DNA from: a virus
Taxonomy: Duplodnaviria; Caudoviricetes
Virus record (IMG/VR): IMGVR_UViG_3300001598_000034
Coordinates: 32,001 to 96,000 of that record
Length of the DNA stretch: 64,000 nucleotides
Reading direction: 5' to 3' (one strand)
Position numbers and translations under genes: made by a program. How positions within the stretch are numbered: position 1 is the stretch's first letter; every line of letters begins with the position of its first letter. This document shows positions 1 through 64,000 of the stretch, piece after piece. The notes below the pieces were generated by a model. The model ran no database searches. It was not told the DNA's origin and was given only the letters and a program-made list of their open reading frames with translations.

Positions 1-32
1 TTTACTATCTATAATCACTACTATCCCTCCTT

Positions 33-1919
33 TTATTTAAACAAAGCAGTTTGTTCTTCTGTGGCAGGATGTAACTCAATAACCTTAGTATCGTCTGTAT
101 CATTGCAAACACTTGAGAACTCATTTACAAGTGCAGCTTCAGATCTGCTATTGAAAATTAATTCATCAATACTAATAACTCCACCGTTCGCCAAGTGTTC
201 ATCTAAGCACACCTCAAAATATTTTTCAAGCATAGACAAAGACTCATATTCAGAATCACCTTCATCAGCATCATCAACAAGAGATGCAAAGTTAGTAATC
301 ACATCCTCAATAAACTCAATATACTCTCTCCTCAATTTCTCTGGTGCATGAATAATATGAGCTAAGAAATCAATAAAGTAGTAATTAGTTTCAGAGTGGT
401 CATGAATAAACTGACTAATAAATAAAACATTCTGATCAAAAACATTAGAAATTAACGCTTTTTGATATTTAGACAAACCTTCCCAGAATGCAATCAAATT
501 CCAATTATTATTTACAACATCCGTAGAGTTGAGAGTAAGTGCCGCGATCTTAAACCCGTCAGCAGTGTATAGAGAATTAAACAAATCACTGTCTTCTGCT
601 AAATCATAGCTGCTAGCTGAAATATAGGTTTTAAGCAAGTAAGCATGCGCTCTGGCATCCATGTTTTTGATAAGAGACTCAGTATTATAGGTATTAATAA
701 GATTATACCCATTAGTATAGTCAATTGCATCCGGAATACCAATGTCGTCTCTAACCTCTACCATATCACGCGCATCGAAGAATCTAATAATGTCACTATT
801 ATTAACATTAGCAGCATTATAATCAAAAGACATGCTTTCAAGATAATTCATGGTACCGATTTCAATGTCTTCCAATAACTCTGCAGGTGCTGGAGTTACT
901 TGTGCTACTCTTAATGCTTGAGGTGCTTGTGTTTCTTTTTCTTCTTTTTTGCTTTCTGTTGAGCGATTACTGACAGAGTATTTATTAACATAAGTACCTG
1001 TTTCATAGTATCTACCATAGTAAGGATTTGTAAGATATTCTGAACAATAGTAGCCTTTAGCCACAGCATAAGAAGAAGCATTCTTAGTAACCTTAGTTTT
1101 AATTTCCGGATTACCAGGACCAATATTTTCCTTTTTCAGCATAGCTTTCTCTTCTTCCTCTGTAAGAGCAAAGATATCACTAAGTTTTAGATCTTTTTGG
1201 AAACTGTTGCATTTAACACGTGCTTTATATGTAACGTCCTTATCAAAAGTACCAAGTACTACATAGAAACATACTTCATTTTCATTTGCATCATCAATAC
1301 CACTCCAAAAAGCAGACATAGAATTATGTGAATGAAGTTCACACACAAGCTCATTCTCAGTGCGCAACGTTTGAATCTTAGGATCATCTGGATAACTTAC
1401 ACTAGCCTTAGAAATCTTTTGTTCAGGATAATAAATAAAGTATTCATCTGTGCCACGTTTCTTATAAATCTGTGCAGCAGCTTCATCACCAGAATCTTTA
1501 TAAATAATATTAAAAGACCCAATAATTTCTTTGATAAGATCAGCAGGAATTTTATTATTAATTGTAAGTTCTTTAATTCCCTCATTTGCATCTTCAAGTA
1601 ATGCACACTCTTTTACTTTTTCTACAACCTGTATATTATTTCCTCCAACGTGCATACTTGTTTTCACATAAAGACCACCTTTAGCAGGGAAATAAATATT
1701 CTGTTCAGTATCAGCTTCAGCTTCAGCAGCATAAACAGAATCCACAAATTTATTTCGTGCAAACAACATAGTCTTTTTAATTCTTTCAAGAGCAGCTTCT
1801 TGTTCCTTAGTACGTTTAGGAGTAGTTGTTACTTGTTCTACAGTAGTGCCACTACCTCCACTGTACTTTTTCCATAAATTTTTATAATCTTCATAATATT
1901 TAGAATAATTATACGTCAT
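33..1919 (-). CDS. Prokaryotic JAB/MPN+ metallopeptidase (PRTRC protein A-like) with long C-terminal extension
   Basis: Upstream Glu (GDEAAAQI) plus ELHSHNSMSAFWSGIDDANE = JAMM HxH-x7-S-x2-D motif; neighbours E2 and Ubl genes. Confidence 0.85.
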   Translation of the reverse strand: MTYNYSKYYEDYKNLWKKYSGGSGTTVEQVTTTPKRTKEQEAALERIKKTMLFARNKFVDSVYAAEAEADTEQNIYFPAKGGLYVKTSMHVGGNNIQVVEKVKECALLEDANEGIKELTINNKIPADLIKEIIGSFNIIYKDSGDEAAAQIYKKRGTDEYFIYYPEQKISKASVSYPDDPKIQTLRTENELVCELHSHNSMSAFWSGIDDANENEVCFYVVLGTFDKDVTYKARVKCNSFQKDLKLSDIFALTEEEEKAMLKKENIGPGNPEIKTKVTKNASSYAVAKGYYCSEYLTNPYYGRYYETGTYVNKYSVSNRSTESKKEEKETQAPQALRVAQVTPAPAELLEDIEIGTMNYLESMSFDYNAANVNNSDIIRFFDARDMVEVRDDIGIPDAIDYTNGYNLINTYNTESLIKNMDARAHAYLLKTYISASSYDLAEDSDLFNSLYTADGFKIAALTLNSTDVVNNNWNLIAFWEGLSKYQKALISNVFDQNVLFISQFIHDHSETNYYFIDFLAHIIHAPEKLRREYIEFIEDVITNFASLVDDADEGDSEYESLSMLEKYFEVCLDEHLANGGVISIDELIFNSRSEAALVNEFSSVCNDTDDTKVIELHPATEEQTALFK

Positions 1920-1938
1920 GCAAATATCATCCCTTTCA

Positions 1939-2739
1939 TTAATTACCTCCTATTATATTCTCAAACAAGTTAGTTACATTTGTGCCTATTCTTTTCAAAT
2001 ATTGACATGGGAATTCCTTAATCTCTGGTCTAGTTCCTAATTTAGAAATAAGTTCATACTGAGTTGTAATCTCATTTCCAAGAATACCGCCTGGAACTGG
2101 CATCCAATGAGACCCATCACAGACATCTAAATCATGGTTACCGATGGAAGTATAAAGCATAGTTGGGAAATAGTCTACATTAGATTCCGGTACAATTCCA
2201 AGAATATCGTGTCCCATACAACAATTATGCCCAGAATTAAATACATTAGTAAATGGGTAACGATAATAAGTAGTCATCTCCAGAGGCATATTAGTTGTAC
2301 TTAATGCATATGCGTATTGACCATTAAAATTAAACTCACGCTTTCCACAGTCTTCGACTAAAGTTCCTAAAGTAATAATACATAATGGAGGAAACGGTAT
2401 TCTAAACATTCGTAAATTATTTACATTATAGCCTTTGAAACGTTGGTCATGAGAATCTGGAATATATTCATCTAAAGACCCAAACTTAGAAATATCTCTT
2501 GGCGTCCATGATAATACAATATCATTTATGCATCCGTCATAAATAAACAAATACCCACGTCTTCTACCACGATCTATAATATGTCTGCAATTCTTAGGAA
2601 TCTTCATATTAACTTCAATAGTATCAGATGCCAAAGCCTTACATATAGAAGCGGTATCTACTATTTTAGTAGATACCGTTCCATCGCAAAGATCTATTAT
2701 TACTTTTGCAGTTCCATCATTTTTAAAATCTACAAGCAT
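1939..2739 (-). CDS. Prokaryotic E2 family protein (Prok-E2_D / PRTRC protein B-like)
   Basis: YRYPFTNVFNSGHNCCMG resembles the PFxNV-x2-G-x2-CxG catalytic segment; adjacent to JAB. Confidence 0.7.
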   Translation of the reverse strand: MLVDFKNDGTAKVIIDLCDGTVSTKIVDTASICKALASDTIEVNMKIPKNCRHIIDRGRRRGYLFIYDGCINDIVLSWTPRDISKFGSLDEYIPDSHDQRFKGYNVNNLRMFRIPFPPLCIITLGTLVEDCGKREFNFNGQYAYALSTTNMPLEMTTYYRYPFTNVFNSGHNCCMGHDILGIVPESNVDYFPTMLYTSIGNHDLDVCDGSHWMPVPGGILGNEITTQYELISKLGTRPEIKEFPCQYLKRIGTNVTNLFENIIGGN

Positions 2740-2741
2740 TA

Positions 2742-3449
2742 TTATGCCTTTCTAAATACAAATCTACCCGTTTCAGGATCCAATACAAACCTCCCAGATT
2801 TAGGGGCTGACTCTTCTTTTACTGCCACTACCTCTTCTCTAGCATTCTCTTCCTCAATGGCGTCAAGCTCATTAAGTTCGCTAGCAGTAGGTTCCTCATC
2901 GTCTTTTTCTTTATCATCGGCATCTAGAAAGTGCTCGCCTTCAAGTAAAGAATTAATACGCTCTTCAAAATCCGCATCATCAAACTTTACTCTATCAGTA
3001 GTTTTTTTAGGGGCTTCAATTTCTTTTTTAGCATGCACCGCCAAATATTCACGAGCAGCATCGATTTCTCCATCTGGACAATTCATCCACATAATATTAC
3101 CATTATAAATAGGCACACCCTTTTGATATTGAGTATTACCATTAACAGTAATCTCGCGGTATGCTTGAACATTACCATTATTATTAGTAACTTTCATAAC
3201 AGATTCTGCACGTTCAACACGGTCCTCAGGAACCTCTTTTTCAACAGCTTCATCAATGCTCTTCTTCAATTGAGCAAAGTCTTTACGCATTTGCTCTCTA
3301 GCATCCGCTATCTTAATATTGATCTCATCCTGTACACTTTGGAATTCTTTAAACATATGATCCAAAGCTAATACAATATTCCCGGGGTTAGACTCAAACT
3401 TTTCAAAATTAGGTAACATCTTATTTCTCCTTTTCATTAAATACTTCAA
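2742..3449 (-). CDS. Hypothetical acidic coiled-coil protein (start probably MLPNF at 3419)
   Basis: ORF tightly packed in operon; AAGGAG RBS before 3419. Confidence 0.6.
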   Translation of the reverse strand: MKYLMKRRNKMLPNFEKFESNPGNIVLALDHMFKEFQSVQDEINIKIADAREQMRKDFAQLKKSIDEAVEKEVPEDRVERAESVMKVTNNNGNVQAYREITVNGNTQYQKGVPIYNGNIMWMNCPDGEIDAAREYLAVHAKKEIEAPKKTTDRVKFDDADFEERINSLLEGEHFLDADDKEKDDEEPTASELNELDAIEEENAREEVVAVKEESAPKSGRFVLDPETGRFVFRKA

Positions 3450-4272
3450 TAATTTTCTGGGTAGGCAATTTCTTAAATTTTTCTACAAACTTAATACATC
3501 CATCCTTAGCTACTGTTGCAAATGCCCCAGTATCATGTACACTTTCAGAACATTTCTGTATTACATATTCTTTTTGAAAATTTTCAAGAAGCTGTATTCT
3601 ACAAACACGGCAAGTGTCAGTAGTAGCTACAGGATTTTTACCAAAAGAAATATCTGGTACATAACCAATGCCTAACCCTCTGTTTAACGATTCATAAACG
3701 TCAGGAAGATAATGTTCCAAGAAACAACCTAGCTTAACACAATATTTTAACTGTGCTAATTCTACTTTAAATCTACTAGCAGTATAATTATTATCAAAAT
3801 AATTATAAGGAACATTATATACTAGCGTATTTTTATTTTTTAAATAATCAATATACTCATTTGACTTTGCCAAATTATAAACAGAGATAATCCATGCCCA
3901 TTTAGTAAAATCAAAAATAGCTGGTGGTAAGGTAATAATTGTCTTACTTAATTCACAATGTGTATCTATCATCAAATTACTATTATGTATATATTTCATA
4001 ACTAATTTATTACAGTCTTCTTTATACATAGTAGTAAAGTTATATAATGGAGTGTCATATATTTCCCAAAAGCAATTTTCATGAACATCAGTCAATGGGA
4101 TATATTTCTTAATTTCTCTTAAATAATTCCAAATACCCTCTAAACATCTTAATTTAGGAGATGCATTTAATAATGTCTCTTTAGTAATGTTTTCAGGATG
4201 GTTTACACCATTCATATAAGAGTAACTAAACAAACTTTCGATAAACATTGTTGCATTAGGTATCATACTCAT
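3421..4272 (-). CDS. Hypothetical protein in Ubl/E2/JAB operon
   Basis: 283 aa ORF with ATGA-type overlap with upstream gene. Confidence 0.6.
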   Translation of the reverse strand: MSMIPNATMFIESLFSYSYMNGVNHPENITKETLLNASPKLRCLEGIWNYLREIKKYIPLTDVHENCFWEIYDTPLYNFTTMYKEDCNKLVMKYIHNSNLMIDTHCELSKTIITLPPAIFDFTKWAWIISVYNLAKSNEYIDYLKNKNTLVYNVPYNYFDNNYTASRFKVELAQLKYCVKLGCFLEHYLPDVYESLNRGLGIGYVPDISFGKNPVATTDTCRVCRIQLLENFQKEYVIQKCSESVHDTGAFATVAKDGCIKFVEKFKKLPTQKIIEVFNEKEK

Positions 4273-4565
4273 ATAAGAATTCTCCTCTTTCTAGATTTCT
4301 TTGATTCAGGAATTTTATTCATCAAGATTAATTGTAATGCTTCAAGGGATTCAACATTATTTCTCCTAATGTTTTCATTAACAGTATGTAAATAGTACAT
4401 TCCATAATCGAGGAGGTCATCCTTTGGAAAGTCCTTATCTAATAGTTCTTCTAAGGTATTAGCCTCAAATAAAGATTTAATATTATTATCGTTCTTATCT
4501 AAATACACATTAGGTAAAGACTTGACACCAGCAAGTAAGTCTAATTCAGTATTATCGTTTTGCAT
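4269..4565 (-). CDS. Hypothetical protein
   Basis: 98 aa ORF with AAGGAG RBS. Confidence 0.6.
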   Translation of the reverse strand: MQNDNTELDLLAGVKSLPNVYLDKNDNNIKSLFEANTLEELLDKDFPKDDLLDYGMYYLHTVNENIRRNNVESLEALQLILMNKIPESKKSRKRRILI

Positions 4566-4612
4566 CTACATAATGTTCTCCTTTTTACTAAAAACGAAAA
4601 TTTTAAAAACCT

Positions 4613-4705
4613 TCGCCCTATGAATATTAAAATATACTATTCTTGCCGAAGACGCAATGATCTCCTCAAAGGCAGTAATAATATATTTTAATATTCATAG
4701 GGCGA
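4613..4705. repeat. Perfect 24-bp inverted repeat (IR1), putative RNA processing stem
   Basis: tcgccctatgaatattaaaatata (4613-4636) / tatattttaatattcatagggcga (4682-4705). Confidence 0.9.
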
Positions 4706-4809
4706 TTAAATAACTTGATCAGCTGTTTTTGTTTTACGTTTTTTATTTATATGTTAAATATCTCTTAGCTGACCTATTTAAGTCGCCCTATGTAGTGACT
4801 AAGGGAGCT

Positions 4810-4885
4810 GATTAGCAGCCATTAGTCTGTGTACGTACAGACTAACGGGTCAGATTAGCAGCCCTTAGTCTGTGCACGTACAGAC
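4810..4885. repeat. 33-nt direct duplication of the Ubl gene 3' end (2 mismatches)
   Basis: gattagcagccattagtctgtgtacgtacagac (4810-4842) vs gattagcagcccttagtctgtgcacgtacagac (4853-4885). Confidence 0.9.
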
Positions 4886-5100
4886 AAGTTTGCACTGTAT
4901 ACATGCATACCATTTGCATCCACGCCATCATCACTCCAAGAGGAAATGCGTGCGTTAGTGGGGAGGTTAGGAACTTGAGCACGAACTGCCTCAATGCAGT
5001 CTTCATCACTGAGAACTTCATCAGCAGTCATGAAGGGGAACTCAAAATCTCCATATCCAGCCACACGAATAATCTTCTTAATCATTTCATTTTGTTGCAT
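4855..5100 (-). CDS. Prokaryotic ubiquitin-like protein (PRTRC protein C / Prok_Ub-like)
   Basis: 81 aa; VPNLPTNA and C-terminal QTKG-C resemble the YPELTTA...GTKG pattern of PRTRC-C; first gene of the E2/JAB operon; AAGGAG RBS. Confidence 0.7.
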   Translation of the reverse strand: MQQNEMIKKIIRVAGYGDFEFPFMTADEVLSDEDCIEAVRAQVPNLPTNARISSWSDDGVDANGMHVYSANLSVRAQTKGC

Positions 5101-5159
5101 AGTAGTAATCTCCTTAAAATTTTAAATAGTTTTTGGTTGTACTTTAACTGCCAGCTTGC

Positions 5160-5260
5160 ATACTATTCGTGATTAATATAACTCGATAACGATCTCTTAA
5201 TCTCCGAATCTCACTTTCAGGCGTAATTATCGCCGATACTTTCACGACAGTTTCGTATAT
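5160..5260 (-). ncRNA. Putative structured RNA module in operon leader
   Basis: Minus-strand pairings acugucguga/ucacga-a-uagu and cgauaau/guuaucg, with G-U wobbles only on the minus strand. Confidence 0.4.
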
Positions 5261-5310
5261 ACTATATTTCGGCTCCACTCAAAATATAGTTCTATAGATG
5301 AACCATTATC

Positions 5311-5517
5311 TATAGATATAATATTCTTTGTAACCGCGATCATCTCCCGAGATGTACTGGACGGTTCCTGGCAATGATCATTCGAGGCGCTGCCGGTACC
5401 GGCGGGCGACACTCTTCATACGGGCGTATGCTCTAAGCATACGCCATGAAATAGAAAGAAAGAGAATTCCCTTTCATTTTTTAAATTAAAGGTCTTACAA
5501 AGAATATTATATCTATA
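5311..5517. ncRNA. Putative ncRNA module closed by perfect 23-bp inverted repeat (IR2), GC-rich multi-stem interior
   Basis: Arms 5311-5333 / 5495-5517; internal stems ggcgtatgct/agcatacgcc, gccg-gtac-cggc, gatcat/atgatc, catctc/gagatg. Confidence 0.6.
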
Positions 5518-5558
5518 TACAATGTATATATTTATTTACAATGGATATGCATAAATAT

Positions 5559-5685
5559 AATAACAAGTATAGGTAGTGCTTTTAGGAGGATTTTAAGTTA
5601 TTTATCGAAAGGAGGTGTTATTTTATATGCATCAAAGGAGGTGTGATGTTTTAAAAGAGACAAGCACCAACCTATACTTGTTATT
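5559..5685 (-). ncRNA. Putative ncRNA module closed by perfect 16-bp inverted repeat (IR3), carrying three anti-SD-like motifs
   Basis: Arms 5559-5574 / 5670-5685; plus-strand taggagga 5583-5590, aaaggaggtgt 5608-5618 and 5634-5644. Confidence 0.55.
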
Positions 5686-5691
5686 CGAGCT

Positions 5692-5993
5692 AATAGATAT
5701 TTAAATATGCTAACTAACAAAAATTTTGTGAAGTCTATTTGAACAAAAATCATAAAATGTCGGTAGCCTCTCTGTGGATTATTGGAATTCGTCTATGTGC
5801 AGGATCGGATAACGGTCAAGATACAAGTATAACAGGATCTTGCCGATTATCAGATCCTTGCATCTATGAGACGTTTCCAATACTCCACAGGAGGGCGTAC
5901 GAATTTTGTGATGTTTGTGCAAATTAAAAGTTGGAAGAGGAAGAACTCTTCCTCCATATGATAACTCTTAGTTAGCATATTTAAATATCTATT
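5692..5993. ncRNA. Putative ncRNA module closed by perfect 26-bp inverted repeat (IR4), enclosing a ~185-nt imperfect rod hairpin
   Basis: Arms 5692-5717 / 5968-5993; interior 5738-5924 self-complementary (ctgtgga/tccacag, tattggaa/ttccaata, ggatc/gatcc, caagat/atcttg). Confidence 0.6.
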
Positions 5994-6009
5994 GTAAAAA
6001 AGGAGGGAC

Positions 6010-6041
6010 TTCTATACCGAGCTTTTCAGCACGGTATAGAA
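6010..6041. repeat. Hairpin ttctataccg-N12-cggtatagaa
   Basis: 10-bp perfect stem just downstream of the minus-strand promoter at 6071-6107. Confidence 0.7.
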
Positions 6042-6070
6042 GGTAGGAAGAAAAAATCTAAAGCATCCTA

Positions 6071-6107
6071 CATAATACTTATACCATTTTTTACTCAATT
6101 TTTTCGA
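6071..6107 (-). promoter_or_regulatory. Class B phage promoter
   Basis: TCGAAAAAAT-N12-GGTATAAGTATTATG; same 37-nt layout as 6183-6219 and 50077-50113. Confidence 0.7.
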
Positions 6108-6182
6108 CTACAAAATTGGTATTAAATAGCATAAGTATTCAGCTCCCGTAAACCACTCATTGGAACATACTAAATATCTCCG

Positions 6183-6219
6183 CATAATACTTATACCATT
6201 TTATACTATATTTTTTTGA
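6183..6219 (-). promoter_or_regulatory. Class B phage promoter
   Basis: TCAAAAAAAT-N12-GGTATAAGTATTATG. Confidence 0.7.
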
Positions 6220-6229
6220 TCTAAAAAAC

Positions 6230-6240
6230 AGGTATAATAT
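6230..6240 (+). promoter_or_regulatory. Class A phage promoter (AGGTATAATAT)
   Basis: Exact 11-mer recurring in intergenic regions, co-oriented with downstream genes. Confidence 0.75.
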
Positions 6241-6275
6241 CAACTAGAAAATACTATATTAGGAAGGAGTCTTTT

Positions 6276-7031
6276 ATGACTACAGATAAAAACGATAAAG
6301 TATCTATTGGAGAAAAAGTTAAAACAAAGCATTCTATTCTAACTTATAATCCAGATACAAATTCTAATACCTTTCTAGACTATACCGAAAAGACCTTACA
6401 TACAAACTATGATAAGCTATATGAAATCAAAACAAAGAGAGGCTATAGCATAAAGGTAACAAATGACCATAGCTTAATAACTAATGGTTCTGAAGACTTT
6501 TTTGAAAAGGTGTCTCCAGATAAAGCTCTTGGTAAGTTTGTTCCAGTTCTGTATAGTTTAAAATGTGGATTTAAAAAGTACAAAACAGCAAAAGACTTAA
6601 TCAATGATAAGCATACAATAGAATTAACTGCAGAATTATTAAAGTATGATGATATGACTATATGCGCAATAATATCCTTATTGTCTGTACCAGATAAAGA
6701 TGATGAAAAGTTAATGCATATTAGATACTTTAATAAACTAGAAAAATACATTATTCTTTTACTACTTGCAAGGTTATCTTATTTTGTAGAGAAAATAACA
6801 GATGAAGAAATCTTAGCAACACTTTATAAAGGAAAACAAATACCAGAAAATAATAAACTAGTAGATGCAGAAGAAGTAGTTAACGACAATCCTGCTAATC
6901 CATACTTATCACTTCCTTACTCCTGGGATGAAATAATAGAAGTGAATGAAGTAGAGAGAGAAGAGATTACCTATGATTTCTCAGTGCCGCGATATCCATT
7001 ATTTATGGCGAATGGAATCATAGTATTTGAT
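6276..7031 (+). mobile_element. Intein fragment (putative IntC, 252 aa) lacking block A, ending VFD before +1 Thr
   Basis: Block B LYEIKTKRGYSIKVTNDH; block F/G TYDFSVPRYPLFMANGIIVFD/T. Confidence 0.8.
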
Positions 7032-8984
7032 ACAGTAATGGTTCATACACCTGTATCAGCAGAAGCCAGACAAGAAGCATTAGACAAGATGCTTCCTAGC
7101 AAAAACTTATTCCATCCACGCACAATGGCGCCTATACTAATGCCACGTCAGGAACATATCTTCGGTTTTTATCAAGCATCAAAAGATATTCCAGAGTTAA
7201 GAAAGAGCAATGTTAAAGCAGAATCCGTTATGGATTTGGATAAACTTCTTCAAGATATTAAAATGGGAAAAGTAAAACCAGATATGCCTGTAAGATATCA
7301 AGGGCAATTAACAACAGCAGGAATTGCAATAGCTATAGGTAATTTGCCACCGATGCTTAGAGACTACAATATGGTATGGGATAAAAAGAATATTACAAGA
7401 GTTATGGGAATGTTGGCAAAGCAAGAACCAACTAAATACCAATTTGTAGTAGATCTTTTTAAAGAGCTAGGTGGTTTATATGCTTATAAATTAGGATCAA
7501 CTTTCAAACTATCAGATTTTGATTTACAAAAGTTGAAAAAAATGCGCGATGCGTATTTCTCTAAAACAGACAAAGCTTTAGCAAAGATTGATAATAGCAA
7601 TTTATCTAAACAAGAGAAAGAACAGCGCATTGGTGAAGAACTACGTAAAGCACAAGCATTTGCCTCCAATTTAATGGAACAGCAAACAAATAATACTTTC
7701 AATAGACTTTATGTATCCGGAGCAAAAGGAAGTGGAGGACAGATAACACAGATTTTATCTAGTCCTACAGTAGTAGCAGACCCTAAAAACAGATTGATCC
7801 CTTCTCTTATTCACCATTCATATTTAGAAGGACTAAGCCCTGCAGACTATTTTACATCAAGTTACGGTACACGTAAAGGTAGTATTGCAGCTAAATTATT
7901 TGTAGCACCTGCAGGAGCTCTTTCCAAAGAAATAATGGGAAATACTCTAGAAGTAGTAGTATCATGTAAAGAATGTGGTACTGGTAGAGGGTTAAAGAGA
8001 GACATAGATGATAAAGAAAATGTTCTCTATAGACTAGAGGCAGGAACAAATAAATTCATAGATCCAAATTATTATGAACAGTTAAAAAGAAAAGGAATCA
8101 GAGAAGTAACCGTTCGTAGCCCTGCAACATGTGAAGCAAGAGAAGGTGTTTGCCAACATTGTTTCGGTTTTGATGAAAAGATGCAATTCCCAGAAATAGG
8201 CGAAAATGTCGGAGTAATGGCGTCCCAAGCAGTATCCGAAGTAATTTCTCAGAATACCATTTCTTCTAAGCATACAGCAGGAACTGCAGCAGAAGATAAC
8301 TATGGATTTAATGAAGTTAAAGCTTTCTATAATATGTCTTCTAAGTTCTCTGGAGCAGCTGTTATTTCTGAGGTATCTGGTAAAGTATCTAAGATTGAGC
8401 AGTCAGCAACTGGAGGTATGAATGTATTTATAGACAAAAAGAAATACTTCGTACCCCCTGGAAGAAGGGTTACAGTTGTCTTGGGTCAGGATATTAAAGC
8501 TGGAGATCCTATTTCAAATGGAATTATGCCATTTAGCAAAATAGTTCCTCACAAAGGTATAGAACAAGGTAGGCAACTCTTTATTGAAGCAGCTAACGAT
8601 ATTTATAATAAAGCTGGTGCACATACAATAAAGAAGAACCTAGAAACAATTTCTCGTGGACTTATTAACTATGTAGAGATAACAGACCCAGGAGATTTTG
8701 ATGAGTATGCAGAAGGAGATATTGTGGATTACAATAAGCTCATGGGAGATCTGCGTATGCACCCTGGTAAAAAGAAACCAGTATATCACCCAATCCAAAG
8801 TGGCACAAATAAATCCCCAACATTTAAAAACGACTGGTTAGATAACTTTGGCTTTAAGTTCTTAAAACAAAAACTTATTGACAACGCAGCAACGTTCTCT
8901 AAATCTCCGAAGAAACAATATAATCCAATCGCACCCTATGCACGCGGAGTTGGATTCGGAAAAGGTGAAAACGGAAAATACTAA
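6276..8984 (+). CDS. rpoC: DNA-directed RNA polymerase beta' subunit, C-terminal part, with N-terminal split-intein fragment
   Basis: TVMVHTPVSAEARQEA (=QMAVHVPLS after NADFDGD), SGAKGS, SYLEGL, bridge helix YGTRKG, Zn site CGT...RSPATC...CQHCFG, GENVGVMASQAVSE, trigger loop KHTAG. Confidence 0.92.
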   Translation: MTTDKNDKVSIGEKVKTKHSILTYNPDTNSNTFLDYTEKTLHTNYDKLYEIKTKRGYSIKVTNDHSLITNGSEDFFEKVSPDKALGKFVPVLYSLKCGFKKYKTAKDLINDKHTIELTAELLKYDDMTICAIISLLSVPDKDDEKLMHIRYFNKLEKYIILLLLARLSYFVEKITDEEILATLYKGKQIPENNKLVDAEEVVNDNPANPYLSLPYSWDEIIEVNEVEREEITYDFSVPRYPLFMANGIIVFDTVMVHTPVSAEARQEALDKMLPSKNLFHPRTMAPILMPRQEHIFGFYQASKDIPELRKSNVKAESVMDLDKLLQDIKMGKVKPDMPVRYQGQLTTAGIAIAIGNLPPMLRDYNMVWDKKNITRVMGMLAKQEPTKYQFVVDLFKELGGLYAYKLGSTFKLSDFDLQKLKKMRDAYFSKTDKALAKIDNSNLSKQEKEQRIGEELRKAQAFASNLMEQQTNNTFNRLYVSGAKGSGGQITQILSSPTVVADPKNRLIPSLIHHSYLEGLSPADYFTSSYGTRKGSIAAKLFVAPAGALSKEIMGNTLEVVVSCKECGTGRGLKRDIDDKENVLYRLEAGTNKFIDPNYYEQLKRKGIREVTVRSPATCEAREGVCQHCFGFDEKMQFPEIGENVGVMASQAVSEVISQNTISSKHTAGTAAEDNYGFNEVKAFYNMSSKFSGAAVISEVSGKVSKIEQSATGGMNVFIDKKKYFVPPGRRVTVVLGQDIKAGDPISNGIMPFSKIVPHKGIEQGRQLFIEAANDIYNKAGAHTIKKNLETISRGLINYVEITDPGDFDEYAEGDIVDYNKLMGDLRMHPGKKKPVYHPIQSGTNKSPTFKNDWLDNFGFKFLKQKLIDNAATFSKSPKKQYNPIAPYARGVGFGKGENGKY

Positions 8985-8992
8985 TATTAATC

Positions 8993-9021
8993 GAGAGCTT
9001 TTAATTAAGCTCTCTTTTTTT
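8993..9021 (+). terminator. Intrinsic terminator
   Basis: gagagctt-ttaatt-aagctctc followed by T-run, directly after the RNAP gene. Confidence 0.8.
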
Positions 9022-9032
9022 AGGTATAATAT
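9022..9032 (+). promoter_or_regulatory. Class A phage promoter
   Basis: AGGTATAATAT-taagTAGA. Confidence 0.75.
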
Positions 9033-9101
9033 TAAGTAGAATTAAAAAATAAATATGAATATAACAGATCAATATTATTTTTAGAATATGGAGACTAATA
9101 T

Positions 9102-11204
9102 ATGACAACTGATAACTGGTATCCTTTGCCACCTGATATGTCTCAGTGGAATAATGTAATTTTAGAGAACTTGGCACAGCATGTACCTTCTGCTACTAAT
9201 TATATTTCTGGATTGGAATGGTCAAACTTAAATCCTGCCACTGGAGAAGGTGACGGCGTAATTCAAATGATGAATGGAATGTGCGCCATTCCTATCACAA
9301 TTAAAGAAAACAAGCTCGCACCAATAGATACTATAGCTTCCAACTATGGATCAGAGCCAAAATTTTATCCACTAACTGAAACGTTCTTGCAAAAGATTTA
9401 CGCGGATAACGTTATTGGTCAGCCTGTAACAAAAGGCGCAAAAGAGGATGAAGACTATTTAGGTCCATCTGTAAAAATTAAACACATACGTACTGTAGAT
9501 AATATTAAACATGCAAGTAGAGCCGCGGCACAACGTACATTAGATATGATCGTAAAAAGTGCATCTGTATCTAATTGGATGATAGAAAACATGCCAGAGG
9601 TATTAACCGCATTGAATGATAGGGTTAATACAGTAGAGAAGGAAGCGTCTACAGAAGACGTAGAATTACCTGATCTAATGATGGTATGGAAAGATGGTAA
9701 CAATTTCTATGCTAACGGGAATCTTATAGACGCTGACGCTGTTAGCACCGTAACAAAAATGGCCGGAGCTTCTACAGAAGAAGTAACAAATTTAATGAAT
9801 GGTATTCCATTCGTTAGAGATTTCAGAGAAAAAGTAGCAGCAATCCACATTCCTAGCGAGCAAGAAGTTGTAGCTATGGATATAGAAGATAATAGAATTT
9901 TTGATATTGGTGGAAATAGAACACGCGCTAGAGAAGAACGTTATCCCGATATTTGTGTAACAACAGCGTACATGAAAGATGGCACTTCTAAACGAGGTGT
10001 AATCTTTACAGGAGCATCGGTAAAACAAGTTCAACCTAAAACAACTGTAGAAAATCCAAATCCACAAGATCAAGACCCAAGTATAGTTCCAGAAAACTTC
10101 TATGAAACGCATTTCTTAGAGTTGTTTGTCTGCGACGAAGGATATTCTCTAAACTATAATATCAAGACAGATGCCCGTATTGCACTTCCCGGTAAAACAG
10201 TTATGGATGTATCAACTCCAAGCAATCCCTCTATTGGAATGATTGGTGCTTTGATAGAAAGTGATGATCCAGAATTTGTATTCGTTAAATCCTTCGGTAG
10301 AGTAGAGGATATCACTTCTGCTGGTAAATATAAATTCTATCGTATGTATGATATGATTAATCATAATATGATATCAGTAAAGGTAACTCCAGAAACGTTT
10401 TTCTATGAAGTTCCAGACAATAGATTAGCTACAGTAACAGCCCCAGAAAGAACTTCTTTCGTATCGGCAACTGGAATCAATGGTATTCTGCGTAAAACTC
10501 AAGAAGGAAAGTTTGTTTTAGATGGTGAAAGCTATGATACGGTAAACGTTCCTTTTGCGCTGATGAACAAGTACGCAGCTGCGTATGAAGATGCAGTAAG
10601 TATTTGTAGAGTCGCAGAAAAGATTGGTCAATGTGAGTTTGAGGTACTTACAAACGTAGATAAAACAGCAGCTATTTTGCTAGAAGAAGTAGATACTACC
10701 AAGAAGAAAGATAACAAAAATACCAAAACCGGTACTGATGATGAGACTAAAGGTCAGCAAGCAGCTCAGCCACAATTAGCACAAGTTACACCTGAGCAAA
10801 TATTTTCCATAGATTTTGGTGGAACAGCAGCAGGTCAAGCACCTAACGCAGGAGACGCTCCCGGAGCAGGTCAAGCAGGAAAATCTGGTCAAGGAGTACA
10901 AGCAGGATATATTGACCCTGTGTCTGCTAACGACCTTGAAAATGTTGTAAACGTTAATAGTCCTAAAACAATGGATGCCTATCTGATGGCAAGCTTAAAT
11001 GGCGATGTAGATGCATCTCAAGAAAACTTAGCTCGTACAAGTGATAGTATTGTTGACGCATTAGAACATTTAAGCAAGATGTTATTCCTGGTACGTAATG
11101 GAAGTTTTGATTTTGTGTCTGAGACAGACATTCAAGCAGCAATGCAAAAGTTAAATGATATCCTATCTACTATAGGAATTCAACCAACAAAAGTAGGACA
11201 ATAA
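9102..11204 (+). CDS. Putative virion head/core protein
   Basis: 700 aa, first gene of head cluster, multiple K-x-A-[SAG] motifs. Confidence 0.5.
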   Translation: MTTDNWYPLPPDMSQWNNVILENLAQHVPSATNYISGLEWSNLNPATGEGDGVIQMMNGMCAIPITIKENKLAPIDTIASNYGSEPKFYPLTETFLQKIYADNVIGQPVTKGAKEDEDYLGPSVKIKHIRTVDNIKHASRAAAQRTLDMIVKSASVSNWMIENMPEVLTALNDRVNTVEKEASTEDVELPDLMMVWKDGNNFYANGNLIDADAVSTVTKMAGASTEEVTNLMNGIPFVRDFREKVAAIHIPSEQEVVAMDIEDNRIFDIGGNRTRAREERYPDICVTTAYMKDGTSKRGVIFTGASVKQVQPKTTVENPNPQDQDPSIVPENFYETHFLELFVCDEGYSLNYNIKTDARIALPGKTVMDVSTPSNPSIGMIGALIESDDPEFVFVKSFGRVEDITSAGKYKFYRMYDMINHNMISVKVTPETFFYEVPDNRLATVTAPERTSFVSATGINGILRKTQEGKFVLDGESYDTVNVPFALMNKYAAAYEDAVSICRVAEKIGQCEFEVLTNVDKTAAILLEEVDTTKKKDNKNTKTGTDDETKGQQAAQPQLAQVTPEQIFSIDFGGTAAGQAPNAGDAPGAGQAGKSGQGVQAGYIDPVSANDLENVVNVNSPKTMDAYLMASLNGDVDASQENLARTSDSIVDALEHLSKMLFLVRNGSFDFVSETDIQAAMQKLNDILSTIGIQPTKVGQ

Positions 11205-11235
11205 ATGTAAGTTATTCAAGGAGGAGTGAGTACTA

Positions 11236-12063
11236 ATGGAAAGCTTATTAGCTAAATATAGAAACTCTTTAGTACGTCACCCGTCCTGGAGAGTTTATAA
11301 AGCACTTAAAGATATTTCTCAAGAACTTGAGAATATTAAAAGTAAAAATATTTTTGACCCAGAAGAATTAGAAAATTTATCTCCAACAACATTTGGATTA
11401 AAAGACGGTATAGAAGTATACTTGCCTTATGCAGATAATGATGACCTAACAAACGAAATCATTGCCGCTATAATAGATCCGGACTATACAGATCATGGAA
11501 AATTTGGTATAGTTGAATGTATGGCAATATTTTGTGATATAGAGAATAGGCAGCTTCTAGAAGGCATGCTTATGGAAGGTATCCTTCCTACAGATGTAGC
11601 CTTAGAGTTAAACCTCTCTCAATCCGTTGTTCAAACCTATTCTGCAGCATTTTTTGACACTACTGTTTGGAGAAGTGACTCTGATAAAATAGCATATCTT
11701 AAAGTAGGTACAATTGGTAAAGATGCAGAAATTAAAGCAATGATTGCTAAAAGCGGCATTGACTATGTAGCTTCTCTTGTTTATCATAAGCCTCAAAAGG
11801 TACGTATGGAAAAAGCTCTTGCTGATATGTTTGGAAGAGAATATAACTACGTAATTCAAAATATTGGTACGTATACTGAAGAAGGGCAACAAGATCCACA
11901 GAAATGGGCTAAAAATATGATAGAAATATTTAGGGAACTCAAGAACGCTTCTAGAGGTGATGGTGGCATAAGAGAATTGAGCATTGCTCTTTCAACCCAA
12001 CCACCACCAGCTATAGGGATAAGTGACCTAAATAAAATTGATAAAAATAAAGAGGTAAAATAA
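11236..12063 (+). CDS. Hypothetical protein with HTH-like segment
   Basis: PTDVALELNLSQSVVQTY; GGAGGAG RBS. Confidence 0.5.
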   Translation: MESLLAKYRNSLVRHPSWRVYKALKDISQELENIKSKNIFDPEELENLSPTTFGLKDGIEVYLPYADNDDLTNEIIAAIIDPDYTDHGKFGIVECMAIFCDIENRQLLEGMLMEGILPTDVALELNLSQSVVQTYSAAFFDTTVWRSDSDKIAYLKVGTIGKDAEIKAMIAKSGIDYVASLVYHKPQKVRMEKALADMFGREYNYVIQNIGTYTEEGQQDPQKWAKNMIEIFRELKNASRGDGGIRELSIALSTQPPPAIGISDLNKIDKNKEVK

Positions 12064-12902
12064 TGGCAACAGTTAGTGATAGTTCCATTATGATGGCTGC
12101 TCAAGAGATTACTTCAGATTTCATAGACGGTAAAGTTACTCTTAATGAAGGAGTAGCTAAAAAAGCAAGTGATCTCGGGTATAACGTTGAACAAACGAAG
12201 CGCCTTATAGAAAGAACAAATACTGAAGCATTCATGAAGAAGTTTGCTACTGGAGAATCAGAATTTACATTAGCAGATCCAGACGTAATTCTGGGTGATA
12301 AAAATGTAAAAACAGCTTCCACCTATACTCTGTCTAATACAGAAGATAGTAATTCAGAAGGTATGTTTAAAGCAGCTTCTGAAGAAAAGAAAGAGTATAT
12401 ACCAAGCAATCATGGTTTTAATCTTGGAGCATCTAAAGAGTATCAAGAAAAATTAGCAAGTGTAGATCTTAGAGATATCTTTGGTCTTAATGATGATGAT
12501 ATGAAAGTAGATGCACTTCCTTCTGCAATTGATCCTGATATTGCAAATTGGAATAGAATGATTTGTGAAAGCACTAAGACCGCATCAGAAAGACAAGTGG
12601 AATATGATGCTAAAGCATTTGCATTCTATGATAAAGTAGACGAATTGGCAGAGTTCATTAAACAAGCAAGTCTTTCTGGAGACCAAAGTATTAGAGACTC
12701 TGAATTAGAGCTCTTAAATATGTTCCCAGAAAACGTAGATACAGTACGCAATTTGTATGATAATATTGTAGAAAAGATGGCAAGCGAGGGTGTAAATCCA
12801 AGTACACTAGAGCGCAGCGTAGAAGTACCTGTTTCTAAGTTGGCACATGAAAGCAAACTTACTCGTCTTTTTGAAGACTTGATCGATATCGCAAATAAAT
12901 AA
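12063..12902 (+). CDS. Putative head scaffold/core protein
   Basis: Acidic, about eight K-x-A motifs (VKTAS, EKLAS, TKTAS, EKMAS). Confidence 0.55.
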   Translation: MATVSDSSIMMAAQEITSDFIDGKVTLNEGVAKKASDLGYNVEQTKRLIERTNTEAFMKKFATGESEFTLADPDVILGDKNVKTASTYTLSNTEDSNSEGMFKAASEEKKEYIPSNHGFNLGASKEYQEKLASVDLRDIFGLNDDDMKVDALPSAIDPDIANWNRMICESTKTASERQVEYDAKAFAFYDKVDELAEFIKQASLSGDQSIRDSELELLNMFPENVDTVRNLYDNIVEKMASEGVNPSTLERSVEVPVSKLAHESKLTRLFEDLIDIANK

Positions 12903-12904
12903 TT

Positions 12905-13603
12905 ATGAGAAATCTTAGTGATTTAGTTTATACACCATTTAGAGTAGTTAAAGATGCAGGAAAATTAAATCTTCCTGCACGTACGGATTTCAAAAGATTA
13001 TTAAAAAAAGTAAGTAGTGAGGAAAGTAATAATATGGATGAAGTAGTTTCTACAAGACCTGTAGAATATATGGAAGCAGAAGATACAGAAAAAGTAGCTT
13101 TTTCTTTCGGAGGATATTACGTCGGTAAAGCACCCCAAGTAGCAGCGAAAGCAGATAGCATGGGAAAAGTTTTTCAACGTGGATTAGTGGGTAGTTTAGC
13201 TTTAGGCCTAGGTGGCGCTTTATTGGGAGGAGCTAACGCTCTTATAAGTAATGCTATTGATAAAAGAAAATATGAAAATAATTTAAAGATAGCAGTGCAA
13301 ATGACACCAACATTGCAAAGATATCCAATGCAGATGCTACTATCATATTTGCCAATGATAGTAAAAGCATCACCAACAGTAGCATCAGATCCAAGACTTT
13401 TAGCAAATTATATGGAATCTATGTTAGACGCAGAAGGGCATTTGAATTTAGCTACTTTTAGAGAGTTGTCTTCTCTAGAAGGAAACGTTCTCCAAAATAG
13501 TGCGTTAGCAAATCCTATAAAAACAGAGTTAATTAAAGGAATTTCTAAAGGAATAGGACAAAACATGGGCACAGTAGTTGACAAAGGCTTTAAGGCACTA
13601 TAA
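12905..13603 (+). CDS. Putative internal head protein with Gly-rich hydrophobic segment
   Basis: EKVAF site followed by GLVGSLALGLGGALLGGA. Confidence 0.5.
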   Translation: MRNLSDLVYTPFRVVKDAGKLNLPARTDFKRLLKKVSSEESNNMDEVVSTRPVEYMEAEDTEKVAFSFGGYYVGKAPQVAAKADSMGKVFQRGLVGSLALGLGGALLGGANALISNAIDKRKYENNLKIAVQMTPTLQRYPMQMLLSYLPMIVKASPTVASDPRLLANYMESMLDAEGHLNLATFRELSSLEGNVLQNSALANPIKTELIKGISKGIGQNMGTVVDKGFKAL

Positions 13604-13621
13604 TATAGAGGGAGAAATATT

Positions 13622-13870
13622 ATGAACGAAAATAACATTTTTGTAGATTTTGAACCTCTCGGTTTTCTAGTTAACGAATTAGGTTCAGAAAAAACTGCTG
13701 CAGATAAAGCAGGGGAAACTCTTGGAATTGATAGCTACTTGAGTGGGTTAGAAGTTGGCATGGGTGTACCTGACGGAATGCTTGCACACGAAAAAGTAGC
13801 TTGTCAAGAATTAGGAAGAGAAATCATGATGGATTTCATTCCTAGCATTTTTCTCAGCCATAAGGCTTAG
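13622..13870 (+). CDS. Small head-cluster protein
   Basis: RBS; EKTAA and EKVAC motifs. Confidence 0.55.
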   Translation: MNENNIFVDFEPLGFLVNELGSEKTAADKAGETLGIDSYLSGLEVGMGVPDGMLAHEKVACQELGREIMMDFIPSIFLSHKA

Positions 13871-13886
13871 CATTGGAGGTTAGAGA

Positions 13887-16844
13887 ATGTTAGGTAAAAG
13901 ATATTCTCTTGGAAGTGTATTTGAACCAACAGGCGAACCTCTTGTTAAAGTAGCTAACTTTAAAGAACTTGCACAACAAAGCGAAGATATTAAATCTTTT
14001 TTAGCTACCTTTAAACCAGATCCTGGATATATGTATTTGCACGTAATAGCTGTAGGAGCCGGAGAATACTGGGGTAAAAATATCAATAGCGATTATTTCT
14101 TGGAAGATGATTTACTTAATAGGTATAAAACTTTTGAGACAGACGCAAAGGTATTTCGTGAACATGATAATAAACCATATTCCCAGTCATATGGTTATGT
14201 ACCATTTGCTTGGTATAATATGCCAATGCATAGAGTAGAACTTATTTTAGCTATAGACAAGATCAAAGGTAAAGAGTTTGTAGATAGACAAAATGCTGGT
14301 GAGCAGTTATGCGTAAGCATGGGATGTTTCCCAGCAGGAACAGACGTACTACTTGCAGATAATACCTTTAAACATATTGAAGACATAAATCCCGGAGATA
14401 AAGTAATTACGCACACAGGGGAAGAGCATGAAGTAACAACTAAAATGCTTCATGAACATACCGGGAATATGTGCAGAATTAAGGCTAGTGGTCAAACGCA
14501 AGAGCTTATATGCACCGACAATCACCCAATCCTGGTAAGAAGATATACTGGATTATTAGAGGATAGTTATGGAGAATGCCCTGTATGTAATAAAAAGTTT
14601 AATCAGGTTTTAACGCATATAATACGGTCTACAAATAAAGAGCACATTGTTTATAGAAATAATATGTTAGATCATAAGTATTTGTATAAACAATATTGGA
14701 CAGATGCAAAAAATATATTACCAGGTGACTTTATATTAACGCCAATTACAAAAGCAACTTCAGACCATGTAAAAAATATAGACTTAGCAAAAATAATAGG
14801 ATATTTTTTGGCAGAGGGATCTTTTGTAAAAAATAAGAAAAAAGAATATAGAGCTATACAATTTAATTTTCATAAAAATGAGATAAATTTACATCAAGAT
14901 GTTCTTGGAGCACTAACTAATCTATCTCAAAAAATAGCTTCATATCAAATAAGAGAAGAAAAGCATTTAGGTGTTATATCTCTCTATGATGAGCATTTAG
15001 CAACTACTATTAAACGATTTTGTGGAGAATATAGTAAATATAAAGTATTAAACCCAGATGTATACACTTGGACATTAGAAGAAAAGCTATATATTATAGG
15101 TAAATACTTTGATGGAGATGGAACCTTTAATAAAAAGCATAAATCTCTATCAGCAACAACAATATCTAAAAATTTAGCGTATTCAATAGCCAGTTTAGCA
15201 AATACATGTGGAATTTCGACCCGTATTTCATCATATAATGGAAAACATAATATAGAATATACTATAGATATAGATAAAGAAGATACAAAAAAATTAAAGT
15301 GTTTTTGCTCTAAAATACCAGAAAACTATTCATATACTAGAAAATATAAAACAATTAAAAAATCATTTGTAGATGATGGTTTTTTGTGTAAAAGAGTTTA
15401 CTCCATAGAAACTTACTACGTGAATAACTTACCAGTGTATAATCTATCCGTAGAGGGAGACGAGTCATACACAGCAAACAGCATAGCAGTACATAATTGC
15501 AGAGTTAAATTCGACGTATGTTCCCTATGTGGTAACCATGCATCTAAACCACATGAATACTGCGAACATATAAAATACCATAAAGGAGAAATTTTTCCTG
15601 ATGGTAAGCAAGCCTATATGATTAATCCAAATCCTACGTTTTTTGATATTTCAATCGTTCGTAGGCCAGCATGGAAGCCAGCTTTCTGTTTAGCAAAAGT
15701 AGCTTCTACAGATACAGATGTAAATACTATGAGTATCCAGGAAAAGAATGCACTAGCATTTGAGGAACTGGATTCATTGATACCAATGGAAAAGACAGCT
15801 GAAGTCTGGGAAATACCAGAAGATGATGAGCTGTTAGGCGCCAAGGTATTAGCTAAACATTCGTCAGTTCAAAAGGTAGCTCTAGATAAACAAATGCCAG
15901 CTATTTCAGTCCAGGATATAGATGCTGAAATAAGAGATATGCTTCCAGCAATTAATAAACTGGAGCCAGATCTTCCAGCCCCTCTACTTGATGACTTAGC
16001 TAGAAAGTATGAGATAAAAGATATTCTGCATTCCTTTGCTTCAGCAGCTATACCAATGAAACCACAAGAGTTTACACGTATAGTAATTGTTAAGAACAAT
16101 CTTCCATTAGAAGCATTTGGAACAGTAATGACCGGAATATTAGGGTCATTCCATGGTAATGGTAAATCCGGATCTGGCAATACAGAAGTAGCAACGCCAA
16201 ACATCCTTCCAGGAATTTCACGACCAGAAATAATGGAAAAACTAGCACCATTTATCCATGCTCGTTCAGCAATCTTGAAAGATGTGTTATCAAGACTAAA
16301 TAGAATATTTGACACAAAAGAACTACAAAAGCTAGGTCTTAATAAAACAGCAGCGGTGTTATATCAACCAAATCCAGTACTGGATTCTTTAGATTTATCA
16401 CCACGTATGAACTTTGGCTATGTACGTAGAGTTCCAGAATTTCAAGATTCAAATAGAGGTCTTTCTAAAGATACTGTTTTAGTACAAGATCCAATGAATT
16501 TGTCTACTATGCCAGTAGCACTTTCCAGAGAATCATTGGTACAGGAAATTCGTAACCCGTCTATTAGCGACTATTCACGTAATCAACTTTTGGCATTAGG
16601 TGCATTACAAGGAAAAGATTTCTCTGCATTTAAAGATCCTAGAATTATAAATTCTGTAATACATGAACCAGGGTTCTTATCTTATTTAGCACTATTAATA
16701 AACTCTTTCAAAAGTAAAGGAACTAAAGCAGCTTCGCCTTTGGATACTAAGAGCATTCTAAGTAATGTTTCCTTAGAGCACTTAACAAATGCTTACAATC
16801 CTGTACCACGTATAATTTCACAAGAATATTATACAAGATACTAA
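13887..16844 (+). CDS. Prohead maturation protease (HK97/S78-like) with intein and C-terminal extension
   Basis: NxNxDYF, VFREH (His), VSMG (Ser), FFDISIV-x2-PA; located upstream of scaffold and capsid. Confidence 0.8.
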   Translation: MLGKRYSLGSVFEPTGEPLVKVANFKELAQQSEDIKSFLATFKPDPGYMYLHVIAVGAGEYWGKNINSDYFLEDDLLNRYKTFETDAKVFREHDNKPYSQSYGYVPFAWYNMPMHRVELILAIDKIKGKEFVDRQNAGEQLCVSMGCFPAGTDVLLADNTFKHIEDINPGDKVITHTGEEHEVTTKMLHEHTGNMCRIKASGQTQELICTDNHPILVRRYTGLLEDSYGECPVCNKKFNQVLTHIIRSTNKEHIVYRNNMLDHKYLYKQYWTDAKNILPGDFILTPITKATSDHVKNIDLAKIIGYFLAEGSFVKNKKKEYRAIQFNFHKNEINLHQDVLGALTNLSQKIASYQIREEKHLGVISLYDEHLATTIKRFCGEYSKYKVLNPDVYTWTLEEKLYIIGKYFDGDGTFNKKHKSLSATTISKNLAYSIASLANTCGISTRISSYNGKHNIEYTIDIDKEDTKKLKCFCSKIPENYSYTRKYKTIKKSFVDDGFLCKRVYSIETYYVNNLPVYNLSVEGDESYTANSIAVHNCRVKFDVCSLCGNHASKPHEYCEHIKYHKGEIFPDGKQAYMINPNPTFFDISIVRRPAWKPAFCLAKVASTDTDVNTMSIQEKNALAFEELDSLIPMEKTAEVWEIPEDDELLGAKVLAKHSSVQKVALDKQMPAISVQDIDAEIRDMLPAINKLEPDLPAPLLDDLARKYEIKDILHSFASAAIPMKPQEFTRIVIVKNNLPLEAFGTVMTGILGSFHGNGKSGSGNTEVATPNILPGISRPEIMEKLAPFIHARSAILKDVLSRLNRIFDTKELQKLGLNKTAAVLYQPNPVLDSLDLSPRMNFGYVRRVPEFQDSNRGLSKDTVLVQDPMNLSTMPVALSRESLVQEIRNPSISDYSRNQLLALGALQGKDFSAFKDPRIINSVIHEPGFLSYLALLINSFKSKGTKAASPLDTKSILSNVSLEHLTNAYNPVPRIISQEYYTRY
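14325..15497 (+). mobile_element. Intein (391 aa) with LAGLIDADG endonuclease
   Basis: CFPAGTDVLLAD (block A), CTDNHP (B), IIGYFLAEGS and IIGKYFDGDG (C/E), VYNLSVEGDESYTANSIAVHN/C (F/G). Confidence 0.95.
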
Positions 16845-16856
16845 TAAATAAAATTT

Positions 16857-16916
16857 AGGTATAATATAAAGTAGAAAATATTACATTTTATATATAGTAA
16901 AATCCAGGTATAATAT
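16857..16916 (+). promoter_or_regulatory. Tandem class A promoters upstream of scaffold/capsid operon
   Basis: AGGTATAATAT at 16857 and 16906, each followed by N4-TAGA. Confidence 0.75.
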
Positions 16917-16989
16917 GTAGTAGAAAAAGAAAATACTTTTTATTTTAATAAAAACTTATTATTACAGTAAAGGAGTAATAACAAATAAC

Positions 16990-17685
16990 ATGGCTAATAA
17001 GCTTACTATTAATGAATTGGTAAAACAAGCATCTAATAGCGTTCAAGAAAAGCAAGAGTCTATTGTTAAGACTGCAGCTGAACAAGGTATTGAAGATGCT
17101 GATCGCGTTGTAAAAGTAGCTAGCTACACTGGAAGTATTATGGGTTCCACTGCTTTTGACGCATTTCATGATTGTGTAGCAGCATCTCTTGATTTTAATC
17201 CGGAGGATGCTGTAGTAAAACAAGCTAGCATTGCCGATATGTTAGACGCAACAATTGAAAATATTCTAATGGAAAAGATTGCAGAAGCATATTCTTCTCA
17301 AACTGGCGGCGAAAATTTGGTAACAACCCAAATGGCAGCAGCTGATCAAGTAGTAGAACAAGGTAAAGCAAATGCAGTTCTCGCTGCACAAAGCGCACAA
17401 GATGCTTTGAGCTCCGTAGACATGGGTGATGCTAACACCGCAGCTCAATCTATGGCAACTGCTGGCCAAAACATCACTTTGGCGCAACAAGCATTGGCAG
17501 TAGCTCCAGATCCAGAATTGGAAGCCCAAGTAGCAGAAGCTAGTGATGTTGTAGCTCAAGCAGCACAAGCAATTCAAGGCGTGATGGGCGCTCCTGCATC
17601 TGCAGAGAATCCTGTATTGCAGCCAGATGTATCTCCTGCAGTAGCAGCAGAAATGGCTGATGCTGAAGCAGCAGTAGCACAGTAA
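16990..17685 (+). CDS. Putative capsid scaffold protein
   Basis: Ala/Glu/Gln-rich helical protein between protease and capsid genes; five K-x-A sites. Confidence 0.6.
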   Translation: MANKLTINELVKQASNSVQEKQESIVKTAAEQGIEDADRVVKVASYTGSIMGSTAFDAFHDCVAASLDFNPEDAVVKQASIADMLDATIENILMEKIAEAYSSQTGGENLVTTQMAAADQVVEQGKANAVLAAQSAQDALSSVDMGDANTAAQSMATAGQNITLAQQALAVAPDPELEAQVAEASDVVAQAAQAIQGVMGAPASAENPVLQPDVSPAVAAEMADAEAAVAQ

Positions 17686-17712
17686 TTTTTTTTTAGAAAG
17701 TCAGGGGTAAAA

Positions 17713-17883
17713 ATGAACGACAAGCTTATTAATGAACTCCGTGACTGTGCTGAAGAACTTACTAAGATTGCGAACACTGAGGTAGAGTCTGAAAAGACTG
17801 CCTCAGTAAGCAATATCAAAGTTGCAACAGAACGCTCTGAATACATGAAGAGCATTATGGTTGCTCTCGGTTTGGAAGAGTAA
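17713..17883 (+). CDS. Small head-cluster protein (56 aa, absent from ORF track)
   Basis: MNDKLINELRDCAEELTKIAN...EKTAS...IKVAT; AGGGG RBS. Confidence 0.7.
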   Translation: MNDKLINELRDCAEELTKIANTEVESEKTASVSNIKVATERSEYMKSIMVALGLEE

Positions 17884-17904
17884 CAGCAAAGGAGAGTTAA
17901 AGTA

Positions 17905-18225
17905 ATGAACGTACAAGAAAAAGAACTTCTTCTTAAAGCTGCTGATCTTTTAACCAAAGCAGCAAGTCAACTGGAATATGGCCGCAATCTTGAGAAAGAA
18001 GCAGCTGCAACAGCAGATGAAGTAATTTCTCGTGGTATGGCAACTACTGATCAAAGAGAGTTCTATAAAGACTATCTGGCACAGCATCCGGATAAAATCG
18101 CGTCTATTAAAAATGCATTTAGCAACCTTCCCCTTCCTGCTAACACAGGCTTAGGTGAAGCAGCTAACATTGGTACAAATGAAAAAGGTTTAGATGCCTT
18201 TGATTTAGCACTTTTAGGGCAATAA
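17905..18225 (+). CDS. Putative scaffold-associated protein
   Basis: AAGGAG RBS; TKAAS, EKEAA, DKIAS. Confidence 0.55.
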   Translation: MNVQEKELLLKAADLLTKAASQLEYGRNLEKEAAATADEVISRGMATTDQREFYKDYLAQHPDKIASIKNAFSNLPLPANTGLGEAANIGTNEKGLDAFDLALLGQ

Positions 18226-18283
18226 CGCATAAGTTATCCTAAAATATAAACATAATTAAAATTTCTAAGGAGAGATAATAAAC

Positions 18284-18697
18284 ATGCTTAATATTTTGAG
18301 CGGTTACCAAACAGCTAACATTAAGTCTTTCCCAGCTGGTGAAGCACTTAACGAAGGCGAGTGGGTAGAATTTGGAAATGACGGTAAAGTAAAGAAAGTT
18401 ACTGGAGTATACACCGGAGCAAAAGGCGTTTTCCCTGTGTATGCAGGTAATGTTAAATTCTATGATACCAAGTCATTGAATGAAGTAGACGTTGTTACTG
18501 CTAAAAGTGGTATTTTGGAATGTGATAACGTAGAAGATGTTACTATTAAAGCAGGCGATGCAGTTTATGTAAAAGATGGTAAGTTGACCAACGCTGCTAA
18601 CGCTTCTGGTGGTAAAGTTATTGGTTATGCTATTGAGGATGCTAATCCCAATGACATTCATAGCCAATTTACTGTAGTTAAGTTTGCTTTAGCATAA
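18284..18697 (+). CDS. Putative head decoration/cement protein
   Basis: 137 aa beta-rich (IKAGDAVYV, VIGYAIEDA), directly before the major capsid gene. Confidence 0.65.
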   Translation: MLNILSGYQTANIKSFPAGEALNEGEWVEFGNDGKVKKVTGVYTGAKGVFPVYAGNVKFYDTKSLNEVDVVTAKSGILECDNVEDVTIKAGDAVYVKDGKLTNAANASGGKVIGYAIEDANPNDIHSQFTVVKFALA

Positions 18698-18717
18698 TAA
18701 GGATGGTGAATATATAA

Positions 18718-19902
18718 ATGGCAATTATTGAAGATTCCGCAAAGGCTAGCATGCTTAATTCAGCTTTTGTTCAACAAGTAAGTACCGACGCTGGTTGTGA
18801 AAAGATGGCTGGTGTTGCCACCGATTTCTGCCGTGTTAAGATTCGTGAAGGCTCTTTCTGCCGTAAAATTCTTCCTCCGAAGCAAATCACTTTTGCTGAG
18901 TTGGATCAAGCTATAGACAGTGATAGCCCAATGCGTATTATCCATAAGGATAAAGTTTCTGAAGCTTACCCCGTAACTTTCCGTGAGCAAGCTCAACAGA
19001 GATATTACATCGGTAATAAGTTCCAAGTATTCTACGAGAACATTCAATCTGAAGAGTTCACAAAGGTTACCGAGGAATTGCAAACCTACCGTGTGCCCAT
19101 TAAACAAATCATCGAAGAGAATTACCTCAAGGATATCCAAAAGGCAGAGGACGTTAAGTTCTTGAATACCATGAATGCTATTTTGGTTAAGAAAGAGGCA
19201 GAGAAAGTAGGCAGCTCTATTTTCAAGAGCAATGATAATAAATTCAGTCCTGCAATTTTGGCAGAAGGATTGAAGCTTCTCGTTCGTAAGGAATTACCCT
19301 TGGGAACCATTCTTATTAACGAAGAAGATTGGATGAGCTTGCTTGAATTGCAACAGGGTGCAGCTGGTTCTGCTGTTATGGAAGATATCATTCATAATGG
19401 TTACAGCTATACCAAGTTGTTGGGTTGCAACTTCGTTCGTACAATCAAAGGCGACGTAGTTAAACCTGGTCGTATCTATATTTTCAGTACTCCTGAGTAC
19501 TTGGGTGTATTTGATGTATTGGAAGACGTAAAAGCTTACATGAAGACTGAAGCTAATAAGTTCTCCTTCCATTTGTGGGAGACCATTGGTATCGCTATCG
19601 GCAACGATAATGGCGTAGCAATGATTCAGTTAGCTTCTAATGATCCTTTGGTTCCTGAAGGTGTTGTAGTTGAAAAGACCAAGATGACTACTTCTGTTGA
19701 TGGGGTATACACTGTTACCTTGGGTACCAAAGTAGCTGTAAAAGCTTATACAGTTGATAACGGAGTAGATGTAGCTGTTAGTCCTGCAGTTGATGCAGGT
19801 GGCGACGTTACCGTAGCTAAATTGGCAGCTGGCGAGCACACTATTGTGTTCAAGGGAGCTAATGGAGATACCGTAGCAACTACTGTAACTGTTGGCGCAT
19901 AA
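18718..19902 (+). CDS. Major capsid protein with C-terminal Ig-like domain
   Basis: Position after protease/scaffold/decoration, highly expressed codon bias, HK97-like size plus ~85 aa Val/Thr-rich tail (AAGEHTIVF). Confidence 0.8.
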   Translation: MAIIEDSAKASMLNSAFVQQVSTDAGCEKMAGVATDFCRVKIREGSFCRKILPPKQITFAELDQAIDSDSPMRIIHKDKVSEAYPVTFREQAQQRYYIGNKFQVFYENIQSEEFTKVTEELQTYRVPIKQIIEENYLKDIQKAEDVKFLNTMNAILVKKEAEKVGSSIFKSNDNKFSPAILAEGLKLLVRKELPLGTILINEEDWMSLLELQQGAAGSAVMEDIIHNGYSYTKLLGCNFVRTIKGDVVKPGRIYIFSTPEYLGVFDVLEDVKAYMKTEANKFSFHLWETIGIAIGNDNGVAMIQLASNDPLVPEGVVVEKTKMTTSVDGVYTVTLGTKVAVKAYTVDNGVDVAVSPAVDAGGDVTVAKLAAGEHTIVFKGANGDTVATTVTVGA

Positions 19903-19927
19903 ACTATTTACACAATTAGCAGAATTT

Positions 19928-19938
19928 AGGTATAATAT
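19928..19938 (+). promoter_or_regulatory. Class A phage promoter
   Basis: AGGTATAATAT. Confidence 0.7.
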
Positions 19939-19946
19939 ATAAATAG

Positions 19947-19979
19947 AAGAGGCGGGGCCTAAAACGCTTCGCCTCTTTT
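19947..19979 (+). terminator. Intrinsic terminator-like hairpin
   Basis: aagaggcggggc-ctaaaac-gcttcgcctctt followed by T. Confidence 0.7.
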
Positions 19980-20003
19980 AAAATTATAGAAGGGAATATA
20001 AAT

Positions 20004-20432
20004 ATGTTTGTTTCTAATCTAACAAATCGCAGTCTTGGACTTGCAAGCCCTGTAGTATTACGTCCTAATGAAATAAATCGTTTCATTGATGATGAAAATA
20101 TTACCCTTGTAGAAAGCGTTTGGCGCGCAAAAGCAGCTAATCTCGTTTCTGTTAGTGAGACAAAAGGCATGGTTAAAACCATTGCAGCAACAGCAGTGAA
20201 AACACTTACTTTCGATGCTGGAGCATTGGGGAAAGAACCAAGATCTTCTGGTAAACATGTAGAAGAAGTTAAAGAGGTTCTTAAAGAGCGCTTGTCTGAC
20301 AAAGAAGAAAAAGTAGAAGAAGCTAAAGAGGAAATTGTATTTGAGAATTTAGTAGAGTCTTCAAAACAAAAGAAGTCCAAAAAACAAGAAAAACAAGATA
20401 AGCAAGAAAAGCAAGACACACAAGACAAATAA
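20004..20432 (+). CDS. Hypothetical protein with Lys/Glu-rich tail
   Basis: RBS; follows capsid gene. Confidence 0.6.
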   Translation: MFVSNLTNRSLGLASPVVLRPNEINRFIDDENITLVESVWRAKAANLVSVSETKGMVKTIAATAVKTLTFDAGALGKEPRSSGKHVEEVKEVLKERLSDKEEKVEEAKEEIVFENLVESSKQKKSKKQEKQDKQEKQDTQDK

Positions 20433-20458
20433 CCTGAATAATTTAAGGAGATAACACA

Positions 20459-20734
20459 ATGTATAATAATGATTATAATGCGTTGAATGATGCATGTGAA
20501 TTTGCAAAGATAGCAGCTGATATGAGTTTGCCTTTGGATCAAAAACCTGCTCCTGAAGCTGGCAGTCAAATCGTTCAAGGTATGGTAAATGCGGGTACAG
20601 CTTCTCCCACTTCCGTAGGGCAACAAGTATATGCAGATCCTGTTGATGCTGAAGCGTTAGCCGAAGCAAAAGAAGAGGCTGCAGCAGTATTGGCAAAGCA
20701 AGCATCTGTAATTCGTGCTATTTACGGTTTGTAA
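20459..20734 (+). CDS. Small head-associated protein
   Basis: AAGGAG RBS; AKIAA, AKQAS. Confidence 0.55.
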   Translation: MYNNDYNALNDACEFAKIAADMSLPLDQKPAPEAGSQIVQGMVNAGTASPTSVGQQVYADPVDAEALAEAKEEAAAVLAKQASVIRAIYGL

Positions 20735-20765
20735 TAGCCACCCCTGAAAGGGAGGTATAATAACC

Positions 20766-23009
20766 GTGTACACGAATATAGAAAATTTAAAAAAAGAAGC
20801 AGGAGTTATTGGCACAGCCAAAGCATTAGCATATGGAACTGTTGGATATCATCTTGGAAAACATGTAAAAGAACAGGAATATAAAGATGAAATTATAGAA
20901 AATATGCGAAGACAAGCTGAGGCACACAATAAATATGCTTCTTTAGAACGCAGAGTATTAGAAAAAAAAGCGGCAAGTATACTAAGTAAAGCTATAGGAA
21001 GGGGTTTATCTTCGGGGTTTAATAGAGTAAAGAACTTTTTCAGAAAACCAGTAAAATTTAATCCAGGTGCTGTCAATAAAAGTACAACTAATATAGCAGC
21101 AGGAACACAAGGAGTTTGGACACCATCAATAAAATCAACGTCTAACACAATAAATAGTATTTCTGATATCACTAAAGGAAATTCTTTCTATAGAAATGGT
21201 TTTTATTCTGCTCCAAAATCTATTGTCGAAAAAAGCAAAGATCTAGTAAAGAAAAACTTGCCAAAACTTCCTTCAATTGAAGGAGCAAAAGTAAAGGCTA
21301 AGGAAAGCATTCAAAAAGCCAATGAAAGTATTAAAAAGTTTCCAAAAGCAAGAGAAGAAACAAAAGCTTTACAATCTCAAACCAATCCTGGTGCATTTGG
21401 ACCCGTTGTTGACGGAACAAAGCCTTCTCAAAGTACATATGCTGTTAGTGGAAATTTATTTGGATCCAAAGGAAAACGTGGAAGATACTTAGGAAATGAA
21501 GTATCTACGGAATTTTCCTCAGAAGGATTATCAAAAATAGCACCTACAAATCAATTTGATGGAATATTGCAGAATCCAATAAACGGTGAAGCAACTGGAA
21601 AAGCTATAGAAACACAAAATATAGAAAAACTACGAAAAGCAAAACCAGTAAAAGTTGACCCCAAAACACAGTATACAATTCCAGCTACTAATAAGACAAC
21701 TAATCCAAAAATTGATAAACATACTATCAGTACTAAAGGAACAGTTACTGGACAAATAGCCAGTGGACAAAATAAGGCTGTAGAATATCTTAAACCCCTT
21801 GAACTAAAAAAGGATATTACAGGAACTCCTATAAAAAATTCCAACCCAGAACTGAATTTATCCATAGAGCCACAAACTAAAGCAGTTATTAGAAACGCAG
21901 AAGCAGGTGCATATGATAATCTAATAGGGAAAGGAAAAGTTTGGAAACCTGGTAAAGATCCTATTTCTGTACGTAGAGCAGCAGAAGAGGCAGCAAAAAA
22001 TCCTAAAAAGTCTTGGTGGGATAAAGCAAAAGAACGCTTCTCTGAAGCTCCCAAAACAAAAGAACAGCGTTTTGCAGAAAATAGATTTGGGGCAGGGGAA
22101 CCTATTCAACCAGATACAAATTGGTCTGAAGTATACAATAGTACTAAGAACTGGGTAAAAAATAACCCGGGAAAAACAATGGCCGGAGCCGGAGCACTAG
22201 GCGGTATCGGTTTATATTCAATGTCATCTAGTGGCAATAAAAATTTAGATAATTACTATTATGGAGGATATAATCCAATGTATAATCAATATAACGCAAT
22301 GAATAAAACTGCAGCAAGTTATGGTAAAAATTTATTTTCTGATTTAGCTACTTTTGCAAAAAAGAACAAAGGGTATTTTGGGAGAACAGGTGGCGCATTT
22401 GGCGACGCAGTACAAGCATATAACCCTTTCGCTAAGGAAAACATTAAAACTTTTGGAAACTTGATCGCTCCTAACAATCCATCCACCGCATTCCTTGGCA
22501 AGACCCGTAGAGTATTAGGCAATGCTATCGCAAGTAATCCTAATGCCGTACGTGCGGCAGTAGCTGGTGTAGGAACCGGAACAGCTGGGTATGGCGCCTA
22601 TAAAATGGTTACTTCTTCTGTAAATGAAGATGATATGGCCCTTGAATACGATGCAGCAGCTAACCAAGCAGCTTTTGCAGAAAATATGTACAATGAAGCA
22701 GTAGAAAAAATGGCTTCTATCGAAGACTACATGGAGAAAGAAGCAGCAAATCCTGTTGCACGTGCAGTATATAATACAGCTGGAAAAGCCGTACGTTACG
22801 GAAACAAGCTCCAAGATAGTGCTAATTATTTCGGATTAGGCTCAGCTTTCCGTAAAAAAGGCGTGGGTAATGCAATAAAAGCACGTACCGGAGCAAGCAT
22901 TGCAACATTGGCCAGCTTGGCTCAAAAGAATCCTAACGTAGCAGCAGCTCTCGCAGCAGGTGCAGTAGGCGCAGGCGGCGTAGCTGGAGCTCGCGCAGTA
23001 ATGTACTAA
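20766..23009 (+). CDS. Putative internal head/ejection polyprotein
   Basis: Leader MYTNIENLKKEAG; basic segments with Gly/Ala hydrophobic stretches separated by K-x-A sites; GGAGGT RBS, GTG start. Confidence 0.55.
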   Translation: MYTNIENLKKEAGVIGTAKALAYGTVGYHLGKHVKEQEYKDEIIENMRRQAEAHNKYASLERRVLEKKAASILSKAIGRGLSSGFNRVKNFFRKPVKFNPGAVNKSTTNIAAGTQGVWTPSIKSTSNTINSISDITKGNSFYRNGFYSAPKSIVEKSKDLVKKNLPKLPSIEGAKVKAKESIQKANESIKKFPKAREETKALQSQTNPGAFGPVVDGTKPSQSTYAVSGNLFGSKGKRGRYLGNEVSTEFSSEGLSKIAPTNQFDGILQNPINGEATGKAIETQNIEKLRKAKPVKVDPKTQYTIPATNKTTNPKIDKHTISTKGTVTGQIASGQNKAVEYLKPLELKKDITGTPIKNSNPELNLSIEPQTKAVIRNAEAGAYDNLIGKGKVWKPGKDPISVRRAAEEAAKNPKKSWWDKAKERFSEAPKTKEQRFAENRFGAGEPIQPDTNWSEVYNSTKNWVKNNPGKTMAGAGALGGIGLYSMSSSGNKNLDNYYYGGYNPMYNQYNAMNKTAASYGKNLFSDLATFAKKNKGYFGRTGGAFGDAVQAYNPFAKENIKTFGNLIAPNNPSTAFLGKTRRVLGNAIASNPNAVRAAVAGVGTGTAGYGAYKMVTSSVNEDDMALEYDAAANQAAFAENMYNEAVEKMASIEDYMEKEAANPVARAVYNTAGKAVRYGNKLQDSANYFGLGSAFRKKGVGNAIKARTGASIATLASLAQKNPNVAAALAAGAVGAGGVAGARAVMY

Positions 23010-23036
23010 TAGCTTATATTAATGATATAATATAAC

Positions 23037-23078
23037 AAAATAAGGCTAGGCTTGTTAAGTGAGCCTTAGCCTTATTTT
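23037..23078 (+). terminator. Intrinsic terminator
   Basis: aaaataaggcta...tagccttatttt. Confidence 0.75.
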
Positions 23079-23095
23079 ACTATAAAGGAAACTAT

Positions 23096-23974
23096 ATGCA
23101 AGAAAAAAACTCAGGATTAGGGGGAAAGATTTGGCATGGAGGAATGGCTTATCTAGGCGTATCTAACCTACCTAATTCTATTTCTGAAAGCAATAAGATA
23201 AAACCCGTATATACCAAGCAAGATCTGCATGACCTTAAAAAAGTAGCTTTTTTAAAAACTATTTCCAATATAGGAAATAGTGACCTAGTAAGTAGATTAG
23301 GATCTTTAAAGGCATGGGGAGGGGCAACTATTGCCTCTAGTCTATCAGGTAAATTTAAAGAATCTAGGGATAATAATTTTTTGCAGTATAAGGCAATGCG
23401 TCAAGCCCAAAACAGACAAAATAGTATTCAACAAATGCACAAAGTAGCTTCTGCTATTCCCAATGTATGGAAATATTATATTAATGACGCAAGAAATTCA
23501 ATTTTAAGTAGTCAATATGAGACCTTTAACCAAATGCAAAAACAAGGAGTATTTGATTATAGTCTAAAAGAAGCCTCGGTATTAACCCCTGTCATAAATG
23601 GTGCTTCACGAGCATTAACACCAGTAAAGAATACCATAGCATCAGGAATAAGTAAGGTTAAATCATTTACTGATAATTTGGGAGAAAAGGCCTTTGATAT
23701 CAAAAAGAAAATACGCTCAAAAGTTGGCCCAGACGCAAAAACAGGTTATTATAGAGATAACCCCTTAAAAAAAGGGGATATACCAAAACCATATTATGAT
23801 AAAAAAATCTACACCACACCTAAAAAAGAAGATTCCTTTATTAGAGCAGCTAAAGGAATCGCAGGATTAACATTTGCAGCTGATACACTAATTGAAGCAA
23901 ATAATACAAGAAAAAATTTCCAATATGCAGCGCCAAAAGTTAAAATGCCCCCAATAAAATATCAACAACAATAA
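23096..23974 (+). CDS. Putative internal head protein (basic)
   Basis: KKVAF, HKVAS, LKEAS motifs. Confidence 0.5.
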   Translation: MQEKNSGLGGKIWHGGMAYLGVSNLPNSISESNKIKPVYTKQDLHDLKKVAFLKTISNIGNSDLVSRLGSLKAWGGATIASSLSGKFKESRDNNFLQYKAMRQAQNRQNSIQQMHKVASAIPNVWKYYINDARNSILSSQYETFNQMQKQGVFDYSLKEASVLTPVINGASRALTPVKNTIASGISKVKSFTDNLGEKAFDIKKKIRSKVGPDAKTGYYRDNPLKKGDIPKPYYDKKIYTTPKKEDSFIRAAKGIAGLTFAADTLIEANNTRKNFQYAAPKVKMPPIKYQQQ

Positions 23975-23985
23975 AGGTAACACAC

Positions 23986-24450
23986 ATGCCAGCTAAAATA
24001 AAAGTTTATTATGATAGAAACTGCACACAGGAATTAGCAAGAGACCAAAAAACTAATGCATTTTTATATACTTTTTTTAAACAAAAAGAAGATGGAACTA
24101 TACAAGAAGCTGTAGATGGAATACGTGGCGAAGCTGGTAGATGCATATTATATTTAAAAAATGTGGGAACAAGAGCAGCTTTACATCCTCAAATAACCTT
24201 TATATCAACAAACAATCAAGAAATTATCAATAAAAAAGTATACACATGTAAAGATATACCTGTAGATCAAGTAGAAGAACTACAGGTAGACTTTACTATA
24301 AAGGCATGGACAGCAGCACAAATAAGCGAGAATTATTTTTCTTTAGAATATTATTCGCTTCCAGACACTGTATCATATACAAATCCGTATAATTATTATG
24401 CAGAAATAGGTGAAGAAACAAATACCTATGTTACAATAGACGGAGTTTAA
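23986..24450 (+). CDS. Putative virion protein, Ig-like beta sandwich
   Basis: LYLKNVG motif, paralogous to the N-terminus of the next ORF (IYIKNCG). Confidence 0.5.
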   Translation: MPAKIKVYYDRNCTQELARDQKTNAFLYTFFKQKEDGTIQEAVDGIRGEAGRCILYLKNVGTRAALHPQITFISTNNQEIINKKVYTCKDIPVDQVEELQVDFTIKAWTAAQISENYFSLEYYSLPDTVSYTNPYNYYAEIGEETNTYVTIDGV

Positions 24451-24452
24451 AA

Positions 24453-25769
24453 ATGAGTAGTAGCATATCTAACTTAAAACCAGCAATACTAAAGTGTTAT
24501 AGTGATGCTTCTTGCAGTAAAGAGCTAGACAAAGATGGCGCAATATATAGAATTGTCTTAGGCACAAAAGAAGGTTTTAATGGTACAGATGGAGATCAAG
24601 TATCACAATACATCTATATTAAAAATTGTGGAGATACAAATGCTACCGATACGTATATAAAAGAAGTAGGGGACAATGCAAATTGTTTCAAAATATCAGT
24701 AAGGAACATCATTCTTGCTGACATAGTTGCAAATATAGGGACAATTGTACCAAATGAAGTTGTACCCGTAAAAATATCGTCATATATACCAAAAGAATCA
24801 GAAGCAATAGAATCGTTTCTTAACTATACTATATTATACGAATCTGTACCACCTTTTGATACAAACTATTATAAAGACACTGTTACACCAGATAAAATTC
24901 AGTTAAAGTTCTCAAAAAAGTCTTCAACAGGTAAAATAGAAGAAGAATATACTATTAAAAACATAGATAAATTATTTAATGATAGAGACTTTATTTCCAA
25001 GTTAAATATAACACCAGAAATGAGAACTCCTGTAAAAATTTATCATGGAACAACAGACGAAATATACTGGGATAATACATTAAAAAAGTATAAAGTACGC
25101 TTAAAATGTCCAAACTGCGAATCTTGGACTAATTGGGAGAATTTAAATACTTTTGATTACTCAGCAGAGATTATATGTACAAAATGTGCACATAGTATAA
25201 AAGTCGCAAATACTATAAACTTAGCAGAAGAACCAGAATATATAGATATTTTGACAAAATGTAAACTACCTATAAAGGAAGATACCTGGACAAAAAAAGA
25301 TAATTCTGACACCTACTTTATAAGAATAGAAAATGTAAAATCTGCAGTGAGTATCAATGCGTATAAAAAAGCAAACAATAAATTTGAAAAAGTTCTAGTA
25401 AATATATTAGTAAAAGATGGCTGTATAATACTAGAGTCTCTAGCGCCTTTTACAGGATATATATTACTTTTAGAAGAAGAAGCAGTAGACATAGACAACA
25501 TCAAGCCAAAATTCGGCATGGCCTATGGAAAAGGCATCTACGGACATCCTCTATATGGGCAGGAATCTTTTATACATATATCAGATTCAATAGAGATAGA
25601 CATTCCAATAAAGGGACAAGATTCAGTAATGATAGGTGCAGATTTCAAAATTCTTACTAAATATACTGGTCTGGAAGCAAATATAGAAGATATACAAAGC
25701 TATTATACCGATAGATACATGAGACTAGGATGCTATGATGGCCCAGCATTACCATTAAAGCTTAACTAA
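24453..25769 (+). CDS. Putative virion protein with Ig-like domain and Zn ribbon
   Basis: YIYIKNCGD; CPNC...CTKC; YGKGIYG. Confidence 0.5.
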   Translation: MSSSISNLKPAILKCYSDASCSKELDKDGAIYRIVLGTKEGFNGTDGDQVSQYIYIKNCGDTNATDTYIKEVGDNANCFKISVRNIILADIVANIGTIVPNEVVPVKISSYIPKESEAIESFLNYTILYESVPPFDTNYYKDTVTPDKIQLKFSKKSSTGKIEEEYTIKNIDKLFNDRDFISKLNITPEMRTPVKIYHGTTDEIYWDNTLKKYKVRLKCPNCESWTNWENLNTFDYSAEIICTKCAHSIKVANTINLAEEPEYIDILTKCKLPIKEDTWTKKDNSDTYFIRIENVKSAVSINAYKKANNKFEKVLVNILVKDGCIILESLAPFTGYILLLEEEAVDIDNIKPKFGMAYGKGIYGHPLYGQESFIHISDSIEIDIPIKGQDSVMIGADFKILTKYTGLEANIEDIQSYYTDRYMRLGCYDGPALPLKLN

Positions 25770-25780
25770 CTATAAAAATT

Positions 25781-26638
25781 ATGAAAAATAACCCATTTCT
25801 AGAGACACAAAAACAAAAAATAGATGAAAGTGTAACTATAAAAGCAAAGAGAATAACAATACGTATGTCAGAAATTACATGGGAAAACCTAGCTAAAGAC
25901 CTATGGTTTAAAGATGAAACAACAAAAGTATTTCTAGAAAAGTCAGATTCTCCCAAGAGTCATTTTAAACCCATTTGTACTATATCAAAAAATAGTTTCA
26001 ATTCTTACATAGATAATTGTGATTCTTTTTCTTTGTATAGAACAAATTTATTCTATTATAGACTAGTAAGAGATGATAAGTCGCTAGCATCTAAAGTTTT
26101 TTCCTGTGAAAAAGAACACAATTTATTTGGGTCAGAAATGGTATATAGACATAGTATTCAGTTAAAAGAAGGACACTCAGGTAGCCCAATGTACCTATTT
26201 ATAAAAAATAGAACATCCCAAAGATGCCCAGAGTGTTGGGATGATATTCGATCTGTAAGAACTAAATCAAATTGTAAAGTATGTCTAAATACTGGTTATA
26301 TTACTAGTTATTGTGATCCAATATGTATTTATATGTCTGTTTCACCAGAACAAATAACAGTACAGCAGGAACAACTTGGAACATCTGTAGAGGGAAAGAT
26401 ACAAGCATGGACTGTAGCATACCCGCGCATTAATCTAGGAGATGTCATTGTAGATCCAGCAACGCAAGATATTTGGTGTGTAAGCAATGTAAATATAACT
26501 ACGCATAAAAGAACGCCAACAAAACAAGAACTAACTTTAGATAGACATTCAGAAGATACTGCAATAAATAAGTTATTATCTTTAATTCCAGATAATATGA
26601 ATAAAGAAGACATCCGTCATGGAGAATTTTTATATTAA
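25781..26638 (+). CDS. Putative head-closure/neck protein with Zn finger
   Basis: RCPEC-WD...CKVCLNTGY, PRINLGDVIV; position before terminator and sheath. Confidence 0.55.
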   Translation: MKNNPFLETQKQKIDESVTIKAKRITIRMSEITWENLAKDLWFKDETTKVFLEKSDSPKSHFKPICTISKNSFNSYIDNCDSFSLYRTNLFYYRLVRDDKSLASKVFSCEKEHNLFGSEMVYRHSIQLKEGHSGSPMYLFIKNRTSQRCPECWDDIRSVRTKSNCKVCLNTGYITSYCDPICIYMSVSPEQITVQQEQLGTSVEGKIQAWTVAYPRINLGDVIVDPATQDIWCVSNVNITTHKRTPTKQELTLDRHSEDTAINKLLSLIPDNMNKEDIRHGEFLY

Positions 26639-26641
26639 ATT

Positions 26642-27394
26642 ATGGGAACAGTTATAATAGATAAAAGAAAAAGTAAAAGTTATTCTGGAACTAAACCAGA
26701 ATATACACCTGGAATAAAAAAATCTCCAAGCAATTTAACACCTCGTATAGTAAGTTCATTGTTTATTTTAGCATTACAACATTATTTTATTTCTCATCCA
26801 GAATATAGATGGGATCCAGACGGTAATAAAACAGAAATAGATATTCATGCGGAGTGGGAAGAAGACGATAATTTGGAAAAAGGCCTTCCAATACTAATAG
26901 TACAAAATGGTCCGATATCAATATCACCCGCAGGAATAGGCACTGGATTAGCTTCCTTGGAACCTAGAATAATAAAAAGGGGAAAAGAAACAATGGAAAA
27001 ATCAGCTATATTAGACTCTCAATTACAAGCTACAATTGAGAGTAGTATTAATATAGCCGTAACAGGAATGAGTAGTGATGATGTTAGTGAATTAGCTTTT
27101 ACTATTGGCATGTTTTTATTAACATTAAAGTATGACATTGCATCAGTACTGCAACTACAAAGTATAGGAAATATACAAATATCACCAGCACAAGTATTAA
27201 GTAAAACAGGATGGACAAATAGATATATAGCTCAAATATCTATAGGCTATACTTTTACTTTAGCAAAAATATGGGAACCATTGGATGTTGGGACTCTAAT
27301 AAAAGAAATTATAACTGATGTATCTACAAAAACATCTCGTCCAACAACCCCAACAACCTATACACACAATACATTAAAGCAAGTACGCAATTAA
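26642..27394 (+). CDS. Putative tail terminator/completion protein
   Basis: LPILIV motif; immediately upstream of sheath. Confidence 0.5.
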   Translation: MGTVIIDKRKSKSYSGTKPEYTPGIKKSPSNLTPRIVSSLFILALQHYFISHPEYRWDPDGNKTEIDIHAEWEEDDNLEKGLPILIVQNGPISISPAGIGTGLASLEPRIIKRGKETMEKSAILDSQLQATIESSINIAVTGMSSDDVSELAFTIGMFLLTLKYDIASVLQLQSIGNIQISPAQVLSKTGWTNRYIAQISIGYTFTLAKIWEPLDVGTLIKEIITDVSTKTSRPTTPTTYTHNTLKQVRN

Positions 27395-27413
27395 TGCAAA
27401 AATTTTAAAATAT

Positions 27414-27424
27414 AGGTATAATAT
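27414..27424 (+). promoter_or_regulatory. Class A phage promoter
   Basis: AGGTATAATAT-atatTAGA. Confidence 0.75.
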
Positions 27425-27488
27425 ATATTAGAGAATAGACTTAACTAATACAGATAAACAAATTATTTTAAAGCGAGGTAATCTCAAT

Positions 27489-29864
27489 ATGAGTTTTAGA
27501 CTTCCGTCAGTCATTGTATATCAACAATTACTCTCAACAACCATTTCACCTTCAACACCATTTATGGACTTGTGTGTAGTTGGTCCTGTATATCAATGTC
27601 AGACAAACGCTTCTATGGATGACTACGAAATCCATACAATTGACGAATATATAAAAAACTTTCCTGAGTTAAAAACAGGCGCCGTTATTGACGCAAAAAG
27701 CGTATATCTAAAATTAGCTAACATTAATGTAAAAGTTTGGCCAACAAATACCGCTAAACGTAATAATGTAGTTTTAGATAACTCTGGTCCAACAAGTGTA
27801 ATCTATGATGTACAAGGAGCTGTTACTACAGAGTCTTTAGACACAGCAGCTATTATTGAAGGAGACCAAGTAGATATACGTTTTACAGATACAGACGGAA
27901 AAATAAAAGTTAAAACAGCTAAAATTTATTCCATTACACAGGATGAAGTATCTGGAAAAAAGACGTATATTTTACAGAAAAATTTATTAACAGGATTGTA
28001 CCCAACAACCGCTACAGTATCAGCAACAGTAAAGCGCTCTGTTAGTGGCACAAGAGATGTATATCCAGGAGCCACTGGAACGCTTGAACCAAAAGGATTT
28101 GATCTTATTTATAACATAGATGGATCAGTAAAAGCAATGCGTATTTCAGTAGGAAATTTAGAAGTTCCCGTTGACGAAGAAGCTACAAGCACCACAACGG
28201 TAGTAGATTGTAACGTTGCTGTAACATATCGTGCTTTGCGCACAGATGTTGCAAATGATTTCATTACAATTAACTCTTATTCCGAAGCTTTAGCTCAATT
28301 CGGAAACCCAAATATTGATAACCCAATGTCTGTAGCTGCACAAGTAATAAATAGTGCAGTTGGTGTAGTAAGATATAAAGTATTACCAATAGCAACAGAT
28401 GATTTTAATGGTTATAATCAAGCTTTGGACGTATTATCTAATTCAGATGCGGTATACGCTATTCAACCATTAAGCCATGATAAACAAGTTATTTCAGCTT
28501 ATGTAACACATTGTAAAGCAATGTCCGAAGCAGAAAAGAGCAAATGGCGTATTATTTATGGAAATATGCCTATGCCAGCAACAAAAATTGTAGTAGAACT
28601 TAATAACGGAACTCTTATGACAATGGGTTCTGACACGGAATTAACTTTAGATTATAGCTTTACTACAAATGATACTGCTACAGCTACAGATACCGGATGG
28701 GTAGATGCTGGTTCAAGCAGCTTCACCCGCGAAATAACACTCACAAATAAATTCTTGTCCTTGTATAATGGCACAGAAAGAGTGCCAAAAACAGGTGGTA
28801 CGATTTCATACAGTTATAACGAAGCTACTAAAGTACTAAGTATCATTGCTCCATCTAAATTTGCAGGAAAGGTATGCATGGATAATCCCAATTTTGATTA
28901 TGCAAACGCTACTTGTTATTTGAAAGATTTAGACACTAATGTTGGCGGATTTATATCTAATATAGCGCGCCCAACAGACTACGTAGACTTATATACAGTT
29001 GCATCAAATGGAGAAACTACCTATAAGTATTCTTTACAGATAGCAAAAGTATTAACTGATTCAGCATGCATTTGCTACACTCAAAAATGGTTAAAAAAGA
29101 CTGATGGCTATTATATGATTGATGGTGAGTATCAGCATTTTATTCCTGAATATAAAGATTCTGGTGCAGTAGAAGACTTGACAGCTTGCGCTTATGAAGT
29201 GGTACGAGTACTTGACACACAAGGAATGGCAGAAGCAATTGCAGGCGTAGCAGAATCCTTTAAGACTAAAAGATTTCGTTATGTTCAACCAGATCAGATT
29301 ATAATTACTGTAAACTCTGTAGATTATCTTGTTGGTGGAGAATATCTTTGTGTAGCTTTGGGAGCTATGCGTGCAGCATTACCTCCACATCAAGGATTTA
29401 GTACTATGGGAATTAGTGGTATTAACAGAATCACTCGTTCTAATAAGATGTTCACAGAAGACCAGCTAACATATATGGCATCCAAAGGCGTTTTCTGGGT
29501 AGCACAAGATGCAGTAGATGAATTACCATACGTATTATATCAAACTACAACCGATAATGGACAATTGGAAGTACAAGAAGATAGTATTGTAGCAGTTGCA
29601 GATTATGCATCTAAATTCTACAAAGAAAACCTTAAAAATGTATTAGGTCGTTATAATGTAAATACAATTTCTATGAACTATGTAAAGACAGTTATTAACG
29701 CATGTTCAAATGAAATGACAAGTACAAGTTACGAATACATTGGGCCGATGTTAACTAGTGCTAATTTACTCTCGTTAGTAGCAGATGGTGATAAGATAAA
29801 ACCAACAATTAAAATTGGTGTACCCTACCCTGTAAATGGTGTAGATATTACCTTGCAAGTATAA
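27489..29864 (+). CDS. Tail sheath protein
   Basis: N-terminal FRLPSVIVYQ, CVVGP; C-terminal PYPVNGVDITL; 791 aa. Confidence 0.85.
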   Translation: MSFRLPSVIVYQQLLSTTISPSTPFMDLCVVGPVYQCQTNASMDDYEIHTIDEYIKNFPELKTGAVIDAKSVYLKLANINVKVWPTNTAKRNNVVLDNSGPTSVIYDVQGAVTTESLDTAAIIEGDQVDIRFTDTDGKIKVKTAKIYSITQDEVSGKKTYILQKNLLTGLYPTTATVSATVKRSVSGTRDVYPGATGTLEPKGFDLIYNIDGSVKAMRISVGNLEVPVDEEATSTTTVVDCNVAVTYRALRTDVANDFITINSYSEALAQFGNPNIDNPMSVAAQVINSAVGVVRYKVLPIATDDFNGYNQALDVLSNSDAVYAIQPLSHDKQVISAYVTHCKAMSEAEKSKWRIIYGNMPMPATKIVVELNNGTLMTMGSDTELTLDYSFTTNDTATATDTGWVDAGSSSFTREITLTNKFLSLYNGTERVPKTGGTISYSYNEATKVLSIIAPSKFAGKVCMDNPNFDYANATCYLKDLDTNVGGFISNIARPTDYVDLYTVASNGETTYKYSLQIAKVLTDSACICYTQKWLKKTDGYYMIDGEYQHFIPEYKDSGAVEDLTACAYEVVRVLDTQGMAEAIAGVAESFKTKRFRYVQPDQIIITVNSVDYLVGGEYLCVALGAMRAALPPHQGFSTMGISGINRITRSNKMFTEDQLTYMASKGVFWVAQDAVDELPYVLYQTTTDNGQLEVQEDSIVAVADYASKFYKENLKNVLGRYNVNTISMNYVKTVINACSNEMTSTSYEYIGPMLTSANLLSLVADGDKIKPTIKIGVPYPVNGVDITLQV

Positions 29865-29884
29865 TATAGGAGATATTAATTAAT

Positions 29885-30556
29885 ATGGCATATGATATTT
29901 CAGATACAAAAAAAGCCATGGGCGAGCTTCTTGTTGAAACTGATTTAAACGAGGCCATTTCTGCAGAAGGAGCGCCTCACTATAATTGGGTCGAACAATT
30001 AAGACTTGCTACAGATTTGATAACTCCAGACAACTCCTTAATTTGCGTCGCTGACCATTGGCTCAGCGACCAAGTTACAAAAGTTACTCCAATAGGTCTT
30101 ACACAATCTTTTGGCTTTACAGAATCTTTACCCGTTCAATTAGCTCCAGAAATAGGCAGCCGCAGGAAAAGGGCTATGGTTGGGTCTTCTCAGGGCGGAA
30201 GTATTCAAATCTCAAAAATGGTTGTACAAGGCAATAGTCCCTTAGCCGTATTGTCTAAATATGGGAAAACATTTGGCATCAATTCTAACTATTGGACAGA
30301 AAAAGAATGGGGAGCAGCAATAGGTTTAAACCTAGATAAATTACGCACACCACAAGGTATAATTGTTATAGAAGGAGATCCTGTTGGGCGTAAATACTTA
30401 GCAATGATGTTTGAACAATGCCTGTGTCAAGGAACATCTAGAGCATATCAAGCAGGATCCTTCTTAGTAGTTGACAACTTCAATTTAGTATATGAGCAAG
30501 TAGTTCCTCTTTGGGAAAATGAAGAGGCTAAAGACGGTCATATTACATCATATTAA
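29885..30556 (+). CDS. Putative tail tube protein (paralog 1)
   Basis: Follows sheath; PIGLTQSF...PEIGS. Confidence 0.65.
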   Translation: MAYDISDTKKAMGELLVETDLNEAISAEGAPHYNWVEQLRLATDLITPDNSLICVADHWLSDQVTKVTPIGLTQSFGFTESLPVQLAPEIGSRRKRAMVGSSQGGSIQISKMVVQGNSPLAVLSKYGKTFGINSNYWTEKEWGAAIGLNLDKLRTPQGIIVIEGDPVGRKYLAMMFEQCLCQGTSRAYQAGSFLVVDNFNLVYEQVVPLWENEEAKDGHITSY

Positions 30557-30578
30557 TAAAGGTAGGAGGAATATATAA

Positions 30579-31346
30579 ATGGCACAACCAACAGGGCGAA
30601 TTTTAACGCCAGAACAAATAGCAAATACCGACTACCGCAACCAATATGTAGAGCATATTACAGATGCAACAGACTTTGCTACAGCTGACTCATCTCTTGT
30701 ACTGTCAACGGTACCCTTTCTCCCTATAGGAGATTCTTTTGATGACGTCCCTTTATATCCAGTAGGAGTATGCCAAAACTTTCAGTACAATGAAGGTTTG
30801 CAAGGACAGTTTTTACCAGAAATTGGCTCAAGTAGGAAAATAGGTGCGTCTGGAACGGCAATGGGATCAGGTAGCATCCAAAAATTAGCAATACACGGAA
30901 ATTCATTAGTAGCAGCCTTATATAGGCCAGCTCTTTTATGGATAAAGAATTCACCGAGTTTATCTAGTGTATTGGATAAAATTTCGGGAGAAGATGCAAA
31001 ATGGATTTCTGGCCTCAAAACACAAGATATCAATATCTTTGATATAGAATTAGATCAATACTTTCAAAAAGTAATAGCAACTGGTGGACTTAATTCTCCC
31101 TTGTTTAAAATACCTTTCGGATTAGTAGAAGTTAGGCGTGATCCAAGACAGCGGGTAACTATGATAACCTACTTAGAACAATGTTCTATTAGAGGTGATC
31201 AATCAGGACTTAGTGCAGGTCAATTCCAAATTGCGGAATCATTAAGCTTTGATTATGAGCGCCGTAGACCAATGAAATGTCTGGGACCATTTGCTTTAAG
31301 TAGCGATGATTTAATTGGTATTACCGAAAATTCAGCTAAAAAATAA
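30579..31346 (+). CDS. Putative tail tube-like protein (paralog 2)
   Basis: PVGVCQNF...PEIGS...YLEQC. Confidence 0.6.
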   Translation: MAQPTGRILTPEQIANTDYRNQYVEHITDATDFATADSSLVLSTVPFLPIGDSFDDVPLYPVGVCQNFQYNEGLQGQFLPEIGSSRKIGASGTAMGSGSIQKLAIHGNSLVAALYRPALLWIKNSPSLSSVLDKISGEDAKWISGLKTQDINIFDIELDQYFQKVIATGGLNSPLFKIPFGLVEVRRDPRQRVTMITYLEQCSIRGDQSGLSAGQFQIAESLSFDYERRRPMKCLGPFALSSDDLIGITENSAKK

Positions 31347-31355
31347 TAAACGTAT

Positions 31356-31392
31356 AAAATAGAAGGCTACTTGTTTAGCCTTCTATTTTTTT
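31356..31392 (+). terminator. Intrinsic terminator
   Basis: aaaatagaaggcta-cttgtt-tagccttctatttt. Confidence 0.8.
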
Positions 31393-31403
31393 ATAGTAAA
31401 TAT

Positions 31404-31414
31404 AGGTATAATAT
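31404..31414 (+). promoter_or_regulatory. Class A phage promoter
   Basis: AGGTATAATAT. Confidence 0.7.
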
Positions 31415-31445
31415 TATATATAAGAACTTATGAGGTATATTATAT

Positions 31446-32375
31446 ATGTCAGAACCTATATCATTAGGGCAAACAAATATTCAAGCTAATGAGATAACGC
31501 TAAGAAAATCTACAATTAAATATGATAGTTTACCCGCATCAAATGCAAATAACAGCATTTCGTTACCAGAATCTTCTGATACTACAGGAGTGACAAAAAA
31601 TGGTAATAAACAAAACGCAGGACAAGTAGTATCTGGAATAGTAGAAAGCGCTAATTCATTAGTTGGAGCATATGGCAATCTAACAAGTACTGTAAAGAAT
31701 TTAACAGGATTATCCCTTCCAGATGTTAACTCCGTCCCAATCATAGGAAATGTTTTATCAGGACTAAATGCTATTACGGATATAGGCTCCACATTATCAT
31801 CAGGTCAATATGGAGCAAGAGTTCAGGCAGATAGCACGAATCCTCAACCAGGGGCATTTAAATGGGTCGAACGAGAAACAGAACCAGGAGACTTCATAAG
31901 CTATGACTCCGTACTTTTATTTGTAGGCGAACCAATTTATGCTGATAATCCAAAAGGTTCAGTTTTTACCCCTTTAGGATTATGTGAACAATTTACTATA
32001 GCAACATCCGTACAAGTAACAACACTTCAAGAGCTTAGATGTGAAGAACAAATAGTTTTACCAGGAAAAACGCAACCAGTTAATATTACTATTTCTAGAT
32101 TTTGTGGAAAATGGGCTAATTTATTAAATAGGCTACATGGAATAAAAGACGATTTAAGCTGGAATATGAGTAATCAGTATGATGGAATGAGAAAATTATT
32201 TGGTCTTTATTGTATAGTAATGGACACAAGCCGTAGAAATATAGTACATTCCTTTTATGTAGAAAGGTGTGCTATAGAACAAATATCATTTGGAATAACA
32301 GCTGGTCAAATACAAGTAATAGAATCTTGTGGAATAAAAGCAGGAAGAATAATAGACCCAAACTATCAAAAATAA
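31446..32375 (+). CDS. Putative tail tube initiator-like protein (paralog 3)
   Basis: PLGLCEQF...YVERC...AGQIQV, with Ser/Gly/Asn-rich N-terminus. Confidence 0.55.
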   Translation: MSEPISLGQTNIQANEITLRKSTIKYDSLPASNANNSISLPESSDTTGVTKNGNKQNAGQVVSGIVESANSLVGAYGNLTSTVKNLTGLSLPDVNSVPIIGNVLSGLNAITDIGSTLSSGQYGARVQADSTNPQPGAFKWVERETEPGDFISYDSVLLFVGEPIYADNPKGSVFTPLGLCEQFTIATSVQVTTLQELRCEEQIVLPGKTQPVNITISRFCGKWANLLNRLHGIKDDLSWNMSNQYDGMRKLFGLYCIVMDTSRRNIVHSFYVERCAIEQISFGITAGQIQVIESCGIKAGRIIDPNYQK

Positions 32376-32399
32376 TATAAGAAAGAATACAGGTATAAT

Positions 32400-33176
32400 A
32401 TGACACCAACAGGAGAAGTCAAAACTGGTATAGTAACTAAATACGATGAAACTACGATGACAGCAGTAATTCAAGACAGTGAAGGAATTATGCATAATGT
32501 AGTTTGTCTCTTCGATAGATATGATCCTAAAACCGGAGCCTATTCTTTTAGAGCACCATCAGAAGAATCCCCATGTTTATATACCACTATTGGGGAAACA
32601 ACTTATCTATTAGGGTTATTTCCTCCATTAAACATGACACCAGAAGGTATCCATCCTAAAAATTCTAGCTGTAATAATACAGAAAATCGTACCCCACAAG
32701 GGATGCTAGAAAGCATAGTAAAACCAGGTAATGTTATAGATACAAATTCTAATGGATCAAAAGAGAATTTTACTGATTCTGAGAAGAATATTATTTTAGC
32801 ATCAGGAAAGTTAGAGTCTTTATGGAATCTAATTAATTTTGTGTGGAAAAATACTTGTCAAATGTTCAAGTTATATTCCGGACCGATGGACGTTACAGCA
32901 GAAGTAACAGATAAAGAAGAGTGTAATACAACAATAAAATGGCGTAAAACATTAGAAGAACGTAAAGACGGCGTAAAGCATACTCTGTTAGATCTACGTA
33001 TTGGGAAAGACGCTGGAGTAGTTGAATTACAGGTAAATGGATCTACCTTATTACATATTTATGAAAATAAAGATATTCTATTAATAGCTAATGATATAAA
33101 AATAAATGCTAAAAAAATAGAATATAATGCAGATGAAGTAAACATGTTAAATGTTGGCGTCGTTCGATTACCTTAA
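32400..33176 (+). CDS. Putative baseplate spike/hub protein
   Basis: N-terminal OB-like GIVTKYD...TAVI and C-terminal beta-helix-like repeats. Confidence 0.55.
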   Translation: MTPTGEVKTGIVTKYDETTMTAVIQDSEGIMHNVVCLFDRYDPKTGAYSFRAPSEESPCLYTTIGETTYLLGLFPPLNMTPEGIHPKNSSCNNTENRTPQGMLESIVKPGNVIDTNSNGSKENFTDSEKNIILASGKLESLWNLINFVWKNTCQMFKLYSGPMDVTAEVTDKEECNTTIKWRKTLEERKDGVKHTLLDLRIGKDAGVVELQVNGSTLLHIYENKDILLIANDIKINAKKIEYNADEVNMLNVGVVRLP

Positions 33177-33185
33177 GGAGCATAT

Positions 33186-33680
33186 ATGGCAACCAAAACA
33201 ATTAAAATAAAAAAATCGGAAGTAGATCAAAAAACGTTAAACATTTCCGAAACATTACAAAATTTATCTAACTCCATTATTACTCCAAATGATGTTCGTT
33301 TAGCCCTCATGGATTACCCAGAAATGAATAAGCCCTTATATATAGAACATTTGGATGACGAAAAATTATGGAAATGTATAGATTGGGGTGTTGGTACTTT
33401 TAATAGCCAACCTCCCAATATAGGAAAATATACAGCAGAAAATTTCCCTGATAAGCAACTATTACTACTCTTAGCGGTAGTGGAAGCATTAAAGCTAACA
33501 GCATTAATGGAATTACGTGGAGAGATGCAATATAGTGACGGAGGAGTACAGTCGTCCATTTACTATAAAAGCCCTCAATTTACAGCATTAAGACAAGAAT
33601 TACAACAGCAAGCATCCCAAAATATAACAGCGATAAAACGATCTATGAATATTAATAGCTGTTATGGACACCTCTGTTGA
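33186..33680 (+). CDS. Putative head-tail adaptor protein
   Basis: Helical 164 aa, VRLALMDYP...YSDGGV. Confidence 0.45.
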   Translation: MATKTIKIKKSEVDQKTLNISETLQNLSNSIITPNDVRLALMDYPEMNKPLYIEHLDDEKLWKCIDWGVGTFNSQPPNIGKYTAENFPDKQLLLLLAVVEALKLTALMELRGEMQYSDGGVQSSIYYKSPQFTALRQELQQQASQNITAIKRSMNINSCYGHLC

Positions 33681-33739
33681 GACCTCAAGAGACACCTCTG
33701 TTGAACTATCTATTAATAGCAAGGAATAAATATATACTA

Positions 33740-35020
33740 ATGATTAATATAGAATATCTAGAAAAAATTGCATATGAAAAATACGCGGCAAATGTACTAA
33801 CGAGTATTATTAAAAATGTCGGAAAACCAATAGCAGGAGCATTAGCAAGGGTTCCTGTTGCAATGTCCAATAGCGCCGCAGCAGGGTATCTTCAAGAAGG
33901 TGCTAGGTTTGGAGCGGGGCTACAATTAGCTGGACTTGGTATGCAAGGTAAACTCATGCCATCAATAAAAAATAGGGTGTCAAAGTTACTTTCTAGCATT
34001 GGAATAGTTAAGAAGCCCGGATTAGGTGATATTAAAAATACTTCAATAAGCATACCGGCACAATCTAGTAGAAAATTGCCCCAAAATAAGCCAAGGATTT
34101 ATTCTCCACAAACGTACAAAAAATTTACTTCGCCTGCCTTCTATCAAGTTTCTTCTAATAAAACCACAAAACCAGTTGTTCAAAGAATAGGGGAAAAATT
34201 AGAAAATGTAGGTGGAAATATAACACATACCATGCTAAATGAGGAAAACTTATTTAATAGAGATGCTGCAGAAATAGCAAGAAATGCTGTAAATACTATC
34301 GGTAATAATCTATCTCCAAAAAAGTACAAAATAATAAAGTCAAATGGACTAGTATCTGATAGCTTAACTGGCTCGGAATTAAAATTTACAGGGAAAAAAA
34401 CTAATTATGCAGACCAATATAGAAGAGGACTCCTAGACGATATTAGAGAAGCCGGTTATAGGGCTAATGAAAAACCAGTGCAAATAGCTCGAAATAATGT
34501 AACTAATACAGACCCATTCTTTAGAAAACAGCATCAAGAAGCGCTTAAAGAGCGCCTAAAAGATCTTCAATTTGGTAGAAGGCATGGACTTGCAGTACCA
34601 GTTGGCATTACTGATGGAGACATGGTAGCTTATTATAAATCAATAAAAAGACATGGTTTAGCATCTAGAATATTTGATACAAACTACAATGGTAATAAAC
34701 TTTTTAGTAGTGAAAAAACTAAGAATATACAGAATCAACGTCAAGGAACTTTTAGTAATATTATAAATACTGCTAAAATCAAGGTAGAAGACTTTTTCCA
34801 TGGGAGTAGGGGAAATAGAAATTTTGAATATGCCCTGTATACGCATGACCCAAAAGTATTTTTAAGAGAAAGACACCAAAATAACATTAAACCTCAAATC
34901 AATACTACTTCTCAATGGAAAATGATGCGTCAACCACTAGAACCTAATACTCCCAAAATTCCACGCCAGCAAATAAAGATAAACCCTAATAGAGGAGAGA
35001 TGATGTCGAACACCAATTGA
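33740..35020 (+). CDS. Putative virion-packaged basic protein with MINIEYLEKIA leader
   Basis: Start placed at 33740 rather than 33677 from the shared leader. Confidence 0.6.
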   Translation: MINIEYLEKIAYEKYAANVLTSIIKNVGKPIAGALARVPVAMSNSAAAGYLQEGARFGAGLQLAGLGMQGKLMPSIKNRVSKLLSSIGIVKKPGLGDIKNTSISIPAQSSRKLPQNKPRIYSPQTYKKFTSPAFYQVSSNKTTKPVVQRIGEKLENVGGNITHTMLNEENLFNRDAAEIARNAVNTIGNNLSPKKYKIIKSNGLVSDSLTGSELKFTGKKTNYADQYRRGLLDDIREAGYRANEKPVQIARNNVTNTDPFFRKQHQEALKERLKDLQFGRRHGLAVPVGITDGDMVAYYKSIKRHGLASRIFDTNYNGNKLFSSEKTKNIQNQRQGTFSNIINTAKIKVEDFFHGSRGNRNFEYALYTHDPKVFLRERHQNNIKPQINTTSQWKMMRQPLEPNTPKIPRQQIKINPNRGEMMSNTN

Positions 35021-35042
35021 TATTCACATTATTACTAATATA

Positions 35043-35366
35043 ATGATTAATATAGAATATTTAGAAAAAGTCGCTATGACTTCTGAAAAAGAATTAAAGA
35101 AAAAGCGTTTTATGGGATTACCATACAATAATTATATAACAGCTGGAGCTTTAGGTGGCATAAGCACTTATAAAACTAATAAAGCATTACGCTTTATACC
35201 AGGTAAATACAGATATCCTTTGGCAGGAATATCTGGGTCTCTTGGGGCCGCAACAGGTTTTGATTTACAAGAAGCATGGGATCATACAATTAATAACAAG
35301 TTAAATAACATAAAAATATTGGCTGCAGATACAGGTGAGTATTTACTTAATAAGGCAACAAAATGA
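35043..35366 (+). CDS. Putative virion-packaged protein with MINIEYLEKVA leader
   Basis: Shared leader; two Gly-rich hydrophobic stretches. Confidence 0.6.
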   Translation: MINIEYLEKVAMTSEKELKKKRFMGLPYNNYITAGALGGISTYKTNKALRFIPGKYRYPLAGISGSLGAATGFDLQEAWDHTINNKLNNIKILAADTGEYLLNKATK

Positions 35367-36070
35367 ACAATAGTCAACAAGATCTACAACTTTGGCAAGA
35401 TTATAAACAAGGTAAACAAGGTGCAAAGTGGAAATTACTAGATAATTTTAGAGGAATAATTACCCAGACTGCTCGTCAGCAGTCTAATGTTCGCCCTTAT
35501 TCAGTAGTCGAGGCAGAACTCAAAGAGCTCGCTCTCAAAGCTTTTGACTCCTATGATCCTAATAGAGGTGTAAAGTTATTAACACACCTTACTAATAATT
35601 TTAAGAAGTTAAGTAGAGAAAATATAAATAATCAACATGCTATCAGAGTACCAGAAAATGTACACTTTCAATTTAAACCATTAGTAGAAGCTAATGCTTT
35701 TCTCTCTGATAGTTTAGGTCGAGAACCTACCCATCAAGAAATAGCAGATTACACTGGTTGGTCATTGCCTAAAGTAGTAGATGCATCTTCCCGTTTACGT
35801 AAAGAATTAGTAGAATCTAAACAGACATTTGACCCTAAAGTATATGGATTAGATGCTGAAAGACAAGGTATGTATTACGCTTACCAGTCATTAGATCCAG
35901 TTGGAAGATTTATCATGGAACACTCTATGGGTTATAATGGAGGCAAAGAAATGCCAGAATCACTAATTCAAAAGAAACTAAAACTTACTGGTTATGGATA
36001 TAATCAAGCTAAAAACAATGTAGTCAATACAGTGCAAAGAGCAATAGGAATTGCTAATAATGAGGAATAA
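35363..36070 (+). CDS. Sigma70-family RNA polymerase sigma factor
   Basis: ALKAFDSYDPNRGVKLLTH (region 2), AIRVP, LGREPTHQEIADYTG (region 3). Confidence 0.85.
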   Translation: MNNSQQDLQLWQDYKQGKQGAKWKLLDNFRGIITQTARQQSNVRPYSVVEAELKELALKAFDSYDPNRGVKLLTHLTNNFKKLSRENINNQHAIRVPENVHFQFKPLVEANAFLSDSLGREPTHQEIADYTGWSLPKVVDASSRLRKELVESKQTFDPKVYGLDAERQGMYYAYQSLDPVGRFIMEHSMGYNGGKEMPESLIQKKLKLTGYGYNQAKNNVVNTVQRAIGIANNEE

Positions 36071-36484
36071 ATGATTAATTTAGAATATTTAGAAAAAGTA
36101 GCAGAAGAAAATTTCGTTAGTCGTACTATAGACGATTTAGGTAATATTACAACAAAAGAAGAACTTTCTAACTGGAAAGGTGGAATACGCAATATTTGCG
36201 AAAACCGTCTTGTAAGTGTAGTTCCAGGAGTAGCCGCGGCATTAATAGCAAGAAAAGCAGGGGCTACGCGCGATAAAGCCCTTCTTATCGGTACTGCAGC
36301 TGGTGCCCCAGGAGCAATATATAAAAGATGGCAAGATGTTAATACTGTTTTCCCAGAAGCATCAACAAAAAGAAAACTTGTTTATGGTTTTTTACCATTA
36401 GGTACTACAGGTAATAATATGCGAGGTATTAGTATACCCTATATAGCCGGGGCTAAAAAATACAAACAATATAGAGAAGAGTAA
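36071..36484 (+). CDS. Putative virion-packaged protein with MINLEYLEKVA leader
   Basis: Shared leader; hydrophobic Gly/Ala segments. Confidence 0.6.
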   Translation: MINLEYLEKVAEENFVSRTIDDLGNITTKEELSNWKGGIRNICENRLVSVVPGVAAALIARKAGATRDKALLIGTAAGAPGAIYKRWQDVNTVFPEASTKRKLVYGFLPLGTTGNNMRGISIPYIAGAKKYKQYREE

Positions 36485-37975
36485 ATGATCAACACAGACT
36501 ACCTTAGAAAAATAGCAAGTGCAGCACAATATCGACTTAAAGACTATCAACAAAGAGTAGTAGATAAAGTTATTACTAATTCTGATACTCCTACATCTTT
36601 GATTGCTCTTCATTCTATGGGGTCTGGTAAGACATTAACAGCATTAAGTACTTTTGATAAAATGCAAAAGCTCAAACCAAATGCTAAGATGTTATATATA
36701 GTACCAGCACCATTAGTAGCACGTACACCTCAGGAGATGAAGCAGTATGGGCTAGGGAATCTGATAAACAAAGTAGATGTACTTAGCTATGAAGCTGCCT
36801 CTAAGGTGCCACCTGGAAGTAAGACTCAGTATGATCTTGTAGCAATAGATGAAGCACATAGATTGCGCAATGCAAAATCTCAGAGAGCACAAAATATTCA
36901 GAATATTTTAGATAATAGCAAACATAGGCTACTTCTTACAGGCACAGCAGGATATAATCACCCAGCTGACATGTATGGCCTAATAAATAGGCTTAACCCA
37001 GATCTTAAACTTCCAGAAGACCATACTGCCTTTATGAACAGATATGCTCCAGATGGTGAAAATTTAAGACATAAAGACGAGCTAGCTAAAATTCTTAATA
37101 AGTACATAGACAAATATGAGGTAGATAAGAATAATGAACACTTCCCTTCTGTTTCTCAAAAAGTAATTGACGTGCCAATGTCTCCTCAGCAAGAAATTTT
37201 ATATCAACATATTGCTGAGAGAGATTTACCAGAAGAGTTAAGAGCAAAGCTCAAAGCGGGCATAAAGCTAACAGCAAGAGACGCTCAAGTATTCAATATG
37301 TTCATGGGCGGTACACGCCAAGCGTCTAATACCGGAAGCAAATTTTTAAGCACAATGTCATATAAGGACTCCCCTAAGATTATGACTGCATTAAAGTCTG
37401 TACAGGAACATGCTAAAAATAATCCAAATTTTAGAGGAGTAGTTTACTCTAACTATTTAGAGGCAGGGGTTTTACCGTATGCACAAGCGCTACAGGATAG
37501 TGGAATAAGATCATATATCTATACTGGATCCACGCCAGTGAAGGAAAAAGAGAAAATTATACGTGAGTATAATAAATTTGATAACAAACCTAAAGCTCTT
37601 ATTTTATCCTCAGCTGGTGGTGAAGGTCTAGACCTAAAACGCACTAACTTGATGCAAGTCCTGGAACCACACTGGAATGAACCTAAGTTAGACCAGGCAA
37701 AAGCTAGAGCAGTACGATATGATAGCCATGCAGACTTACCAAAGTCACAGAGACACGTAGACATAGAAGAGTATCATAGTGTATTTAATAAACAACATGC
37801 GATACCGCCAGTAGATACTGTATTGTCTGATCTAAGTTACCAAAAGAATAGTATAGTCAAGCAAATGAATGATTTAATTGGCAAGAAACCGCCAAAACAA
37901 ACATTCATGGATAGTTTAAGTGATTGGAATCCATTTAATAGTAGTAAATATAAAAATCTTAGTAACAAAATTTAA
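36485..37975 (+). CDS. SNF2-family ATPase/helicase with MINTDYLRKIA leader
   Basis: HSMGSGKT, DEAH, LLTGT, AGGEGLDL, QAKARAVR. Confidence 0.9.
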   Translation: MINTDYLRKIASAAQYRLKDYQQRVVDKVITNSDTPTSLIALHSMGSGKTLTALSTFDKMQKLKPNAKMLYIVPAPLVARTPQEMKQYGLGNLINKVDVLSYEAASKVPPGSKTQYDLVAIDEAHRLRNAKSQRAQNIQNILDNSKHRLLLTGTAGYNHPADMYGLINRLNPDLKLPEDHTAFMNRYAPDGENLRHKDELAKILNKYIDKYEVDKNNEHFPSVSQKVIDVPMSPQQEILYQHIAERDLPEELRAKLKAGIKLTARDAQVFNMFMGGTRQASNTGSKFLSTMSYKDSPKIMTALKSVQEHAKNNPNFRGVVYSNYLEAGVLPYAQALQDSGIRSYIYTGSTPVKEKEKIIREYNKFDNKPKALILSSAGGEGLDLKRTNLMQVLEPHWNEPKLDQAKARAVRYDSHADLPKSQRHVDIEEYHSVFNKQHAIPPVDTVLSDLSYQKNSIVKQMNDLIGKKPPKQTFMDSLSDWNPFNSSKYKNLSNKI

Positions 37976-37985
37976 TCCACTAAAA

Positions 37986-38016
37986 AAAAAGAGACTACAT
38001 TAAGTAGTCTCTTTTT
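37986..38016. terminator. Bidirectional terminator at convergence of the two gene blocks
   Basis: aaaaagagactac-attaa-gtagtctcttttt. Confidence 0.85.
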
Positions 38017-38401
38017 CCTTTTCCGTACACTCTGTACACATAGCTAAATTCTTTAAACTTGTCATAAATTCCCACACTTTGTGAGTAAGTTTCATTTTAA
38101 AAGAATCTAATGCCAGGTCTGGATAGAATGCTTTTTTTGTATGCTCAGAGTATGTTTCACTCCAAGTTTCCCCACCCATTAAATGGGCAGTCACCACTAA
38201 AGCATTGTCTTCTTTTTGCTCGGATGCAGTAAATCCAGTAATTAAATTAACTGCATCAGACAAGCTGAAAGTATCATCTTCATTCAATATGTAAGATACA
38301 CCTGCAGTCAAAGGCTCATGAGTATTTACGTCTTCAATAAAGATACGTACTGCTTTATTTCCTTTTTTATTCATGGGTTTCTTATTAACAACATCAGTCA
38401 T
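38000..38401 (-). CDS. Hypothetical protein
   Basis: RBS; operon packing. Confidence 0.6.
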   Translation of the reverse strand: MTDVVNKKPMNKKGNKAVRIFIEDVNTHEPLTAGVSYILNEDDTFSLSDAVNLITGFTASEQKEDNALVVTAHLMGGETWSETYSEHTKKAFYPDLALDSFKMKLTHKVWEFMTSLKNLAMCTECTEKEKETT

Positions 38402-38416
38402 AATAATATCCTTTCT

Positions 38417-38833
38417 TTATTTTACAACCGTAGTTTCATTACAATATATTACTGGTGGATATCCTGGATAAGTAGGAGTATCTTGATTAGGTGGGTATGT
38501 CCATGGGTTAGTAAATGGTACCCATTTCTCTATAGTTTTAGGAGCTTCTATACCTATAGGAAGTTTGTAGCTATCAGGTAATTTAAACTTAACAATAGTC
38601 ATAGACATAATAAGTTGTTCATTATTATCGTCTCCGTCTAAAATAACTATTTTGTTTTTATTACCCTCAACCTTGTACCAATAGGATGTATCCCAAGTAT
38701 TGTCTTTTGCTGCTTGCTCCATAGCAGAGAAAGCTTCTTCTTTGCTCCACCACGCTCTAGCAGCCCCTCTAGGATACCCATCACAACTGTCACCATATTC
38801 AACATATATATATGAATAAACTTCTAAATTCAT
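38417..38833 (-). CDS. Hypothetical protein
   Basis: Operon packing. Confidence 0.6.
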   Translation of the reverse strand: MNLEVYSYIYVEYGDSCDGYPRGAARAWWSKEEAFSAMEQAAKDNTWDTSYWYKVEGNKNKIVILDGDDNNEQLIMSMTIVKFKLPDSYKLPIGIEAPKTIEKWVPFTNPWTYPPNQDTPTYPGYPPVIYCNETTVVK

Positions 38834-38840
38834 TTATATT

Positions 38841-39062
38841 TTATCTTCCTGTGCAACCACAGTTATGCCTTTCTGCTACAGTTACAGAAAAAGACGTATT
38901 TTTATCCAAATGATCTAACAAGTCTTTATTCAAGTATTTAAGAATAGCTAATGTCTTAGCTTCTTCTAAGTTATCTGCTTCAACATTAATAAGTGTGTGT
39001 GATTCTTCGTTAATCATTATGTCAAATTTTTCCATATTATTTTTAAGCCTTTCTATCATCAA
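38841..39062 (-). CDS. Hypothetical protein
   Basis: NVEADNLEEAKTLA, common small phage protein pattern. Confidence 0.5.
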   Translation of the reverse strand: MMIERLKNNMEKFDIMINEESHTLINVEADNLEEAKTLAILKYLNKDLLDHLDKNTSFSVTVAERHNCGCTGR

Positions 39063-39067
39063 TAATA

Positions 39068-39361
39068 CTATCTGTCACCATATTGAAAATGTGGTATTAT
39101 ATTATCTTTATTTTTATATACTCCTAATTTGTATGCTAAACGTAAACAAATCCTCATAAAATAAGGTAAGTTATACCATGCCCTATCACATGGTATAACT
39201 TTTTCTACAGGAACCCATATCAGACTTCCATCTTTATCTTTGTATTCTACAGGAACTTCCGTAAAATAACCACCCAATTTACCCCTCACCATACCAACTT
39301 TATAATAAGGTTTAGTTTCTACAAAAGTACCTTGACGAAATTCATAACTATATCCTTGCAT
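39068..39361 (-). CDS. Hypothetical protein
   Basis: Operon packing. Confidence 0.5.
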   Translation of the reverse strand: MQGYSYEFRQGTFVETKPYYKVGMVRGKLGGYFTEVPVEYKDKDGSLIWVPVEKVIPCDRAWYNLPYFMRICLRLAYKLGVYKNKDNIIPHFQYGDR

Positions 39362-39365
39362 GTTT

Positions 39366-39662
39366 TTACTCTGTAATAGCTTCTAGTTCTTCTCCAGATT
39401 CCATAAGGTATTCAACTTCATAGAGAAATACATCAACAACAAGTCTATCCGTATCTTTAGTACGAAGTTGCAACTTACCATCATATACCGTATGTATATA
39501 AAGTTTCGGTGTGAGCATCCTACTAGTATGTCTAACAAGATCACGCAAAGCATCTTTTCTATCAGCCCATACTACGGAACTGATAGTATCTTGATTACAG
39601 ACAGGATGTATATCTCTTGGATATTCTACTTTAGCTACCCCATAATACTTTACTTTTTTCAT
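39366..39662 (-). CDS. Hypothetical protein
   Basis: TAATG coupling to polA; GAGGAG RBS. Confidence 0.6.
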   Translation of the reverse strand: MKKVKYYGVAKVEYPRDIHPVCNQDTISSVVWADRKDALRDLVRHTSRMLTPKLYIHTVYDGKLQLRTKDTDRLVVDVFLYEVEYLMESGEELEAITE

Positions 39663-42520
39663 TATGTTTTATACTCCTCTAATTCTCCATAACTTGGACC
39701 AACTTCTGTTTCAGCCACAAAAGGCATCACCTTACATATTGGTAATTCTTTATTTCCTAAAACAGGATGCTCTAAACAATGTTTAGCTATTTGTATAAAC
39801 TCATCTACATAAGTAGATTCTACCTCACACACAACAGAGTCATGTACTGTTGCTACTAATTTATATCTATTTGGATCTAAACGATCATGCATATTAATAA
39901 TTCCACATTGCATCAATTGACTCCCAAATCCCTGAACACAGGTATTCTTAGCTCGACGTTCATCTTTAGCTTTTTCTTTGAAGTCATTTTGATTATCAAT
40001 GTTTGGCAAGTAACGTCTAAATCCAAATGGGTTTACTACATATCCATTCTTTCTAGCAAAACGTACCTGTCCCGTTTGCCACTTTGCCAAAGTTGGATAA
40101 CCCTTGTTAAAATTGTTTATCATTGACTTACAGTCATCTACATTAAACTGCATTGGTACTCCATTATTTCTTGCGTCATTCCCTAGAGTCATGTGTAGAC
40201 CATATGGGCCCATACCATAGAGTACACCAAAGGAAATTGTTTTCGCAGCTTGCCTGCGATCAGGATAATGTTGTTTAATGTATTTACACTGTTTCTTTGT
40301 TAGCTCAATGTCGAACTCTTTTGTTCCTGGTTTAAGTCCTTCTTTTATAAGGTCTTCTTTGAATTCCTTGTCTGGAGTTTGTAACAAGAAGGATACCTTT
40401 GCATTACGAGAGTGAAGATCTATTCCAGATTCATAACTCTCTATAAACAATGGCTCTTTTGCCAAAGCACCCGCAACACGTAATTCCAACTGCGATTGAT
40501 CAAGGTTTACCATTACCCAATCAGGATTTCTTGGAATAAAAGCTTTCTTAATTTTATATTCATGCAGGTCTTCGTAACCAGGGTCAGTTGGTGCCATAGC
40601 AGACGGGATATTCTGCATGTTAACCGCACTTTTACCACCACCAGAACTTAAACGCCCTGTAGCTGTACCCGTAATATTGTATCTTGCCCTTAAGCACCCA
40701 TCTAAATCTGTATTAGAAAGATAGCCATTGAAATACGTAGATAAAAGTTTTGAACACTTACGGTATTTACGCAATGCTTGACTAAATGGAGTATTAATCA
40801 TAGCTAAAGCTACGTCTCCAGTAGGACGATGTCCACCATCATAAAGTTCACCGTCATCATCTTGCACTACGCCTTCTTCTAAAATAGGTACAGCATAACC
40901 AAGCAAATCATATAGAACATGTTCCATTTCTTGTGGGCTATTCCAGTCATATTCATGTCCATTTGCCAATGTTTTTAGTTCTGACTTATAACGCTCAAGG
41001 AGCTTCTCCATATACTCCTTAGTACTCTTTACCCATTCGCCATTTACATGCATTCCATTATGTTCCATTTCACCTAAAGTGATAACGGACTTTGTCATGA
41101 TCCAATGAGCAGGAAGCATATTTTCTTTTTGAATTTGAGCTAAGAATAATTTATAAATACGTAGAGTAGCATCACTATCAGCGGCATTATATGGAGCCAT
41201 TGTTTCCATATTTGCCTGCTCCCATTTAGTCTGTATTATATGACCATCTTCACTGTATTCATCAGGTGTACCCTTCATGTCAGTCTCATATCCGCCTAAA
41301 CTAGTATAGGTCGCAGCCAACATTTTTAAACCTGCATAGCCACCCAAGCCACATAAATAAGCCATATTCATAGTATCGCCTACTATATTTTTTGTAACAA
41401 TATTATTTACTAGACGCAAAAACCAATAGTCAAAACCTACATTATGCCCTATGAATTTAACATCACTAGTCATAAACCTATTTAAAATAGGTAAATACTT
41501 TTCTGGATCATTTTCAATTGGAACACATACGGCACACCCAATATCCCAAGCAAAACTAATGCACCTTAATTTTGCAGGGTGTTCTAAATCGAAAGCGTCC
41601 TTTGGATGTATATCACGGCCGTTAGACTCAATATCGAAAGCATGTACTAACTTCTTAAACCTGTCTTCAGTAGTATGTGCAGTTACAAACTTATCAAATT
41701 CTTCTACAGTTTCCAATAAATAATAGTTATCAGGCATTGAATCCTTGTCGCCAAGAAGTTGCCTATTTACTTGCTTAAAGGCAGCCTCTGCTGCTTTAAA
41801 GGCTTTTTGATCACTGATAACTTTTTCTGGACTTTCTGTAGCTATAAGTTTGCACACCTCTGTATGGTCTTCTCCAATTACAATCGGATTAACCTCAAAT
41901 ATTCTATTAAAGATATCCTTAGAAGGGCCTTCCAACCCAAACGGTACACATGATGGTTTTCCCATACAAATAATAACATTTGGTTTTGCTTTAACGATTG
42001 CTTTACGTAAGTGCTCATTGCAAAACAGAATCATATTTTTTGTTGGGTCTTTTACGTGAGGACAAAACACAGTTGGGAACATATAGATTTTTGTAGCAGA
42101 AGTTAAAGTAGTTGTAGTTAATTCTGCCATTGTGTCCCTCTGATCAAACGGTAATACTTCCTGGCTGTCAAAAGGTCTCGGAACAATAATTACAACTATT
42201 TTTTCTTCTGCACTTTCTCTAATTGTTTTATATGGGACTAACTTATCTAGACTATAAAAAGGGGTTTTATCTAACCCCTTTCCTAATGAACAGGCTTCAC
42301 AGCCTGTCTTCTTCTTTTTCTTTTTAGATGCCAAACGTTTTTTAGCACCAGTTATCTCTGCTGTATTGAAAAGGAGCATCTGTTGAAGATTTTCGTCAGA
42401 CACTTCTTTAGCAATATCAATTCCCTGACTCCTTTCCAGTGTTAGATCTGGGGTCACGAATGACAGCCGTTTGAGATTCGATTTTATCTCTAGCTTCTTC
42501 ACGTTGCTCTTCCTCGACAA
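39662..42520 (-). CDS. polA: Family A DNA polymerase with N-terminal UDG-like domain and 3'-5' exonuclease (start uncertain)
   Basis: AFDIES, GHNVGFD, YNAAD; TGRLSS, NMQNIP, DQSQLELR (motif A), RQAAKTISFGVLYG (B), VHDS (C). Confidence 0.95.
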   Translation of the reverse strand: MSRKSNVKKLEIKSNLKRLSFVTPDLTLERSQGIDIAKEVSDENLQQMLLFNTAEITGAKKRLASKKKKKKTGCEACSLGKGLDKTPFYSLDKLVPYKTIRESAEEKIVVIIVPRPFDSQEVLPFDQRDTMAELTTTTLTSATKIYMFPTVFCPHVKDPTKNMILFCNEHLRKAIVKAKPNVIICMGKPSCVPFGLEGPSKDIFNRIFEVNPIVIGEDHTEVCKLIATESPEKVISDQKAFKAAEAAFKQVNRQLLGDKDSMPDNYYLLETVEEFDKFVTAHTTEDRFKKLVHAFDIESNGRDIHPKDAFDLEHPAKLRCISFAWDIGCAVCVPIENDPEKYLPILNRFMTSDVKFIGHNVGFDYWFLRLVNNIVTKNIVGDTMNMAYLCGLGGYAGLKMLAATYTSLGGYETDMKGTPDEYSEDGHIIQTKWEQANMETMAPYNAADSDATLRIYKLFLAQIQKENMLPAHWIMTKSVITLGEMEHNGMHVNGEWVKSTKEYMEKLLERYKSELKTLANGHEYDWNSPQEMEHVLYDLLGYAVPILEEGVVQDDDGELYDGGHRPTGDVALAMINTPFSQALRKYRKCSKLLSTYFNGYLSNTDLDGCLRARYNITGTATGRLSSGGGKSAVNMQNIPSAMAPTDPGYEDLHEYKIKKAFIPRNPDWVMVNLDQSQLELRVAGALAKEPLFIESYESGIDLHSRNAKVSFLLQTPDKEFKEDLIKEGLKPGTKEFDIELTKKQCKYIKQHYPDRRQAAKTISFGVLYGMGPYGLHMTLGNDARNNGVPMQFNVDDCKSMINNFNKGYPTLAKWQTGQVRFARKNGYVVNPFGFRRYLPNIDNQNDFKEKAKDERRAKNTCVQGFGSQLMQCGIINMHDRLDPNRYKLVATVHDSVVCEVESTYVDEFIQIAKHCLEHPVLGNKELPICKVMPFVAETEVGPSYGELEEYKT

Positions 42521-45473
42521 CTCCTCTCTTTAATTTTATTACACGTACTATAAAGCCATTAATGCGTTTAGTGGTTGAATTTTTACCAGTCTTAGGATCT
42601 ACTATAATATACCCCATAGCGGCCAATTGATCATAGATAGTTCTCGCGGTATAGTTGATACCACTACCAGTAATTTGCATACGCATTTTATTTACTTCAG
42701 CGATGCATTCATTACCAATTAGATATACACCTTCTTCATCTATCCATCCTAAGCGAACTGAGTTTTCAGCGTGTGGAGTATCTGGATACCCACCCATACC
42801 TTCAAGATGATGTTTACCTGAGTATAATAATGACCGTATAGTATCAACAATAATAGCACCAGCTTGTTGTGCTGCAGTAGCCTGATTCATATTTGCAAGT
42901 ATTAAATTAATACCCTCTTTGTAATATTTATCAAGATCTTGCAGTTCAAGAAATTCAGATGCGTATTTCCAAGATAGTGCATTTACTGCCAAGTTCTCAC
43001 GTACACGAGCATGCATTGCTGGAAATTGAGCTCTAAATGTATTCAGCTCTCTTTCCAACTCAACAGTATTTAAGTGCTTGTTGCACAAAAACTCAATGTA
43101 TTTAGCCATAACCCCCGGTAACGTAGCAGCACCTGCTTGAGCATTAGTTAAATGCTCTGAACTACCATTACTAGGAACACGTAATTCGAGTGTTCTTGCA
43201 GTAATAGAGGTCTCTCCTTCAGGTGGTACGTCCTCTGCCGTAACAATCATATTTCCTCTGATCCACCAAACACGATCATAAGAACTATTCTTACTTACAT
43301 GCATACGAGATCTACCATGACGGTCTGCATAGTTTTGAATTAACCTAGTAACATCTGGTTTCTTACAGTCAACTGGTTTATAGTCATCAATAACGAATGG
43401 CATATCTTTCACATAATAACCATTAACTTCAAGTGAGTTAGGTGTTGATCTCCATGTATCAAAATTCTGATCTTTGAAATCTCCAAAGAAAGAATTCATT
43501 ATACCAGTATAAGATGTTTTAAAAGAACCAGTTTGACCAACAACCCACAAACAATATGGTTTTGCAATTGGTACAAAGTCAGATAATACAGTCCAAAATA
43601 TATGCGACAAATACGGTAAAGTTATTTTATAAGGGAATACCTGAAGAACTTCTTCTCTTATAAATTTCTTAGACTGAGTAAGATCAGATGGACCATCAGT
43701 TAGAAAATAGTTACTATAGTAACTAGGAGAATCTGGTAACTGTACCTGTACATCTTCCAACTCATGAAATCCTTTTTCATCTATATACCCTTTTGGAGTA
43801 TAGTATCTACCGTCTCTCCATCCGGTATGATAGTATACAGTTGCTACATTACCTGCTTCTCCACCTTTAGCAATGGAACTCAATGCCGCCATTGAATTTC
43901 GCAGATTTGCTTCTTGCTTTGGTTCAATAAGTACAGCAGCCGCACCTAACTTCTCGGTTAATACCCTACGTAATTTCTTATCGTCAATAAACTCATCAAT
44001 ATCTATATTAATAACTTTATTTTGATTAATAGTTATTAAACGTACAGTAACACAGCGTTTAATATTGTCGTCACCACTGCCATCATCTAATAGCGTATCT
44101 TGTACGTGCTCCAGTATTACATTTGAAATATGTTTCCACTCTTTATTTTTTCCTTTCTGAGCTAACATCCATATCCCAAAGTTACCATCTGGTTTTAGCG
44201 ATTTACGAAATAGCTCAGCACTAGCTTCTTCTATTTCTTGCATTATGGATTCAAACGTAACACCAGATAAGCTGCCAAAAGCTCTAATAAATAGTTCCCT
44301 ATTTACAGGTGAAAGTCTACGTCCATAATCAACTATTTCAGCACGTATAGATGCACGTTCTTCAATAGTTGCATCAGAATATCTCATGGCTAATTTTTGA
44401 CCAATCCACATAAATGCAGGACGCCTATTTTCAAAGGCTTTTTCTAGATCTGCATATGTATGCTTAGTTGCCCACTCTGATGGGTCTGCATCAGCCTTAT
44501 AATCTTCTGGAAATAAATTAAATGTATCAGGAAATGCCTCTGCAATGTCTTGTGCGTATTTAATACCAGCAGCATCATTATCAGGGAAAATATACAGATT
44601 TTTAATACCCATATTCTGCACAGTAGTTATCCCTGTAGCTATGTTGCCGCCACCACTAAAGCAATAAATTGGCTCTCGTTTATTTGGGTCTTCTTCATAT
44701 ACTAATGAAGACAATGTGCCAACATCAAATTCACCTTCTACAAGTACCGCTTTATCAGGCATAGTACAGTTCATAAACCAGGAAAAGAAACCCATACTGG
44801 TTTTACTTCCAATTTTAGAACCAAGGAAAAACGTTTTCTTTTCTTTACCTTTTTCGTTAGCTACATTACGTACTTTTAATCTACTAATTTCACTATATGA
44901 ATTCTTATAAAAGAATATCAAAGATCCAGATACTTGCAGATTTTTTGCTTCAGATACACAAACTTCTTGTTCCAGTATTTCCGATAAATTATTCTCAACT
45001 ACCCACGCACGCACCTCTTGCAATGACGGATAGTAGCCCAAAGCAGCTAAAGGTAATGTATCAGTATTAATATGCCTTCTGGCAATATATGCACGCACTC
45101 CAGCAGCTTGAGGAGAATTACACAACAGGTCATTAGTCCATCTATAAAAACGATGCAAAGCCTCGTTTCGCTCACGATCTATTTTCTGTTGTGCAGTTTC
45201 TTGTAAATATCCCTTCTTTAAAAGCCAGTTATTCGCTCCAGGGATACTTTCAGTGCCAGGAATACCTGATAATCGTACTAAATCAAGTAAATTACCACCA
45301 ATATTCTCAGCAAAACAATGCCATTTATCCCGCCCCTTAGCATCTACATATACAGCAAAGGCGGGAGTGTGAGTGTTTTTATGTAGCGGGCAATAACCTT
45401 TAGCATAAGGCCCCCTACGATCCCAGTTAAAATTAAAATCGGGAAATAACGTTTCAATAGCATCTATGAGCAT
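42417..45473 (-). CDS. DNA primase-helicase (Zn finger, TOPRIM, P-loop)
   Basis: CPLH...WHCF; VEGEFD; PDNDAAG; GQTGSFKT; VIDD. Confidence 0.85.
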   Translation of the reverse strand: MLIDAIETLFPDFNFNWDRRGPYAKGYCPLHKNTHTPAFAVYVDAKGRDKWHCFAENIGGNLLDLVRLSGIPGTESIPGANNWLLKKGYLQETAQQKIDRERNEALHRFYRWTNDLLCNSPQAAGVRAYIARRHINTDTLPLAALGYYPSLQEVRAWVVENNLSEILEQEVCVSEAKNLQVSGSLIFFYKNSYSEISRLKVRNVANEKGKEKKTFFLGSKIGSKTSMGFFSWFMNCTMPDKAVLVEGEFDVGTLSSLVYEEDPNKREPIYCFSGGGNIATGITTVQNMGIKNLYIFPDNDAAGIKYAQDIAEAFPDTFNLFPEDYKADADPSEWATKHTYADLEKAFENRRPAFMWIGQKLAMRYSDATIEERASIRAEIVDYGRRLSPVNRELFIRAFGSLSGVTFESIMQEIEEASAELFRKSLKPDGNFGIWMLAQKGKNKEWKHISNVILEHVQDTLLDDGSGDDNIKRCVTVRLITINQNKVINIDIDEFIDDKKLRRVLTEKLGAAAVLIEPKQEANLRNSMAALSSIAKGGEAGNVATVYYHTGWRDGRYYTPKGYIDEKGFHELEDVQVQLPDSPSYYSNYFLTDGPSDLTQSKKFIREEVLQVFPYKITLPYLSHIFWTVLSDFVPIAKPYCLWVVGQTGSFKTSYTGIMNSFFGDFKDQNFDTWRSTPNSLEVNGYYVKDMPFVIDDYKPVDCKKPDVTRLIQNYADRHGRSRMHVSKNSSYDRVWWIRGNMIVTAEDVPPEGETSITARTLELRVPSNGSSEHLTNAQAGAATLPGVMAKYIEFLCNKHLNTVELERELNTFRAQFPAMHARVRENLAVNALSWKYASEFLELQDLDKYYKEGINLILANMNQATAAQQAGAIIVDTIRSLLYSGKHHLEGMGGYPDTPHAENSVRLGWIDEEGVYLIGNECIAEVNKMRMQITGSGINYTARTIYDQLAAMGYIIVDPKTGKNSTTKRINGFIVRVIKLKRGVVEEEQREEARDKIESQTAVIRDPRSNTGKESGN

Positions 45474-45520
45474 TTTACGTTTTCCCTCCTTTCTACTTTT
45501 ATTCGAGATATGTGCCTACT

Positions 45521-46429
45521 CTATATTATACCTGATGCTGTAGGATGCGTTTTTATATCCTCTCGGTGAGCTGCAAGTGTATTCAGATTAGACATTTGCG
45601 CAGTTGCACAAGTATCTTTAAAACTACACATACCACACATGTAGCTTTCTTCTTCTGGAAATACACCATTCATTTCACAGTCAAGTATCCTGTCTTCTAA
45701 TGTATGTAGAGTATTAATATATGTTTGCATGAAAAATTTATTTTCGTCTCGTGTGGTCATGCTCCATACAGCTTTTCCCCTACGTAAATAATTGAGACAG
45801 AAATAACACTTTTCCCAATCAAGTTTATACGTATTGGTAATAAAGCCTACATATAAATTTAATTGAGGATTTTCATGAACTTTCTTTTGTGAAGAAATTG
45901 ATTTATTTGTTTTATGGTCAACAATATAAAGAGTTTTTTCCTTCTGATCATAAGCCCATAAATCAACTCTTCCACGCAGATAAGTCCTATAGGTACCTGG
46001 TTCATATTGTGCTCTTGTTAAATTTTCTTGTAATCCAAAAGCACTTTCTATTTTCCAGTGTTTGATTTGTTTTTCCGTTAAAAATGTTTTCCATTTGGAA
46101 ACAAAAGACACCATATAATTTAAAAGCGGGAGTGCATCTCTATATGCAACTTCTTTGTCTCCCACCCCATCATAGGTGTCTCTTATTTGTTGAAGATATG
46201 CCTGAGCTTTTTCTAATGTTGGAGCTTCAGTGTCTCTAAGCATATTTTCAATAGTTTCATGAGCAAAACTCCCAAGAAGTAAAGCCGGAGAGTTTTCACG
46301 CTCTCCGGACAAATAAATTCTTGCAAATTTTGCCATACAGGTTTTTGCTACTTCGGCTTTTGAATGACTAAATGGCAAATGACCTTCTCGACCTTCCATC
46401 AGTCCAAACCCAAGTGTATTAATATTCAT
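45521..46429 (-). CDS. PD-(D/E)XK RecB/Cas4-like exonuclease
   Basis: FSHS...C, GSFAHE, GRVD, VDHKT, QLNLY, C-terminal CGMCSFKDTC. Confidence 0.85.
   Translation of the reverse strand: MNINTLGFGLMEGREGHLPFSHSKAEVAKTCMAKFARIYLSGERENSPALLLGSFAHETIENMLRDTEAPTLEKAQAYLQQIRDTYDGVGDKEVAYRDALPLLNYMVSFVSKWKTFLTEKQIKHWKIESAFGLQENLTRAQYEPGTYRTYLRGRVDLWAYDQKEKTLYIVDHKTNKSISSQKKVHENPQLNLYVGFITNTYKLDWEKCYFCLNYLRRGKAVWSMTTRDENKFFMQTYINTLHTLEDRILDCEMNGVFPEEESYMCGMCSFKDTCATAQMSNLNTLAAHREDIKTHPTASGII
45523..45533 (-). promoter_or_regulatory. Class A promoter for primase/polymerase, embedded in the upstream gene's last codons
   Basis: AGGTATAATAT-agagTAGG on minus strand. Confidence 0.65.
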
Positions 46430-46433
46430 TTTT

Positions 46434-47054
46434 CTAACTACTTTTTACAAGATTTTTTTCTTGTGCTTTAGAAATACTATCTTTTAGAGAATCTAAAGAT
46501 ATTGTCAAATAGTTACGTGATGCGATATAGTCACCTAAGTGAACAATAAACTGGCCTCTATTACCCGGCGTTTGATTACCCCATTCACCCATGTGAGCCA
46601 CAACCAAACCCCCAATAATTTTGCCAATTTTCTCTTGATTTCTTTCCTTAGCAAACTTTAATATTTCCTGCGCTGCTATGTTAGGATGGCTACGCTCATA
46701 CTTAGCGCCTTCCTTTCCATGCTTAAAGGTGTCATGTAACAGTGCTGCTGATAATATCAGATCTTTGTCTACAGATTTAAATTGCAAATATTGTAACTGA
46801 ACAATATCCAACAGTACAGCTACCATAGCGAGTGTATGACGTACTAAGCCCCCTTCGCCATGGGATCCTGCCATATGATGTTCAACATGTTTAGCTGCAG
46901 GAATTGTTTGAAAATATTTGGGAACTCGTTCTGCAATAAATGCTTGTACGAATTCTCTAATTTCTTTGTTATTAATTAAGTAAGTGGAATCCATATATAA
47001 GGCGTAGTCGTCCCTTTCAGGGACGGCCACGTTTTTCTCTGCAATAGATTCCAT
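46434..47054 (-). CDS. HD-domain phosphohydrolase (YhaM-like)
   Basis: PAAKH...GGLVRHT, LLHD, AHMG, HLGD. Confidence 0.85.
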   Translation of the reverse strand: MESIAEKNVAVPERDDYALYMDSTYLINNKEIREFVQAFIAERVPKYFQTIPAAKHVEHHMAGSHGEGGLVRHTLAMVAVLLDIVQLQYLQFKSVDKDLILSAALLHDTFKHGKEGAKYERSHPNIAAQEILKFAKERNQEKIGKIIGGLVVAHMGEWGNQTPGNRGQFIVHLGDYIASRNYLTISLDSLKDSISKAQEKNLVKSS

Positions 47055-47076
47055 TTTGATTAATCCTCGCTATTAA

Positions 47077-48006
47077 TCAAAACGGCAACTTTGCCTCTGC
47101 AGTATCGGTCGCTGCTTCCGTCTCTACGTCTAAACCCATATCTTCTGCGATATTAGAAGATACATCTTTAAAGTCATTAGTCGCAGAGTCTGCTTCTTCT
47201 TTCATGTTGTCCAAAGCAATTTTACGTGCAGTTTCAATCTGACGTTTACGCAGATTCATTACTTCTTTAAATGTTTCAATGAACTCAGCTTTTATAGCTT
47301 CATCCATGGTAGGTGCCTCAGCAATAGGAGGAACATCCAAATCAATAACGTAGTAAGTTGCATTAATTTTAGCATTTTTAACCTTCTTTGCAGTAACTAA
47401 ACTCTCAAACATAAACATAGGAAGGTTAAGTTTCTTAAACTTCTGACTTTGGGTATGAAGTTTACCCGCAAACTCCTTTCCAGACTTGTAACTAGTACGA
47501 GACAAAATAATACGATAAAGATCATTAGGATTATCATTCAATGCCACAACTAATGTATATTGAGGTGCACAATGATCTTTACTATCAAAGTTCATAAAGT
47601 TACAGGTTGCGCAAGGACCATAGGTAGTGCCAATATCACCTTTGGCAAATTCACTAGCAGTTGGGCAACTACATTCGATATTGCTGTTTCCAGCATCACG
47701 AGGTGGGAACTTAACTCTTTGTCTCCACATTCCAATAAGCCTAAACTTTGCAGAGTTACCAATGATTTCTCCAGTAACGTCGTTAATAAAGATACCAGGA
47801 TGAATGTTCTCATTATCACCAGAAGTTACTTCTGGGCTCAATGCTTGCATCAATTTCAAAGTAGGAATTTGACTCAAAGACATTTCCATGCCTTCAATTG
47901 CTTCTCCCCAATCTTCAAAAGAGGTATCTACATCACCAGATACTGTAGTGGTAAGAGCCTCGCTCTCAATAATTTCTTCTGCCATTTCTTTCTTTTTTGT
48001 TGCCAT
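47077..48006 (-). CDS. Putative single-stranded DNA-binding protein
   Basis: IPTLKLMQALSPEV, Cys cluster, acidic tail ending LPF; replication cluster. Confidence 0.65.
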   Translation of the reverse strand: MATKKKEMAEEIIESEALTTTVSGDVDTSFEDWGEAIEGMEMSLSQIPTLKLMQALSPEVTSGDNENIHPGIFINDVTGEIIGNSAKFRLIGMWRQRVKFPPRDAGNSNIECSCPTASEFAKGDIGTTYGPCATCNFMNFDSKDHCAPQYTLVVALNDNPNDLYRIILSRTSYKSGKEFAGKLHTQSQKFKKLNLPMFMFESLVTAKKVKNAKINATYYVIDLDVPPIAEAPTMDEAIKAEFIETFKEVMNLRKRQIETARKIALDNMKEEADSATNDFKDVSSNIAEDMGLDVETEAATDTAEAKLPF

Positions 48007-48077
48007 GTTTTTGTACTCCGATCTTGTTAAAATAAATTAAAATAAGTTAAACAATATATACAATAACTAATTCTATT

Positions 48078-48386
48078 TTAGTTATTTTCTTGAGAAGTAG
48101 CAGCTTCCTTTTTGTTAGGATCAACTGCTTTAAAGCTATATTTCAATTTCCACTTTTCTGGAACTGATACTAACTCGCCAGTTTGAGGACTTCTAGCCTG
48201 TCTGGCAGGCACAATTACTTTCTTCAAGGTTCCGCCGATCTCAGGAAAACGAAAATCCTTACCATTATCAACTACTTCTTCTTTAATAAACTTAAAGAAC
48301 ATAGAAACCATATCAGAAGCTTTGTTTTTAGAAAGCCCCAATTCTTTTGCTACCTTTTCCACAAGGTCTTCTCGCTTAAATAACAT
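48078..48386 (-). CDS. hup: HU/IHF-family DNA-binding protein
   Basis: ARQARSPQTGELVSVP arm motif. Confidence 0.9.
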   Translation of the reverse strand: MLFKREDLVEKVAKELGLSKNKASDMVSMFFKFIKEEVVDNGKDFRFPEIGGTLKKVIVPARQARSPQTGELVSVPEKWKLKYSFKAVDPNKKEAATSQENN

Positions 48387-48995
48387 TTACTTTATTCTCT
48401 CTTTCTTCTTTGTTTTTATAGCCAAACTATTTTTAATTAGTGGTTTAGACCCTTGAGCAATTCTTGCCATTACATAAGCATCATTAACGTCATTAGACTT
48501 ATGCTTGTATTTCCAGCGTCGTCTAACTCCATTTATTACTTGAACTTTAGTCGCTGCGCCATTACTACAGGCTACCTTTTTCACATAAGGTGGAGCTACC
48601 AAATAATAGGTATACCCATGTGTAGCTAACCAGTATTCGAGCACCCCTGACAGTTTACCAAGTTTAAATGCGCCAAACTCCGCAGCAAAAGCTGCCCCTT
48701 CCATTACTACAAGAATAGCACTTGCAGGATAGTCTTTTAGCAACGTTTCTAACTGTGTTATAAGTGAATTCATACGTGCTATAAAAGTATCCCCAGGTTT
48801 TCCAGCTTTAATTGTACAAGCAATTAAAGGCTCAATTTCTCTACTCTCATGCGGAAGCAAAACTATTCCAGTAGAAGAATAGCTCGGGTCTATACCAAGA
48901 TAGTAATTAAAGGTAGACCTATCCACTACTGTCTTTTCGTCAAGATACTCTACAGTAGCTTTAGCTTTTTTAGCTTTAGCGGCCATTCCTGTCAT
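48387..48995 (-). CDS. RuvC-like Holliday junction resolvase
   Basis: LGIDPS, VVMEG, VKK...GAATK, DVNDA. Confidence 0.85.
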   Translation of the reverse strand: MTGMAAKAKKAKATVEYLDEKTVVDRSTFNYYLGIDPSYSSTGIVLLPHESREIEPLIACTIKAGKPGDTFIARMNSLITQLETLLKDYPASAILVVMEGAAFAAEFGAFKLGKLSGVLEYWLATHGYTYYLVAPPYVKKVACSNGAATKVQVINGVRRRWKYKHKSNDVNDAYVMARIAQGSKPLIKNSLAIKTKKKERIK

Positions 48996-49866
48996 ACCAT
49001 CCTGCAGAAATTAGCTCTCCTCTTAACAACATATTTCCCTTGCGTTCTTGTTTACTATATTCAGAAATAGAAAGCCCGAGTTTTTCTCTGATTTTCTTCT
49101 TCGGTGTTTCTTGTTCTCCGTTAGTACCAAGACGCATATTAAGTATTTGTGCTGCTATTGGAAAATTTTCTGCTATCGCATTAATAGCTTTTTCTACAAA
49201 TATGTTAAGTTCTTGCTGTTCTAATTGGCGTTCAGTATTAGAATTTTTATCTTCTATTAGTTCGCCAATAGGCTCAACATCACCCTCTGCATTTTCATTT
49301 TCATAGTCCAAGCTTTTAATACGAGATGCAGTGATGTTCATGATTTTTAATTCATTTAATTTCTTGCTATTTATTTTAAGGGTATCCATAATTTCCTGGT
49401 CTGTCTTCCCTTGTAAAGATAACTTAATAAAATTAAATAAACGCTCTTTCGCATCACGCCCAATAACTAATCCGCCCATAGGCAGTAGTTCATTACGCAC
49501 TTCAATATAAATAAATTTATTTATCCATGAAGTTGCGTAGGTGAGAAAAGTATACCCTCTTGTAGGGTCAAAACGCTTTGCTGCTTCTAGGAGCCCAAGT
49601 ATTCCTGCTTGGAGTATGTCTTCAGCAAACCAATGTCCCTCTGTAATATCAATGATATTTTTAAGAATATACTTATAATGCTTTATTACAAGTAAGTTCG
49701 CTGCTTTAAGACTCCCTTTTTTATAGTCATTAATCAAAGTAACATCATCTGGAGTAGGACGCTCCATCTTTTTAAGTTGAGCCAATAAAGGGCAATTAAA
49801 CCCGCCTTTATAAGTTCTACTAGTTTCTGCCTCAGCTTCGCCTAATACATAATTTTCAGCTTCCAT
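48976..49866 (-). CDS. Sigma70-family RNA polymerase sigma factor
   Basis: EDILQAGILGLLEAAKRFDPTRGYTFLTYATSWI; SLD; region 4. Confidence 0.92.
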   Translation of the reverse strand: MEAENYVLGEAEAETSRTYKGGFNCPLLAQLKKMERPTPDDVTLINDYKKGSLKAANLLVIKHYKYILKNIIDITEGHWFAEDILQAGILGLLEAAKRFDPTRGYTFLTYATSWINKFIYIEVRNELLPMGGLVIGRDAKERLFNFIKLSLQGKTDQEIMDTLKINSKKLNELKIMNITASRIKSLDYENENAEGDVEPIGELIEDKNSNTERQLEQQELNIFVEKAINAIAENFPIAAQILNMRLGTNGEQETPKKKIREKLGLSISEYSKQERKGNMLLRGELISAGWYDRNGR

Positions 49867-49901
49867 AAATTTTCCTTTCTCGTAATAAGTGATTGTACTT
49901 A

Positions 49902-49912
49902 ATATTATACCT
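49902..49912 (-). promoter_or_regulatory. Class A phage promoter
   Basis: AGGTATAATAT on minus strand upstream of the sigma gene. Confidence 0.7.
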
Positions 49913-49985
49913 AAGAAAGTAGTTTTTAGAAACCTTGCGATATAGTGCTTACAACTGCGACTTACTTATAAAAAGTTAAAAAACA

Positions 49986-50080
49986 AATGTAGTAGGTGTC
50001 CTTGGATATATAAAGAAAGGGGCCCGTGTATTTCAACGAACACACCCCTCTCTATATATCGCAAGGATTCCTACTACATT
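49986..50080 (-). ncRNA. Putative ~95-nt hairpin RNA starting at a class B promoter
   Basis: aatgtagtagg/cctactacatt, tccttg/caagga, gatatata/tatatatc, agggg/cccct; U-rich tract follows on minus strand. Confidence 0.55.
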
Positions 50081-50113
50081 ATACTTATACCTAATTTTTT
50101 AATATTTTTTTGA
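50077..50113 (-). promoter_or_regulatory. Class B phage promoter
   Basis: TCAAAAAAAT-N12-GGTATAAGTATAATG. Confidence 0.7.
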
Positions 50114-50137
50114 ATTAAAATAAGGTATAAAATATAG

Positions 50138-52060
50138 TTATATTACATCGAGGCTCTTTAAGAAATCCTCGGTGGAATCAAGTTGAGAATCCTGTGATAT
50201 AGATACAGGTGATTTAGGTTTTTTCTTGGATCTGGTCTTTTTTATTCCAATAGATCCTCCTTTACCAAGTAAAAGCTCTAAGTCTTTTTTACGAATATAC
50301 TCTGATATTTTTTGTTTGTTTTCGAGCAGTAGCTTTATTCCCTCGTCATAGGTGTCTTCACAGATTAAATCAATATAAACAGAAGTACCCTTCATTCCAA
50401 TTCTATGGTGACGGTCTTCTGCCTGACTTCGCTCTTCTATTGAAGCTGTATTTTCAAAGAATATACTGCTTACAGGATTAGTTTCACAAGTAAAGTCATT
50501 GCCCCTACATTCTGATTGAATTTGAAGTATTAATACTTTTATTTGCCCCTGTTTAAACTGCTCTTTAATAGTTTTGCGCCTTGCATCAGAAACACGTCGA
50601 TCTAATACTGTAGCTTCTATTTCATGGTCGTGGAGGTATTGTTGCAATTTAGATAAGATAAAAGTATGTCTAGCCCAGATAATAAACGAGTCTGAACTAT
50701 TACGAATAATAGATAGCATCTCTTCATACTTAGGGCTATCCAGCCAGATAAAATCTCCGTCATCTGTAGTAATATACCCAGAAGTTATTTGTTGAAATTT
50801 CTCAAGCATAGATACTACGTATTCAACAGTAACTGGAGAAGTATTTTCTTGTTCTATATTTTCCTGTACGGTACATACAGCATCTATTTGATCTAGTAAA
50901 TTCGTATACCATTCATATTGTGCTTCATATATAGGCAATTTACGAACCTGGTACACTTTAGGTGGTAAGTCTAGGCATTGATCTTTAGAACGACTAAATG
51001 CAGCTAAATACGCTCGCGATTTTAGTTCGTCCATATGCTTAAATCCCTTAATGACTTTACCAAATGGTAAGGATACATAATCAATGTATCTATTACTAAA
51101 CACCCACTGATTAGTACCATAGATAGTTTTATCTACAGCTAAACATTGTGCAAAAAGATCTAATGGGTTTGACACATAAGGCATACCCGTAAGCAGCAAA
51201 CCATATGGAATGCTATTACAAATATCAATAGCCGCCAATGTTCGCTTAGCTTTAGGATTTTTTATCTTTGTTGCTTCGTCAAGAATGAACATATCAAAAT
51301 GTGCATTTTGCAGCCATTCACTAGCAGAATCTACGCCTTCATATGTTATTAATGTAAAAGTAAACTTACTATCATCAATATTGTGGAGGATATTGTTTTT
51401 CTGTCCAGGTGTTCCTTTAACTGGATATACAACAGCATCAGGTGCAAATCTATGTACTTCTTGTTCCCATTGATACATTAATGACCTAGGAAGAATAACT
51501 AAAACTTTTTTAATACCACCTAAAGCTTCATCCGTATGACGTAATTTAGCAATAGTAATAGAAGTATACGTCTTGCCCATACCCAAGTCCAAGTATAAAG
51601 ACGCTTTAGGTATATTGAGTGCAAAAGCAATAGCCTCACGCTGGTGTTGAAAAGGAGGTAATACATAGTCAATAGTATCGGGAAGAACTACTGGACGTGA
51701 GTCATCTTTTAGTCCTTGTTGAAGTTCAGATAAACGTATTATTGTATTCTTACAAGAAGTATACCATTGTCTAGTTTCAGCATCTGTTACAGCAATATAC
51801 TTTCTAAAGTCCTTCCAGAGATCTTTAAATACTGTCAATGTAGCTGGAGTGGTCCACATACGATGAATACGGTCGAACACCATATTTCGCAAGACACTTT
51901 TGAAAATATTTTCCCCAGATATTCCTGGGAAATAGAGGGTAGTACCCCTCTTATATATTTTTAGGTTTATATTTATCGCATCTGCCACAACTATTTTCCT
52001 CTTTGCAGAATCCGTTTTGGTCACAGAATGCTCCTGCCTTTTCAAAAAGAACTGGTGCAA
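50138..52060 (-). CDS. SNF2-family helicase (probable GTG start at 51988)
   Basis: DLGMGKT, ILDEAT, LLTGMP, QAEDRHHRIG. Confidence 0.9.
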   Translation of the reverse strand: MHQFFLKRQEHSVTKTDSAKRKIVVADAININLKIYKRGTTLYFPGISGENIFKSVLRNMVFDRIHRMWTTPATLTVFKDLWKDFRKYIAVTDAETRQWYTSCKNTIIRLSELQQGLKDDSRPVVLPDTIDYVLPPFQHQREAIAFALNIPKASLYLDLGMGKTYTSITIAKLRHTDEALGGIKKVLVILPRSLMYQWEQEVHRFAPDAVVYPVKGTPGQKNNILHNIDDSKFTFTLITYEGVDSASEWLQNAHFDMFILDEATKIKNPKAKRTLAAIDICNSIPYGLLLTGMPYVSNPLDLFAQCLAVDKTIYGTNQWVFSNRYIDYVSLPFGKVIKGFKHMDELKSRAYLAAFSRSKDQCLDLPPKVYQVRKLPIYEAQYEWYTNLLDQIDAVCTVQENIEQENTSPVTVEYVVSMLEKFQQITSGYITTDDGDFIWLDSPKYEEMLSIIRNSSDSFIIWARHTFILSKLQQYLHDHEIEATVLDRRVSDARRKTIKEQFKQGQIKVLILQIQSECRGNDFTCETNPVSSIFFENTASIEERSQAEDRHHRIGMKGTSVYIDLICEDTYDEGIKLLLENKQKISEYIRKKDLELLLGKGGSIGIKKTRSKKKPKSPVSISQDSQLDSTEDFLKSLDVI

Positions 52061-52622
52061 CTTCTTTTACAAGATCTAACATTTGTTTTGCTAATTTGCG
52101 TATTTCCCACTGCTCCCTTGTGCAGCACCTAAGACTAAAGAAATTGAATAAGCTACTAGCATTAATAGTCATCGTGAGTTCAGTTTCTGTAGCATTAGGA
52201 AGAATATAACGAGCATTTTCTTTCGGAATCCCAGACTCTACTAATAAATTATACGTAGCTCTGATATACTCCATCATATCTTTATACACCTGTTCATTTT
52301 CAGTGCCAGAAATCTTTGGAGGTATTACATAATCAAAATTATCTTCTTTAATATACCGTTGGCTTCTTTGATTAAAACTAGCAATACGGTGCCGCACTAA
52401 TTCGTGGCTACAAGCTCGAGATATTCCTTTAATCAAAAATGTAAATGAAGCATGCTCAAGAGGTGTACCATGTCCAGAAGAACATAGCATACGAAGCATT
52501 TTAGCAACCTGTTCATCTGTCATTTTTCCAGAAACTTTATCTGCATCGAAATAACAAATTTTCGCTGCTTCTGCAATAGCACGTTCTGGATTAGGAGTAT
52601 AATTTATAAGTGTTACTTCCAT
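51951..52622 (-). CDS. thyX: FAD-dependent thymidylate synthase
   Basis: GHGTPLEH, RHRIASFNQRSQRY, ENARYILP. Confidence 0.97.
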   Translation of the reverse strand: MEVTLINYTPNPERAIAEAAKICYFDADKVSGKMTDEQVAKMLRMLCSSGHGTPLEHASFTFLIKGISRACSHELVRHRIASFNQRSQRYIKEDNFDYVIPPKISGTENEQVYKDMMEYIRATYNLLVESGIPKENARYILPNATETELTMTINASSLFNFFSLRCCTREQWEIRKLAKQMLDLVKEVAPVLFEKAGAFCDQNGFCKEENSCGRCDKYKPKNI

Positions 52623-52652
52623 TAAACAAATTCCTTTCTTTTCCGATAATAG

Positions 52653-52663
52653 ATATTATACCT
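52653..52663 (-). promoter_or_regulatory. Class A phage promoter
   Basis: AGGTATAATAT upstream of thyX. Confidence 0.7.
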
Positions 52664-52848
52664 AAATTTTTCTAACTATAGGTATCAAGGCTAATCTTTG
52701 CAATACTTCATGTAGCTTATCCATATCATTTTTTCAATTGCTTTATGTGCCTCAGACATACATTCATCGATACGCTCCTGAATAGTATTATAACCGTCTT
52801 CTGAAACAGTAATAGGATTCGATGTAATTGGAGAAAAAAGTCCCATAA

Positions 52849-53040
52849 TTAATCCCCCGTTTCTTCAATAATTTGTTCTTCTGTAAATTCATACATGCCA
52901 GTATTTTCAACTAACTCACGCATAGCTAAATACTTAGCTTCTTCTTCGTTCCTTGCCTTTACTGTAGTTGTAAGTGAGAATGTGCATGTATAGATTTTTA
53001 AATTAGAATCTGGCATAGCTACTTTTACTTTTGTACTCAT
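52849..53040 (-). CDS. Hypothetical protein (start MSTKV)
   Basis: AAGGAG RBS before 53040; VKARNEEEA. Confidence 0.55.
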   Translation of the reverse strand: MSTKVKVAMPDSNLKIYTCTFSLTTTVKARNEEEAKYLAMRELVENTGMYEFTEEQIIEETGD

Positions 53041-53056
53041 CCGTGTCTCCTTTAAT

Positions 53057-53704
53057 TTAAACTCTCGCTTTATAAGGGACACGCACACGCACATGAACCA
53101 ATCTTCGTCCCCATTCCCATGCTTCTGCCCTATTAGGCATTGCAATATCAATAATACGTCCATTAATTGCGTTACCTGTGTCATTCGCTCTGCACCATCC
53201 AATAGTAGGAACATACACTTCAGCCTGCAAAGGAATAACTTCAGGATCTACAGCTAATGTCTTATAGGCAATAGCAGGTGTCCCATCATAAGCAATGCCA
53301 TCACCACTCGCCTCTATAGGATCATGCGTCCAATAAGCAGTAGCCTCTACTAGCATCGTTTTTTCAATAAACTCTCCTGGCATTTTCAAAAATACAGGAT
53401 TGGCGTTCCCCTTTACTTCTTCCCCTGGTACAGCAAATATAGGCTCTTTCTCAAATAATTTGTCTGTATATTTGCGTGCCAGCATTTCAATCTCACTCTG
53501 AGTATGCAATGCAGACAACTCTGCTGCCCGATCAGCAATACGTATTTCACACCGCTTTTCAATCCAAGCATCAAAATCTCTACATATCCCAGCCCAGATA
53601 ACATTACAGAAGAAGATAACGGTTGCTATAACAATACAAATATGTGTAATCATATATCCGGCAATCCAGTATTGATCTTCTTCTAAATGTAATTGTAAAT
53701 TCAT
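53057..53704 (-). CDS. 3D-domain (MltA-type) cell-wall protein with N-terminal TM helix
   Basis: ATAY, AVDPEVIPL, ANDTGNAINGRIIDI, WGRR. Confidence 0.9.
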   Translation of the reverse strand: MNLQLHLEEDQYWIAGYMITHICIVIATVIFFCNVIWAGICRDFDAWIEKRCEIRIADRAAELSALHTQSEIEMLARKYTDKLFEKEPIFAVPGEEVKGNANPVFLKMPGEFIEKTMLVEATAYWTHDPIEASGDGIAYDGTPAIAYKTLAVDPEVIPLQAEVYVPTIGWCRANDTGNAINGRIIDIAMPNRAEAWEWGRRLVHVRVRVPYKARV

Positions 53705-53883
53705 ATTTTACACCCCCTTCGATTTCTCCCATTCGCCTTTATAGAAGTTACTGTAAGCATCCCAAACAGCATCGTGGATTCCATCATAGAAATCCCCGGT
53801 TTCTTCAATTTGAAACATTGGATAATATTGTATAAACATAAAATGCATCAGCCATAGACGCATTTCCCCGTATTCCTCTTTTG

Positions 53884-54110
53884 TCATTTCTTATTTTCCT
53901 TCTCTACTACTTGTTGAATTTTTTCAAAGATATAGTCAACGCTAGCTTTTGCGTCTTCTTTAAGAAGACTAATATTGTTTGTAGTAGCATAGTGCGCTAT
54001 AAACATTTTCTTTCCAAAAATAAAATTAACCCACCAAACCCACATAGGAGAGCGATAGTGGTCACCATCTGTAATGCATAAAATATCCAAGGGTTAATAA
54101 TAGGTTCCAT
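53884..54110 (-). pseudogene. Frame-broken membrane protein gene
   Basis: Strong GGAGGT RBS and MEPIINPWIFY...TM stops at 53997; protein-like C-terminus MFIAHYATTNNI...VDYIFEKI lies in another frame. Confidence 0.5.
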
Positions 54111-54128
54111 AATTTATACCTCCATTTC

Positions 54129-55145
54129 TTAATACAATAAAGCTTCCTTAATCAAAGGAGAAGCTAATTTACTAATATGTTTATTAATATATTTTTGTGT
54201 AGACTTGTCTAGCACCAAATCGGCATGATCTTTATTAAAGTCATCCAGCACATCCGCTGCAAAGTCCTTAATCACCTCACTAAAATCTTCAATATACTTC
54301 TTAACACCATAATGACTCAATACATTCTGCAAACGAGCTTCTGTTACATAGGGCTCTACCATAGCATAATATTTAGCAATTTCTTCTGGCAGTTCTTTCA
54401 TTTCTTCTGATTTTGCTTTGGATGCAACTTCTTTAAACTTATCATTTTTAGATTTAAAGATAATGCGATGATCCCCACACCAAATATCTGCAAGCGCTGG
54501 ACGTATCACAATACCTTCCATGATATTAGGTTCTTTAAGTTGCTGATTTTCTTCCAGAGTAAACTTTCCACCAACTGTTTTTTGCAAATCTCTCCAAATT
54601 TCTGATTCCCTATCATTTGGATACGCTAATGCCTCATCTAACGTTTCACAAAAAGCAAGTAAATGCGGCATAAATATCCCCAATTCTGTACAAAGTGCAT
54701 GTACCGTGCAATGAGGTAGGTAATTCCCATCTTTGTAAATATCGAAAACTGCAAACTCATTGCGTGGTGTATAATACACACCTCTTTGTACACGCTCTCC
54801 AACAGAAGGATAATTCTTCCAAGAACCACCAAAATATTCTCCAAAGATCGTGAGTTGCTCCTTGCAATCGAGCTGCTTCCAAATCTTAGGAATGCAATCA
54901 ATTATATGTTGGAATGCTTGTTTCTGGCAGGGAGTAATCTCAGGAACCATTATGTTACGGCTTTGAAATTTAATAGTAGTACCATCTACTGTGCCAATAC
55001 CAAAATTAGCACCGTGTATCTTTTCATGAATTACCCAAGGTCCGTCATACTCTTTAAGCCCCGTGCAGTTTTCTTTCCAATAATTAATTTCGTCCTCTCT
55101 ATATGCTTGTTCTATAGAAGGATATTTTTTATGTTCATATTGCAT
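54129..55145 (-). CDS. RNA ligase, Rnl2 family
   Basis: EKIHGANF (I), FGEYFG (III), FAVFDI (IIIa), EGIVIRP (IV), KSKN (V), VTEARL. Confidence 0.92.
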   Translation of the reverse strand: MQYEHKKYPSIEQAYREDEINYWKENCTGLKEYDGPWVIHEKIHGANFGIGTVDGTTIKFQSRNIMVPEITPCQKQAFQHIIDCIPKIWKQLDCKEQLTIFGEYFGGSWKNYPSVGERVQRGVYYTPRNEFAVFDIYKDGNYLPHCTVHALCTELGIFMPHLLAFCETLDEALAYPNDRESEIWRDLQKTVGGKFTLEENQQLKEPNIMEGIVIRPALADIWCGDHRIIFKSKNDKFKEVASKAKSEEMKELPEEIAKYYAMVEPYVTEARLQNVLSHYGVKKYIEDFSEVIKDFAADVLDDFNKDHADLVLDKSTQKYINKHISKLASPLIKEALLY

Positions 55146-55263
55146 AATTATGCTTACTCCTTACAATATCTGTATTTCTTTATTTTATCTAATATTTTAT
55201 CTACTAATTTACTATGATCTTTTAAACGCCATTGATAGTCAATAAGTAGAGTTTCTAAGTCAT

Positions 55264-55485
55264 CTACAGCTGTATCGCCTGATCATTACATAAATTATTA
55301 TCTTTATCATATACATTATCAACGCACGCAAAGTTTAACGAGTATAGCGCATCCCAATAACACCCGCAGTATTTGCATGCAAATCTATATGTATATGTAT
55401 TATCTCGCAAAAGAGAATCATAACAATCAGCATCTTCTCTTCCACAGAGAGGGCACTTTCCCTTACGCCATTCTTCTTTTTCCAC
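55264..55485 (-). CDS. Zn-ribbon protein (possibly 5'-truncated)
   Basis: GKCPLCG...CKYCG. Confidence 0.5.
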   Translation of the reverse strand: MEKEEWRKGKCPLCGREDADCYDSLLRDNTYTYRFACKYCGCYWDALYSLNFACVDNVYDKDNNLCNDQAIQL

Positions 55486-55646
55486 CGCCAGATGTATTTA
55501 ATTACATTGGCTGTGCAAACAGCTTCAAGACCGGTAAGTTCTTCAACAGCTGCCTCTATTGCCTGAATACATTCCACACCATTCTTTGATTGGTAATGTT
55601 GTGGAGAATTAATCATATCTTTACTCACGTTTATATCCCCCCCCAC
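55335..55646 (-). pseudogene. DUF3310-like gene lacking its usual C-terminus
   Basis: DMINSPQHY...VECIQAI...NVIKYIWRWKKKNG, then no EDLxKA segment. Confidence 0.6.
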
Positions 55647-55874
55647 CCCATTGCGTCTTCATATCCTTCCGTATAACCAGCGTCTACTCCTGCCTCGTAA
55701 CCTGCATCGTATCCGGTTTGATAGTGATGCTCAGTAAGTTCTCGAAGAGCTGCTTCAATAAGAGGCTCACACGACTTTACTTTCCCTTTAGATGTATGTA
55801 CAAGTTTTTCTAATACTGCATTTAAATGTTCCTGCGGAAGTACAGTTACAAATTTATAAATATATTCTTTTTCC

Positions 55875-56141
55875 TCAGTCATCTTCACAATACTCCCCAT
55901 AGTCATGTTCATTATTATAATATCCATGTGGGTGCTTTTCCATCCATTCTTTAGCATGTGCAGGATCGTAGTCATCCGTATGGCCTTCTTCAATAGGCGC
56001 TTCATCCTCTACCTGTACGTGCTCCCAGGTATTAACTACACGGTAATAATAAATCTTTTTCTTATCCTCCATATGCATTAAAAGATCTTCTAATTCCGGT
56101 AAATCTTTTTCTAAAATATCAATTTCTAATTCAACTCTCAT
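55875..56141 (-). CDS. Hypothetical protein
   Basis: GGAGG RBS; operon packing. Confidence 0.55.
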   Translation of the reverse strand: MRVELEIDILEKDLPELEDLLMHMEDKKKIYYYRVVNTWEHVQVEDEAPIEEGHTDDYDPAHAKEWMEKHPHGYYNNEHDYGEYCEDD

Positions 56142-56143
56142 TC

Positions 56144-56455
56144 TTATTCCTCCGTTCCATAATTTGCATAATCTGTGTCATCATCTGACGAGATTGCATC
56201 CTCATATCCCTGTGCATATGATCCTTTTTCAGCATAGTATTCGCACCAGTCATTATCTGAAACTTGCTTTTTATCTACAAGACTACAATACCATTTGCTA
56301 CCTGCAAAAATTCTGTGATTACAGGTACTGCAGTTCATTATTAAGCAATGACTCGGAAAGTGATAAAAGTTAACAGTATTCTTTTTCTCCAACATAGCGA
56401 AGGCAGCTTTTACTAGTTCAACCTTATCTTTATCTACATCAAACTCAACAATCAT
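56144..56455 (-). CDS. Hypothetical Cys-rich protein
   Basis: CSTC...YC...WC; AAGGAG RBS. Confidence 0.55.
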   Translation of the reverse strand: MIVEFDVDKDKVELVKAAFAMLEKKNTVNFYHFPSHCLIMNCSTCNHRIFAGSKWYCSLVDKKQVSDNDWCEYYAEKGSYAQGYEDAISSDDDTDYANYGTEE

Positions 56456-56462
56456 CCATTTA

Positions 56463-56732
56463 TCACTCCTTCTCTAACTTAGTATAATACTGTGTCTTTT
56501 GCAATTCTTCCCTTTGAATCCAATAAATGCAGTTCATTGCAGTTTCTTCCTTATACCTATTACGCAGCCATTCCCTATCCATATTAGCATCATGTTCATT
56601 TAAATAAATCTTTTTTATAGTAGGAAGTTCGGTAATAGGAATACTCGCATCTTTAGGAACAATAAGTTCCCACAAAATATAAATATAAGTTCCTTGCGTT
56701 GTTTCCATTTTAACACTCCGTGTTGTTTCCAT
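56463..56732 (-). CDS. Hypothetical protein with duplicated start region
   Basis: METTRSVK-METTQG. Confidence 0.55.
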   Translation of the reverse strand: METTRSVKMETTQGTYIYILWELIVPKDASIPITELPTIKKIYLNEHDANMDREWLRNRYKEETAMNCIYWIQREELQKTQYYTKLEKE

Positions 56733-56743
56733 TTTAACACTCC
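56698..56743. repeat. 22-nt tandem duplication of RBS plus start codon
   Basis: gttgtttccattttaacactcc at 56698-56719 and 56722-56743. Confidence 0.9.
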
Positions 56744-57106
56744 TTATAGTAGTTTTACATACCCAGAAAACATTTCAGCAATTTCTTCTGAATCTAACTG
56801 TTCATCCTTAAGAATACCAAAATGTCTTAACACGCGCTTGCTTGGTTTTTGCATGAGCCACCAGCGTGTAATCAATTCAACAGGATGCCCATTTGCAAAA
56901 AACTCAAGCAATGGTTTTGGTTGTGGGTCTCTACACTCTTGATCATTGGCGTCCCAATCATAATCATACCATTGAAAATATAAATCCCACAAAAATCTAG
57001 CCATAGGATTAATTTCATAGTCAGTCACTTCCTCACAAGTTAAAAACTTAACCATACCTTCTTGCCCTAAAGATGTAATTAAGTCATAGTTGGTTTTATA
57101 CTCCAT
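56744..57106 (-). CDS. Hypothetical protein
   Basis: Operon packing; RBS. Confidence 0.55.
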   Translation of the reverse strand: MEYKTNYDLITSLGQEGMVKFLTCEEVTDYEINPMARFLWDLYFQWYDYDWDANDQECRDPQPKPLLEFFANGHPVELITRWWLMQKPSKRVLRHFGILKDEQLDSEEIAEMFSGYVKLL

Positions 57107-57107
57107 T

Positions 57108-57458
57108 TTAGCACCCCTCTTCTGAAGTTATATCAGCTGCTTCTATTAGTTTAAAGCTAACCAAGTAATTATCTTCATCAGTAATAAACTCAGCTACATA
57201 ATCATGTGCTATACCGCGTTTTTCAAACTCAGTAGCAGGATCTTCACATTCGTCTAATATTTGATAGTATGCTCCAGGATCATTTGAACAAGGAATAATT
57301 CCTGTAACTTCTGCTAAGAGTACTTCAAAATCTGACTCTTCTATAATTACGGCCATTGCACCTTTAGAAAAGTTGTTTAAATATACTTTCCACTCTTCAT
57401 AAGTACTGCAATATCTAAAGGTCATTTTCTTCCTCTCCTTTTGTCTCTCTTTCTCCAC
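57108..57458 (-). CDS. Hypothetical protein (start probably MTFRY)
   Basis: AGGAGAGGA RBS before internal ATG. Confidence 0.5.
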   Translation of the reverse strand: MEKERQKERKKMTFRYCSTYEEWKVYLNNFSKGAMAVIIEESDFEVLLAEVTGIIPCSNDPGAYYQILDECEDPATEFEKRGIAHDYVAEFITDEDNYLVSFKLIEAADITSEEGC

Positions 57459-57591
57459 TCTGGATCAATAAACTCGTATTCTCTGGGTCTAACATGTCCT
57501 AATGCACGGTTAGGAGCTGTACCACCTCTACGTTTTCTGTGATCTGCTCTACACCTGTTATACCAAAAATAATTCTTATCATCCCAAGCCA

Positions 57592-57828
57592 TTATTCTTC
57601 CACCTCCTCAATACTAAACTCCTTGTGGTTTCTCAAAGCTAAATAAATATTTTTTGCTAAGACAGCTTCTGAAAAACTTTGAAAATGAAGTGCATCTTCT
57701 TTATGTATTACTCTAATAAAATCACAATCTTTATTAGTACCAACATATCCATCAGGCTCATATTCTACTTTTTTACCAACCTTATCCCAATTGATGGGCG
57801 CATAAAGCACAATTATAAATTTTTTCAT
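57592..57828 (-). CDS. Hypothetical protein
   Basis: GGAGGT RBS; TAATG coupling. Confidence 0.55.
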   Translation of the reverse strand: MKKFIIVLYAPINWDKVGKKVEYEPDGYVGTNKDCDFIRVIHKEDALHFQSFSEAVLAKNIYLALRNHKEFSIEEVEE

Positions 57829-58067
57829 TAGTTATCTACCTCCACCACATCAATGACATATCCGTCCTTCAGTACGGTAGTATGCTTATCATTGTAGGCC
57901 TTGACAAACTCTTCAATCTTGTTCTTATCTTTACCAATCTTGACAACGGGAGAATTCTCCCAAGGCCACTCTCCTGCCTCCGTATTTAGTACTACGAATA
58001 CTATTTCTTTCTTTTTATTAGCTACTCCTGCCATGTATTTATTCCTCTCTTTTCTCTGGATTTTCAA
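57828..58067 (-). CDS. Hypothetical protein (start probably MAGVA)
   Basis: Operon packing. Confidence 0.5.
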   Translation of the reverse strand: MKIQRKERNKYMAGVANKKKEIVFVVLNTEAGEWPWENSPVVKIGKDKNKIEEFVKAYNDKHTTVLKDGYVIDVVEVDN

Positions 58068-58245
58068 CTTTACCTATATATGCTCCAGGCGCGCAGTCAA
58101 ATCCCCAGATTTCAATTTCTTTCTCTGGATGAGCTATCTTAGCCATCTCAGCATAATGTTGCGTTACTTCCTTTGTCAGTGACGCGGAAGCTAAGTTTAT
58201 TACGCCATCAGCTACATAGGCGTAGAAATATGTTTTATTCAGCAT
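58039..58245 (-). CDS. Hypothetical protein
   Basis: GGGGAG RBS. Confidence 0.55.
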   Translation of the reverse strand: MLNKTYFYAYVADGVINLASASLTKEVTQHYAEMAKIAHPEKEIEIWGFDCAPGAYIGKVENPEKREE

Positions 58246-58258
58246 CTATTTTCTCCCC

Positions 58259-58529
58259 TTACCAATCACTATCTGTTTGTAATATTCTACGCAGAGAGAT
58301 AATGCAAAAGCCATCTGGTACGTCCTCCCAGTCACTGTGCCTTAATACAGTACCGACAGAGGCAAGACGTGATCTTCCTGTATACTCTTGCTTATCAGGA
58401 TCCCACTCTCGTAGCCACAGTACATCACCTTCTTGGATGTTGTCTTCATCTTTACGATATTCAAAAGTTTTTCCCATAGATAACTGGTATAAACCACTTA
58501 TGCAATATTTTCTTTTCTACAATTTTCAT
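58259..58529 (-). pseudogene. Frameshifted ASCH/DUF3850-like gene
   Basis: MKIVEKKILHKWFIPVIYG (from 58529) and KTFEYRKDEDNIQEGDVLWLREWD are in different frames across GGGAAAAACTTTTGAA. Confidence 0.7.
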
Positions 58530-58533
58530 TTTT

Positions 58534-58956
58534 CTACTTGGTATCCTTTCTTAATAAATCTGGTTCGTGCCCTTTCTTAATAAATGGGACATCGACTACA
58601 GTAAATTCAGTACGGGAACCTTCGCTTCTACTTTTCAAAACTTCATTATATGCATATGCTTCATCCTTATCCTCAAATACTCTTAACGTATGCACTTCGC
58701 CATTAGCAAGTGACATTCGTATTACATATGCATTTTCTATATTCATTTTTTCTACATCGATTAATTCAAATTTCATAGCATGTTTATCATTTTTTTCTAA
58801 CCAATCTTCTGCAACCTTTTGGGCTTGATCTTTTGATATAAATGTCCATGCCATTTCAAATAAATATGTGTGTGATTCATCCGTTCCTTTTGAGCTTCCA
58901 ATATAATAGGGCAAATCATATTTATTATTTGGAATGATTTTTATTCTATAACTCAT
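58534..58956 (-). CDS. Hypothetical protein
   Basis: RBS; operon packing. Confidence 0.55.
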   Translation of the reverse strand: MSYRIKIIPNNKYDLPYYIGSSKGTDESHTYLFEMAWTFISKDQAQKVAEDWLEKNDKHAMKFELIDVEKMNIENAYVIRMSLANGEVHTLRVFEDKDEAYAYNEVLKSRSEGSRTEFTVVDVPFIKKGHEPDLLRKDTK

Positions 58957-58960
58957 ATTT

Positions 58961-59191
58961 CTATCTCCCTCTTATTTCACATAATTCTTCTTCAGTAAAA
59001 TTGTGCGACATGAGAACAGCACGCCCACTGCCTGCGTAATATGCTACAACTACAAATGCAGCATCACTTGGGGCTTCACGCACAATTGCTTTACGAAGTG
59101 TCTTCGATGCCATAGTATATTTTCTGGAATATAACGTGTCATGATTCCAAATATTTCCATCAGTACACAAATAACTAAAAACGTATTTCAT
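58961..59191 (-). CDS. Hypothetical protein
   Basis: GGAG RBS. Confidence 0.5.
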   Translation of the reverse strand: MKYVFSYLCTDGNIWNHDTLYSRKYTMASKTLRKAIVREAPSDAAFVVVAYYAGSGRAVLMSHNFTEEELCEIRGR

Positions 59192-59336
59192 TTTTCTAAC
59201 TCCATATGACTTAAAAGAGAATCAATCGCATTCTCCACAGCTCCTGGGATATACAACGTAAAGCCGAACCAAGGGTGATATCCATGCTCGGGATATTGTT
59301 CAATAAGGTATTCCCAAAGCCATTTATGCATGTCAG

Positions 59337-59552
59337 TCATTTTTCTACCCCTACCAGCTTCAGTTCACCATTTACTAATTTTTTAGCTACAACATCATAG
59401 CGCGCAGCTTCCGAGTGATCACCATATTCCTCACAATCTCTTGCTATGAAATCTAATGCTTCTAAAATTGCTTTTACATTATCCTCTTCAAATCTAGTTT
59501 TATCCATTATTATCATCTCCTTATTTACAAAATAAAAGGACCAGGAGTGCAT
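59337..59552 (-). CDS. Hypothetical protein (start probably MDKTR)
   Basis: AAGGAG RBS before internal ATG. Confidence 0.5.
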   Translation of the reverse strand: MHSWSFYFVNKEMIIMDKTRFEEDNVKAILEALDFIARDCEEYGDHSEAARYDVVAKKLVNGELKLVGVEK

Positions 59553-59575
59553 AAGCGCTCCCAGCCCGTCAATAA

Positions 59576-60067
59576 TTATTCAGTTTTTAAATTTCCGTTA
59601 TCTCGCCAAATATTTAACGTTTTGGTGAGACGATCTACTTGATATAATTCTTGATTACTACTTCCATAATATGGGATCTTGCTGCTACGTAGAGATTCTA
59701 CATATGGACCTACTTTAACGAAGTCAATGTAGTTTGGGTAATCAGGAAATTCTTCCACAAATCTTTCTACGGTATACCCTGTGTAGAGTGTAACTGTAAG
59801 ATCTAGTTTATGTACTGCCACAGCTAACTCTTTGACTACATCTAGTTGTAGCATCGGTTCCCCACCAGAAAATGTAAATCCTGTAGTAAGAGCTGTGCGT
59901 TCTTTGAGTATATCCTCTATACTTACTAACTTACCCCCGTTGCAGTCATGAGTATGTGGGTTATGGCATCCAGGGCAATTTGCTTTACATCCCTGAAATA
60001 CCACAACTGTGTTTATACCTGGTCCGTCAGTAATAGAATCAAGTAGGATTTGATTTATTCTCGGCAT
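59576..60067 (-). CDS. nrdG: Anaerobic ribonucleotide reductase activating enzyme
   Basis: SITDGPG, FQGCKANCPGCHNP, FSGGEP, GSSNQ; GGAGGT RBS before ATG at 60067. Confidence 0.95.
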   Translation of the reverse strand: MPRINQILLDSITDGPGINTVVVFQGCKANCPGCHNPHTHDCNGGKLVSIEDILKERTALTTGFTFSGGEPMLQLDVVKELAVAVHKLDLTVTLYTGYTVERFVEEFPDYPNYIDFVKVGPYVESLRSSKIPYYGSSNQELYQVDRLTKTLNIWRDNGNLKTE

Positions 60068-61469
60068 TGTCACATACCTCCATAAGTTCGTCCACTCCGA
60101 TAGGTATGCCCATATGAGCTGTACGATCATGGAGTTCTGCTAATTTGCCATTGTTGAAGTTTTCAATTTTGCTGAAGTATCCTGTAATACGACGTACTCT
60201 GCGTAGGTCTTTGGATCCACACACGGGACATCCTTCTAATGGAATGATTCCTAAGAAATCACACTTATTGCAGAAGTCGATAGGAAAATTAAGGGCTATG
60301 TACCCTGCATCCTGATCACAAGCAAAATTCACTAATTTCTCTATTGATTCTATATTGCCAATAGGGGCTGATCCAAGTTCTACATAAAGAATATGACCAG
60401 CATTTGCAAACTTATGATAAGGAGCTTCCAAACGAATCTTTTCTTCAGCAGTTACTCGTGCAAACGGAGCCACATGACAACTGTTTACAAAGTAATCTCG
60501 ATCAGTAATGTTTGGAACTATACCAAACTTCTTACGAGTTGCTTTTAACAATGTATGACATGCACTCTCTGCAGGAGTAGCAATTACAGAGAAATTAAGA
60601 TGATACTTCTCTGTTAATTTATTTGTAAAGTTATACATGAATTCAGCGATCTTTAATCCTAATGCTTGTGATGCTGGATCTTCATGTTGTGCTTTACCTG
60701 TAAGACACATAAGAGTTTCATAAATTCCAATATATCCAATTGTATGAGTACCGTTCTTTAAGGATTCTTCAATACTTTCATCTTCAGGTCTATTTTCGGA
60801 ATTGAGCCAGAGACCTGTCATATTGAAGGGAATATCTTTGCGTCTTAATTGCTTTAAGACGTTATAACGATGAATTAATTGTTGCTCACACAATTCCATT
60901 GTTTCTTGTAAGAGCTTAAAGAACTCATCAACATTTCCTTTTGCCTCTAATGCTAAGTAAGGCAAGTTGATTGTCGTAAAGGATACGTTGCCACGTCCAT
61001 TAGCAACGCATGGTCCATTTACATTTGATGCAATGCGTGTTCTGCAACCCATGTAGGAAACTTCTTTTCCAAAAGGAGCATTAAAGGAACTATTCATATT
61101 AATGTATGTTGGGAACATACGCTTAGCCGTTACTCTTAATGCTAATTGGAATAAATCATAGTTTGGATCTTCTGGTCTACGATTAACACCAGTTTTAATT
61201 TTGAACAATATATTAGGAAACATCGGCTGTTCATGATGGCCTAGACCTGCATCATAAGCTTCAAGAATCGCTTTTGTCACCATACGTTCTTTAGGACTTG
61301 TGCCCATTCCTAATGTAATTGAGGAAAAAGGCACTTGATTACCAGCTCTTGCATGCAAAGTATTTAAGTTTCCAATAAAACCTTCACACGCTTGAAATAA
61401 TTCTTCGTAGGTAGTATCATCTGTAACATACTCTGCCATTTCCATATCAAAGTCTGATACACCTATACC
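60039..61469 (-). CDS. nrdD: Anaerobic ribonucleoside-triphosphate reductase, exon 2
   Basis: QVPFSSI, MGCRTR, GRGN, TPAES, CxxC-CxxC, RRITGY glycyl-radical motif. Confidence 0.95.
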   Translation of the reverse strand, partial: GIGVSDFDMEMAEYVTDDTTYEELFQACEGFIGNLNTLHARAGNQVPFSSITLGMGTSPKERMVTKAILEAYDAGLGHHEQPMFPNILFKIKTGVNRRPEDPNYDLFQLALRVTAKRMFPTYINMNSSFNAPFGKEVSYMGCRTRIASNVNGPCVANGRGNVSFTTINLPYLALEAKGNVDEFFKLLQETMELCEQQLIHRYNVLKQLRRKDIPFNMTGLWLNSENRPEDESIEESLKNGTHTIGYIGIYETLMCLTGKAQHEDPASQALGLKIAEFMYNFTNKLTEKYHLNFSVIATPAESACHTLLKATRKKFGIVPNITDRDYFVNSCHVAPFARVTAEEKIRLEAPYHKFANAGHILYVELGSAPIGNIESIEKLVNFACDQDAGYIALNFPIDFCNKCDFLGIIPLEGCPVCGSKDLRRVRRITGYFSKIENFNNGKLAELHDRTAHMGIPIGVDELMEVCDNAENKSNPT

Positions 61470-62464
61470 CGTTTAATCTTATACTTTCATATAAGCCTGA
61501 CTATATCTTCTCTCTTATCGGAGAGCTTCGCGCTTTGAATAAAAGAGTTTCACTTTTACTCTACTCTACTTAGTTACTTTCTGCTGGAGCAGATACCTGT
61601 TCGATAGTCGATGCACTTTTTAAACTAAGAGTGTGGTTAATTAAAAATAGATATTTAGGATTATTTAATTTATATAATACATCATGATAAGACTTATTCA
61701 ATTTCACAGCTAACTCCTTAATATTATTAGCTTCATAAATTATTTTTCCATTATATATAGCTTGAATAGTTGTTGATGTTTTAACAATTATAATATATCT
61801 CCAAATAACAATTTCTGGGTGTAATATTATTTTACGTATTGTACACTTTTTAAGTGGTAAAATACAGCTTGCAGTATGAATGTTTCTATACTCTATAATA
61901 CTTGACGTAGCTATATTTTTAACTATAACTGGTTTAGAACATGCAGGTATAGCGTCTGGTACGTTATGGTGATAATGTCTAATATTATCCCCATTTGTAA
62001 TTAATTCTAAATTATCTAAATTATTATTATGTTTATTTAGATCTTTATGGTTAACAACTAAACCATCATCAGGAGTATGATTTAAAAATGTATCAGCCAT
62101 TAGATTATGAATTTTCTTATAATTATGTTTTGTGTTTGTAGACAGTACAACTCTATAATAGCCATCTCTGTCTTGGCCATAGGCCATTTTACGCGGATTG
62201 CTATAATCTGTTTTACCGTGTGCTCCTTTCACAAACATACTATACAAATCCCCAGTTTTTGTGATAAAATAATGGGGAAAATTTTTTACAGGGTAAGCTT
62301 CTTCCCCATTTATTATGATCATTATTTATTTTCCTTTTCTTAGTTTAACTTAGCACAGGATAACCCTACGTATTACTTTAAGGGCTTCCCCTGTTAGCCT
62401 TCAGATTACTGAAGACACCTGGTATTTACCAGTTCACGAAGTTTTAATTCGGCAGTATTTATTT
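61470..62464 (-). mobile_element. Group I intron (995 nt) in nrdD
   Basis: 5' splice site after U of CAGTTCGGT pairing with intron GCCGAATT (P1, U-G); P7 GACTA / AAGATATAGTC; terminal G at 61470; splicing restores QFG-GIGVSDFD in frame. Confidence 0.92.
61570..62322 (-). CDS. Intron-encoded HNH homing endonuclease (NUMOD4-HNH)
   Basis: YFITKTGDLYS, DGYYRV, IHNLMA, VNHKDLNKHNNNLDNLE. Confidence 0.92.
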   Translation of the reverse strand: MIIINGEEAYPVKNFPHYFITKTGDLYSMFVKGAHGKTDYSNPRKMAYGQDRDGYYRVVLSTNTKHNYKKIHNLMADTFLNHTPDDGLVVNHKDLNKHNNNLDNLELITNGDNIRHYHHNVPDAIPACSKPVIVKNIATSSIIEYRNIHTASCILPLKKCTIRKIILHPEIVIWRYIIIVKTSTTIQAIYNGKIIYEANNIKELAVKLNKSYHDVLYKLNNPKYLFLINHTLSLKSASTIEQVSAPAESN

Positions 62465-63169
62465 ACCGAACTGGCTATTTGCTGCACTCTGGAGTGCAAT
62501 TGCTGCCAAAGCAAATGCCGTACCAATGTGACTTGGACGACGTAAGTACCCATGAGGCATCTTCATATTATTTAATACTTTGTGGACTTCAAAGTTCAAA
62601 CAATTATAGGTAATGCCATAGAAACCTAAATCATGGATATAAATTTTACCATCCTTATGCGCTTGCGCAATATCAGGCGGTAACAACTTTTCTAACGCAT
62701 ACATCTTATTTACTGACTCTGCTATTTGAGCCATCTTGCTTGCAGGACTTAGTAAAGTGTTTGCATTAGACTTGTCTGTCTCTTTGGTAATAGCTTCTAC
62801 CTGGTCCATAAGACTAAGCATTGCTTCTTTACCCTGTTTACGGTCATTTCTGTACTCAATGTAACTACGGGCTGCATCCTTATCAACATCCATCAAGGCA
62901 TCTTCAACCATATGATGAATAGACTCGTATGTGATCACCGTGTTACTCTTGCTGAAATTAGCAACTTTTTCAGTAACAATAGCTGTTACAGATTTGGCTA
63001 ATTCATCAGCTTTTTCTCTGTCATATCCACATGACAATAATGCTGCCCAAGCCGCACGTTCAATTTTCATTGCATTAAAACGTACTAACTTTCCAGCTTT
63101 GTTTAGGACTTTAATTTCATTCTGATTTCGTGCTGCCTGTGCAGTCCCCGAAACTTCATTTTGTACCAT
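62465..63169 (-). CDS. nrdD: Anaerobic ribonucleoside-triphosphate reductase, exon 1 (ATP cone)
   Basis: VLNKAG...FNAMKI ATP cone; AHKDGKIYIHDL, YNC. Confidence 0.95.
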
Positions 63170-63219
63170 ATTTAGGTACCTCCGTTATTAAATTAAGAGC
63201 TATAAAAGCTCCGTAATAT

Positions 63220-63230
63220 ATATTATACCT
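63220..63230 (-). promoter_or_regulatory. Class A phage promoter
   Basis: AGGTATAATAT upstream of nrdD. Confidence 0.7.
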
Positions 63231-63233
63231 GTA

Positions 63234-63404
63234 TTAGTGCCTTTCTATCCAATCAGCCATAGCACCAATTAATATTAGTGGAGATAATAGGAGTAGTACT
63301 ATTAATGAGAGAGCTATACCAGGTAGTATTAGTAATAAGAATATAGCTAATAATACCAAGCCTTTTCCTATGTCTTTTAAATATTGCCAGTCAATATCAA
63401 CCAT
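63234..63404 (-). CDS. Small membrane protein (56 aa, absent from ORF track)
   Basis: MVDIDWQYLKDIGKGLVLLAIFLLLILPGIALSLIVLLLLSPLILIG; AAGGA RBS. Confidence 0.6.
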   Translation of the reverse strand: MVDIDWQYLKDIGKGLVLLAIFLLLILPGIALSLIVLLLLSPLILIGAMADWIERH

Positions 63405-63439
63405 ACTGTTTATTCCTTTAACTTATATGCTATCATATC

Positions 63440-63649
63440 TCAATGAAGTTTCATTGAACAATTAATGCCATGTAACGAATCACGTATATTTTCCAATATA
63501 CTATTATGCGCATTCATATAGCTATTATACATATGTAACTCATCTACCAACCTAGATATAGATTTAGCAATCAAAGACATTGATTCTTGTGGTGTTAAAT
63601 AATCTATTTTATATGCTTCCTCAAATTCTTTTGGTGTTGAAAAACTCAT
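63440..63649 (-). CDS. Hypothetical protein
   Basis: GAGGAG RBS. Confidence 0.55.
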   Translation of the reverse strand: MSFSTPKEFEEAYKIDYLTPQESMSLIAKSISRLVDELHMYNSYMNAHNSILENIRDSLHGINCSMKLH

Positions 63650-63653
63650 AATA

Positions 63654-63986
63654 TTACTCCTCGACTACCTCTAACTCTACAGGTGGATATGTCCAAGCTC
63701 CATGAAATTTTTCCCTAGGCATATTCATTTCCATTGTCATAGCACCGCCTATGTATTGTGGTAGCCAGTGTATACATTCATTACAGAGTCTTAGTTCTCT
63801 TGTTTTGATCCTTCTGTCGTCGATTCTAATATCAAGTTGGACAAGGTGACTTTCTCCATTGCTTGATCCAAAACTTCCCCCGCAGAATCTGCAAATGGAC
63901 CTAGAGCTATCTCCGTCCTTTCCTGTATCCATTTCCACATGTTCATCACGTCTAGATCGTCCACTTTCTTTTCCTTTCGTAGCCAT
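63654..63986 (-). CDS. Hypothetical Zn-binding protein (start uncertain)
   Basis: CRFCG...LCNEC. Confidence 0.5.
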   Translation of the reverse strand: MATKGKESGRSRRDEHVEMDTGKDGDSSRSICRFCGGSFGSSNGESHLVQLDIRIDDRRIKTRELRLCNECIHWLPQYIGGAMTMEMNMPREKFHGAWTYPPVELEVVEE

Positions 63987-64000
63987 GCGGTCAGCGATTG

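Follow-up and report, generated by a model that had tools for sequence, protein, structure and literature searches.

We conclude that the 64,000-nucleotide stretch of viral DNA analyzed here (the window) probably carries a phage-encoded ubiquitin-like (Ubl) protein conjugation cassette, a diverged and phage-specific relative of the bacterial PRTRC system. The evidence for this reading consists of the gene content of one operon, the active-site motifs of its enzymes, a predicted beta-grasp fold, a terminal glycine followed by variable tails, and synteny among related viruses. Canonical PRTRC cassettes have already been annotated in temperate phages; it is the diverged phage variant that is new. 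The full virus record from which the window is taken (146,590 bp, or ~147 kb) is 92% complete and contains a terminase match.

On the minus strand, the operon runs from a gene for an 81-aa Ubl through three ORFs (g98, g283 and g235) to genes for an E2-like protein, a JAB metalloprotease and an E1. The genes from 4565 through E1 are close-packed or overlapping, and each has its own ribosome-binding site (RBS). A preliminary description of the sequence had assigned Ubl, E2 and JAB identities to three of these genes and had predicted an E1 in a fourth. Each gene and protein motif that it named is present on the minus strand at the coordinates given there, and the motifs that it quoted correspond to invariant alignment columns. 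Its interpretation of the four proteins is supported, in that the E2, JAB and E1 family assignments were reproduced with annotation tools, while that of the Ubl was reproduced at the level of fold but not of sequence.

Features of the operon, in coordinates of the window
Feature	Coordinates	Strand	Remarks
E1 start	1..18	-	GTG at 18, RBS AAGGAGG; gene extends left of the window
JAB/JAMM metalloprotease	33..1919	-	628 aa; contains ELHSHNSMSAFWSGIDD (HxHx7Sx2D)
E2-like protein (Prok-E2_D / PRTRC_B-like)	1939..2739	-	266 aa; contains YPFTNVFNSGHNCCMG
g235	2742..3419	-	ATG at 3419 is the likely start, with its own RBS; the ORF caller placed a TTG start at 3449
g283	3421..4272	-	Same position as the relatives' single gene
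g98, conserved small operon protein	4269..4565	-	Matched by an HMM of relatives
Structured spacer between the Ubl gene and the enzyme genes	4566..4854	-	From folding and position in relatives
Ubl modifier	4855..5100	-	81 aa, C-terminus ...VRAQTKGC; strong RBS AAGGAG; from ORF and predicted fold

The order Ubl, ~99-aa protein, ~520-aa protein, E2, JAB, E1 is kept in seven related viral contigs. Given this conservation of gene order and the invariance of the motif columns, the operon is not a chance arrangement. Among the sequences compared, it is restricted to phage contigs. In the three contigs that were checked for its neighbors (L003, L005 and L010), the operon adjoins a divergently oriented gene for RNA polymerase beta', a protein that is 51-54% identical in these contigs as compared to 23-47% for the operon proteins.

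Prok-E2_D is the sole Pfam family matched by the E2-like protein (E-value of 0.0058), and the same is true of six of the seven clade members, the best of which gives an E-value of 4.2e-6. Prok-E2_D is likewise found in 29 of the protein's 30 nearest clusters in the ESM Atlas (TM 0.59/0.70), which bears out the assignment made in the preliminary description. The match to PRTRC_B has an E-value of 7.6e-5 and scores 22 bits against a cut-off of 131. The conserved motif, P162-x-x-N165...C174-x-G176 (PFxN..CCxG), includes an invariant cysteine, Cys174, which is a candidate catalytic residue. A fold search with the structural model of this protein was weakly suggestive (RWD, FANCL and Ubc9, with Z of 3.6-5.0), and Foldseek with the same model produced no clear E2 match; the confidence of the model is low at the putative catalytic loop (residues 165-179, pLDDT <50).

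The JAB protein has its catalytic domain at approximately residues 140-240, together with an N-terminal domain and a C-terminal region of ~320 aa. It matches Prok-JAB with an E-value of 2.8e-5 (24.4 bits against a cut-off of 25) and PRTRC_A with an E-value of 5.2e-11 (42 bits against a cut-off of 102), and all five JAMM residues (E146, H196, H198, S206 and D209) are invariant in seven homologues, in agreement with the proposed Prok-JAB identity. The gene that leaves the window at position 18 is, as predicted, that of an E1: in the full record it is an 825-aa ORF at genome positions 29541-32018, and its match to Pfam ThiF lies above the cut-off (E-value of 6.7e-7, 29.1 bits against 28.1). The same protein matches PRTRC_ThiF with an E-value of 6.1e-17, at 62 bits against a cut-off of 145. 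Its invariant residues include G55xGG..G61, D88, R99/Q100, K111, D324/D327 and C697, the last of these within an SCAxRA motif.

The structure of the Ubl as modeled with AF2 is a beta-beta-alpha-beta-beta arrangement with a flexible tail (pLDDT 76.6). Nearly all of its best structural matches by VIA-align are Ubl or beta-grasp domains with Z of 5.0-5.8, a range that is modest for any fold, and they include the Ubl of a bacterial Bil system (8tyz_B, Z of 5.3). The model also aligns with a Prok_Ub cluster (TM 0.57/0.62). By sequence, no Pfam family was matched, the Prok_Ub model included, and profile-profile comparison with Prok_Ub-like proteins gave an E-value of 0.23, which is not significant. 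Therefore, the earlier statement that this protein matches Prok-Ub holds for the predicted fold but not for the sequence. The Ubl family comprises at least 17 sequence clusters, every one of which ends in AQxKG, either bare or followed by one or two residues, with Q77, K79 and G80 invariant. The C-termini of 16 relatives are KG in six, KGC in another six, and KG plus two residues in the remaining four. Processed ubiquitin-like modifiers show this same combination of a conserved terminal glycine and variable tails. Against such a role, the terminal motif reads KG rather than GG, and KS in one distant relative, L011. This contig encodes four Ubl copies in tandem, a polyubiquitin-like arrangement, directly upstream of genes for ~100-aa, 331-aa, E2, JAB and E1 proteins; the tandem protein is linked weakly to both Ubl profiles (P about 0.01). 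The proposal that the cysteine after the glycine marks a pro-form to be trimmed by the JAB gains indirect support from these ends and from the four-copy precursor.

Between the Ubl and E2 genes, g98 is matched (E-value of 1.7e-5) by an HMM built from the ~99-aa proteins that occupy the same operon position in relatives, and it has no match in Pfam, PHROG, NCBIfam or PADLOC. Its C-terminal tail is basic (KKSRKRRILI). The next two genes probably represent the N-terminal half (g283) and the C-terminal half (g235) of a fast-evolving protein that is encoded by a single gene in the relatives, where it is 494-585 aa long as compared to 283 + 235 aa here. Profile searches with g283 found no family match; it is 13-22% identical to the relatives, and its N-terminal similarity to them is weak (E-value of ~0.04). 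An acidic tract is present in g235, as is a C-terminal SGRFVL.P motif common to the relatives. Identity in this ~520-aa protein is 13-27% between relatives whose RNA polymerase is >50% identical.

The spacer that follows the Ubl gene is strongly structured, with a minimum free energy of -106.5 kcal/mol and a z of -11 relative to shuffled sequences. It contains a stem-loop (4810-4883) formed on a duplicated copy of the Ubl 3' end, and a 29-bp perfect hairpin (4614-4704) followed by a U-rich tract. A gap of 254-290 nt that ends in a strong hairpin and U-run lies at the same place in L003, L005, L008 and L010; despite this positional conservation of the hairpin, the spacer sequence is not conserved between relatives, and it has no match in Rfam. 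The hairpin and U-rich tract resemble a terminator or attenuator, and may act as an attenuator. Upstream of the Ubl gene, where the preliminary description proposed tandem class B promoters, a sigma-70 scan identified a pair of promoter-like sites that overlap each other (5334-5283). The region is AT-rich, however, and contains hardly more sites of this kind than expected (41 observed versus 29 +/- 5.5 expected). The promoter-like stretch also shares sequence with one arm of a 20-bp inverted repeat whose arms enclose a structured, GC-rich segment.

From these observations we infer a pathway in which the Ubl would be made in excess, with a short transcript that mostly stops at the hairpin after its gene. 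The JAB would remove the extra C-terminal cysteine and thereby expose Gly80, which the ThiF-type E1 would adenylate and then hold as a thioester, probably on Cys697. The tag would be handed to Cys174 of the E2-like protein and from there to a lysine of one or more targets, and the JAB may also be able to reverse the modification. Candidates for specificity factors or substrates are g98 and the ~520-aa protein (g283 plus g235 here). The roles suggested in the preliminary description, tagging of host proteins or removal of Ubl added by the host, are speculative.

Alternatively, the operon could serve counter-defence, mainly by deconjugation or as a decoy, with no tagging of its own: its JAB would free phage or host proteins of Ubl or cGAS-type conjugates that the host has added (Bil, type II CBASS), or its Ubl, E1 and E2 would act as competitors of the host machinery. 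In favor of this reading, the Ubl systems of bacteria have antiviral activity and target structural proteins of phages (PMC11601596). The very fast evolution of the ~520-aa operon protein is what would be expected of an arms-race component. However, stripping would require no more than a deubiquitinase, yet a complete Ubl, E2 and E1 set with intact active-site motifs is kept across the clade. In addition, PADLOC defence E1-E2 models match no operon protein besides the E1, and there weakly and at the nucleotide-binding motif only (best E-value of 1.6e-5). We consider this explanation unlikely, and slightly more so the proposal that the cassette is a ThiS/MoaD-ThiF-type adenylation system, with the Ubl as a sulfur carrier or otherwise, in which the E1 would make a Ubl thiocarboxylate for cofactor, tRNA or DNA/nucleotide modification rather than a protein conjugate. 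Sulfur-transfer pathways are likewise centered on ThiF-family E1s and beta-grasp proteins with a terminal glycine (Iyer et al. 2006, PMC1779556), the E1 has weak secondary matches to ThiF/ThiS adenylyltransferase models, and neither Foldseek nor the fold search confirmed the E2 fold. However, neither the E1 nor its neighbors showed a rhodanese or other sulfurtransferase domain, and the operon includes a JAB protease and an E2-like protein with an invariant cysteine. Iyer et al. tie E2 and JAB to conjugation-type operons in which the E1 never bears a rhodanese domain (PMC1779556), and tandem poly-Ubl precursors such as that of L011 are typical of modifiers.

The least probable of the explanations, in our estimation, is that the operon came from a mobile element and acts outside the lytic programme, either as a module of the PRTRC type for maintenance, partition or addiction or as a phage-carried defence island directed at competitors of the phage. 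The named models closest to it are indeed those of PRTRC, which occurs on ICEs and plasmids, is annotated as a 'partitioning cassette' in temperate Burkholderia phages (PMC13366799), and is also annotated in a Phocaeicola prophage. However, neither ParB nor an integrase was found in the full virus record, all PRTRC scores are far below cut-off with components C, D, E and F unmatched, the operon keeps a fixed position beside the gene for the core RNA polymerase in the three related phages that were examined, and no full-length relative of the long phage-type E1 was found among 185,579 bacterial and archaeal species (one genome each). Together, these findings suggest that the operon has long been inherited vertically in a phage lineage of the lytic type.

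The conjugation cassette that we propose most resembles PRTRC (ParB-Related, ThiF-Related Cassette; NCBIfam TIGR03735-03742), for which, to our knowledge, no function has been demonstrated. In both, a small Gly-terminated Ubl, an E2-like protein that has a conserved cysteine, a ThiF-type E1 and a JAB that carries an additional N-terminal domain are each encoded by a gene of their own, with helical proteins of unknown function alongside. PRTRC_B, PRTRC_A and PRTRC_ThiF are the best NCBIfam matches of the phage E2, JAB and E1, respectively. In contrast to PRTRC, the phage operon has no ParB, its E1 and JAB have two to three times the length and contain large insertions, its Ubl belongs to a separate sequence family, and its carriers are a clade of large, uncultured, integrase-less phages rather than ICEs and plasmids. 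We equate PRTRC with operon type 6d in the scheme of Iyer, Burroughs & Aravind 2006 (PMC1779556).

Bil (bacterial ISG15-like) shares with the phage operon a four-part logic without an E3 (BilA Ubl, BilB E2, BilC JAB and BilD E1) and makes lysine isopeptide conjugates (PMC11601596). It differs in that it belongs to the antiviral defence of the host and attaches its tag to a structural protein of the phage, whereas the present cassette is phage-borne, and neither Bil nor other defence models in PADLOC match the phage Ubl, E2 or JAB. Type II CBASS likewise has a ThiF-type adenylation domain, an E2-like cysteine and a JAB antagonist (Cap3), but there the C-terminal end of the cyclase takes the place of the 'Ubl' and Cap2 is an E1-E2 fusion, whereas the phage E1 and E2 are separate and the Ubl is dedicated, with no cyclase or effector seen in the operon. 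Bub (6E / DUF6527) also comprises a bacterial Ubl, E2 and E1, together with a peptidase by which a fused precursor is matured (PMC11601596). Bub makes serine oxyesters and uses a DUF6527 serine protease, whereas the phage E1 and E2 retain invariant cysteines and no operon protein matches DUF6527 in Pfam.

Among phages, the cultured lytic 181-kb Salmonella myovirus Arash (OQ632216) has a row of genes (gp248c-gp246c) in the same order, encoding Prok-E2_D-like (E-value of 0.024), Prok-JAB (1.4e-7) and ThiF (7.8e-15) proteins. These are distant from the present proteins (37% identity over 86 aa for E1), and no Ubl was recognized in the Arash genome. The genes are annotated as 'structural' or hypothetical in the Arash record, and the accompanying paper, which makes no mention of ThiF or ubiquitin, tabulates gp246 and gp248 among the proteins that LC-MS identified in preparations of the phage (PMC10585845). 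The only phage pairing of a Gly-terminated Ubl with a JAB that had been discussed earlier is that of TAPI (Ubl) and TAPK (JAB plus NlpC/P60) of lambda and T1 (PMC1779556). That pair belongs to a tail module without E1 or E2, whereas the operon described here combines a full activation and transfer set beside an RNA polymerase gene.

Seven co-oriented genes occupy the minus strand from position 5100 down to the window edge, and every junction from g98 through E1 is tight or overlapping. A preliminary description of this DNA had proposed a phage operon for ubiquitin-like (Ubl) conjugation, with genes for a Ubl, an E2 and a JAB peptidase, and had predicted that an E1 of the ThiF type would be found beyond the window edge. 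The strings that it cited (QTKGC, PFTNV..GHNCCMG and a JAMM motif) are all found in the sequence. The predicted E1 is also present, since an 825-aa gene lies to the left of the window and its product matches Pfam ThiF (PF00899) with 29.1 bits, above the gathering score of 28.1. The operon observation is confirmed, and its interpretation as a conjugation operon is supported at the level of the parts. The window corresponds to positions 32001-96000 of a 146,590-bp IMG/VR virus record, which is estimated to be 92% complete. It includes a terminase match, has no match to an integrase, and has no ParB_N match at E ≤ 0.01 that would point to a ParB-related protein. A megablast search of window positions 1-5400 against GenBank phages returned no match, and PHROGs gave no useful match for any operon protein.

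Genes of the candidate Ubl-conjugation operon (window positions unless marked genome)
Gene	Position	Strand	Product and remarks
Ubl candidate	4855-5100	minus	81 aa
g98	4269-4565	minus	98 aa
g283	3421-4272	minus	283 aa
g235	2742-3449	minus	235 aa; likely true start ATG 3419, with its own ribosome-binding site
E2-like	1939-2739	minus	266 aa
JAB	33-1919	minus	628 aa
E1	GTG 18 (behind AAGGAGG) to genome 29541	minus	825 aa

The E1 combines its ThiF profile match with a GxGxxG motif, an Arg finger and a Mg-binding Asp. Across 17 aligned homologues, the nucleotide loop (G55-G61), D88, R99/Q100, K111 and D324/D327 are invariant, as is C697 within a SCAxRA motif. Three segments make up the conserved core of the protein: its N-terminal part, a DCVDKTT stretch and its last 90 residues. 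The E1 is 825 aa long here, compared with 494-561 aa in its relatives, because large insertions lie between these core segments. Its best NCBIfam match is TIGR03736 (PRTRC_ThiF; 61.8 bits, E = 6.1e-17), which falls below the cut-off of 144.75. When full-length relatives were sought in 185,579 bacterial and archaeal species, each represented by one genome, only short N-terminal ThiF similarities were recovered. Prediction of a complex between the Ubl and E1 residues 1-765 scored 0.00, which is neutral as to binding.

The JAB carries a complete metal-binding and catalytic motif, E...HxHx7Sx2D, whose residues E146, H196, H198, S206 and D209 are invariant in seven homologues. The proposed assignment to Prok-JAB stands as to the motif but just misses on the profile, as the Pfam model (PF14464) scores 24.4 bits against a cut-off of 25. 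The sole NCBIfam match of this protein is PRTRC_A (42.5 bits, E = 5.2e-11, cut-off 101.8).

The assignment of the E2-like protein to Prok-E2_D (PF14460) is probable. Prok-E2_D is the sole Pfam family matched in six of seven clade members, with a best E-value of 4.2e-6, but the score of the window protein is 16.8 bits (E = 0.0058), below the gathering score of 25. Its sole NCBIfam match is PRTRC_B (22.2 bits, E = 7.6e-5, cut-off 131.45). In the ESM Atlas, 29 of the 30 clusters nearest by features to the E2-like protein carry Prok-E2_D, and its Atlas model aligns with a Prok-E2_D cluster at TM 0.59/0.70. The invariant motif comprises P162, N165, C174 and G176, with Cys174 following P162..N165. 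The AF2 model is poor at residues 165-179, exactly the presumed catalytic loop; its fold matches in the structural search (VIA) are weakly enriched for RWD, FANCL and Ubc9 domains (Z 3.6-5.0), and Foldseek of the model against the PDB returned nothing interpretable. The case for an E2 fold therefore rests on the profiles and on the P162-N165-C174-G176 motif. A single-sequence scan of viral contigs with this protein found no match, and when the PDB was searched with sequence profiles from the alignments of the Ubl and the E2, no row rose above chance level.

The 81-aa Ubl candidate has no Pfam, PHROG, NCBIfam or PADLOC match. Since a word-based homologue search with this protein retrieved only the query itself, an exhaustive profile search was needed, and this revealed a family whose 17 clusters comprise proteins of 72-91 aa. 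All members share the C-terminal sequence (R/K/Q/V/P)-(A/S)-Q-x-K-G, in which Q77, K79 and G80 are invariant. Among the 16 relatives, six end at the Gly, six at Gly plus Cys, and four at Gly plus two variable residues. The tail is disordered with low pLDDT, so that the conserved C-terminal Gly sits on a flexible tail, as expected of a protein modifier.

The AF2 model of the Ubl (pLDDT 76.6) has the order beta-beta-alpha-beta-beta. In a structural search of 48,161 chains (VIA), the best 50 matches to this model are almost all ubiquitin-like beta-grasp domains, including SF3A1-Ubl, FAT10, SUMO, Fubi, ISG15, UBX, PB1 and the bacterial Bil Ubl 8tyz_B. The Z values are modest (5.0-5.8), so it is the near-uniform match list, rather than the scores, that argues for a beta-grasp fold in the predicted model. 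SUMO, ubiquitin and PB1 also dominate the Foldseek list, but with E ≥ 0.02. A beta-grasp fold for this gene product, on which the preliminary description depended, is thus upheld for the predicted model. Its more specific proposal, a match to Prok-Ub, holds for the predicted fold only: the Atlas model of the Ubl aligns with a Prok_Ub cluster at TM 0.57/0.62, but none of the 17 family members matches Prok_Ub (PF14454) at E ≤ 1. An hhalign comparison of the Ubl with the Prok_Ub-like proteins of viral PRTRC-like loci was not significant (E = 0.23).

None of the 81-aa, 98-aa, 283-aa and 235-aa proteins has an NCBIfam match at E ≤ 1, which includes the models for PRTRC C, D, E and F. An HMM match (E = 1.7e-5) links the g98 product by homology to the ~99-aa proteins of the relatives. 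Together, g283 and g235 correspond to a ~520-aa protein of the relatives in length and position; an acidic tract and a C-terminal motif are common to them, and identity is 13-22%. A CxxC...C...H pattern near the C-terminus of g283 raised the possibility of a RING or treble-clef E3, and this reading was dropped because the cysteines are not kept in the ~520-aa homologues.

The genomic contexts of the relatives are drawn from IMG/VR and GTDB scans only. An alignment-based scan of IMG/VR yielded 17 loci, and in seven contigs of 85-162 kb (L003-L008 and L010) the gene order is Ubl, ~99 aa, ~500-585 aa, E2, JAB and E1. In three of these (L003, L005 and L010), the operon has as its divergent neighbor the RNA polymerase beta' gene that it also adjoins in the window. 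The RNA polymerase beta' proteins of the window and these three contigs are 51-54% identical, compared with 23-47% for the operon proteins. Given this fixed neighbor and this gap in identity, the sequence comparisons point to a cassette that the phage lineage has long inherited vertically and that evolves faster than the rest, and not to a recent island. In the window, the RNA polymerase beta' C-terminal gene (6276-8984) starts with a Hint/intein-like segment.

A more distant relative (L011, IMGVR_UViG_3300042923_000307) encodes at 2897-3613 a 238-aa protein composed of four near-identical tandem repeats of ~58 aa, each ending in VVAQNKS, so that the unit ends in Ser, not Gly. The gene lies upstream of genes for ~100-aa and 331-aa proteins, E2, JAB and E1, with the E2-JAB-E1 order of the window. 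Profiles of the phage Ubl (P = 0.013) and of the Prok_Ub-like proteins (P = 0.008) both align with the repeat in register, and these alignments are statistically weak; taken together with the gene position, they make the protein read as a polyubiquitin-like precursor needing a processing protease. A Pfam CUE match on the same protein is probably an artefact of the four-fold repeat, as no single matched stretch passed the threshold. Five further viral contigs of 93-239 kb (L012, L013, L015, L017 and L019) contain shorter PRTRC-like cassettes with an E1 of ~270 aa. The proteins of 132-188 aa encoded there end in a Prok_Ub-like domain, with VVPVVxGAKKG as its last residues and a Lys/Pro/Glu-rich low-complexity region before it. 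Another locus, L014, encodes a 110-aa protein ending in ATKG.

The 289-nt spacer 3' of the Ubl gene folds far better than its shuffles (z = -11). The last 31 nt of the gene (CTGTACGTGCACAGACTAAGGGCTGCTAATC, 4853-4883) are duplicated 43 nt downstream on the minus strand (4810-4840) with two mismatches, and both copies carry CAGACTAA paired with the following TTAGTC(TG) (4810-4883). This repeat may be what is left of a tandem duplication of the Ubl, or it may belong to a regulatory stem-loop. At the end of the spacer, a perfect hairpin of 29 bp precedes U-runs; at the same position the relatives have unrelated sequence, yet again a strong hairpin and U-tract. Such a hairpin would act as an attenuator, giving more Ubl than enzymes. 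A GC-rich segment of ~160 nt just upstream of the Ubl gene lies between the arms of a 20-bp inverted repeat (TAGATATAATATTCTTTGTA at 5496-5515, with its complement at 5313-5332). This region overlaps two promoter-like sites, possibly those meant in the preliminary description. Another sequence upstream of the Ubl gene, ATCTATAGA, was rejected as a recurrent promoter element, as the window contains no second copy of it.

Several other genes of the record were noted. To the left of the window, on the minus strand, are an RNA-repair enzyme that is a 745-aa kinase-phosphatase-RNA ligase fusion (AAA_33 + Metallophos + RNA_lig_T4_1; genome 19988-22225, L002:988-3225), a 426-aa protein with an N-terminal S-layer homology (SLH) domain (genome 24063-25343, L002:5063-6343), and a GIY-YIG/NUMOD1 homing endonuclease (genome 25639-26850, L002:6639-7850). 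The SLH-domain protein hints at a host with SLH-anchored cell-wall proteins. The ~2.7 kb between the endonuclease and E1 genes (genome 26850-29541) contain no ORF of at least 70 aa. The Terminase_6N match (genome 119559-120044, L020) has two in-frame stops (TGA and TAA); an intron, an intein or a split may interrupt the large terminase gene, as in other genes of this phage.

From the established chemistry of E1, E2 and JAB enzymes, we infer that the Ubl would be processed, activated, transferred and its transfer reversed. We tentatively suggest, with somewhat less than even confidence, that the operon encodes a pro-viral ubiquitination-like pathway in which the phage-made Ubl tags phage proteins or host proteins, such as defence or housekeeping factors, and the fast-evolving ~520-aa protein recognises the targets. 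If this is true, a virus of bacteria would for the first time be seen to encode a complete and functional pathway of Ubl conjugation, and phage PRTRC-like cassettes would be a widespread, unrecognised class of infection tool that takes in the window clade, Arash-like myoviruses and many Prok-E2_D clusters of viral origin. To our knowledge, the experiments that show Ubl conjugation in bacteria are limited to its use by hosts against phages (Bil and type II CBASS), and it is otherwise unexplained (Bub and PRTRC). Here, the whole toolkit is the phage's own, inherited at a fixed place beside an RNA polymerase gene in a clade of large uncultured phages. Should the operon conjugate, phages would use protein tagging as eukaryotic viruses do, and the operon would for the first time offer functional access to the PRTRC superfamily, which as far as we know is annotated on many mobile elements with no known function. 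With its bare, extended and tandem forms, the AQxKG family offers a clean set of substrates on which JAB processing and the specificity of the E1 could be examined.

The best NCBIfam match of each of the three enzymes is a different PRTRC component (B, A and ThiF), all far below the curated cut-offs. The architecture of the operon fits type 6d of Iyer et al. 2006, in which a small Ubl with a terminal Gly and a helical protein accompany an E2 that has a Cys, a JAB that has an N-terminal domain, and an E1 (PMC1779556). We equate type 6d with the NCBIfam PRTRC cassette, for which a search of the full-text literature found no mechanistic work. The annotation of a temperate Burkholderia phage includes a canonical PRTRC, labelled a "partitioning cassette" (PMC13366799), and that of a Phocaeicola prophage includes one as well; therefore, phages with PRTRC-like genes are not new as an annotation. 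The PADLOC models for Bil, type II CBASS and Bub do not match the Ubl, E2, JAB or three unassigned proteins, and the E1-E2 models match weakly (best 1.6e-5) in the nucleotide-binding stretch of the E1 only. These systems are host-side functional analogues, and the likeness of their models is limited to that E1 motif. The lytic, cultured Salmonella phage Arash (L056, OQ632216) has a distantly related, unrecognised row, gp248c-gp247c-gp246c (record 176281-179301; Prok-E2_D-like, Prok-JAB and ThiF), in the order of the window operon and usable for genetics. In its record these genes are annotated as structural or hypothetical. Both gp246 and gp248 appear in the LC-MS table of proteins from Arash phage preparations, in a paper that mentions neither ThiF nor ubiquitin; we set the structural labels aside, as that proteome of 116 proteins includes many metabolic enzymes (PMC10585845). 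Four features are new here compared with these systems: the clade is confined to phages, in a genome where neither an integrase nor a ParB match was found; the Ubl belongs to a new sequence family whose members are bare, extended or in tandem; the E1 and JAB are much enlarged; and the synteny with an RNA polymerase gene is fixed.

Follow-up and report, generated by a model that had tools for sequence, protein, structure and literature searches.

Candidate template RNAs of a retron-like reverse transcriptase in a non-coding gap of an uncultured phage genome

The window, a stretch of 64,000 nucleotides, comprises bases 32001-96000 of a linear IMG/VR phage record of 146,590 bp that is 92% complete. 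Bare numbers refer to window positions, and positions of the 146.6-kb record are marked "genome". The modules studied here occupy a 1,176-bp intergenic gap between a minus-strand 81-aa gene and a plus-strand 902-aa gene (Table 1). As the initial annotation had stated, the gap holds no credible gene: its small ORFs match neither Pfam nor PHROG and carry no coding signal. It had also recognised no Rfam family there, and indeed no family reached its gathering score in the window, nothing meaningful appeared even at E<=10 in 4500-6500, and a tRNA scan found none in the region. A DNA similarity search against 50,697 phage records gave no match, nor did an exact-pattern scan of IMG/VR with the arm of unit E. 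Patterns from the beta' protein retrieved no close relatives, and no homologue of the 81-aa neighbour was found when it served as query for the region in the two closest relatives.

Table 1. Features of the gap, of its flanks and of the related loci elsewhere in the genome. Values of z compare minus-strand folding with shuffles; R1 is the covariance model of the handle hairpin.
Feature	Position	Strand	Description
81-aa ubiquitin-like gene	4855-5100	-	Heads a ubiquitin-like/E2/JAB/E1 operon; homologous to 73-82 aa genes of relatives
5' untranslated region of 81-aa gene	5101-5310	-	Outside the structured array; z -0.84
D repeat	5304-5333/5495-5524		30 nt at 93%; perfect core 5311-5333/5495-5517
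Unit D	5311-5517	-	Inverted repeat; z -7.9; R1 29.3 bits
D parts	5' arm 5495-5517; candidate priming G 5494; G 5334; 3' arm 5311-5333	-
D interior	5335-5450	-	GC-rich, multi-hairpin
D handle hairpin	5458-5475	-	7 bp, one G-U; loop AAUU closed by G-C; U-rich linker after
19-nt tandem repeat	5508-5545
X repeat	5559-5574/5670-5685		16 nt, perfect
Unit X	5559-5685	-	z -7.7; stem of ~24 bp closing an 80-nt, largely unpaired loop
E repeat	5692-5717/5968-5993		26 nt, perfect
Unit E	5692-5993	-	Inverted repeat; z -15.1; R1 29.8 bits
E parts	5' arm 5968-5993; candidate priming G 5967; G 5718; 3' arm 5692-5717	-
E rod hairpin	~5725-5925	-	Roughly 200 nt
E handle hairpin	5936-5955	-	8 bp; loop AGUU closed by G-C; U-rich linker after
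Leader	5996-6071	-	5' hairpin 6043-6071, then terminator-like hairpin and U6 run; ends 3 nt before E
Terminator-like hairpin	6009-6042	-	15 bp; then U6 run 6001-5996
Proximal promoter-like motif	6071-6090	-	AAAATGGTATAAGTATTATG; direct repeat of the distal copy
Distal promoter-like motif	6183-6202	-	AAAATGGTATAAGTATTATG; extended -10 type, TGGTATAAG
902-aa gene	6276-8984	+	RNA polymerase beta' C-terminal half behind an intein-like domain
Unit A	genome 18668-18862	-	Shared layout
Unit B	genome 18867-19005	-	Shared layout
Unit C	genome 19120-19354	-	Shared layout
Unit F	genome 115552-115713	-	Shared layout; directly after the RT stop codon
RT gene	genome 115722-117299	-	525 aa, YADD; sole RT of the genome; 78 kb downstream of D/E, same strand

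The three long inverted repeats first reported for the gap are present, together with the hairpin noted near 6010-6041. Such repeats are rare by chance: the genome has 16 perfect inverted repeats of at least 14 nt with arms 40-450 nt apart, whereas shuffles give 0-1. The three repeats delimit units D, X and E, each of which folds on the minus strand far better than its shuffles. Further structures that had been placed at 5160-5260, with small hairpins at 5261-5316, did not hold up. The stretch 5101-5310 is not unusually structured, since 42 of 200 shuffles fold equally well.

The interiors of the modules had been described as unrelated. This is correct for their sequences, but D and E have a conserved architecture and short motifs in common, and four further units of the genome show them too. 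These six units (A to F) all lie on the minus strand, which is also the strand of the reverse transcriptase (RT) gene. Read on that strand, the layout consists of a 5' arm ending in AA, a G-A junction, a spacer of 12-37 nt, a hairpin of 7-8 bp, a U-rich linker, one or more GC-rich hairpins, a G and the 3' arm, with the arm end and the spacer length read in A-E. The 7-8 bp hairpin, which we call the handle, carries an ANUU tetraloop closed by G-C. A whole-genome hairpin scan recovered A-E and added the sixth unit, F; five units are thus dispersed, and one adjoins the RT gene. The G-A after the 5' arm and the G before the 3' arm are found in 17 of 17 units from this phage, L018, L019, L022 and one L024 unit, and the G-A junction was not seen in the L020 and L028 lineages. 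Across 29 units the handle is 94% paired with 75 double-sided changes, the pairing figure being partly circular because the aligned hairpins were chosen by a pairing rule. Over 318 kb, model R1 retrieved array members only, plus one marginal match inside a gene. As a background, a regular expression for the handle matched 26 times in 622 kb (both strands) of 72 ordinary retron-RT viral loci, never twice on one strand of a locus.

The two strands of a unit behave differently. In RT sense, the handle hairpins contain 13 G-U pairs against one non-pair. In 20 of 25 units the interior folds better when read antisense (in cDNA sense), and the G-U pairs of the interiors number 76 antisense versus 44 sense. 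With DNA parameters, the predicted cDNA-sense strand of E forms a rod (z -10.6), and the predicted cDNA of D folds more weakly (z -2.3). This asymmetry would fit an RNA handle combined with a DNA product; the antisense bias could also reflect base composition instead of selection on a DNA product. Two further readings of the units were rejected. Two minus-strand terminator calls fall on handle hairpins; since every unit of the tandem arrays contains such a hairpin, these are not taken for terminators. A role as restriction decoys was dismissed, as the genome has no marked palindrome avoidance and the units no telling palindrome enrichment.

The RT is retron-like and at the same time divergent. 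Its best PADLOC match is RT_III-A (6.6e-44), all 25 listed matches being retron types, and its best solved structures are all retron RTs (Kva2, Ec67, Ec78 and Ec86). In NCBIfam the best model is retron_St85_RT (1.5e-38), at 132.7 bits and below the curated cut-off of 235. The criteria proposed for retron RTs are an NAXXH motif in region X and a VTG triplet in region Y (PMC7736814). Here region X reads DAASA, so that both N and H are lost. Region Y reads LLG and keeps only the G, which is invariant in an alignment of the 13-member clade. The protein also carries an insertion of roughly 95 aa and a C-terminal extension. The absence of NAXXH, the LLG in place of VTG and the scores under the NCBIfam retron cut-offs speak against reading the units as templates of this enzyme. 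For all 13 clade members, retron RT models rank best among the 25 PADLOC models listed. Just upstream of the RT gene lies a gene for a 206-aa Cys-rich protein, weakly homologous to proteins of 252-290 aa encoded at the same position in relatives. Proteins neighbouring the RT in this phage, L018, L019 and L020 have no PADLOC match at E<=0.1. None of the cultured phages carries this RT.

Homologues of the RT at 33-45% identity occur in the same phage family, including a 104-kb contig with the closest beta' gene. Behind the RT gene of L018, L019 and L020/L021, and on its strand, lie 0.8-1.2 kb of non-coding DNA that folds into 4-5 tandem units of exactly the layout given above. Among eight further IMG/VR loci (L022-L029), seven have 2-8 handle hairpins downstream of the RT gene; the eighth, L026, stops at the contig end, and its complete record, G005, carries units. 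The units lie only beside the RT in the complete genomes G001 and G005, running across the ends of the record in the latter. The unit family is physically linked to the RT gene in all related phages examined, and among these only the present phage has units dispersed to sites 78 and 98 kb from the RT. The relatives' arrays end transcription units and are followed by convergent genes. Given the shared layout and this linkage, D and E belong, very probably, to an RT-associated family of template RNAs.

We also compared the site of the modules itself among related phages. About 45 beta' homologues were found in metagenomes, at 47-67% identity. In contigs of five relatives (beta' at 56-60% identity), a gene of 115-132 aa stands at the module position and the divergent intergenic region measures only 170-310 nt; tblastn detected no remnant of this gene in 5100-6275. 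In the two closest relatives the contig breaks off immediately before the beta' gene, at the repeated promoter motif. The block of modules is accordingly particular to this phage lineage. Its setting, in place of a gene and beside such contig breaks, could suggest function at the DNA level, with the repeats extruding as cruciforms at a replication origin or recombination site, or being decayed MITE-like insertions. AT-rich stretches and the 19-nt tandem repeat point in the same direction, and the region lies at a gene-orientation switch and a local minimum of cumulative GC skew. GC skew nevertheless follows the direction of transcription genome-wide and is for this reason uninformative about an origin; here the skew switch coincides with the orientation switch. 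The region has only one 19-nt tandem pair, and an iteron-laden palindrome with GTGTAACA repeats at genome 15039-15732 is a better candidate. The modules have no further copies in the 146.6-kb genome and their flanks no target-site duplications, the G-U pairs of the handles argue for single-stranded RNA from one strand, and the homologous arrays lie behind RT genes and not at divergent junctions. The initial annotation had itself raised MITE ends and a replication origin against its own interpretation; neither was borne out, and we judge a DNA-level explanation very improbable.

The two minus-strand promoters that had been described as pointing into the array correspond to the promoter-like motifs of Table 1. 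The motif, AAAAtGGTATAAGTATtATG with the core GGTATAAGTA, looks like an extended -10 promoter. It occurs seven times in the genome, always on the minus strand, and four copies precede unit clusters or the RT operon: two lie ahead of E, one ahead of B and A, and the last ahead of the RT operon itself. A 5' hairpin comes right after each, in some cases with a U-run. The succession of promoter, hairpin and U-run also precedes unit B (genome 19070) and the RT operon (genome 118235), and the same motif heads the L020 array. Since the motif is common to the unit clusters and the RT operon, units and RT may be co-expressed early. A general sigma-70 promoter scan showed no enrichment (14 sites versus 8.9 +/- 2.8 expected). 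The terminator-like hairpin and U6 run between the promoters and E count against the template reading, as transcripts would have to read through them.

The same hairpin, placed after a promoter, would suit a cis-regulatory leader that governs the ubiquitin-like operon by attenuation, stability or processing, the likeness to RT-linked units then reflecting a shared protein-binding hairpin only. Both dispersed clusters do have a promoter motif on one side and, on the other, the gene that opens a minus-strand operon. In relatives, however, the units close transcription units and lead nothing, and the homologous operon is expressed from an intergenic region of 170-310 nt free of units, which makes a cis-acting leader quite improbable.

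From sequence and predicted structure, we favour with some reserve the view that D and E act in trans as template RNAs of the retron-like RT and are copied into hairpin ssDNA. Transcription from the tandem promoters at 6071-6202 would place E, X and D on a single leader RNA that precedes the ubiquitin-like operon. The closing stems of 23-26 bp would delimit each unit and probably permit its excision; the earlier suggestion that they release the units is plausible, as perfect stems of this length could be RNase III substrates. The RT, probably with its conserved Cys-rich partner, would recognise the 7-8 bp hairpin with its G-ANUU-C loop. cDNA synthesis might start beside the closing stem, where the invariant G after the 5' arm is a candidate 2'-OH primer as in retrons; by analogy with these, priming from the junction G is a tentative suggestion to which we give somewhat less than even weight. 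The enzyme would then copy the GC-rich hairpin region as far as the U-rich linker, and each unit would thus yield its own small hairpin ssDNA, of ~200 nt for E and ~110 nt for D. At 78 kb from the RT, the position of D and E weighs against this template reading, which assumes trans action over that distance. As a guess, the DNAs may serve early anti-defence or inter-phage conflict.

The initial annotation had proposed a polycistronic cassette of small non-coding RNAs. Its description as minus-strand, promoter-fed and composed of separate structured RNAs stands, but the RT-linked handle family points to cDNA templates; nothing supports the further idea that an RNA ligase circularises the products. 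An RNA-only version would have the polycistronic transcript cut at the closing stems, for instance by RNase III, into stable small RNAs acting as sponges, regulators or scaffolds of an RT complex, with no DNA made from D or E. Perfect stems of 23-26 bp make good dsRNA substrates, the tandem units are separated by 6-41 nt, D and E are distant from the RT, and the open loop of X with three anti-Shine-Dalgarno motifs looks like an RNA-level function. Such a cassette would nevertheless leave the tight, lineage-wide linkage of the units with the RT gene unexplained. Against it, too, the layout of the units mirrors that of retron templates, their interiors fold better in cDNA sense and the analogous UG27 arrays are proven templates. 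We therefore hold free small RNAs to be unlikely; because the unit family sits behind the RT gene in relatives, D and E are probably templates instead. RNase III-processed stems separate the mRNAs of T7 and SP82/SPO1 early transcripts. The stems here would likewise stand between functional segments of a polycistronic early transcript; the difference is that each surrounds a non-coding unit complete in itself, from a family linked to an RT.

In the textbook view, a retron pairs one RT with one template and serves bacterial defence. The present RT has its best matches in sequence and structure among retron RTs, and its units resemble retron ncRNAs such as that of Retron-Eco1/Ec86 in having terminal inverted repeats with a G right behind the 5' repeat, then a small stem-loop for recognition whose loop is U-rich, and a long hairpin ahead of the 3' repeat. 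The guanosine that primes synthesis in Retron-Eco1 comes immediately after the terminal repeat, and the RT recognises a U-rich loop within a stem-loop (PMC11754653). The differences are substantial. A retron has one template contiguous with and upstream of its RT, whereas six templates are proposed here, downstream of the RT or far away. Retrons reside in bacterial defence islands with an effector; this RT belongs to a large, apparently virulent phage without a recognisable effector. Typical a1/a2 repeats are much shorter than these closing stems, and retron RTs carry NAXXH/VTG in place of the DAASA/LLG, the ~95-aa insertion and the C-terminal extension described above.

The closest published analogue is the UG27 phage RT with its ncRNA arrays. 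It was reported as a class 2 UG/Abi RT that is carried by phages and has a conserved ncRNA (Mestre et al. 2022, PMC9226505). Its RTs use variable arrays of roughly 150-nt units, each copied into a hairpin cDNA of 50-100 nt, and the RT and two accessory proteins are all required (bioRxiv 10.64898/2026.09.22.753630, Sept 2026). In both UG27 and the present clade, units of diverse sequence stand in tandem behind a phage RT, each folding on its own and conserving no more than short motifs; the number of units differs among relatives, and some loci have extra units in neighbouring intergenic regions. Membership in UG27 was rejected on RT model ranking, accessory proteins and unit motifs. The RT motif is YSDD in UG27 and YADD here, and no UG27 model appears among the 25 listed PADLOC models. 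UG27 has sORF/bORF partners, whereas the neighbours here have no PADLOC match. The UG27 motif AUCN7UANAG gave one sense-strand match in six arrays and none in the units of this phage, and its genome-wide count was below that of shuffles. Unlike those of UG27, the units here have perfect terminal stems of 11-33 bp, the G-A junction and the G-ANUU-C hairpin, measure 129-312 nt and lie 78-98 kb from the RT. As all three tests for UG27 failed, the design is analogous and belongs to a retron-like RT lineage.

UG27 is the only published natural RT with many templates, and it is of a different RT family; a literature search for retron arrays that occur naturally in phages turned up nothing beyond engineered "retron arrays" and catalogues of viral RTs that are retron-like. 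The present locus indicates that a retron-like RT lineage in uncultured phages of 120-170 kb arrived at the same design of many templates, and that a distance of tens of kilobases from the enzyme does not keep templates from working, or at any rate from persisting intact. If the template reading is correct, these phages would add another system, independent of the first, in which to ask what use phages make of sets of small hairpin DNAs. They would also supply retron-like templates that act in trans by nature and have very long closing stems; these are of interest for tools that produce ssDNA. It might then be possible, too, to assign orphan structured modules between phage genes by looking for an RT gene in the rest of the genome.

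Module X does not fit the template-unit model. It is the middle member of the tandem row, separated by 6 nt from E and by 41 nt from D, and its closing stem is of the same kind. It lacks the G-A junction and the handle hairpin, and R1 does not match it. A bolder scheme, which we regard as unlikely, would make the whole system a multi-template, retron-like DNA factory. Its units would be movable cassettes that have resettled in early-operon leaders, here replacing a gene before the ubiquitin-like conjugation operon, and are copied in trans; X would have been remodelled into an RNA, or after copying a DNA, that displays three anti-Shine-Dalgarno tails and disturbs translation initiation. On the minus strand the loop of X contains two copies of CACCUCCUUU and one of AUCCUCCUA, which resemble the 3' tail of 16S rRNA. 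Read on the plus strand, these motifs are very strong Shine-Dalgarno sequences without a credible ORF. AGGAGGT is rare in the genome, with only 11 sites in the 146.6 kb, both strands taken together, and two of them lie inside X.

The gene for the C-terminal part of the RNA polymerase β' subunit begins with an intein-like domain (PF14890; window 6276-7050). The junction between this domain and β' falls at TVMVHTPVS, immediately past the place where the catalytic NADFDGD motif would be; the β' C-terminal ORF itself has no such motif. The same N-terminal domain is found in most of about 45 β' homologues (854-905 aa), with PF14890 on record for 35 of them. Its presence in most homologues indicates that the intein-like domain is a conserved feature and not a recent insertion. 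In the two closest relatives, the contigs break off at the repeated promoter motif, 81 nt (L009, at its position 1) and 274 nt (L010) before the β' gene. In the upstream segment of the second (L010:1-274), AAAGGAGGT precedes a hydrophobic ORF of 35 codons. On the minus strand of the phage, before the structured unit E, a promoter-proximal RNA of about 75 nt is predicted (window 5996-6071), made up of a 5' hairpin and a terminator-like hairpin; the RNA has CCCUCCUUUUUU at its end. This could be a separate small RNA, provided that termination is efficient.

Additional features of the phage. Genome coordinates refer to the whole record; L016 and L017 are stretches of the phage's own genome.
Feature	Location	Strand	Context
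Nested palindrome, ~460 nt	genome 15039-15732 (L016:3039-3732)		outside the window
745-aa fusion gene	L016:7988-10225 (genome 19988-22225)	minus
Stem-closed structure, ~90 nt (ACATTAGA...TCTAATGT)	L017:2940-3230	minus	upstream of the RT operon
Ubiquitin-like conjugation operon	window 33-5100	minus
93-nt hairpin, perfect 24-nt arms	window 4613-4705		between the 81-aa and 98-aa genes

The first gene of the ubiquitin-like operon encodes an 81-aa protein ending in QTKGC, and syntenic genes of relatives match ThiF/E1, Prok-E2_D and Prok-JAB. The 3' end of this gene (...SVRAQTKGC*) is followed about 40 nt downstream by a near copy (SVRTQTNGC*; window 4806-4885), each copy containing a 10-bp hairpin. 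This duplication looks like a scar of recombination or cassette exchange. The 295-nt stretch between the 81-aa and 98-aa genes has a folding z of -8.1; its 93-nt hairpin lacks the handle hairpin common to the putative RT template units, and its Rfam matches were of miRNA type only and judged spurious.

The stem-closed structure upstream of the operon of the retron-like reverse transcriptase (RT) has a promoter motif on one side and the gene for the 206-aa partner on the other. It also lacks the handle; after it comes a putative ORF of 32 aa that has a strong ribosome-binding site. The 745-aa protein combines a polynucleotide kinase (AAA_33), a phosphatase (Metallophos) and a T4 Rnl1-type RNA ligase. 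Its gene lies about 630 bp upstream of the unit cluster A-C on the same strand, with an 86-aa ORF in between.

The nested palindrome (folding z -13.9) contains eight GTGTAACA/TGTTACAC motifs adjoining AT-rich hairpins and two GGTATAAT promoters, which makes it a candidate for a replication origin or an array of protein-binding sites. Finally, the covariance model of the handle (R1) gave a marginal match at window 21804-21839 on the minus strand (26 bits, E 0.009), inside a plus-strand gene and with a closing repeat of just 9 nt, which is probably due to chance.

Follow-up and report, generated by a model that had tools for sequence, protein, structure and literature searches.

Introduction

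In Staphylococcus aureus, the C-rich hairpin loops of RNAIII pair with G-rich Shine-Dalgarno (SD) regions. SD sites are also the targets of RegB, an endoribonuclease of phage T4 that acts on GGAG in these sites and shuts off the translation of a class of mRNAs. Among the bacterial small RNAs, RsaE/RoxS (RF01820) contains C-rich motifs that pair with SD sequences (PMC6158497, PMC4409812), and LhrC contains three redundant CU-rich sites that pair with the SD region of mRNAs and thereby block translation (PMC4132741). No published phage example of an anti-SD RNA was found in the literature that we searched.

Here, we analyze an intergenic RNA candidate in the genome of an uncultured gut phage (referred to as G000), the record of which consists of 146,590 bp with a G+C content of 34.8%. 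The window is the whole stretch of 64,000 nucleotides that was analyzed, corresponding to bases 32001-96000 of this record, and all positions refer to the window unless stated otherwise. An earlier note on this DNA had proposed that an inverted repeat at 5559-5685, here called unit B, specifies a small RNA on the minus strand that displays copies of the anti-SD tail of the 16S rRNA. We compared the locus to the corresponding regions in related phages, to their RNA arrays and to the systems described above.

Genomic setting of unit B

Unit B (127 bases, 5559-5685) is located in a gene-free stretch of 1,175 bp (5101-6275), which is flanked by a minus-strand gene that starts at position 5100 and by a plus-strand gene for the C-terminal part of the RNA polymerase beta' subunit that starts at position 6276. 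The polymerase gene begins with an intein splicing domain (6276-7050; Pfam PF14890, 2.2e-12). The approximately 44 homologs to this gene (47-67% identity) all differ little in length (734-905 aa), and PF14890 was identified in most of them. A search for tRNA genes in the region identified none.

In related phages with 44-54% identity in the polymerase gene, the same place is occupied by only about 200 bp and an extra minus-strand gene. This gene is conserved, is located between an 82-aa gene and the polymerase gene, and encodes a protein of 129 aa (119-148 aa over loci L010-L018); no vestige of it was found in the G000 window. Its place in G000 is taken by a 1.17-kb non-coding array, which was absent from the relatives taken from IMG/VR and metagenomes and showed no DNA match to GenBank phages. 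Since the relatives contain the short spacer and the extra gene instead, the 1.17-kb region is private to G000 among the genomes compared. The nearest relatives as judged from beta', P0002 and P0003 (65-67% identity), have contigs that lie outside this comparison, within which no sequence homolog to unit B was detected.

Other repeats were observed elsewhere in the genome. A perfect 24-nt inverted repeat, TCGCCCTATGAATATTAAAATATA, surrounds 45 nt between two minus-strand genes (4613-4705), with a predicted folding energy of -50.0 kcal/mol on the minus strand as compared to -42.0 kcal/mol on the plus strand. At genome positions 15039-15496 (L029:140-597), three nested perfect inverted repeats with arms of 19-25 nt are built from iterons of the types GTGTAACA and GTGTAGACA. 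This design is kept across the clade, with similar regions at 3005-3421 and 79623-80162 in G002 and at 23974-24284 in G005, and the nested repeats may serve as an origin of replication or in the binding of a protein.

Copies of the 16S rRNA tail within the inverted repeat

The two arms of unit B (5559-5574 and 5670-5685) are complementary at 16 out of 16 positions and are separated by 95 nt. On the minus strand, seven additional pairs (GGUGCUU/AAGCACU, of which one is G-U) extend the stem beyond a bulge of 1 nt, and the 16 bp + 7 bp of the closing stem enclose a G-poor interior (5582-5661) with three CCUCC motifs. On the plus strand, AGGAGG is present at positions 5584, 5610 and 5636, with a spacing of exactly 26 nt. 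Two of these hexamers belong to the 11-mer AAAGGAGGTGT at 5608-5618 and 5634-5644, which reads ACACCUCCUUU twice on the minus strand; the third motif on the minus strand is UCCUCCUA at 5590-5583. These are the three copies inside the inverted repeat that the earlier note had listed, and all of them were confirmed from the sequence. With the next C added, the copy of ACACCUCCUUU at 5608-5618 contains 11 nt that are identical to CACCUCCUUUC.

The two 11-mers are the sole copies of AAAGGAGGTGT in the genome of 146,590 bp, and the exact double 11-mer was recovered from only one other viral contig, where it is located inside a coding repeat. The genome contains 32 copies of AGGAGG on both strands, five of which are clustered on one strand within 423 bp, as compared to an expected number of about 0.05. 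Three CCTCC per 80 nt are matched by a fraction of 0.0001 of the genome windows, and with 4 G in 80 nt the interior of unit B belongs to the lowest 0.5% of the genome windows.

The three motifs of unit B are situated in a degenerate 26-nt tandem triplication (repeat D4) and thus represent one event that was amplified, rather than three independent events. The genome also contains many other long perfect inverted repeats that enclose unrelated interiors. Since unit B is unique to G000 among the genomes compared and is built from a single repeat, it is a real possibility, albeit in our opinion an unlikely one, that its motifs have no specific function: unit B would then act as a spacer or insulator through its structure, or would have arisen recently by a local triplication in a non-coding array that changes fast, with CCUCC as a by-product, e.g., a relic of tandem ribosome-binding sites (RBSs). 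The perfect stem of 16 + 7 bp and the extreme depletion of G in the interior argue against such an explanation, as do the comparative data presented below.

Predicted fold and accessibility

The predicted minimum free energy (MFE) of unit B on the minus strand is -29.5 kcal/mol (z -7.69), in a fold where the 80-nt interior is open. The three CCUCC motifs are predicted to be unpaired with probabilities of 0.89-1.00, including 0.89 for the copy of ACACCUCCUUU at 5608-5618 and 0.92 for UCCUCCUA at 5583-5590. The other copy of ACACCUCCUUU (5644-5634) is placed in the loop of a predicted minus-strand hairpin, CAUCA[CACCUCCUU]UGAUG (5630-5648, z -5.5), in agreement with the CAUCA/UGAUG hairpin proposed previously. 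A fourth motif, CCCUCCUUUUUU, which had been suggested to lie near the start of the transcript, is present on the minus strand at 6007-5996 and is predicted to be single-stranded in the context of the array transcript, with a mean unpaired probability of 0.97. The fifth CCUCC, located within the neighboring unit C, is predicted to be paired on the minus strand.

In the fold of the plus strand, the GGAGG motifs are unpaired with probabilities of only 0.32-0.59. The description of the motifs as displayed on the minus strand is supported by this difference and by the units with CUCCUU in a loop in two other lineages, described below. The MFE is lower for the plus strand (-36.6 vs. -29.5 kcal/mol), a comparison that is not decisive because the G-rich strand gains G-U pairs.

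Retron-like neighbors and the reverse transcriptase

The earlier note had placed the small RNA on a promoter-driven strand and had not recognized the units around it. Rather than a stand-alone small RNA with a promoter of its own, unit B is the central one of three units arranged as C-B-A, in an array of a kind that is linked to a reverse transcriptase (RT). The two neighbors are members of a retron-like family with a common layout on the minus strand, in which a long closing stem is followed by an unpaired G and then A, by a hairpin of 7 bp with an ANUU loop and, beyond a U-rich spacer, by a long internal hairpin. Unit A (5304-5524, minus strand) has arms of 23-30 nt, with G-A behind the 5' arm, and a GC-rich interior; its hairpin, GAAAGGG-AAUU-CUCUUUC, contains a G-U pair that is possible on the minus strand only. 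Unit C (5692-5993, minus strand) has perfect closing arms of 26 nt, after which come an unpaired G-A and two hairpins, a short one and a long internal one. Three further members of the family were identified at genome positions 18668-18862, 18867-19005 and 19120-19354 (locus L029), and a sixth is located directly after the stop codon of the RT gene, on the RT's own strand (L020:572-733). An alignment of the 5' parts of the retron-like units with MAFFT was too poor for a covariance model.

All six retron-like units of G000 have the order arm/G/A or arm/G/G after the 5' arm, whereas the 5' arm of unit B is followed by U, seven more paired bases and then an unpaired G-U. The 7-bp ANUU hairpin, the U-rich spacer and the long internal hairpin are absent from unit B, as well as from the odd units of the relatives described in the next section. 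With no clear G-A signature, and lacking both the ANUU and the long hairpin, unit B falls outside the retron-like family.

The retron-type RT of G000 (525 aa) is encoded on the minus strand outside the window (G000:C1:115722-117299; L020:742-2319). It was identified with RVT_1 (5.6e-14) and PADLOC RT_III-A (6.6e-44) and contains a YADD motif, with a score below the NCBIfam retron cut-offs. One to three RTs were found in each of the relatives tested (5/5). In all of the relatives that were fetched as whole genomes (4/4), one of these RTs, the ortholog, has a retron-like array downstream, which is co-oriented with the RT and has its own copy of the promoter-like motif described below. The arrays of the relatives contain 3-4 units of unrelated sequence and are situated after the RT operon; two arrays in G000 are displaced into the leaders of other operons. 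The partner proteins in the RT operons of the relatives (206-275 aa and 349-380 aa) showed no match to a Pfam or PADLOC family. The leader of the RT operon in G000 (L020:2940-3260, minus strand) is 325 nt from the promoter motif to the first gene and contains AAGGAGAA, followed by a possible 32-codon ORF with a GTG start. The RT-operon leader in G002 and G003 is of like length, about 326 nt.

Odd units in related lineages

The arrays of two related lineages, the G002-type and the G004-type, contain one odd unit each, which is closed by a stem, has an interior of 7-13% G and is without the retron-like signature. These units were identified at 55338-55464 in G002, at 35014-35172 in G003 (G002-type) and at approximately 126396-126524 in G004 (G004-type). 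No odd unit was found in the arrays of the G005-type. The first element past the 5' arm on the RT-sense strand is in each case a short hairpin with CUCCUU in the loop: UAGCAU[CUCCUU]AUGUUA in the G002-type and UAUAGUAUU[..UUCUCCUUUCU..]AAUGCUAUG in the G004-type. The stem of the hairpin persists despite a G-U to A-U change (L071 vs. L069) and likewise despite a compensatory U-A to G-C change together with a U-G to U-A change (L079 vs. L078/L080).

The hairpin CAUCA[CACCUCCUU]UGAUG is likewise the first element of unit B, in a place equivalent to that of the CUCCUU hairpin in the relatives. A sequence alignment of the odd units with unit B was not convincing, and the resemblance is therefore one of shared design and position, not of proven homology. 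As concerns the motifs of unit B, the fact that two other lineages also have G-poor units that present CUCCUU in a loop, on stems that persist despite base changes, speaks against a lack of specific function, while the G005-type arrays, which manage without an odd unit, are consistent with it.

A further explanation is that unit B is a working part of the RT system, that is, a template or regulatory unit of which the cDNA, of plus-strand sequence with AGGAGG three times, or the RNA acts together with the retron-type RT, instead of being a regulator in its own right. Such a role is compatible with the location of unit B between two retron-like units that share its closing-stem design, with the presence of the RT gene in the genome, with the location of the relatives' odd unit inside RT-linked arrays and with the unpaired G after the extended stem of unit B. 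However, the G-A signature is not clear in unit B and is missing from the odd units, neither of them has the ANUU hairpin of 7 bp or a long internal hairpin, and we consider a direct role in the RT system to be very unlikely. A DRT2-like never-ending ORF from concatenated cDNA was excluded, as there are stop codons in every frame.

Strand and promoter-like motif

The choice of strand rests on comparative evidence, namely a promoter motif and the polarity of the units. The promoter-like motif TGGTATAAGTAT was found without mismatch at 6075-6086 of the minus strand (P1); it resembles an extended -10 element (TGnTATAAt), with a likely start near GUAG at about 6070. A second copy of the same clade motif is located on the minus strand at 6187-6198 (P2), and a third copy at 50081-50092 brings the number in the window to three, all on the minus strand. 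The clade form of the motif is (A/T-rich)TGGTATAAGTA(T/A)nnTGTAG. It was identified 8-15 times per genome in G000 and the four fully fetched relatives, almost always in intergenic positions, and in these five genomes an ORF starts on the same strand 60-330 nt downstream of the motif copies. Every array of RNA units is preceded by its own copy, and the motif is followed by GUAG, at which in most cases a 5' hairpin begins.

Some of the hairpins after the motif have a U-run and may double as terminators of the upstream gene. P1 and P2 are oriented toward unit B and lie at a divergent junction, which excludes that they terminate a minus-strand gene upstream.

The promoter-like motif is located about 390 nt upstream of unit B, ahead of unit C, and no terminator follows unit B. 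Between the motif and unit C, there is a leader hairpin with arms of 15 nt (6009-6042), for which a folding energy of -21.6 kcal/mol was predicted on the minus strand. The six retron-like units of G000 share one polarity, which is that of the minus strand and corresponds to the RT-sense strand in the relatives, and the G-U pairs in the conserved hairpins and closing stems are possible only in this orientation. From the promoter motif, the common polarity of the neighboring units and these strand-limited G-U pairs, we conclude that transcription of the array C-B-A very probably uses the minus strand. The earlier note had also chosen the minus strand, and its choice is supported by the upstream motif and by the minus polarity of units A and C.

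Alternatively, the plus strand may be the functional one, either with a 25-aa peptide gene and a mini-ORF, or as a tandem strong-SD/GGA decoy for the 30S subunit or CsrA. The 25-aa ORF named in the earlier note does exist: MHQRRCDVLKETSTNLYLLFELIDI (MHQRRC..., 5627-5704, plus strand) is an open frame of 25 codons, the ATG of which is placed 11 nt after AGGAGG at 5610-5615 within the perfect SD AAAGGAGGTGT, and an out-of-frame ATG-TTT-TAA is present at 5646. A TATAAT at 5557-5562 with a TTTACA 15 nt upstream is also in line with expression of the plus strand. Furthermore, we scanned viral contigs for two copies of CACCTCCTTT within 5-35 nt and obtained 84 contigs, most of them with coding copies; the non-coding examples that were examined represent tandem strong RBSs on the other strand, as is usual for paired 16S-tail 10-mers in the non-coding DNA of other phages.

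Several features are nevertheless at odds with a functional plus strand. There is no promoter motif of the clade type on the plus strand upstream of unit B and no plus-strand gene before position 6276. The 25-aa ORF is not membrane-like, and it crosses the 3' repeat arm into the arm of unit C. The first SD has no start codon, and the third is only 4 nt from its ATG. No conserved ORF was found on the antisense strand of the relatives' odd units, and the GGAGG motifs are mostly paired in the plus-strand fold. We therefore regard a function of the plus strand as decidedly unlikely. A GGA decoy of the CsrB/RsmZ type is likewise disfavored, as GGAGG is mostly paired and there was no CsrB-type match in Rfam.

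The 16S rRNA tail and candidate targets

The sequence GGATCACCTCCTTTCT is the 3' end of 16S rRNA genes in Bacillota and in many other phyla. Thus, CACCUCCUUU is a true copy of the tail, as had been stated, but it is common to many phyla and not specific to Firmicutes as the earlier note had assumed. A local alignment of the 5' part of unit B to the 16S 3' ends of seven genomes revealed no significant likeness to 16S rRNA upstream of the tail of 10-11 nt (p 0.06-0.54 vs. shuffled sequences). Unit B as a mini-16S rRNA, or as a copy of the 16S 3' minor domain, was rejected since the likeness stops at the tail.

The identity runs of 10-11 nt allow for an explanation in which the minus-strand RNA, instead of pairing with mRNAs, mimics the 3' end of the 16S rRNA and titrates a protein that recognizes the tail. 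Such a protein could be a ribosomal protein (bS21 or S1, for example), a factor for initiation or maturation, or an RNase or toxin of the host that attacks the tail. Two exact copies of this length exceed what is needed for pairing with an SD, the motifs are predicted to be exposed, and the loop of the G004-type extends the match to the tail in the 3' direction (CUCCUUUCU). Conversely, the lack of significant likeness to the 16S 3' minor domain upstream of the tail, the G002-type loop, in which only CUCCUU is retained, and the lack of a candidate binding protein nearby, with RT-operon partners that match neither Pfam nor PADLOC families, make titration of such a protein quite unlikely.

Duplex predictions for unit B gave no specific mRNA target beyond generic complementarity to SD sequences. 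The best predicted duplex (-22.7 kcal/mol) involves the start region of the gene at 53057-53704, with p ~0.045 as compared to probes with shuffled flanks; this gene was rejected as evidence of a target, since the duplex is barely better than those of the shuffled-flank probes. Nor were the loops of the three lineages matched to the ribosome-binding sites of each phage itself. Among the five genomes (G000 and G002-G005), the SDs of G000 were the weakest, with a mean energy of the duplex with the 16S tail of -7.06 kcal/mol as compared to -8.0 to -9.4 kcal/mol. These weak SDs could fit a broad SD sponge, but only weakly so, as the lower G+C content explains them equally well. G000 is also the genome with the strongest anti-SD unit of the five.

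Proposed mode of action

We infer that unit B is a non-coding RNA module on the minus strand, in the middle of a polycistronic C-B-A transcript. The array would start at the conserved phage promoter near 6075-6086, with a second copy at 6187-6198, and the transcript would probably continue into the minus-strand operon beginning at 5100. The closing stem of 23 bp would insulate unit B, with processing through cleavage by RNase III as a possibility, and would hold open a G-poor loop of 80 nt with three CCUCC motifs, two of which are contained in the 10-11-nt copies of the 16S 3' tail. The leader of the array would provide a fourth exposed motif. The exposed CCUCC would most likely pair with SD sequences of the GGAGG type in mRNAs. 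In this way, unit B would act in competition with the 30S subunit and reduce initiation, with the largest effect on messages with a strong SD. The earlier note had suggested a broad masking of strong ribosome-binding sites or, alternatively, the titration of an anti-SD-binding factor.

This explanation as a whole, a module of a minus-strand array that masks SD sites, is put forward tentatively, as we judge it to have somewhat less than an even chance of being correct. A generic SD sponge would demand a very high copy number and would also strike the phage's own SD-led genes. Provided that unit B is expressed and has the proposed action, it would represent a phage RNA with copies of the mRNA-docking tail of the ribosome that biases which messages are translated. 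To our knowledge, phage RNAs are not known to take over a host by such a mechanism, although proteins are, and this would be the first unit of the kind within the retron-like RNA arrays of lytic-type phages. Should the motifs instead have no specific function, the main value of the locus would lie in its context, i.e., the promoter motif, the arrays linked to the RT and the strand that they indicate.

A broader scenario is that this clade of large gut phages uses a retron-type RT with varied msr-msd-like arrays, including a dedicated mimic of the 16S tail that is amplified to three copies in G000, for a global shut-off of SD-led translation similar to that of RegB, or for protection or imitation of the tail during infection. 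We hold this scenario to be distinctly improbable; if true, it would tie phage reverse transcription to the control of host translation.

Comparison with known systems

A search of positions 4500-7000 against Rfam with cmscan (E<=10) yielded noise only, and the same search of the relatives' arrays yielded nothing. The LhrC family of Listeria monocytogenes (RF00616) resembles unit B in that several redundant CU-rich sites are located in the loops or single-stranded stretches of one small RNA. The LhrC RNAs are free-standing bacterial transcripts with their own promoter and terminator, whereas unit B is a stem-closed unit in a phage array of non-coding RNAs. Also, the LhrC motif is UCCC-like and has defined targets, while the motif of unit B is a copy of 10-11 nt of the 16S tail. 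Unpaired C-rich motifs are likewise shared with RsaE/RoxS and RNAIII from low-GC Gram-positive bacteria. Those RNAs are conserved bacterial regulators with specific regulons, to which unit B shows no likeness in sequence or by covariance model. Of the traits of C-rich small RNAs that target SD sequences, the multiple exposed C-rich motifs are present in unit B, but a promoter and terminator of its own are absent. The proposed masking of SD sites follows the same logic as in RegB, with the difference that RegB is a protein nuclease and unit B an RNA that would act by pairing.

Other repeat-based systems were also compared. A type III antitoxin like ToxI, with nearly identical tandem repeats of about 34-36 nt beside a toxin gene, was rejected, as the 26-nt repeats of unit B are alike in the SD part only, were not called by TRF and have no adjacent gene. 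A cassette observed in other gut phages (L219, L221, L223, L226, L234, L281, L282, L284) consists of AAAGGAGGTG, 7-8 nt, an ATG-stop mini-ORF, about 25-35 nt, a second AAAGGAGGTG and a gene for a small membrane protein that is holin-like. Tandem-RBS cassettes of this kind (L219, L221, L223, L234 and L284) are similar to unit B in that a non-coding stretch of up to 50 nt holds two exact copies of the 10-mer CACCTCCTTT. They lead to a real gene, however, whereas unit B is not followed by such a gene and differs from the cassettes in its spacings.

Finally, unit B has the long closing inverted repeat, the array and the strand in common with the retron msr-msd-like RNAs, as represented by its neighbors A and C, but it shows no clear G-A behind the 5' arm and has neither the ANUU hairpin of 7 bp nor the long internal hairpin. 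Compared with all of these systems, it is the setting that is novel here: a stem-closed unit with exact copies of the 16S tail inside RT-linked RNA arrays.

Follow-up and report, generated by a model that had tools for sequence, protein, structure and literature searches.

How does a phage make an RNA polymerase when the catalytic loop of its sole enzyme is encoded by two genes lying 85 kb apart? This question is raised by an uncultured gut-type phage with a genome of 147 kb (IMG/VR record IMGVR_UViG_3300001598_000034), of which positions 32,001 to 96,000, a stretch of 64,000 nucleotides, are referred to here as the window. The genome, which is 92% complete, contains a single match to the C-terminal part of the beta' subunit (beta'C) and a single match to beta, and the enzyme therefore depends on the pair of genes described below. 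The most likely answer is that the two polymerase proteins are joined by a naturally split self-splicing element of 27 plus 252 residues. Specifically, we consider it probable that an atypically split class 1 intein, without a catalytic cysteine, trans-splices the polymerase active site.

The C-terminal half is encoded by ORF 6276-8984 (902 amino acids [aa]), which is the only long frame at the locus (Table 1). Residues 8 to 250 of its product match the Pfam family Intein_splicing (PF14890; E = 2e-12) over profile positions 9 to 153 of 155, with only the first few positions, corresponding to block A, missing. A profile search of the genome with the HINT splicing domain gave 50.5 bits, above the cutoff of 35.8, and inteins were the only matches in a PDB profile search with IntC. 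Within IntC, a variable 19-aa leader is followed by the strand SILTYNP, block B (VTNDH, containing T62 and H65), an insert of ~110 aa (residues ~95 to 210), block F (ITYDFSVP, containing D234), and block G (ANGIIVFD, ending in D252 at nt 7031). The insert is tentatively interpreted as a degenerate endonuclease remnant. The polymerase sequence begins at T253 and continues as VMVHTPVS, and the RNA_pol_Rpb1_5 (E = 7e-16) and Rpb1_4 domains both lie downstream of the intein part. Over 707 columns, this C-extein is 29% identical to the C-terminal part of an unsplit 2,076-aa beta-beta' fusion (P0145), in an alignment that begins at D252/T253. Since intein-less relatives read DYDGD/TMMVHAPV (the slash marks the insertion point), the C-extein picks up at the residue following the catalytic DxDGD, a motif found neither in the ORF nor anywhere else in the window, where block A is lacking as well. 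The frame upstream of the ATG is closed at 17 codons (open frame, 919 aa), so block A cannot sit upstream in frame. The first-pass annotation was thus correct in placing the start of the ORF inside a HINT domain with blocks B, F, and G but no block A, in having beta' resume at TVMVHTPVS with the catalytic motif outside the ORF, and in reading the end of the intein as F-D instead of H-N.

Table 1. Features of the gene encoding IntC and beta'C, in window positions
Feature	Position	Strand	Basis
Putative promoter region: two copies of a 37-nt element (6071-6107 and 6183-6219), then GGTATAAT at ~6233-6240	6071-6240	+	Repeat search
Shine-Dalgarno sequence AGGAAGGAG	6261-6269	+	Direct reading; 6 nt before ATG 6276
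IntC, C-terminal fragment of split intein, 252 aa	6276-7031	+	Pfam PF14890; homolog alignment
C-extein, RNA polymerase beta' C-terminal part, 650 aa plus stop	7032-8984	+	Pfam RNA_pol_Rpb1_5 and Rpb1_4
Terminator-like hairpin and T-run, directly 3' of the stop codon	8993-9014	+	Intrinsic-terminator scan

The same annotation had credited the gene with its own promoter and ribosome-binding site. The ribosome-binding site is plainly there (AGGAAGGAG). Promoter function is only putative because a sigma-70 consensus scan was at chance level (23 sites found, 21.7 expected), but the region does contain a recurring element: the 37-nt copies belong to repeat family D2 (89% identity), and the motif ACTTATACC...TTTTTTGA...GGTATAA is present also at genome positions 82078 and 99666.

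Where, then, is the missing catalytic motif? It had been predicted that a separate gene would carry this motif followed by a short IntN of 10 to 25 aa starting with Cys or Ser, and that it could be found in the rest of the genome as an ORF with block A and a nearby stop. We found such a gene outside the window, on the minus strand at genome positions 127475-122863; it encodes a fused beta-beta'N protein and contains two introns. After intron removal, the product ends in GFAGDYDGD/SVSGDTVVVVKDNETGKIEVKEIRDVD-stop. The IntN, at 27 aa slightly longer than predicted, starts with a Ser that directly adjoins DYDGD, and its block A reads SVSGDT (SVSGDTVVVV). The IntN tail that the split-intein reading calls for is therefore present, and a TAA stop and a terminator hairpin close the gene after it. 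The conceptual spliced coding sequence of 4,122 nt is in frame and specifies 1,373 aa, and its alignment with intronless homologs of 1,370 to 1,372 aa is ungapped across the exon junctions. Intron 1 (genome positions 123543-123285) belongs to group I (Rfam RF00028, 80.5 bits, E = 7e-20). Intron 2 (genome positions 123193-122962) had no Rfam match at E values up to 10, including in a search with 301 nt; it has a P1-like pairing (GCCGGU/GCCGGC), a 3' end (AAAAUUG) resembling that of intron 1, and a fold z-score of -3.1. Homology and the P1-like pairing suggest that intron 2 would also be removed. The two intein parts are thus encoded by separate genes on opposite strands, each with its own translation signals, as defines a split intein.

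Such a layout could be an artefact, arising either from misassembly of a contiguous intein-bearing gene or because block A belongs to an exon of this gene that lies further upstream. In keeping with this explanation, the genome is represented by one metagenomic contig, and no long ORFs occupy the ~2 kb upstream of ORF 6276-8984. However, 26 independent clusters of homologs, drawn from different samples, start at an identical point, and the in-frame stop 17 codons upstream and the lack of DxDGD and block A in the window do not agree with an upstream exon. The partner gene is ended by a stop and a terminator, and a stop follows IntN in 28 relatives too. A search among longer proteins for a contiguous version of the split intein gave three weak matches only (the best with E = 2e-9 and 26% query coverage), and an exhaustive search of 1.84 billion representatives gave 19 matches, every strong one having IntC at its N terminus; neither contained a close contiguous form. 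In a relative whose C half is 59% identical, both halves are located on one 104-kb contig, ~80 kb apart and in opposite orientations, and the N half shares intron 2 and the IntN tail with that of the studied phage. A broken assembly, which the first-pass annotation had named as a possible flaw in its own reading, does not account for a split that recurs in independent assemblies and is found with both halves on a single contig of a relative. We regard an artefact of either kind as exceedingly improbable.

If the split intein is functional, the residues required for splicing should be conserved. Homologs of the C half (n = 26) are 43 to 60% identical to it, and all begin with IntC; a search for related loci in viral contigs with the whole protein as the query gave no confirmed relative, and Megablast of positions 5000-9000 against phage records gave no match. 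T62, D64, H65, D234, D252, and T253 are invariant in the alignment of the 27 sequences (ORF 6276-8984 plus the 26 homologs). On the other side of the split, the N-half relatives showing the motif (n = 28) end in DFDGD/S[VI].G[DEN][TS], with 24 to 32 residues before the stop, and Ser1 is present in every one. The family also has His residues upstream of block B, H42 in 27/27 and H45 in 26/27. The studied copy is an outlier, with Y45 at the latter position, N63 where 25 sequences have Asp, F251 as the penultimate intein residue where 26 of the 27 have Tyr, and D46 and L48 likewise off the consensus. These deviations might indicate a decaying element that undergoes N- or C-terminal cleavage only, or no reaction at all, in which case the polymerase would be impaired or the gene pair would be a relic. 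Yet the extein deviates to the same degree (V254 and T258), suggesting a divergent lineage and not decay. Furthermore, no residue with a direct part in the chemistry has been lost, the two ORFs are uninterrupted and have a start codon, Shine-Dalgarno sequence, and terminators, and these genes are the only polymerase gene set of the genome. We consider decay very unlikely.

Structure prediction is consistent with the assembly of the two fragments. The predicted complex of IntN and IntC scored 0.89, compared with 0.00 for the best of three controls, a pass that resemblance to solved split inteins may explain; solved complexes attained the mark for this score in 58 of 80 cases and mismatched pairs in 2 of 110, counts that are rough because a custom alignment was used. 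The runs agreed in at least 81% of contacts, with a partner pLDDT of at least 82. IntN is predicted to contact IntC at residues 18-22, 59-66, 229-235, and 243-252, corresponding to the strand after the split and blocks B, F, and G. Modeled alone, IntC had a pLDDT of 64 and poorly placed HINT strands, as expected of a fragment; this model does not in itself speak for the split-intein reading. A Foldseek search of this model against the PDB returned nothing below an E value of 1e-3, and its best rows were the endonuclease-bearing inteins 2cw7, 7qst, and 7qss.

Since the docking prediction shows association only, the intein halves could be nothing more than a HINT-mediated dimerization module, with the enzyme working while a reconstituted intein of ~280 aa stays in place. 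The noncanonical F-D terminus would be in keeping with this idea, as would a more distant clade whose polymerases work from separate beta-beta'N and beta'C chains that have no intein and are broken ~88 residues further on. Mere association, however, would not need Ser1 (28/28) or Thr+1, the block B Thr and His, the block F Asp, and the terminal Asp (27/27 each), and it does not explain why contiguous inteins with the same YD/T end occupy the same site. In addition, the break point presumably falls within the double-psi barrel, immediately behind the Asp triad that binds Mg, and the general structure of RNA polymerases makes it unlikely that a 280-aa insert at the break in the catalytic loop would be tolerated. 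Association without splicing is, in our judgment, improbable.

The contiguous inteins at this site bear directly on whether the trans-splicing intein could be active with an Asp at its end. They are 469 to 542 aa long, most with a LAGLIDADG domain, and are found in the beta-beta'N proteins of eight more distant relatives (P0094-96, P0116, P0120, P0126, P0152, and P0154), whose host gene is additionally split ~88 aa downstream. The insertion point, a first residue of Ser or Cys, a block F of the form D.TVP, and a VYD/T end with Thr+1 are common to them and the split family, and hhalign aligned the two groups colinearly from block F through block G into the extein (probability, 97.8%). They differ from the split family in being in one piece and in their N-terminal blocks, which have diverged strongly (with a BLASTP E value of just 6e-4). 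Because an uninterrupted intein in the catalytic loop has to be spliced out, the Asp-terminal inteins of this lineage are presumably active. The terminal Asp noted in the first-pass annotation is indeed present, but it is not the oddity it was taken for, as it is invariant in the split family (27/27) and, being shared with the contiguous inteins, is normal for the lineage. In the intein-less phage polymerases, the residue after DxDGD is T, A, or S. Removing the intein restores the host sequence: DYDGD joined to TVMVHTPV matches both these relatives and the unsplit fusion P0145.

The composite intein has blocks A, B, F, and G, Ser1, T253 as the +1 residue, and T62 and H65 in block B, all as in class 1. 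In place of the C-terminal His-Asn of that class, it has F-D (Y-D in 26/27). Asp or Gln is accepted at the end of an intein and is known to permit cleavage by cyclization (PMC4031507), so the F-D end is a variant terminus that does not exclude the intein from class 1. Changes at the terminal or penultimate residue can slow the third splicing step in studied inteins (PMC4031507). A boundary shifted by one residue (DFDG/D...VY/D) was rejected, as neither junction would have a nucleophile.

From the gene anatomy, the partner gene, the conservation, and the predicted docking, we infer both a splicing chemistry and a need for splicing in polymerase activity. The mRNA for the N-terminal precursor would first lose two introns within 36 codons of the active site, yielding a 1,373-aa protein of beta plus beta'-N that would end at the Mg-binding loop DYDGD and IntN. 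The C-terminal precursor would consist of the 252-aa IntC and the rest of beta'. IntN would provide the first two strands, inserted into the incomplete HINT fold of IntC. An oxyester would form at Ser1 and be attacked by Thr+1, Asp252 would cyclize instead of the usual Asn, and the remaining ester would shift to a peptide bond. The product would be a continuous beta-beta' chain of ~1,996 aa joined as DYDGD-TVMVH, with the junction peptide GFAGDYDGD-TVMVHTPVSAEAR. As the halves are in different transcription units, assembly of the polymerase could be timed, a suggestion that is speculative. The transcriptional switch proposed in the first-pass annotation is a putative role. A broader proposal is possible but doubtful: that the three self-splicing events within ~45 codons (two RNA introns and protein trans-splicing across transcription units) constitute a phage timing or checkpoint device, and that the YD-terminated Ser1/Thr+1 family is a distinct lineage that uses Asp cyclization, works at gut temperature with a peptide-sized IntN, and is usable for cysteine-free semisynthesis.

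If trans-splicing occurs, the catalytic center of this multisubunit-type RNA polymerase would not exist until its two protein parts had been ligated. This arrangement would have been kept across a diverse clade of gut-associated phages, which raises the question of why selection would maintain a break in the active site of an essential enzyme. The case would also illustrate the conversion of a mobile intein into a permanent point of gene fission, and the natural series of contiguous endonuclease-bearing, split, and intein-less forms could be used to study the origin of split inteins. Multisubunit polymerases of the beta/beta' type that are encoded in pieces occur in phiKZ- and AR9-like jumbo phages, in which the pieces stay separate subunits. 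The AR9 polymerase genes are reportedly interrupted by self-splicing introns (Lavysh et al. 2016), and we know of no intein described in polymerases of this kind. Unlike in those phages, beta is fused here to beta'-N, and an intein spans the break, which coincides exactly with the catalytic loop. The literature searched contained nothing relevant on a split intein in an RNA polymerase, and a paper on RNAP-encoding Caudovirales mentions neither inteins nor introns.

Among known inteins, the closest in layout are AceL-TerL and GOS-TerL, two natural inteins with an atypical split that come from the large terminase subunits of phages and have IntN fragments of 25 and 37 aa (PMC11766414). The IntN described here (27 aa; 24 to 32 aa in relatives) and its near-complete IntC lie within the range of atypically split inteins (IntN of ~15 to 37 aa). 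Compared by layout rather than by sequence, all are class 1 inteins of phage or metagenomic origin, split near the N terminus so that a short peptide completes a nearly whole IntC. They differ in the host protein (terminase versus the RNA polymerase beta' catalytic loop), in the junction residues (Ser1/Thr+1 here, Cys1/Cys+1 in AceL, and Ser1/Cys+1 in GOS), in the terminus (Asp here, Asn in the TerL inteins), and in the length of IntC (252 aa with its insert, compared with 104 to 115 aa). The PolB16 OarG split intein from a sheep gut metagenome, which is cysteine independent and has a 15-aa IntN (Pasch et al. 2023, PMC10189870), shares the atypical split, a Ser1 oxyester chemistry without catalytic cysteines (predicted for the phage intein), and the gut metagenome source; its host is a DNA polymerase B, and its IntN is shorter. 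The family His residues H45 and H42 are in the place of the NX motif described for Ser1 inteins (PMC10189870), a match by position only, and the studied phage has Tyr (Y45) at the candidate position of the NX-motif His. The block B His is invariant in the split polymerase family, whereas it is dispensable in PolB16. Inteins that do not end in Asn were reviewed by Mills, Johnson, and Perler in 2014, and the studied examples named there (Pab and Mma Pol II and CIV RNR) are contiguous and end in Gln (PMC4031507). The family described here resembles them in lacking the penultimate His and in having an end expected to cleave by cyclization, and differs in that Asp is fixed across an entire split-intein family. 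Cysteine-independent atypically split inteins are especially sought for protein engineering (PMC10189870). Natural inteins with an atypical split and a peptide-length IntN, cysteine independent or not, are few (AceL-TerL, GOS-TerL, and PolB16 OarG), and the polymerase family would enlarge this set by dozens of naturally occurring variants that pair Ser1 with Thr+1 and end, unusually, in Asp.

Analysis of a 902-residue ORF pointed to an atypically split class 1 intein that probably joins two halves of a phage RNA polymerase by trans-splicing at the active site. Pfam placed an intein splicing domain at residues 8 to 250 (E = 2e-12) and Rpb1 domains 4 and 5 downstream of it, in agreement with the intein-beta' gene described in the first-pass annotation. 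The match covers positions 9 to 153 of the 155-position profile, so only the first few positions, corresponding to block A, are absent, as had been reported. Upstream of the ATG, the open frame ends after 17 codons. A strong Shine-Dalgarno sequence, the RBS recognized earlier, precedes the start codon, and a terminator lies 3' of the stop codon. The C-terminal intein fragment (IntC) ends ...ITYDFSVPRYPLFMANGIIVFD, with a typical block F/G pattern save for the F-D, already read as such, where H-N is expected. The TVMVHTPVS that follows, correctly identified as the junction, corresponds to the strand behind the catalytic DxDGD loop in intein-free relatives, which read DYDGD/TMMVHAPV (slashes mark the junction). 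A motif search found DxDGD neither in the ORF, from which it had been said to be missing, nor in the whole 64-kb window.

Coordinates of the split polymerase genes and of other features in the window and the contig
Feature	Position	Strand	Details
Promoter-like motif, ATAATACTTATACC-N-TTTTTTGA-N-GGTATAAT	window 6071-6240 (two tandem copies); genome 82078, 99666	+	
Promoter-like motif, weaker copies	genome 118231, 122458		
IntC-beta'C ORF (precursor C)	window 6276-8984	+	902 aa
IntC part	window 6276-7031	+	ends at D252
Exon 1, precursor N gene	contig, from 127475	-	1310-codon frame, ends after ...INRAPSL
Intron 1 (group I)	contig 123543-123285	-	259 nt; Rfam RF00028, 80.5 bits, E 7e-20
Middle exon, precursor N gene	between introns 1 and 2	-	91 nt, WKLNHQAFLPIPVKGKSIMTNPLTLTGFAG
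Intervening sequence 2	contig 123193-122962	-	232 nt
HDV-like ribozyme match	contig 122199-122265 (L003 34-100), outside window	-	RF02682, 41 bits, E 3.7e-5
Eight clustered tRNA genes	contig 27047-28078, outside window	-	Leu-tag, Ile-tat, Gly, Thr, Pro, Lys, Gln, Trp
985-aa ORF	window 13887-16844	+	intein at ~aa 142-537
nrdD region (two nrdD ORFs and activase)	window 59576-63169	-	
nrdD first ORF	window 62459-63169	-	ATP-cone + NRDD profile positions 2-104
HNH endonuclease ORF between nrdD parts	window 61570-62322		
nrdD second ORF	window 60039-61445	-	NRDD profile positions 115-562
Activase (radical SAM), next after nrdD	window 59576-60130		

The first-pass annotation had also predicted a separate gene carrying the catalytic motif and a short, Cys- or Ser-started N-terminal intein fragment (IntN). 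The window covers bases 32001 to 96000 of a single viral contig (146,590 bp, 35% G+C), and translating that entire contig in six frames revealed the gene: it encodes ...KLDYDGD/SVSGDTVVVVKDNETGKIEVKEIRDVD and then a stop, on the minus strand near position 122,961. Exon 1 encodes the beta subunit fused to N-terminal beta' (Pfam Rpb2_6, E = 9e-60; Rpb1_2). Recoding of the in-frame TAG that follows exon 1 was rejected, since the tRNA cluster contains no suppressor. The second intervening sequence has no Rfam match; it shows a P1-like pairing (exon end GCCGGU with GCCGGC), ends ...AAAAUUG, similar to the ...AAAAUG of intron 1, and has a better fold than its shuffled versions (z = -3.1). The last exon opens with DYDGD. 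The three exons joined give 4122 nt, in frame, and a 1373-residue protein whose last 160 residues align gap-free at both exon junctions with intronless homologs (1370 to 1372 aa). This product, precursor N, consists of 1346 extein (host-protein) residues and a 27-residue, Ser-started IntN. Its stop codon lies inside a hairpin followed by a T-run. Approximately 600 nt 3' of the stop, the sequence matches the F. prausnitzii HDV-like ribozyme with a score just below the gathering value of 44. The two precursor genes lie 85 kb apart on opposite strands, and no second beta'-C or beta gene was found in the genome, which is about 92% complete by CheckV estimate.

A search of 5.8 billion proteins yielded 26 clusters with the same IntC plus beta'C architecture and length (865 to 905 aa; 43 to 60% identity), from independent assemblies that include human gut metagenomes. 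When these were aligned with the present copy, T62, D64 and H65 of block B, D234 of block F, the terminal D252 and the first C-extein residue, T253 (Thr+1), were invariant (27/27). The residue before the terminal Asp is Tyr in 26 members and Phe in the present phage only, and the leader ahead of the first conserved strand is between 1 and 20 residues long. All 28 relatives of the N half that show the motif have Ser at intein position 1 and end NADFDGD/S[VI].G[DEN][TS]..., with 24 to 32 more residues, ...IKDV and a stop; four more stop short of the motif, at the intron 2 position. The closest relative has both halves on its contig, approximately 80 kb apart on opposite strands, with an intron at the intron 2 position and an IntN tail. 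A broken assembly, one of the objections foreseen in the first-pass annotation, is thereby excluded, and an artefactual origin is scarcely credible; a partner lacking an IntN tail, another of those objections, is contradicted by precursor N itself. The conservation also shows purifying selection on precisely those residues that splicing chemistry requires.

The intein is split after its second strand, like AceL-TerL and GOS-TerL, whose IntN fragments are 25 and 37 aa long (PMC11766414). Complex prediction with a 32-residue tail (DYDGD plus IntN) and IntC residues 1 to 270 scored 0.89, the best of three controls scoring 0.00. Of 80 solved complexes, 58 attained this mark, as did 2 of 110 mismatched pairs; these counts are approximate because our own alignment was used. 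Runs shared at least 81% of contacts, with a partner pLDDT of at least 82, and IntN contacted IntC residues 18-22, 59-66, 229-235 and 243-252, stretches that make up blocks B, F and G together with the adjoining strand. The prediction supports IntN/IntC complementation, with the reservation that a high score may simply mirror likeness to solved split inteins. Association of the halves without splicing, a reading that shares these predicted contacts, is unlikely; the selection noted above falls on splicing residues. For trans-splicing, the class 1 pathway via oxyesters would be expected because Ser1, Thr+1, the block B TxxH and the block F Asp are present, and the third step would be Asp cyclization at the IntC terminus. 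This route is accepted for inteins that end in Asp or Gln, at times with slow cleavage (PMC4031507). An additional His, known as the NX motif, is conserved in Ser1 inteins (PMC10189870); in the corresponding region of the present family, H42 occurs in 27 of 27 members and H45 in 26. The present phage has Tyr at 45, one of several departures from the family consensus, so its copy may splice more slowly than its relatives. That such departures reflect a decaying element seems distinctly improbable; this copy retains all residues with a direct part in the chemistry.

More distant members of the polymerase family, at ~40% identity, lack an intein and terminate approximately 88 residues past DYDGD, so their beta'/beta' break lies at another place. 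One protein, P0145, is an unsplit beta-beta' fusion (2076 aa) whose alignment to the C-extein begins exactly at D252/T253. At exactly this site, eight members carry contiguous inteins of 469 to 542 aa, most with a LAGLIDADG domain, that start with Ser or Cys, have ...TAWDLTVP in block F and end ...VYD/T. In a profile-profile comparison (probability 97.8%), they run colinear with IntC across blocks F and G and on into the extein; their N-terminal parts are only weakly similar to the split intein. Given their VYD/T ending, the Asp terminus is evidently a lineage trait, and these contiguous inteins must splice for the host enzyme to work. Protein database searches turned up no contiguous intein closely related to the present one. 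Its IntC has an insert of approximately 110 aa where other inteins carry endonucleases. The insert is confidently folded in a model of IntC alone, and the best structural neighbours of that model, though weak matches, are endonuclease-bearing inteins; it is plausibly, if tentatively, a degenerate endonuclease remnant. Many N-half relatives (P0045-P0058, P0066, P0071, P0073; 1690 to 2130 aa) have an extra contiguous intein elsewhere in beta/beta'-N, often with LAGLIDADG, so these phage polymerase genes are hot spots for several mobile elements.

Ahead of the IntC-beta'C gene, a 37-nt element occurs twice, followed by GGTATAAT; it is also found elsewhere in the genome. The TTGA to TATAAT spacing of the promoter-like motif is below that of a standard sigma-70 promoter. 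The beta-beta'N gene lies directly behind another ORF, where the element is absent. The two polymerase halves belong to different transcription units, an arrangement that might, speculatively, allow temporal control.

Elsewhere in the window, an intein that is complete, contiguous and equipped with a LAGLIDADG endonuclease lies in the 985-aa ORF, which is not assigned to a family (matches to Hint, Hom_end_hint, LAGLIDADG_3 and Intein_splicing). Among the orthologs of this ORF, the intein is absent in one (599 aa) and present in others, some of which have the endonuclease and some not. The nrdD gene, for anaerobic ribonucleotide reductase, is divided between two ORFs. Rfam detected no intron between them at E up to 0.01, and the break reflects either an intron that escapes Rfam and harbours a homing endonuclease gene, or division of the gene by a free-standing endonuclease.

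In the literature searched, no RNA polymerase was described as carrying a split intein. The phage intein shows every class 1 feature that could be checked except the His-Asn end, and it would work in the same way as known atypically split inteins. It differs from them in its host protein and site (RNA polymerase beta'), its fixed Asp terminus, its large, insert-bearing IntC, and its setting, with the split intein and both RNA introns of the partner gene located within approximately 45 codons of the polymerase active site.
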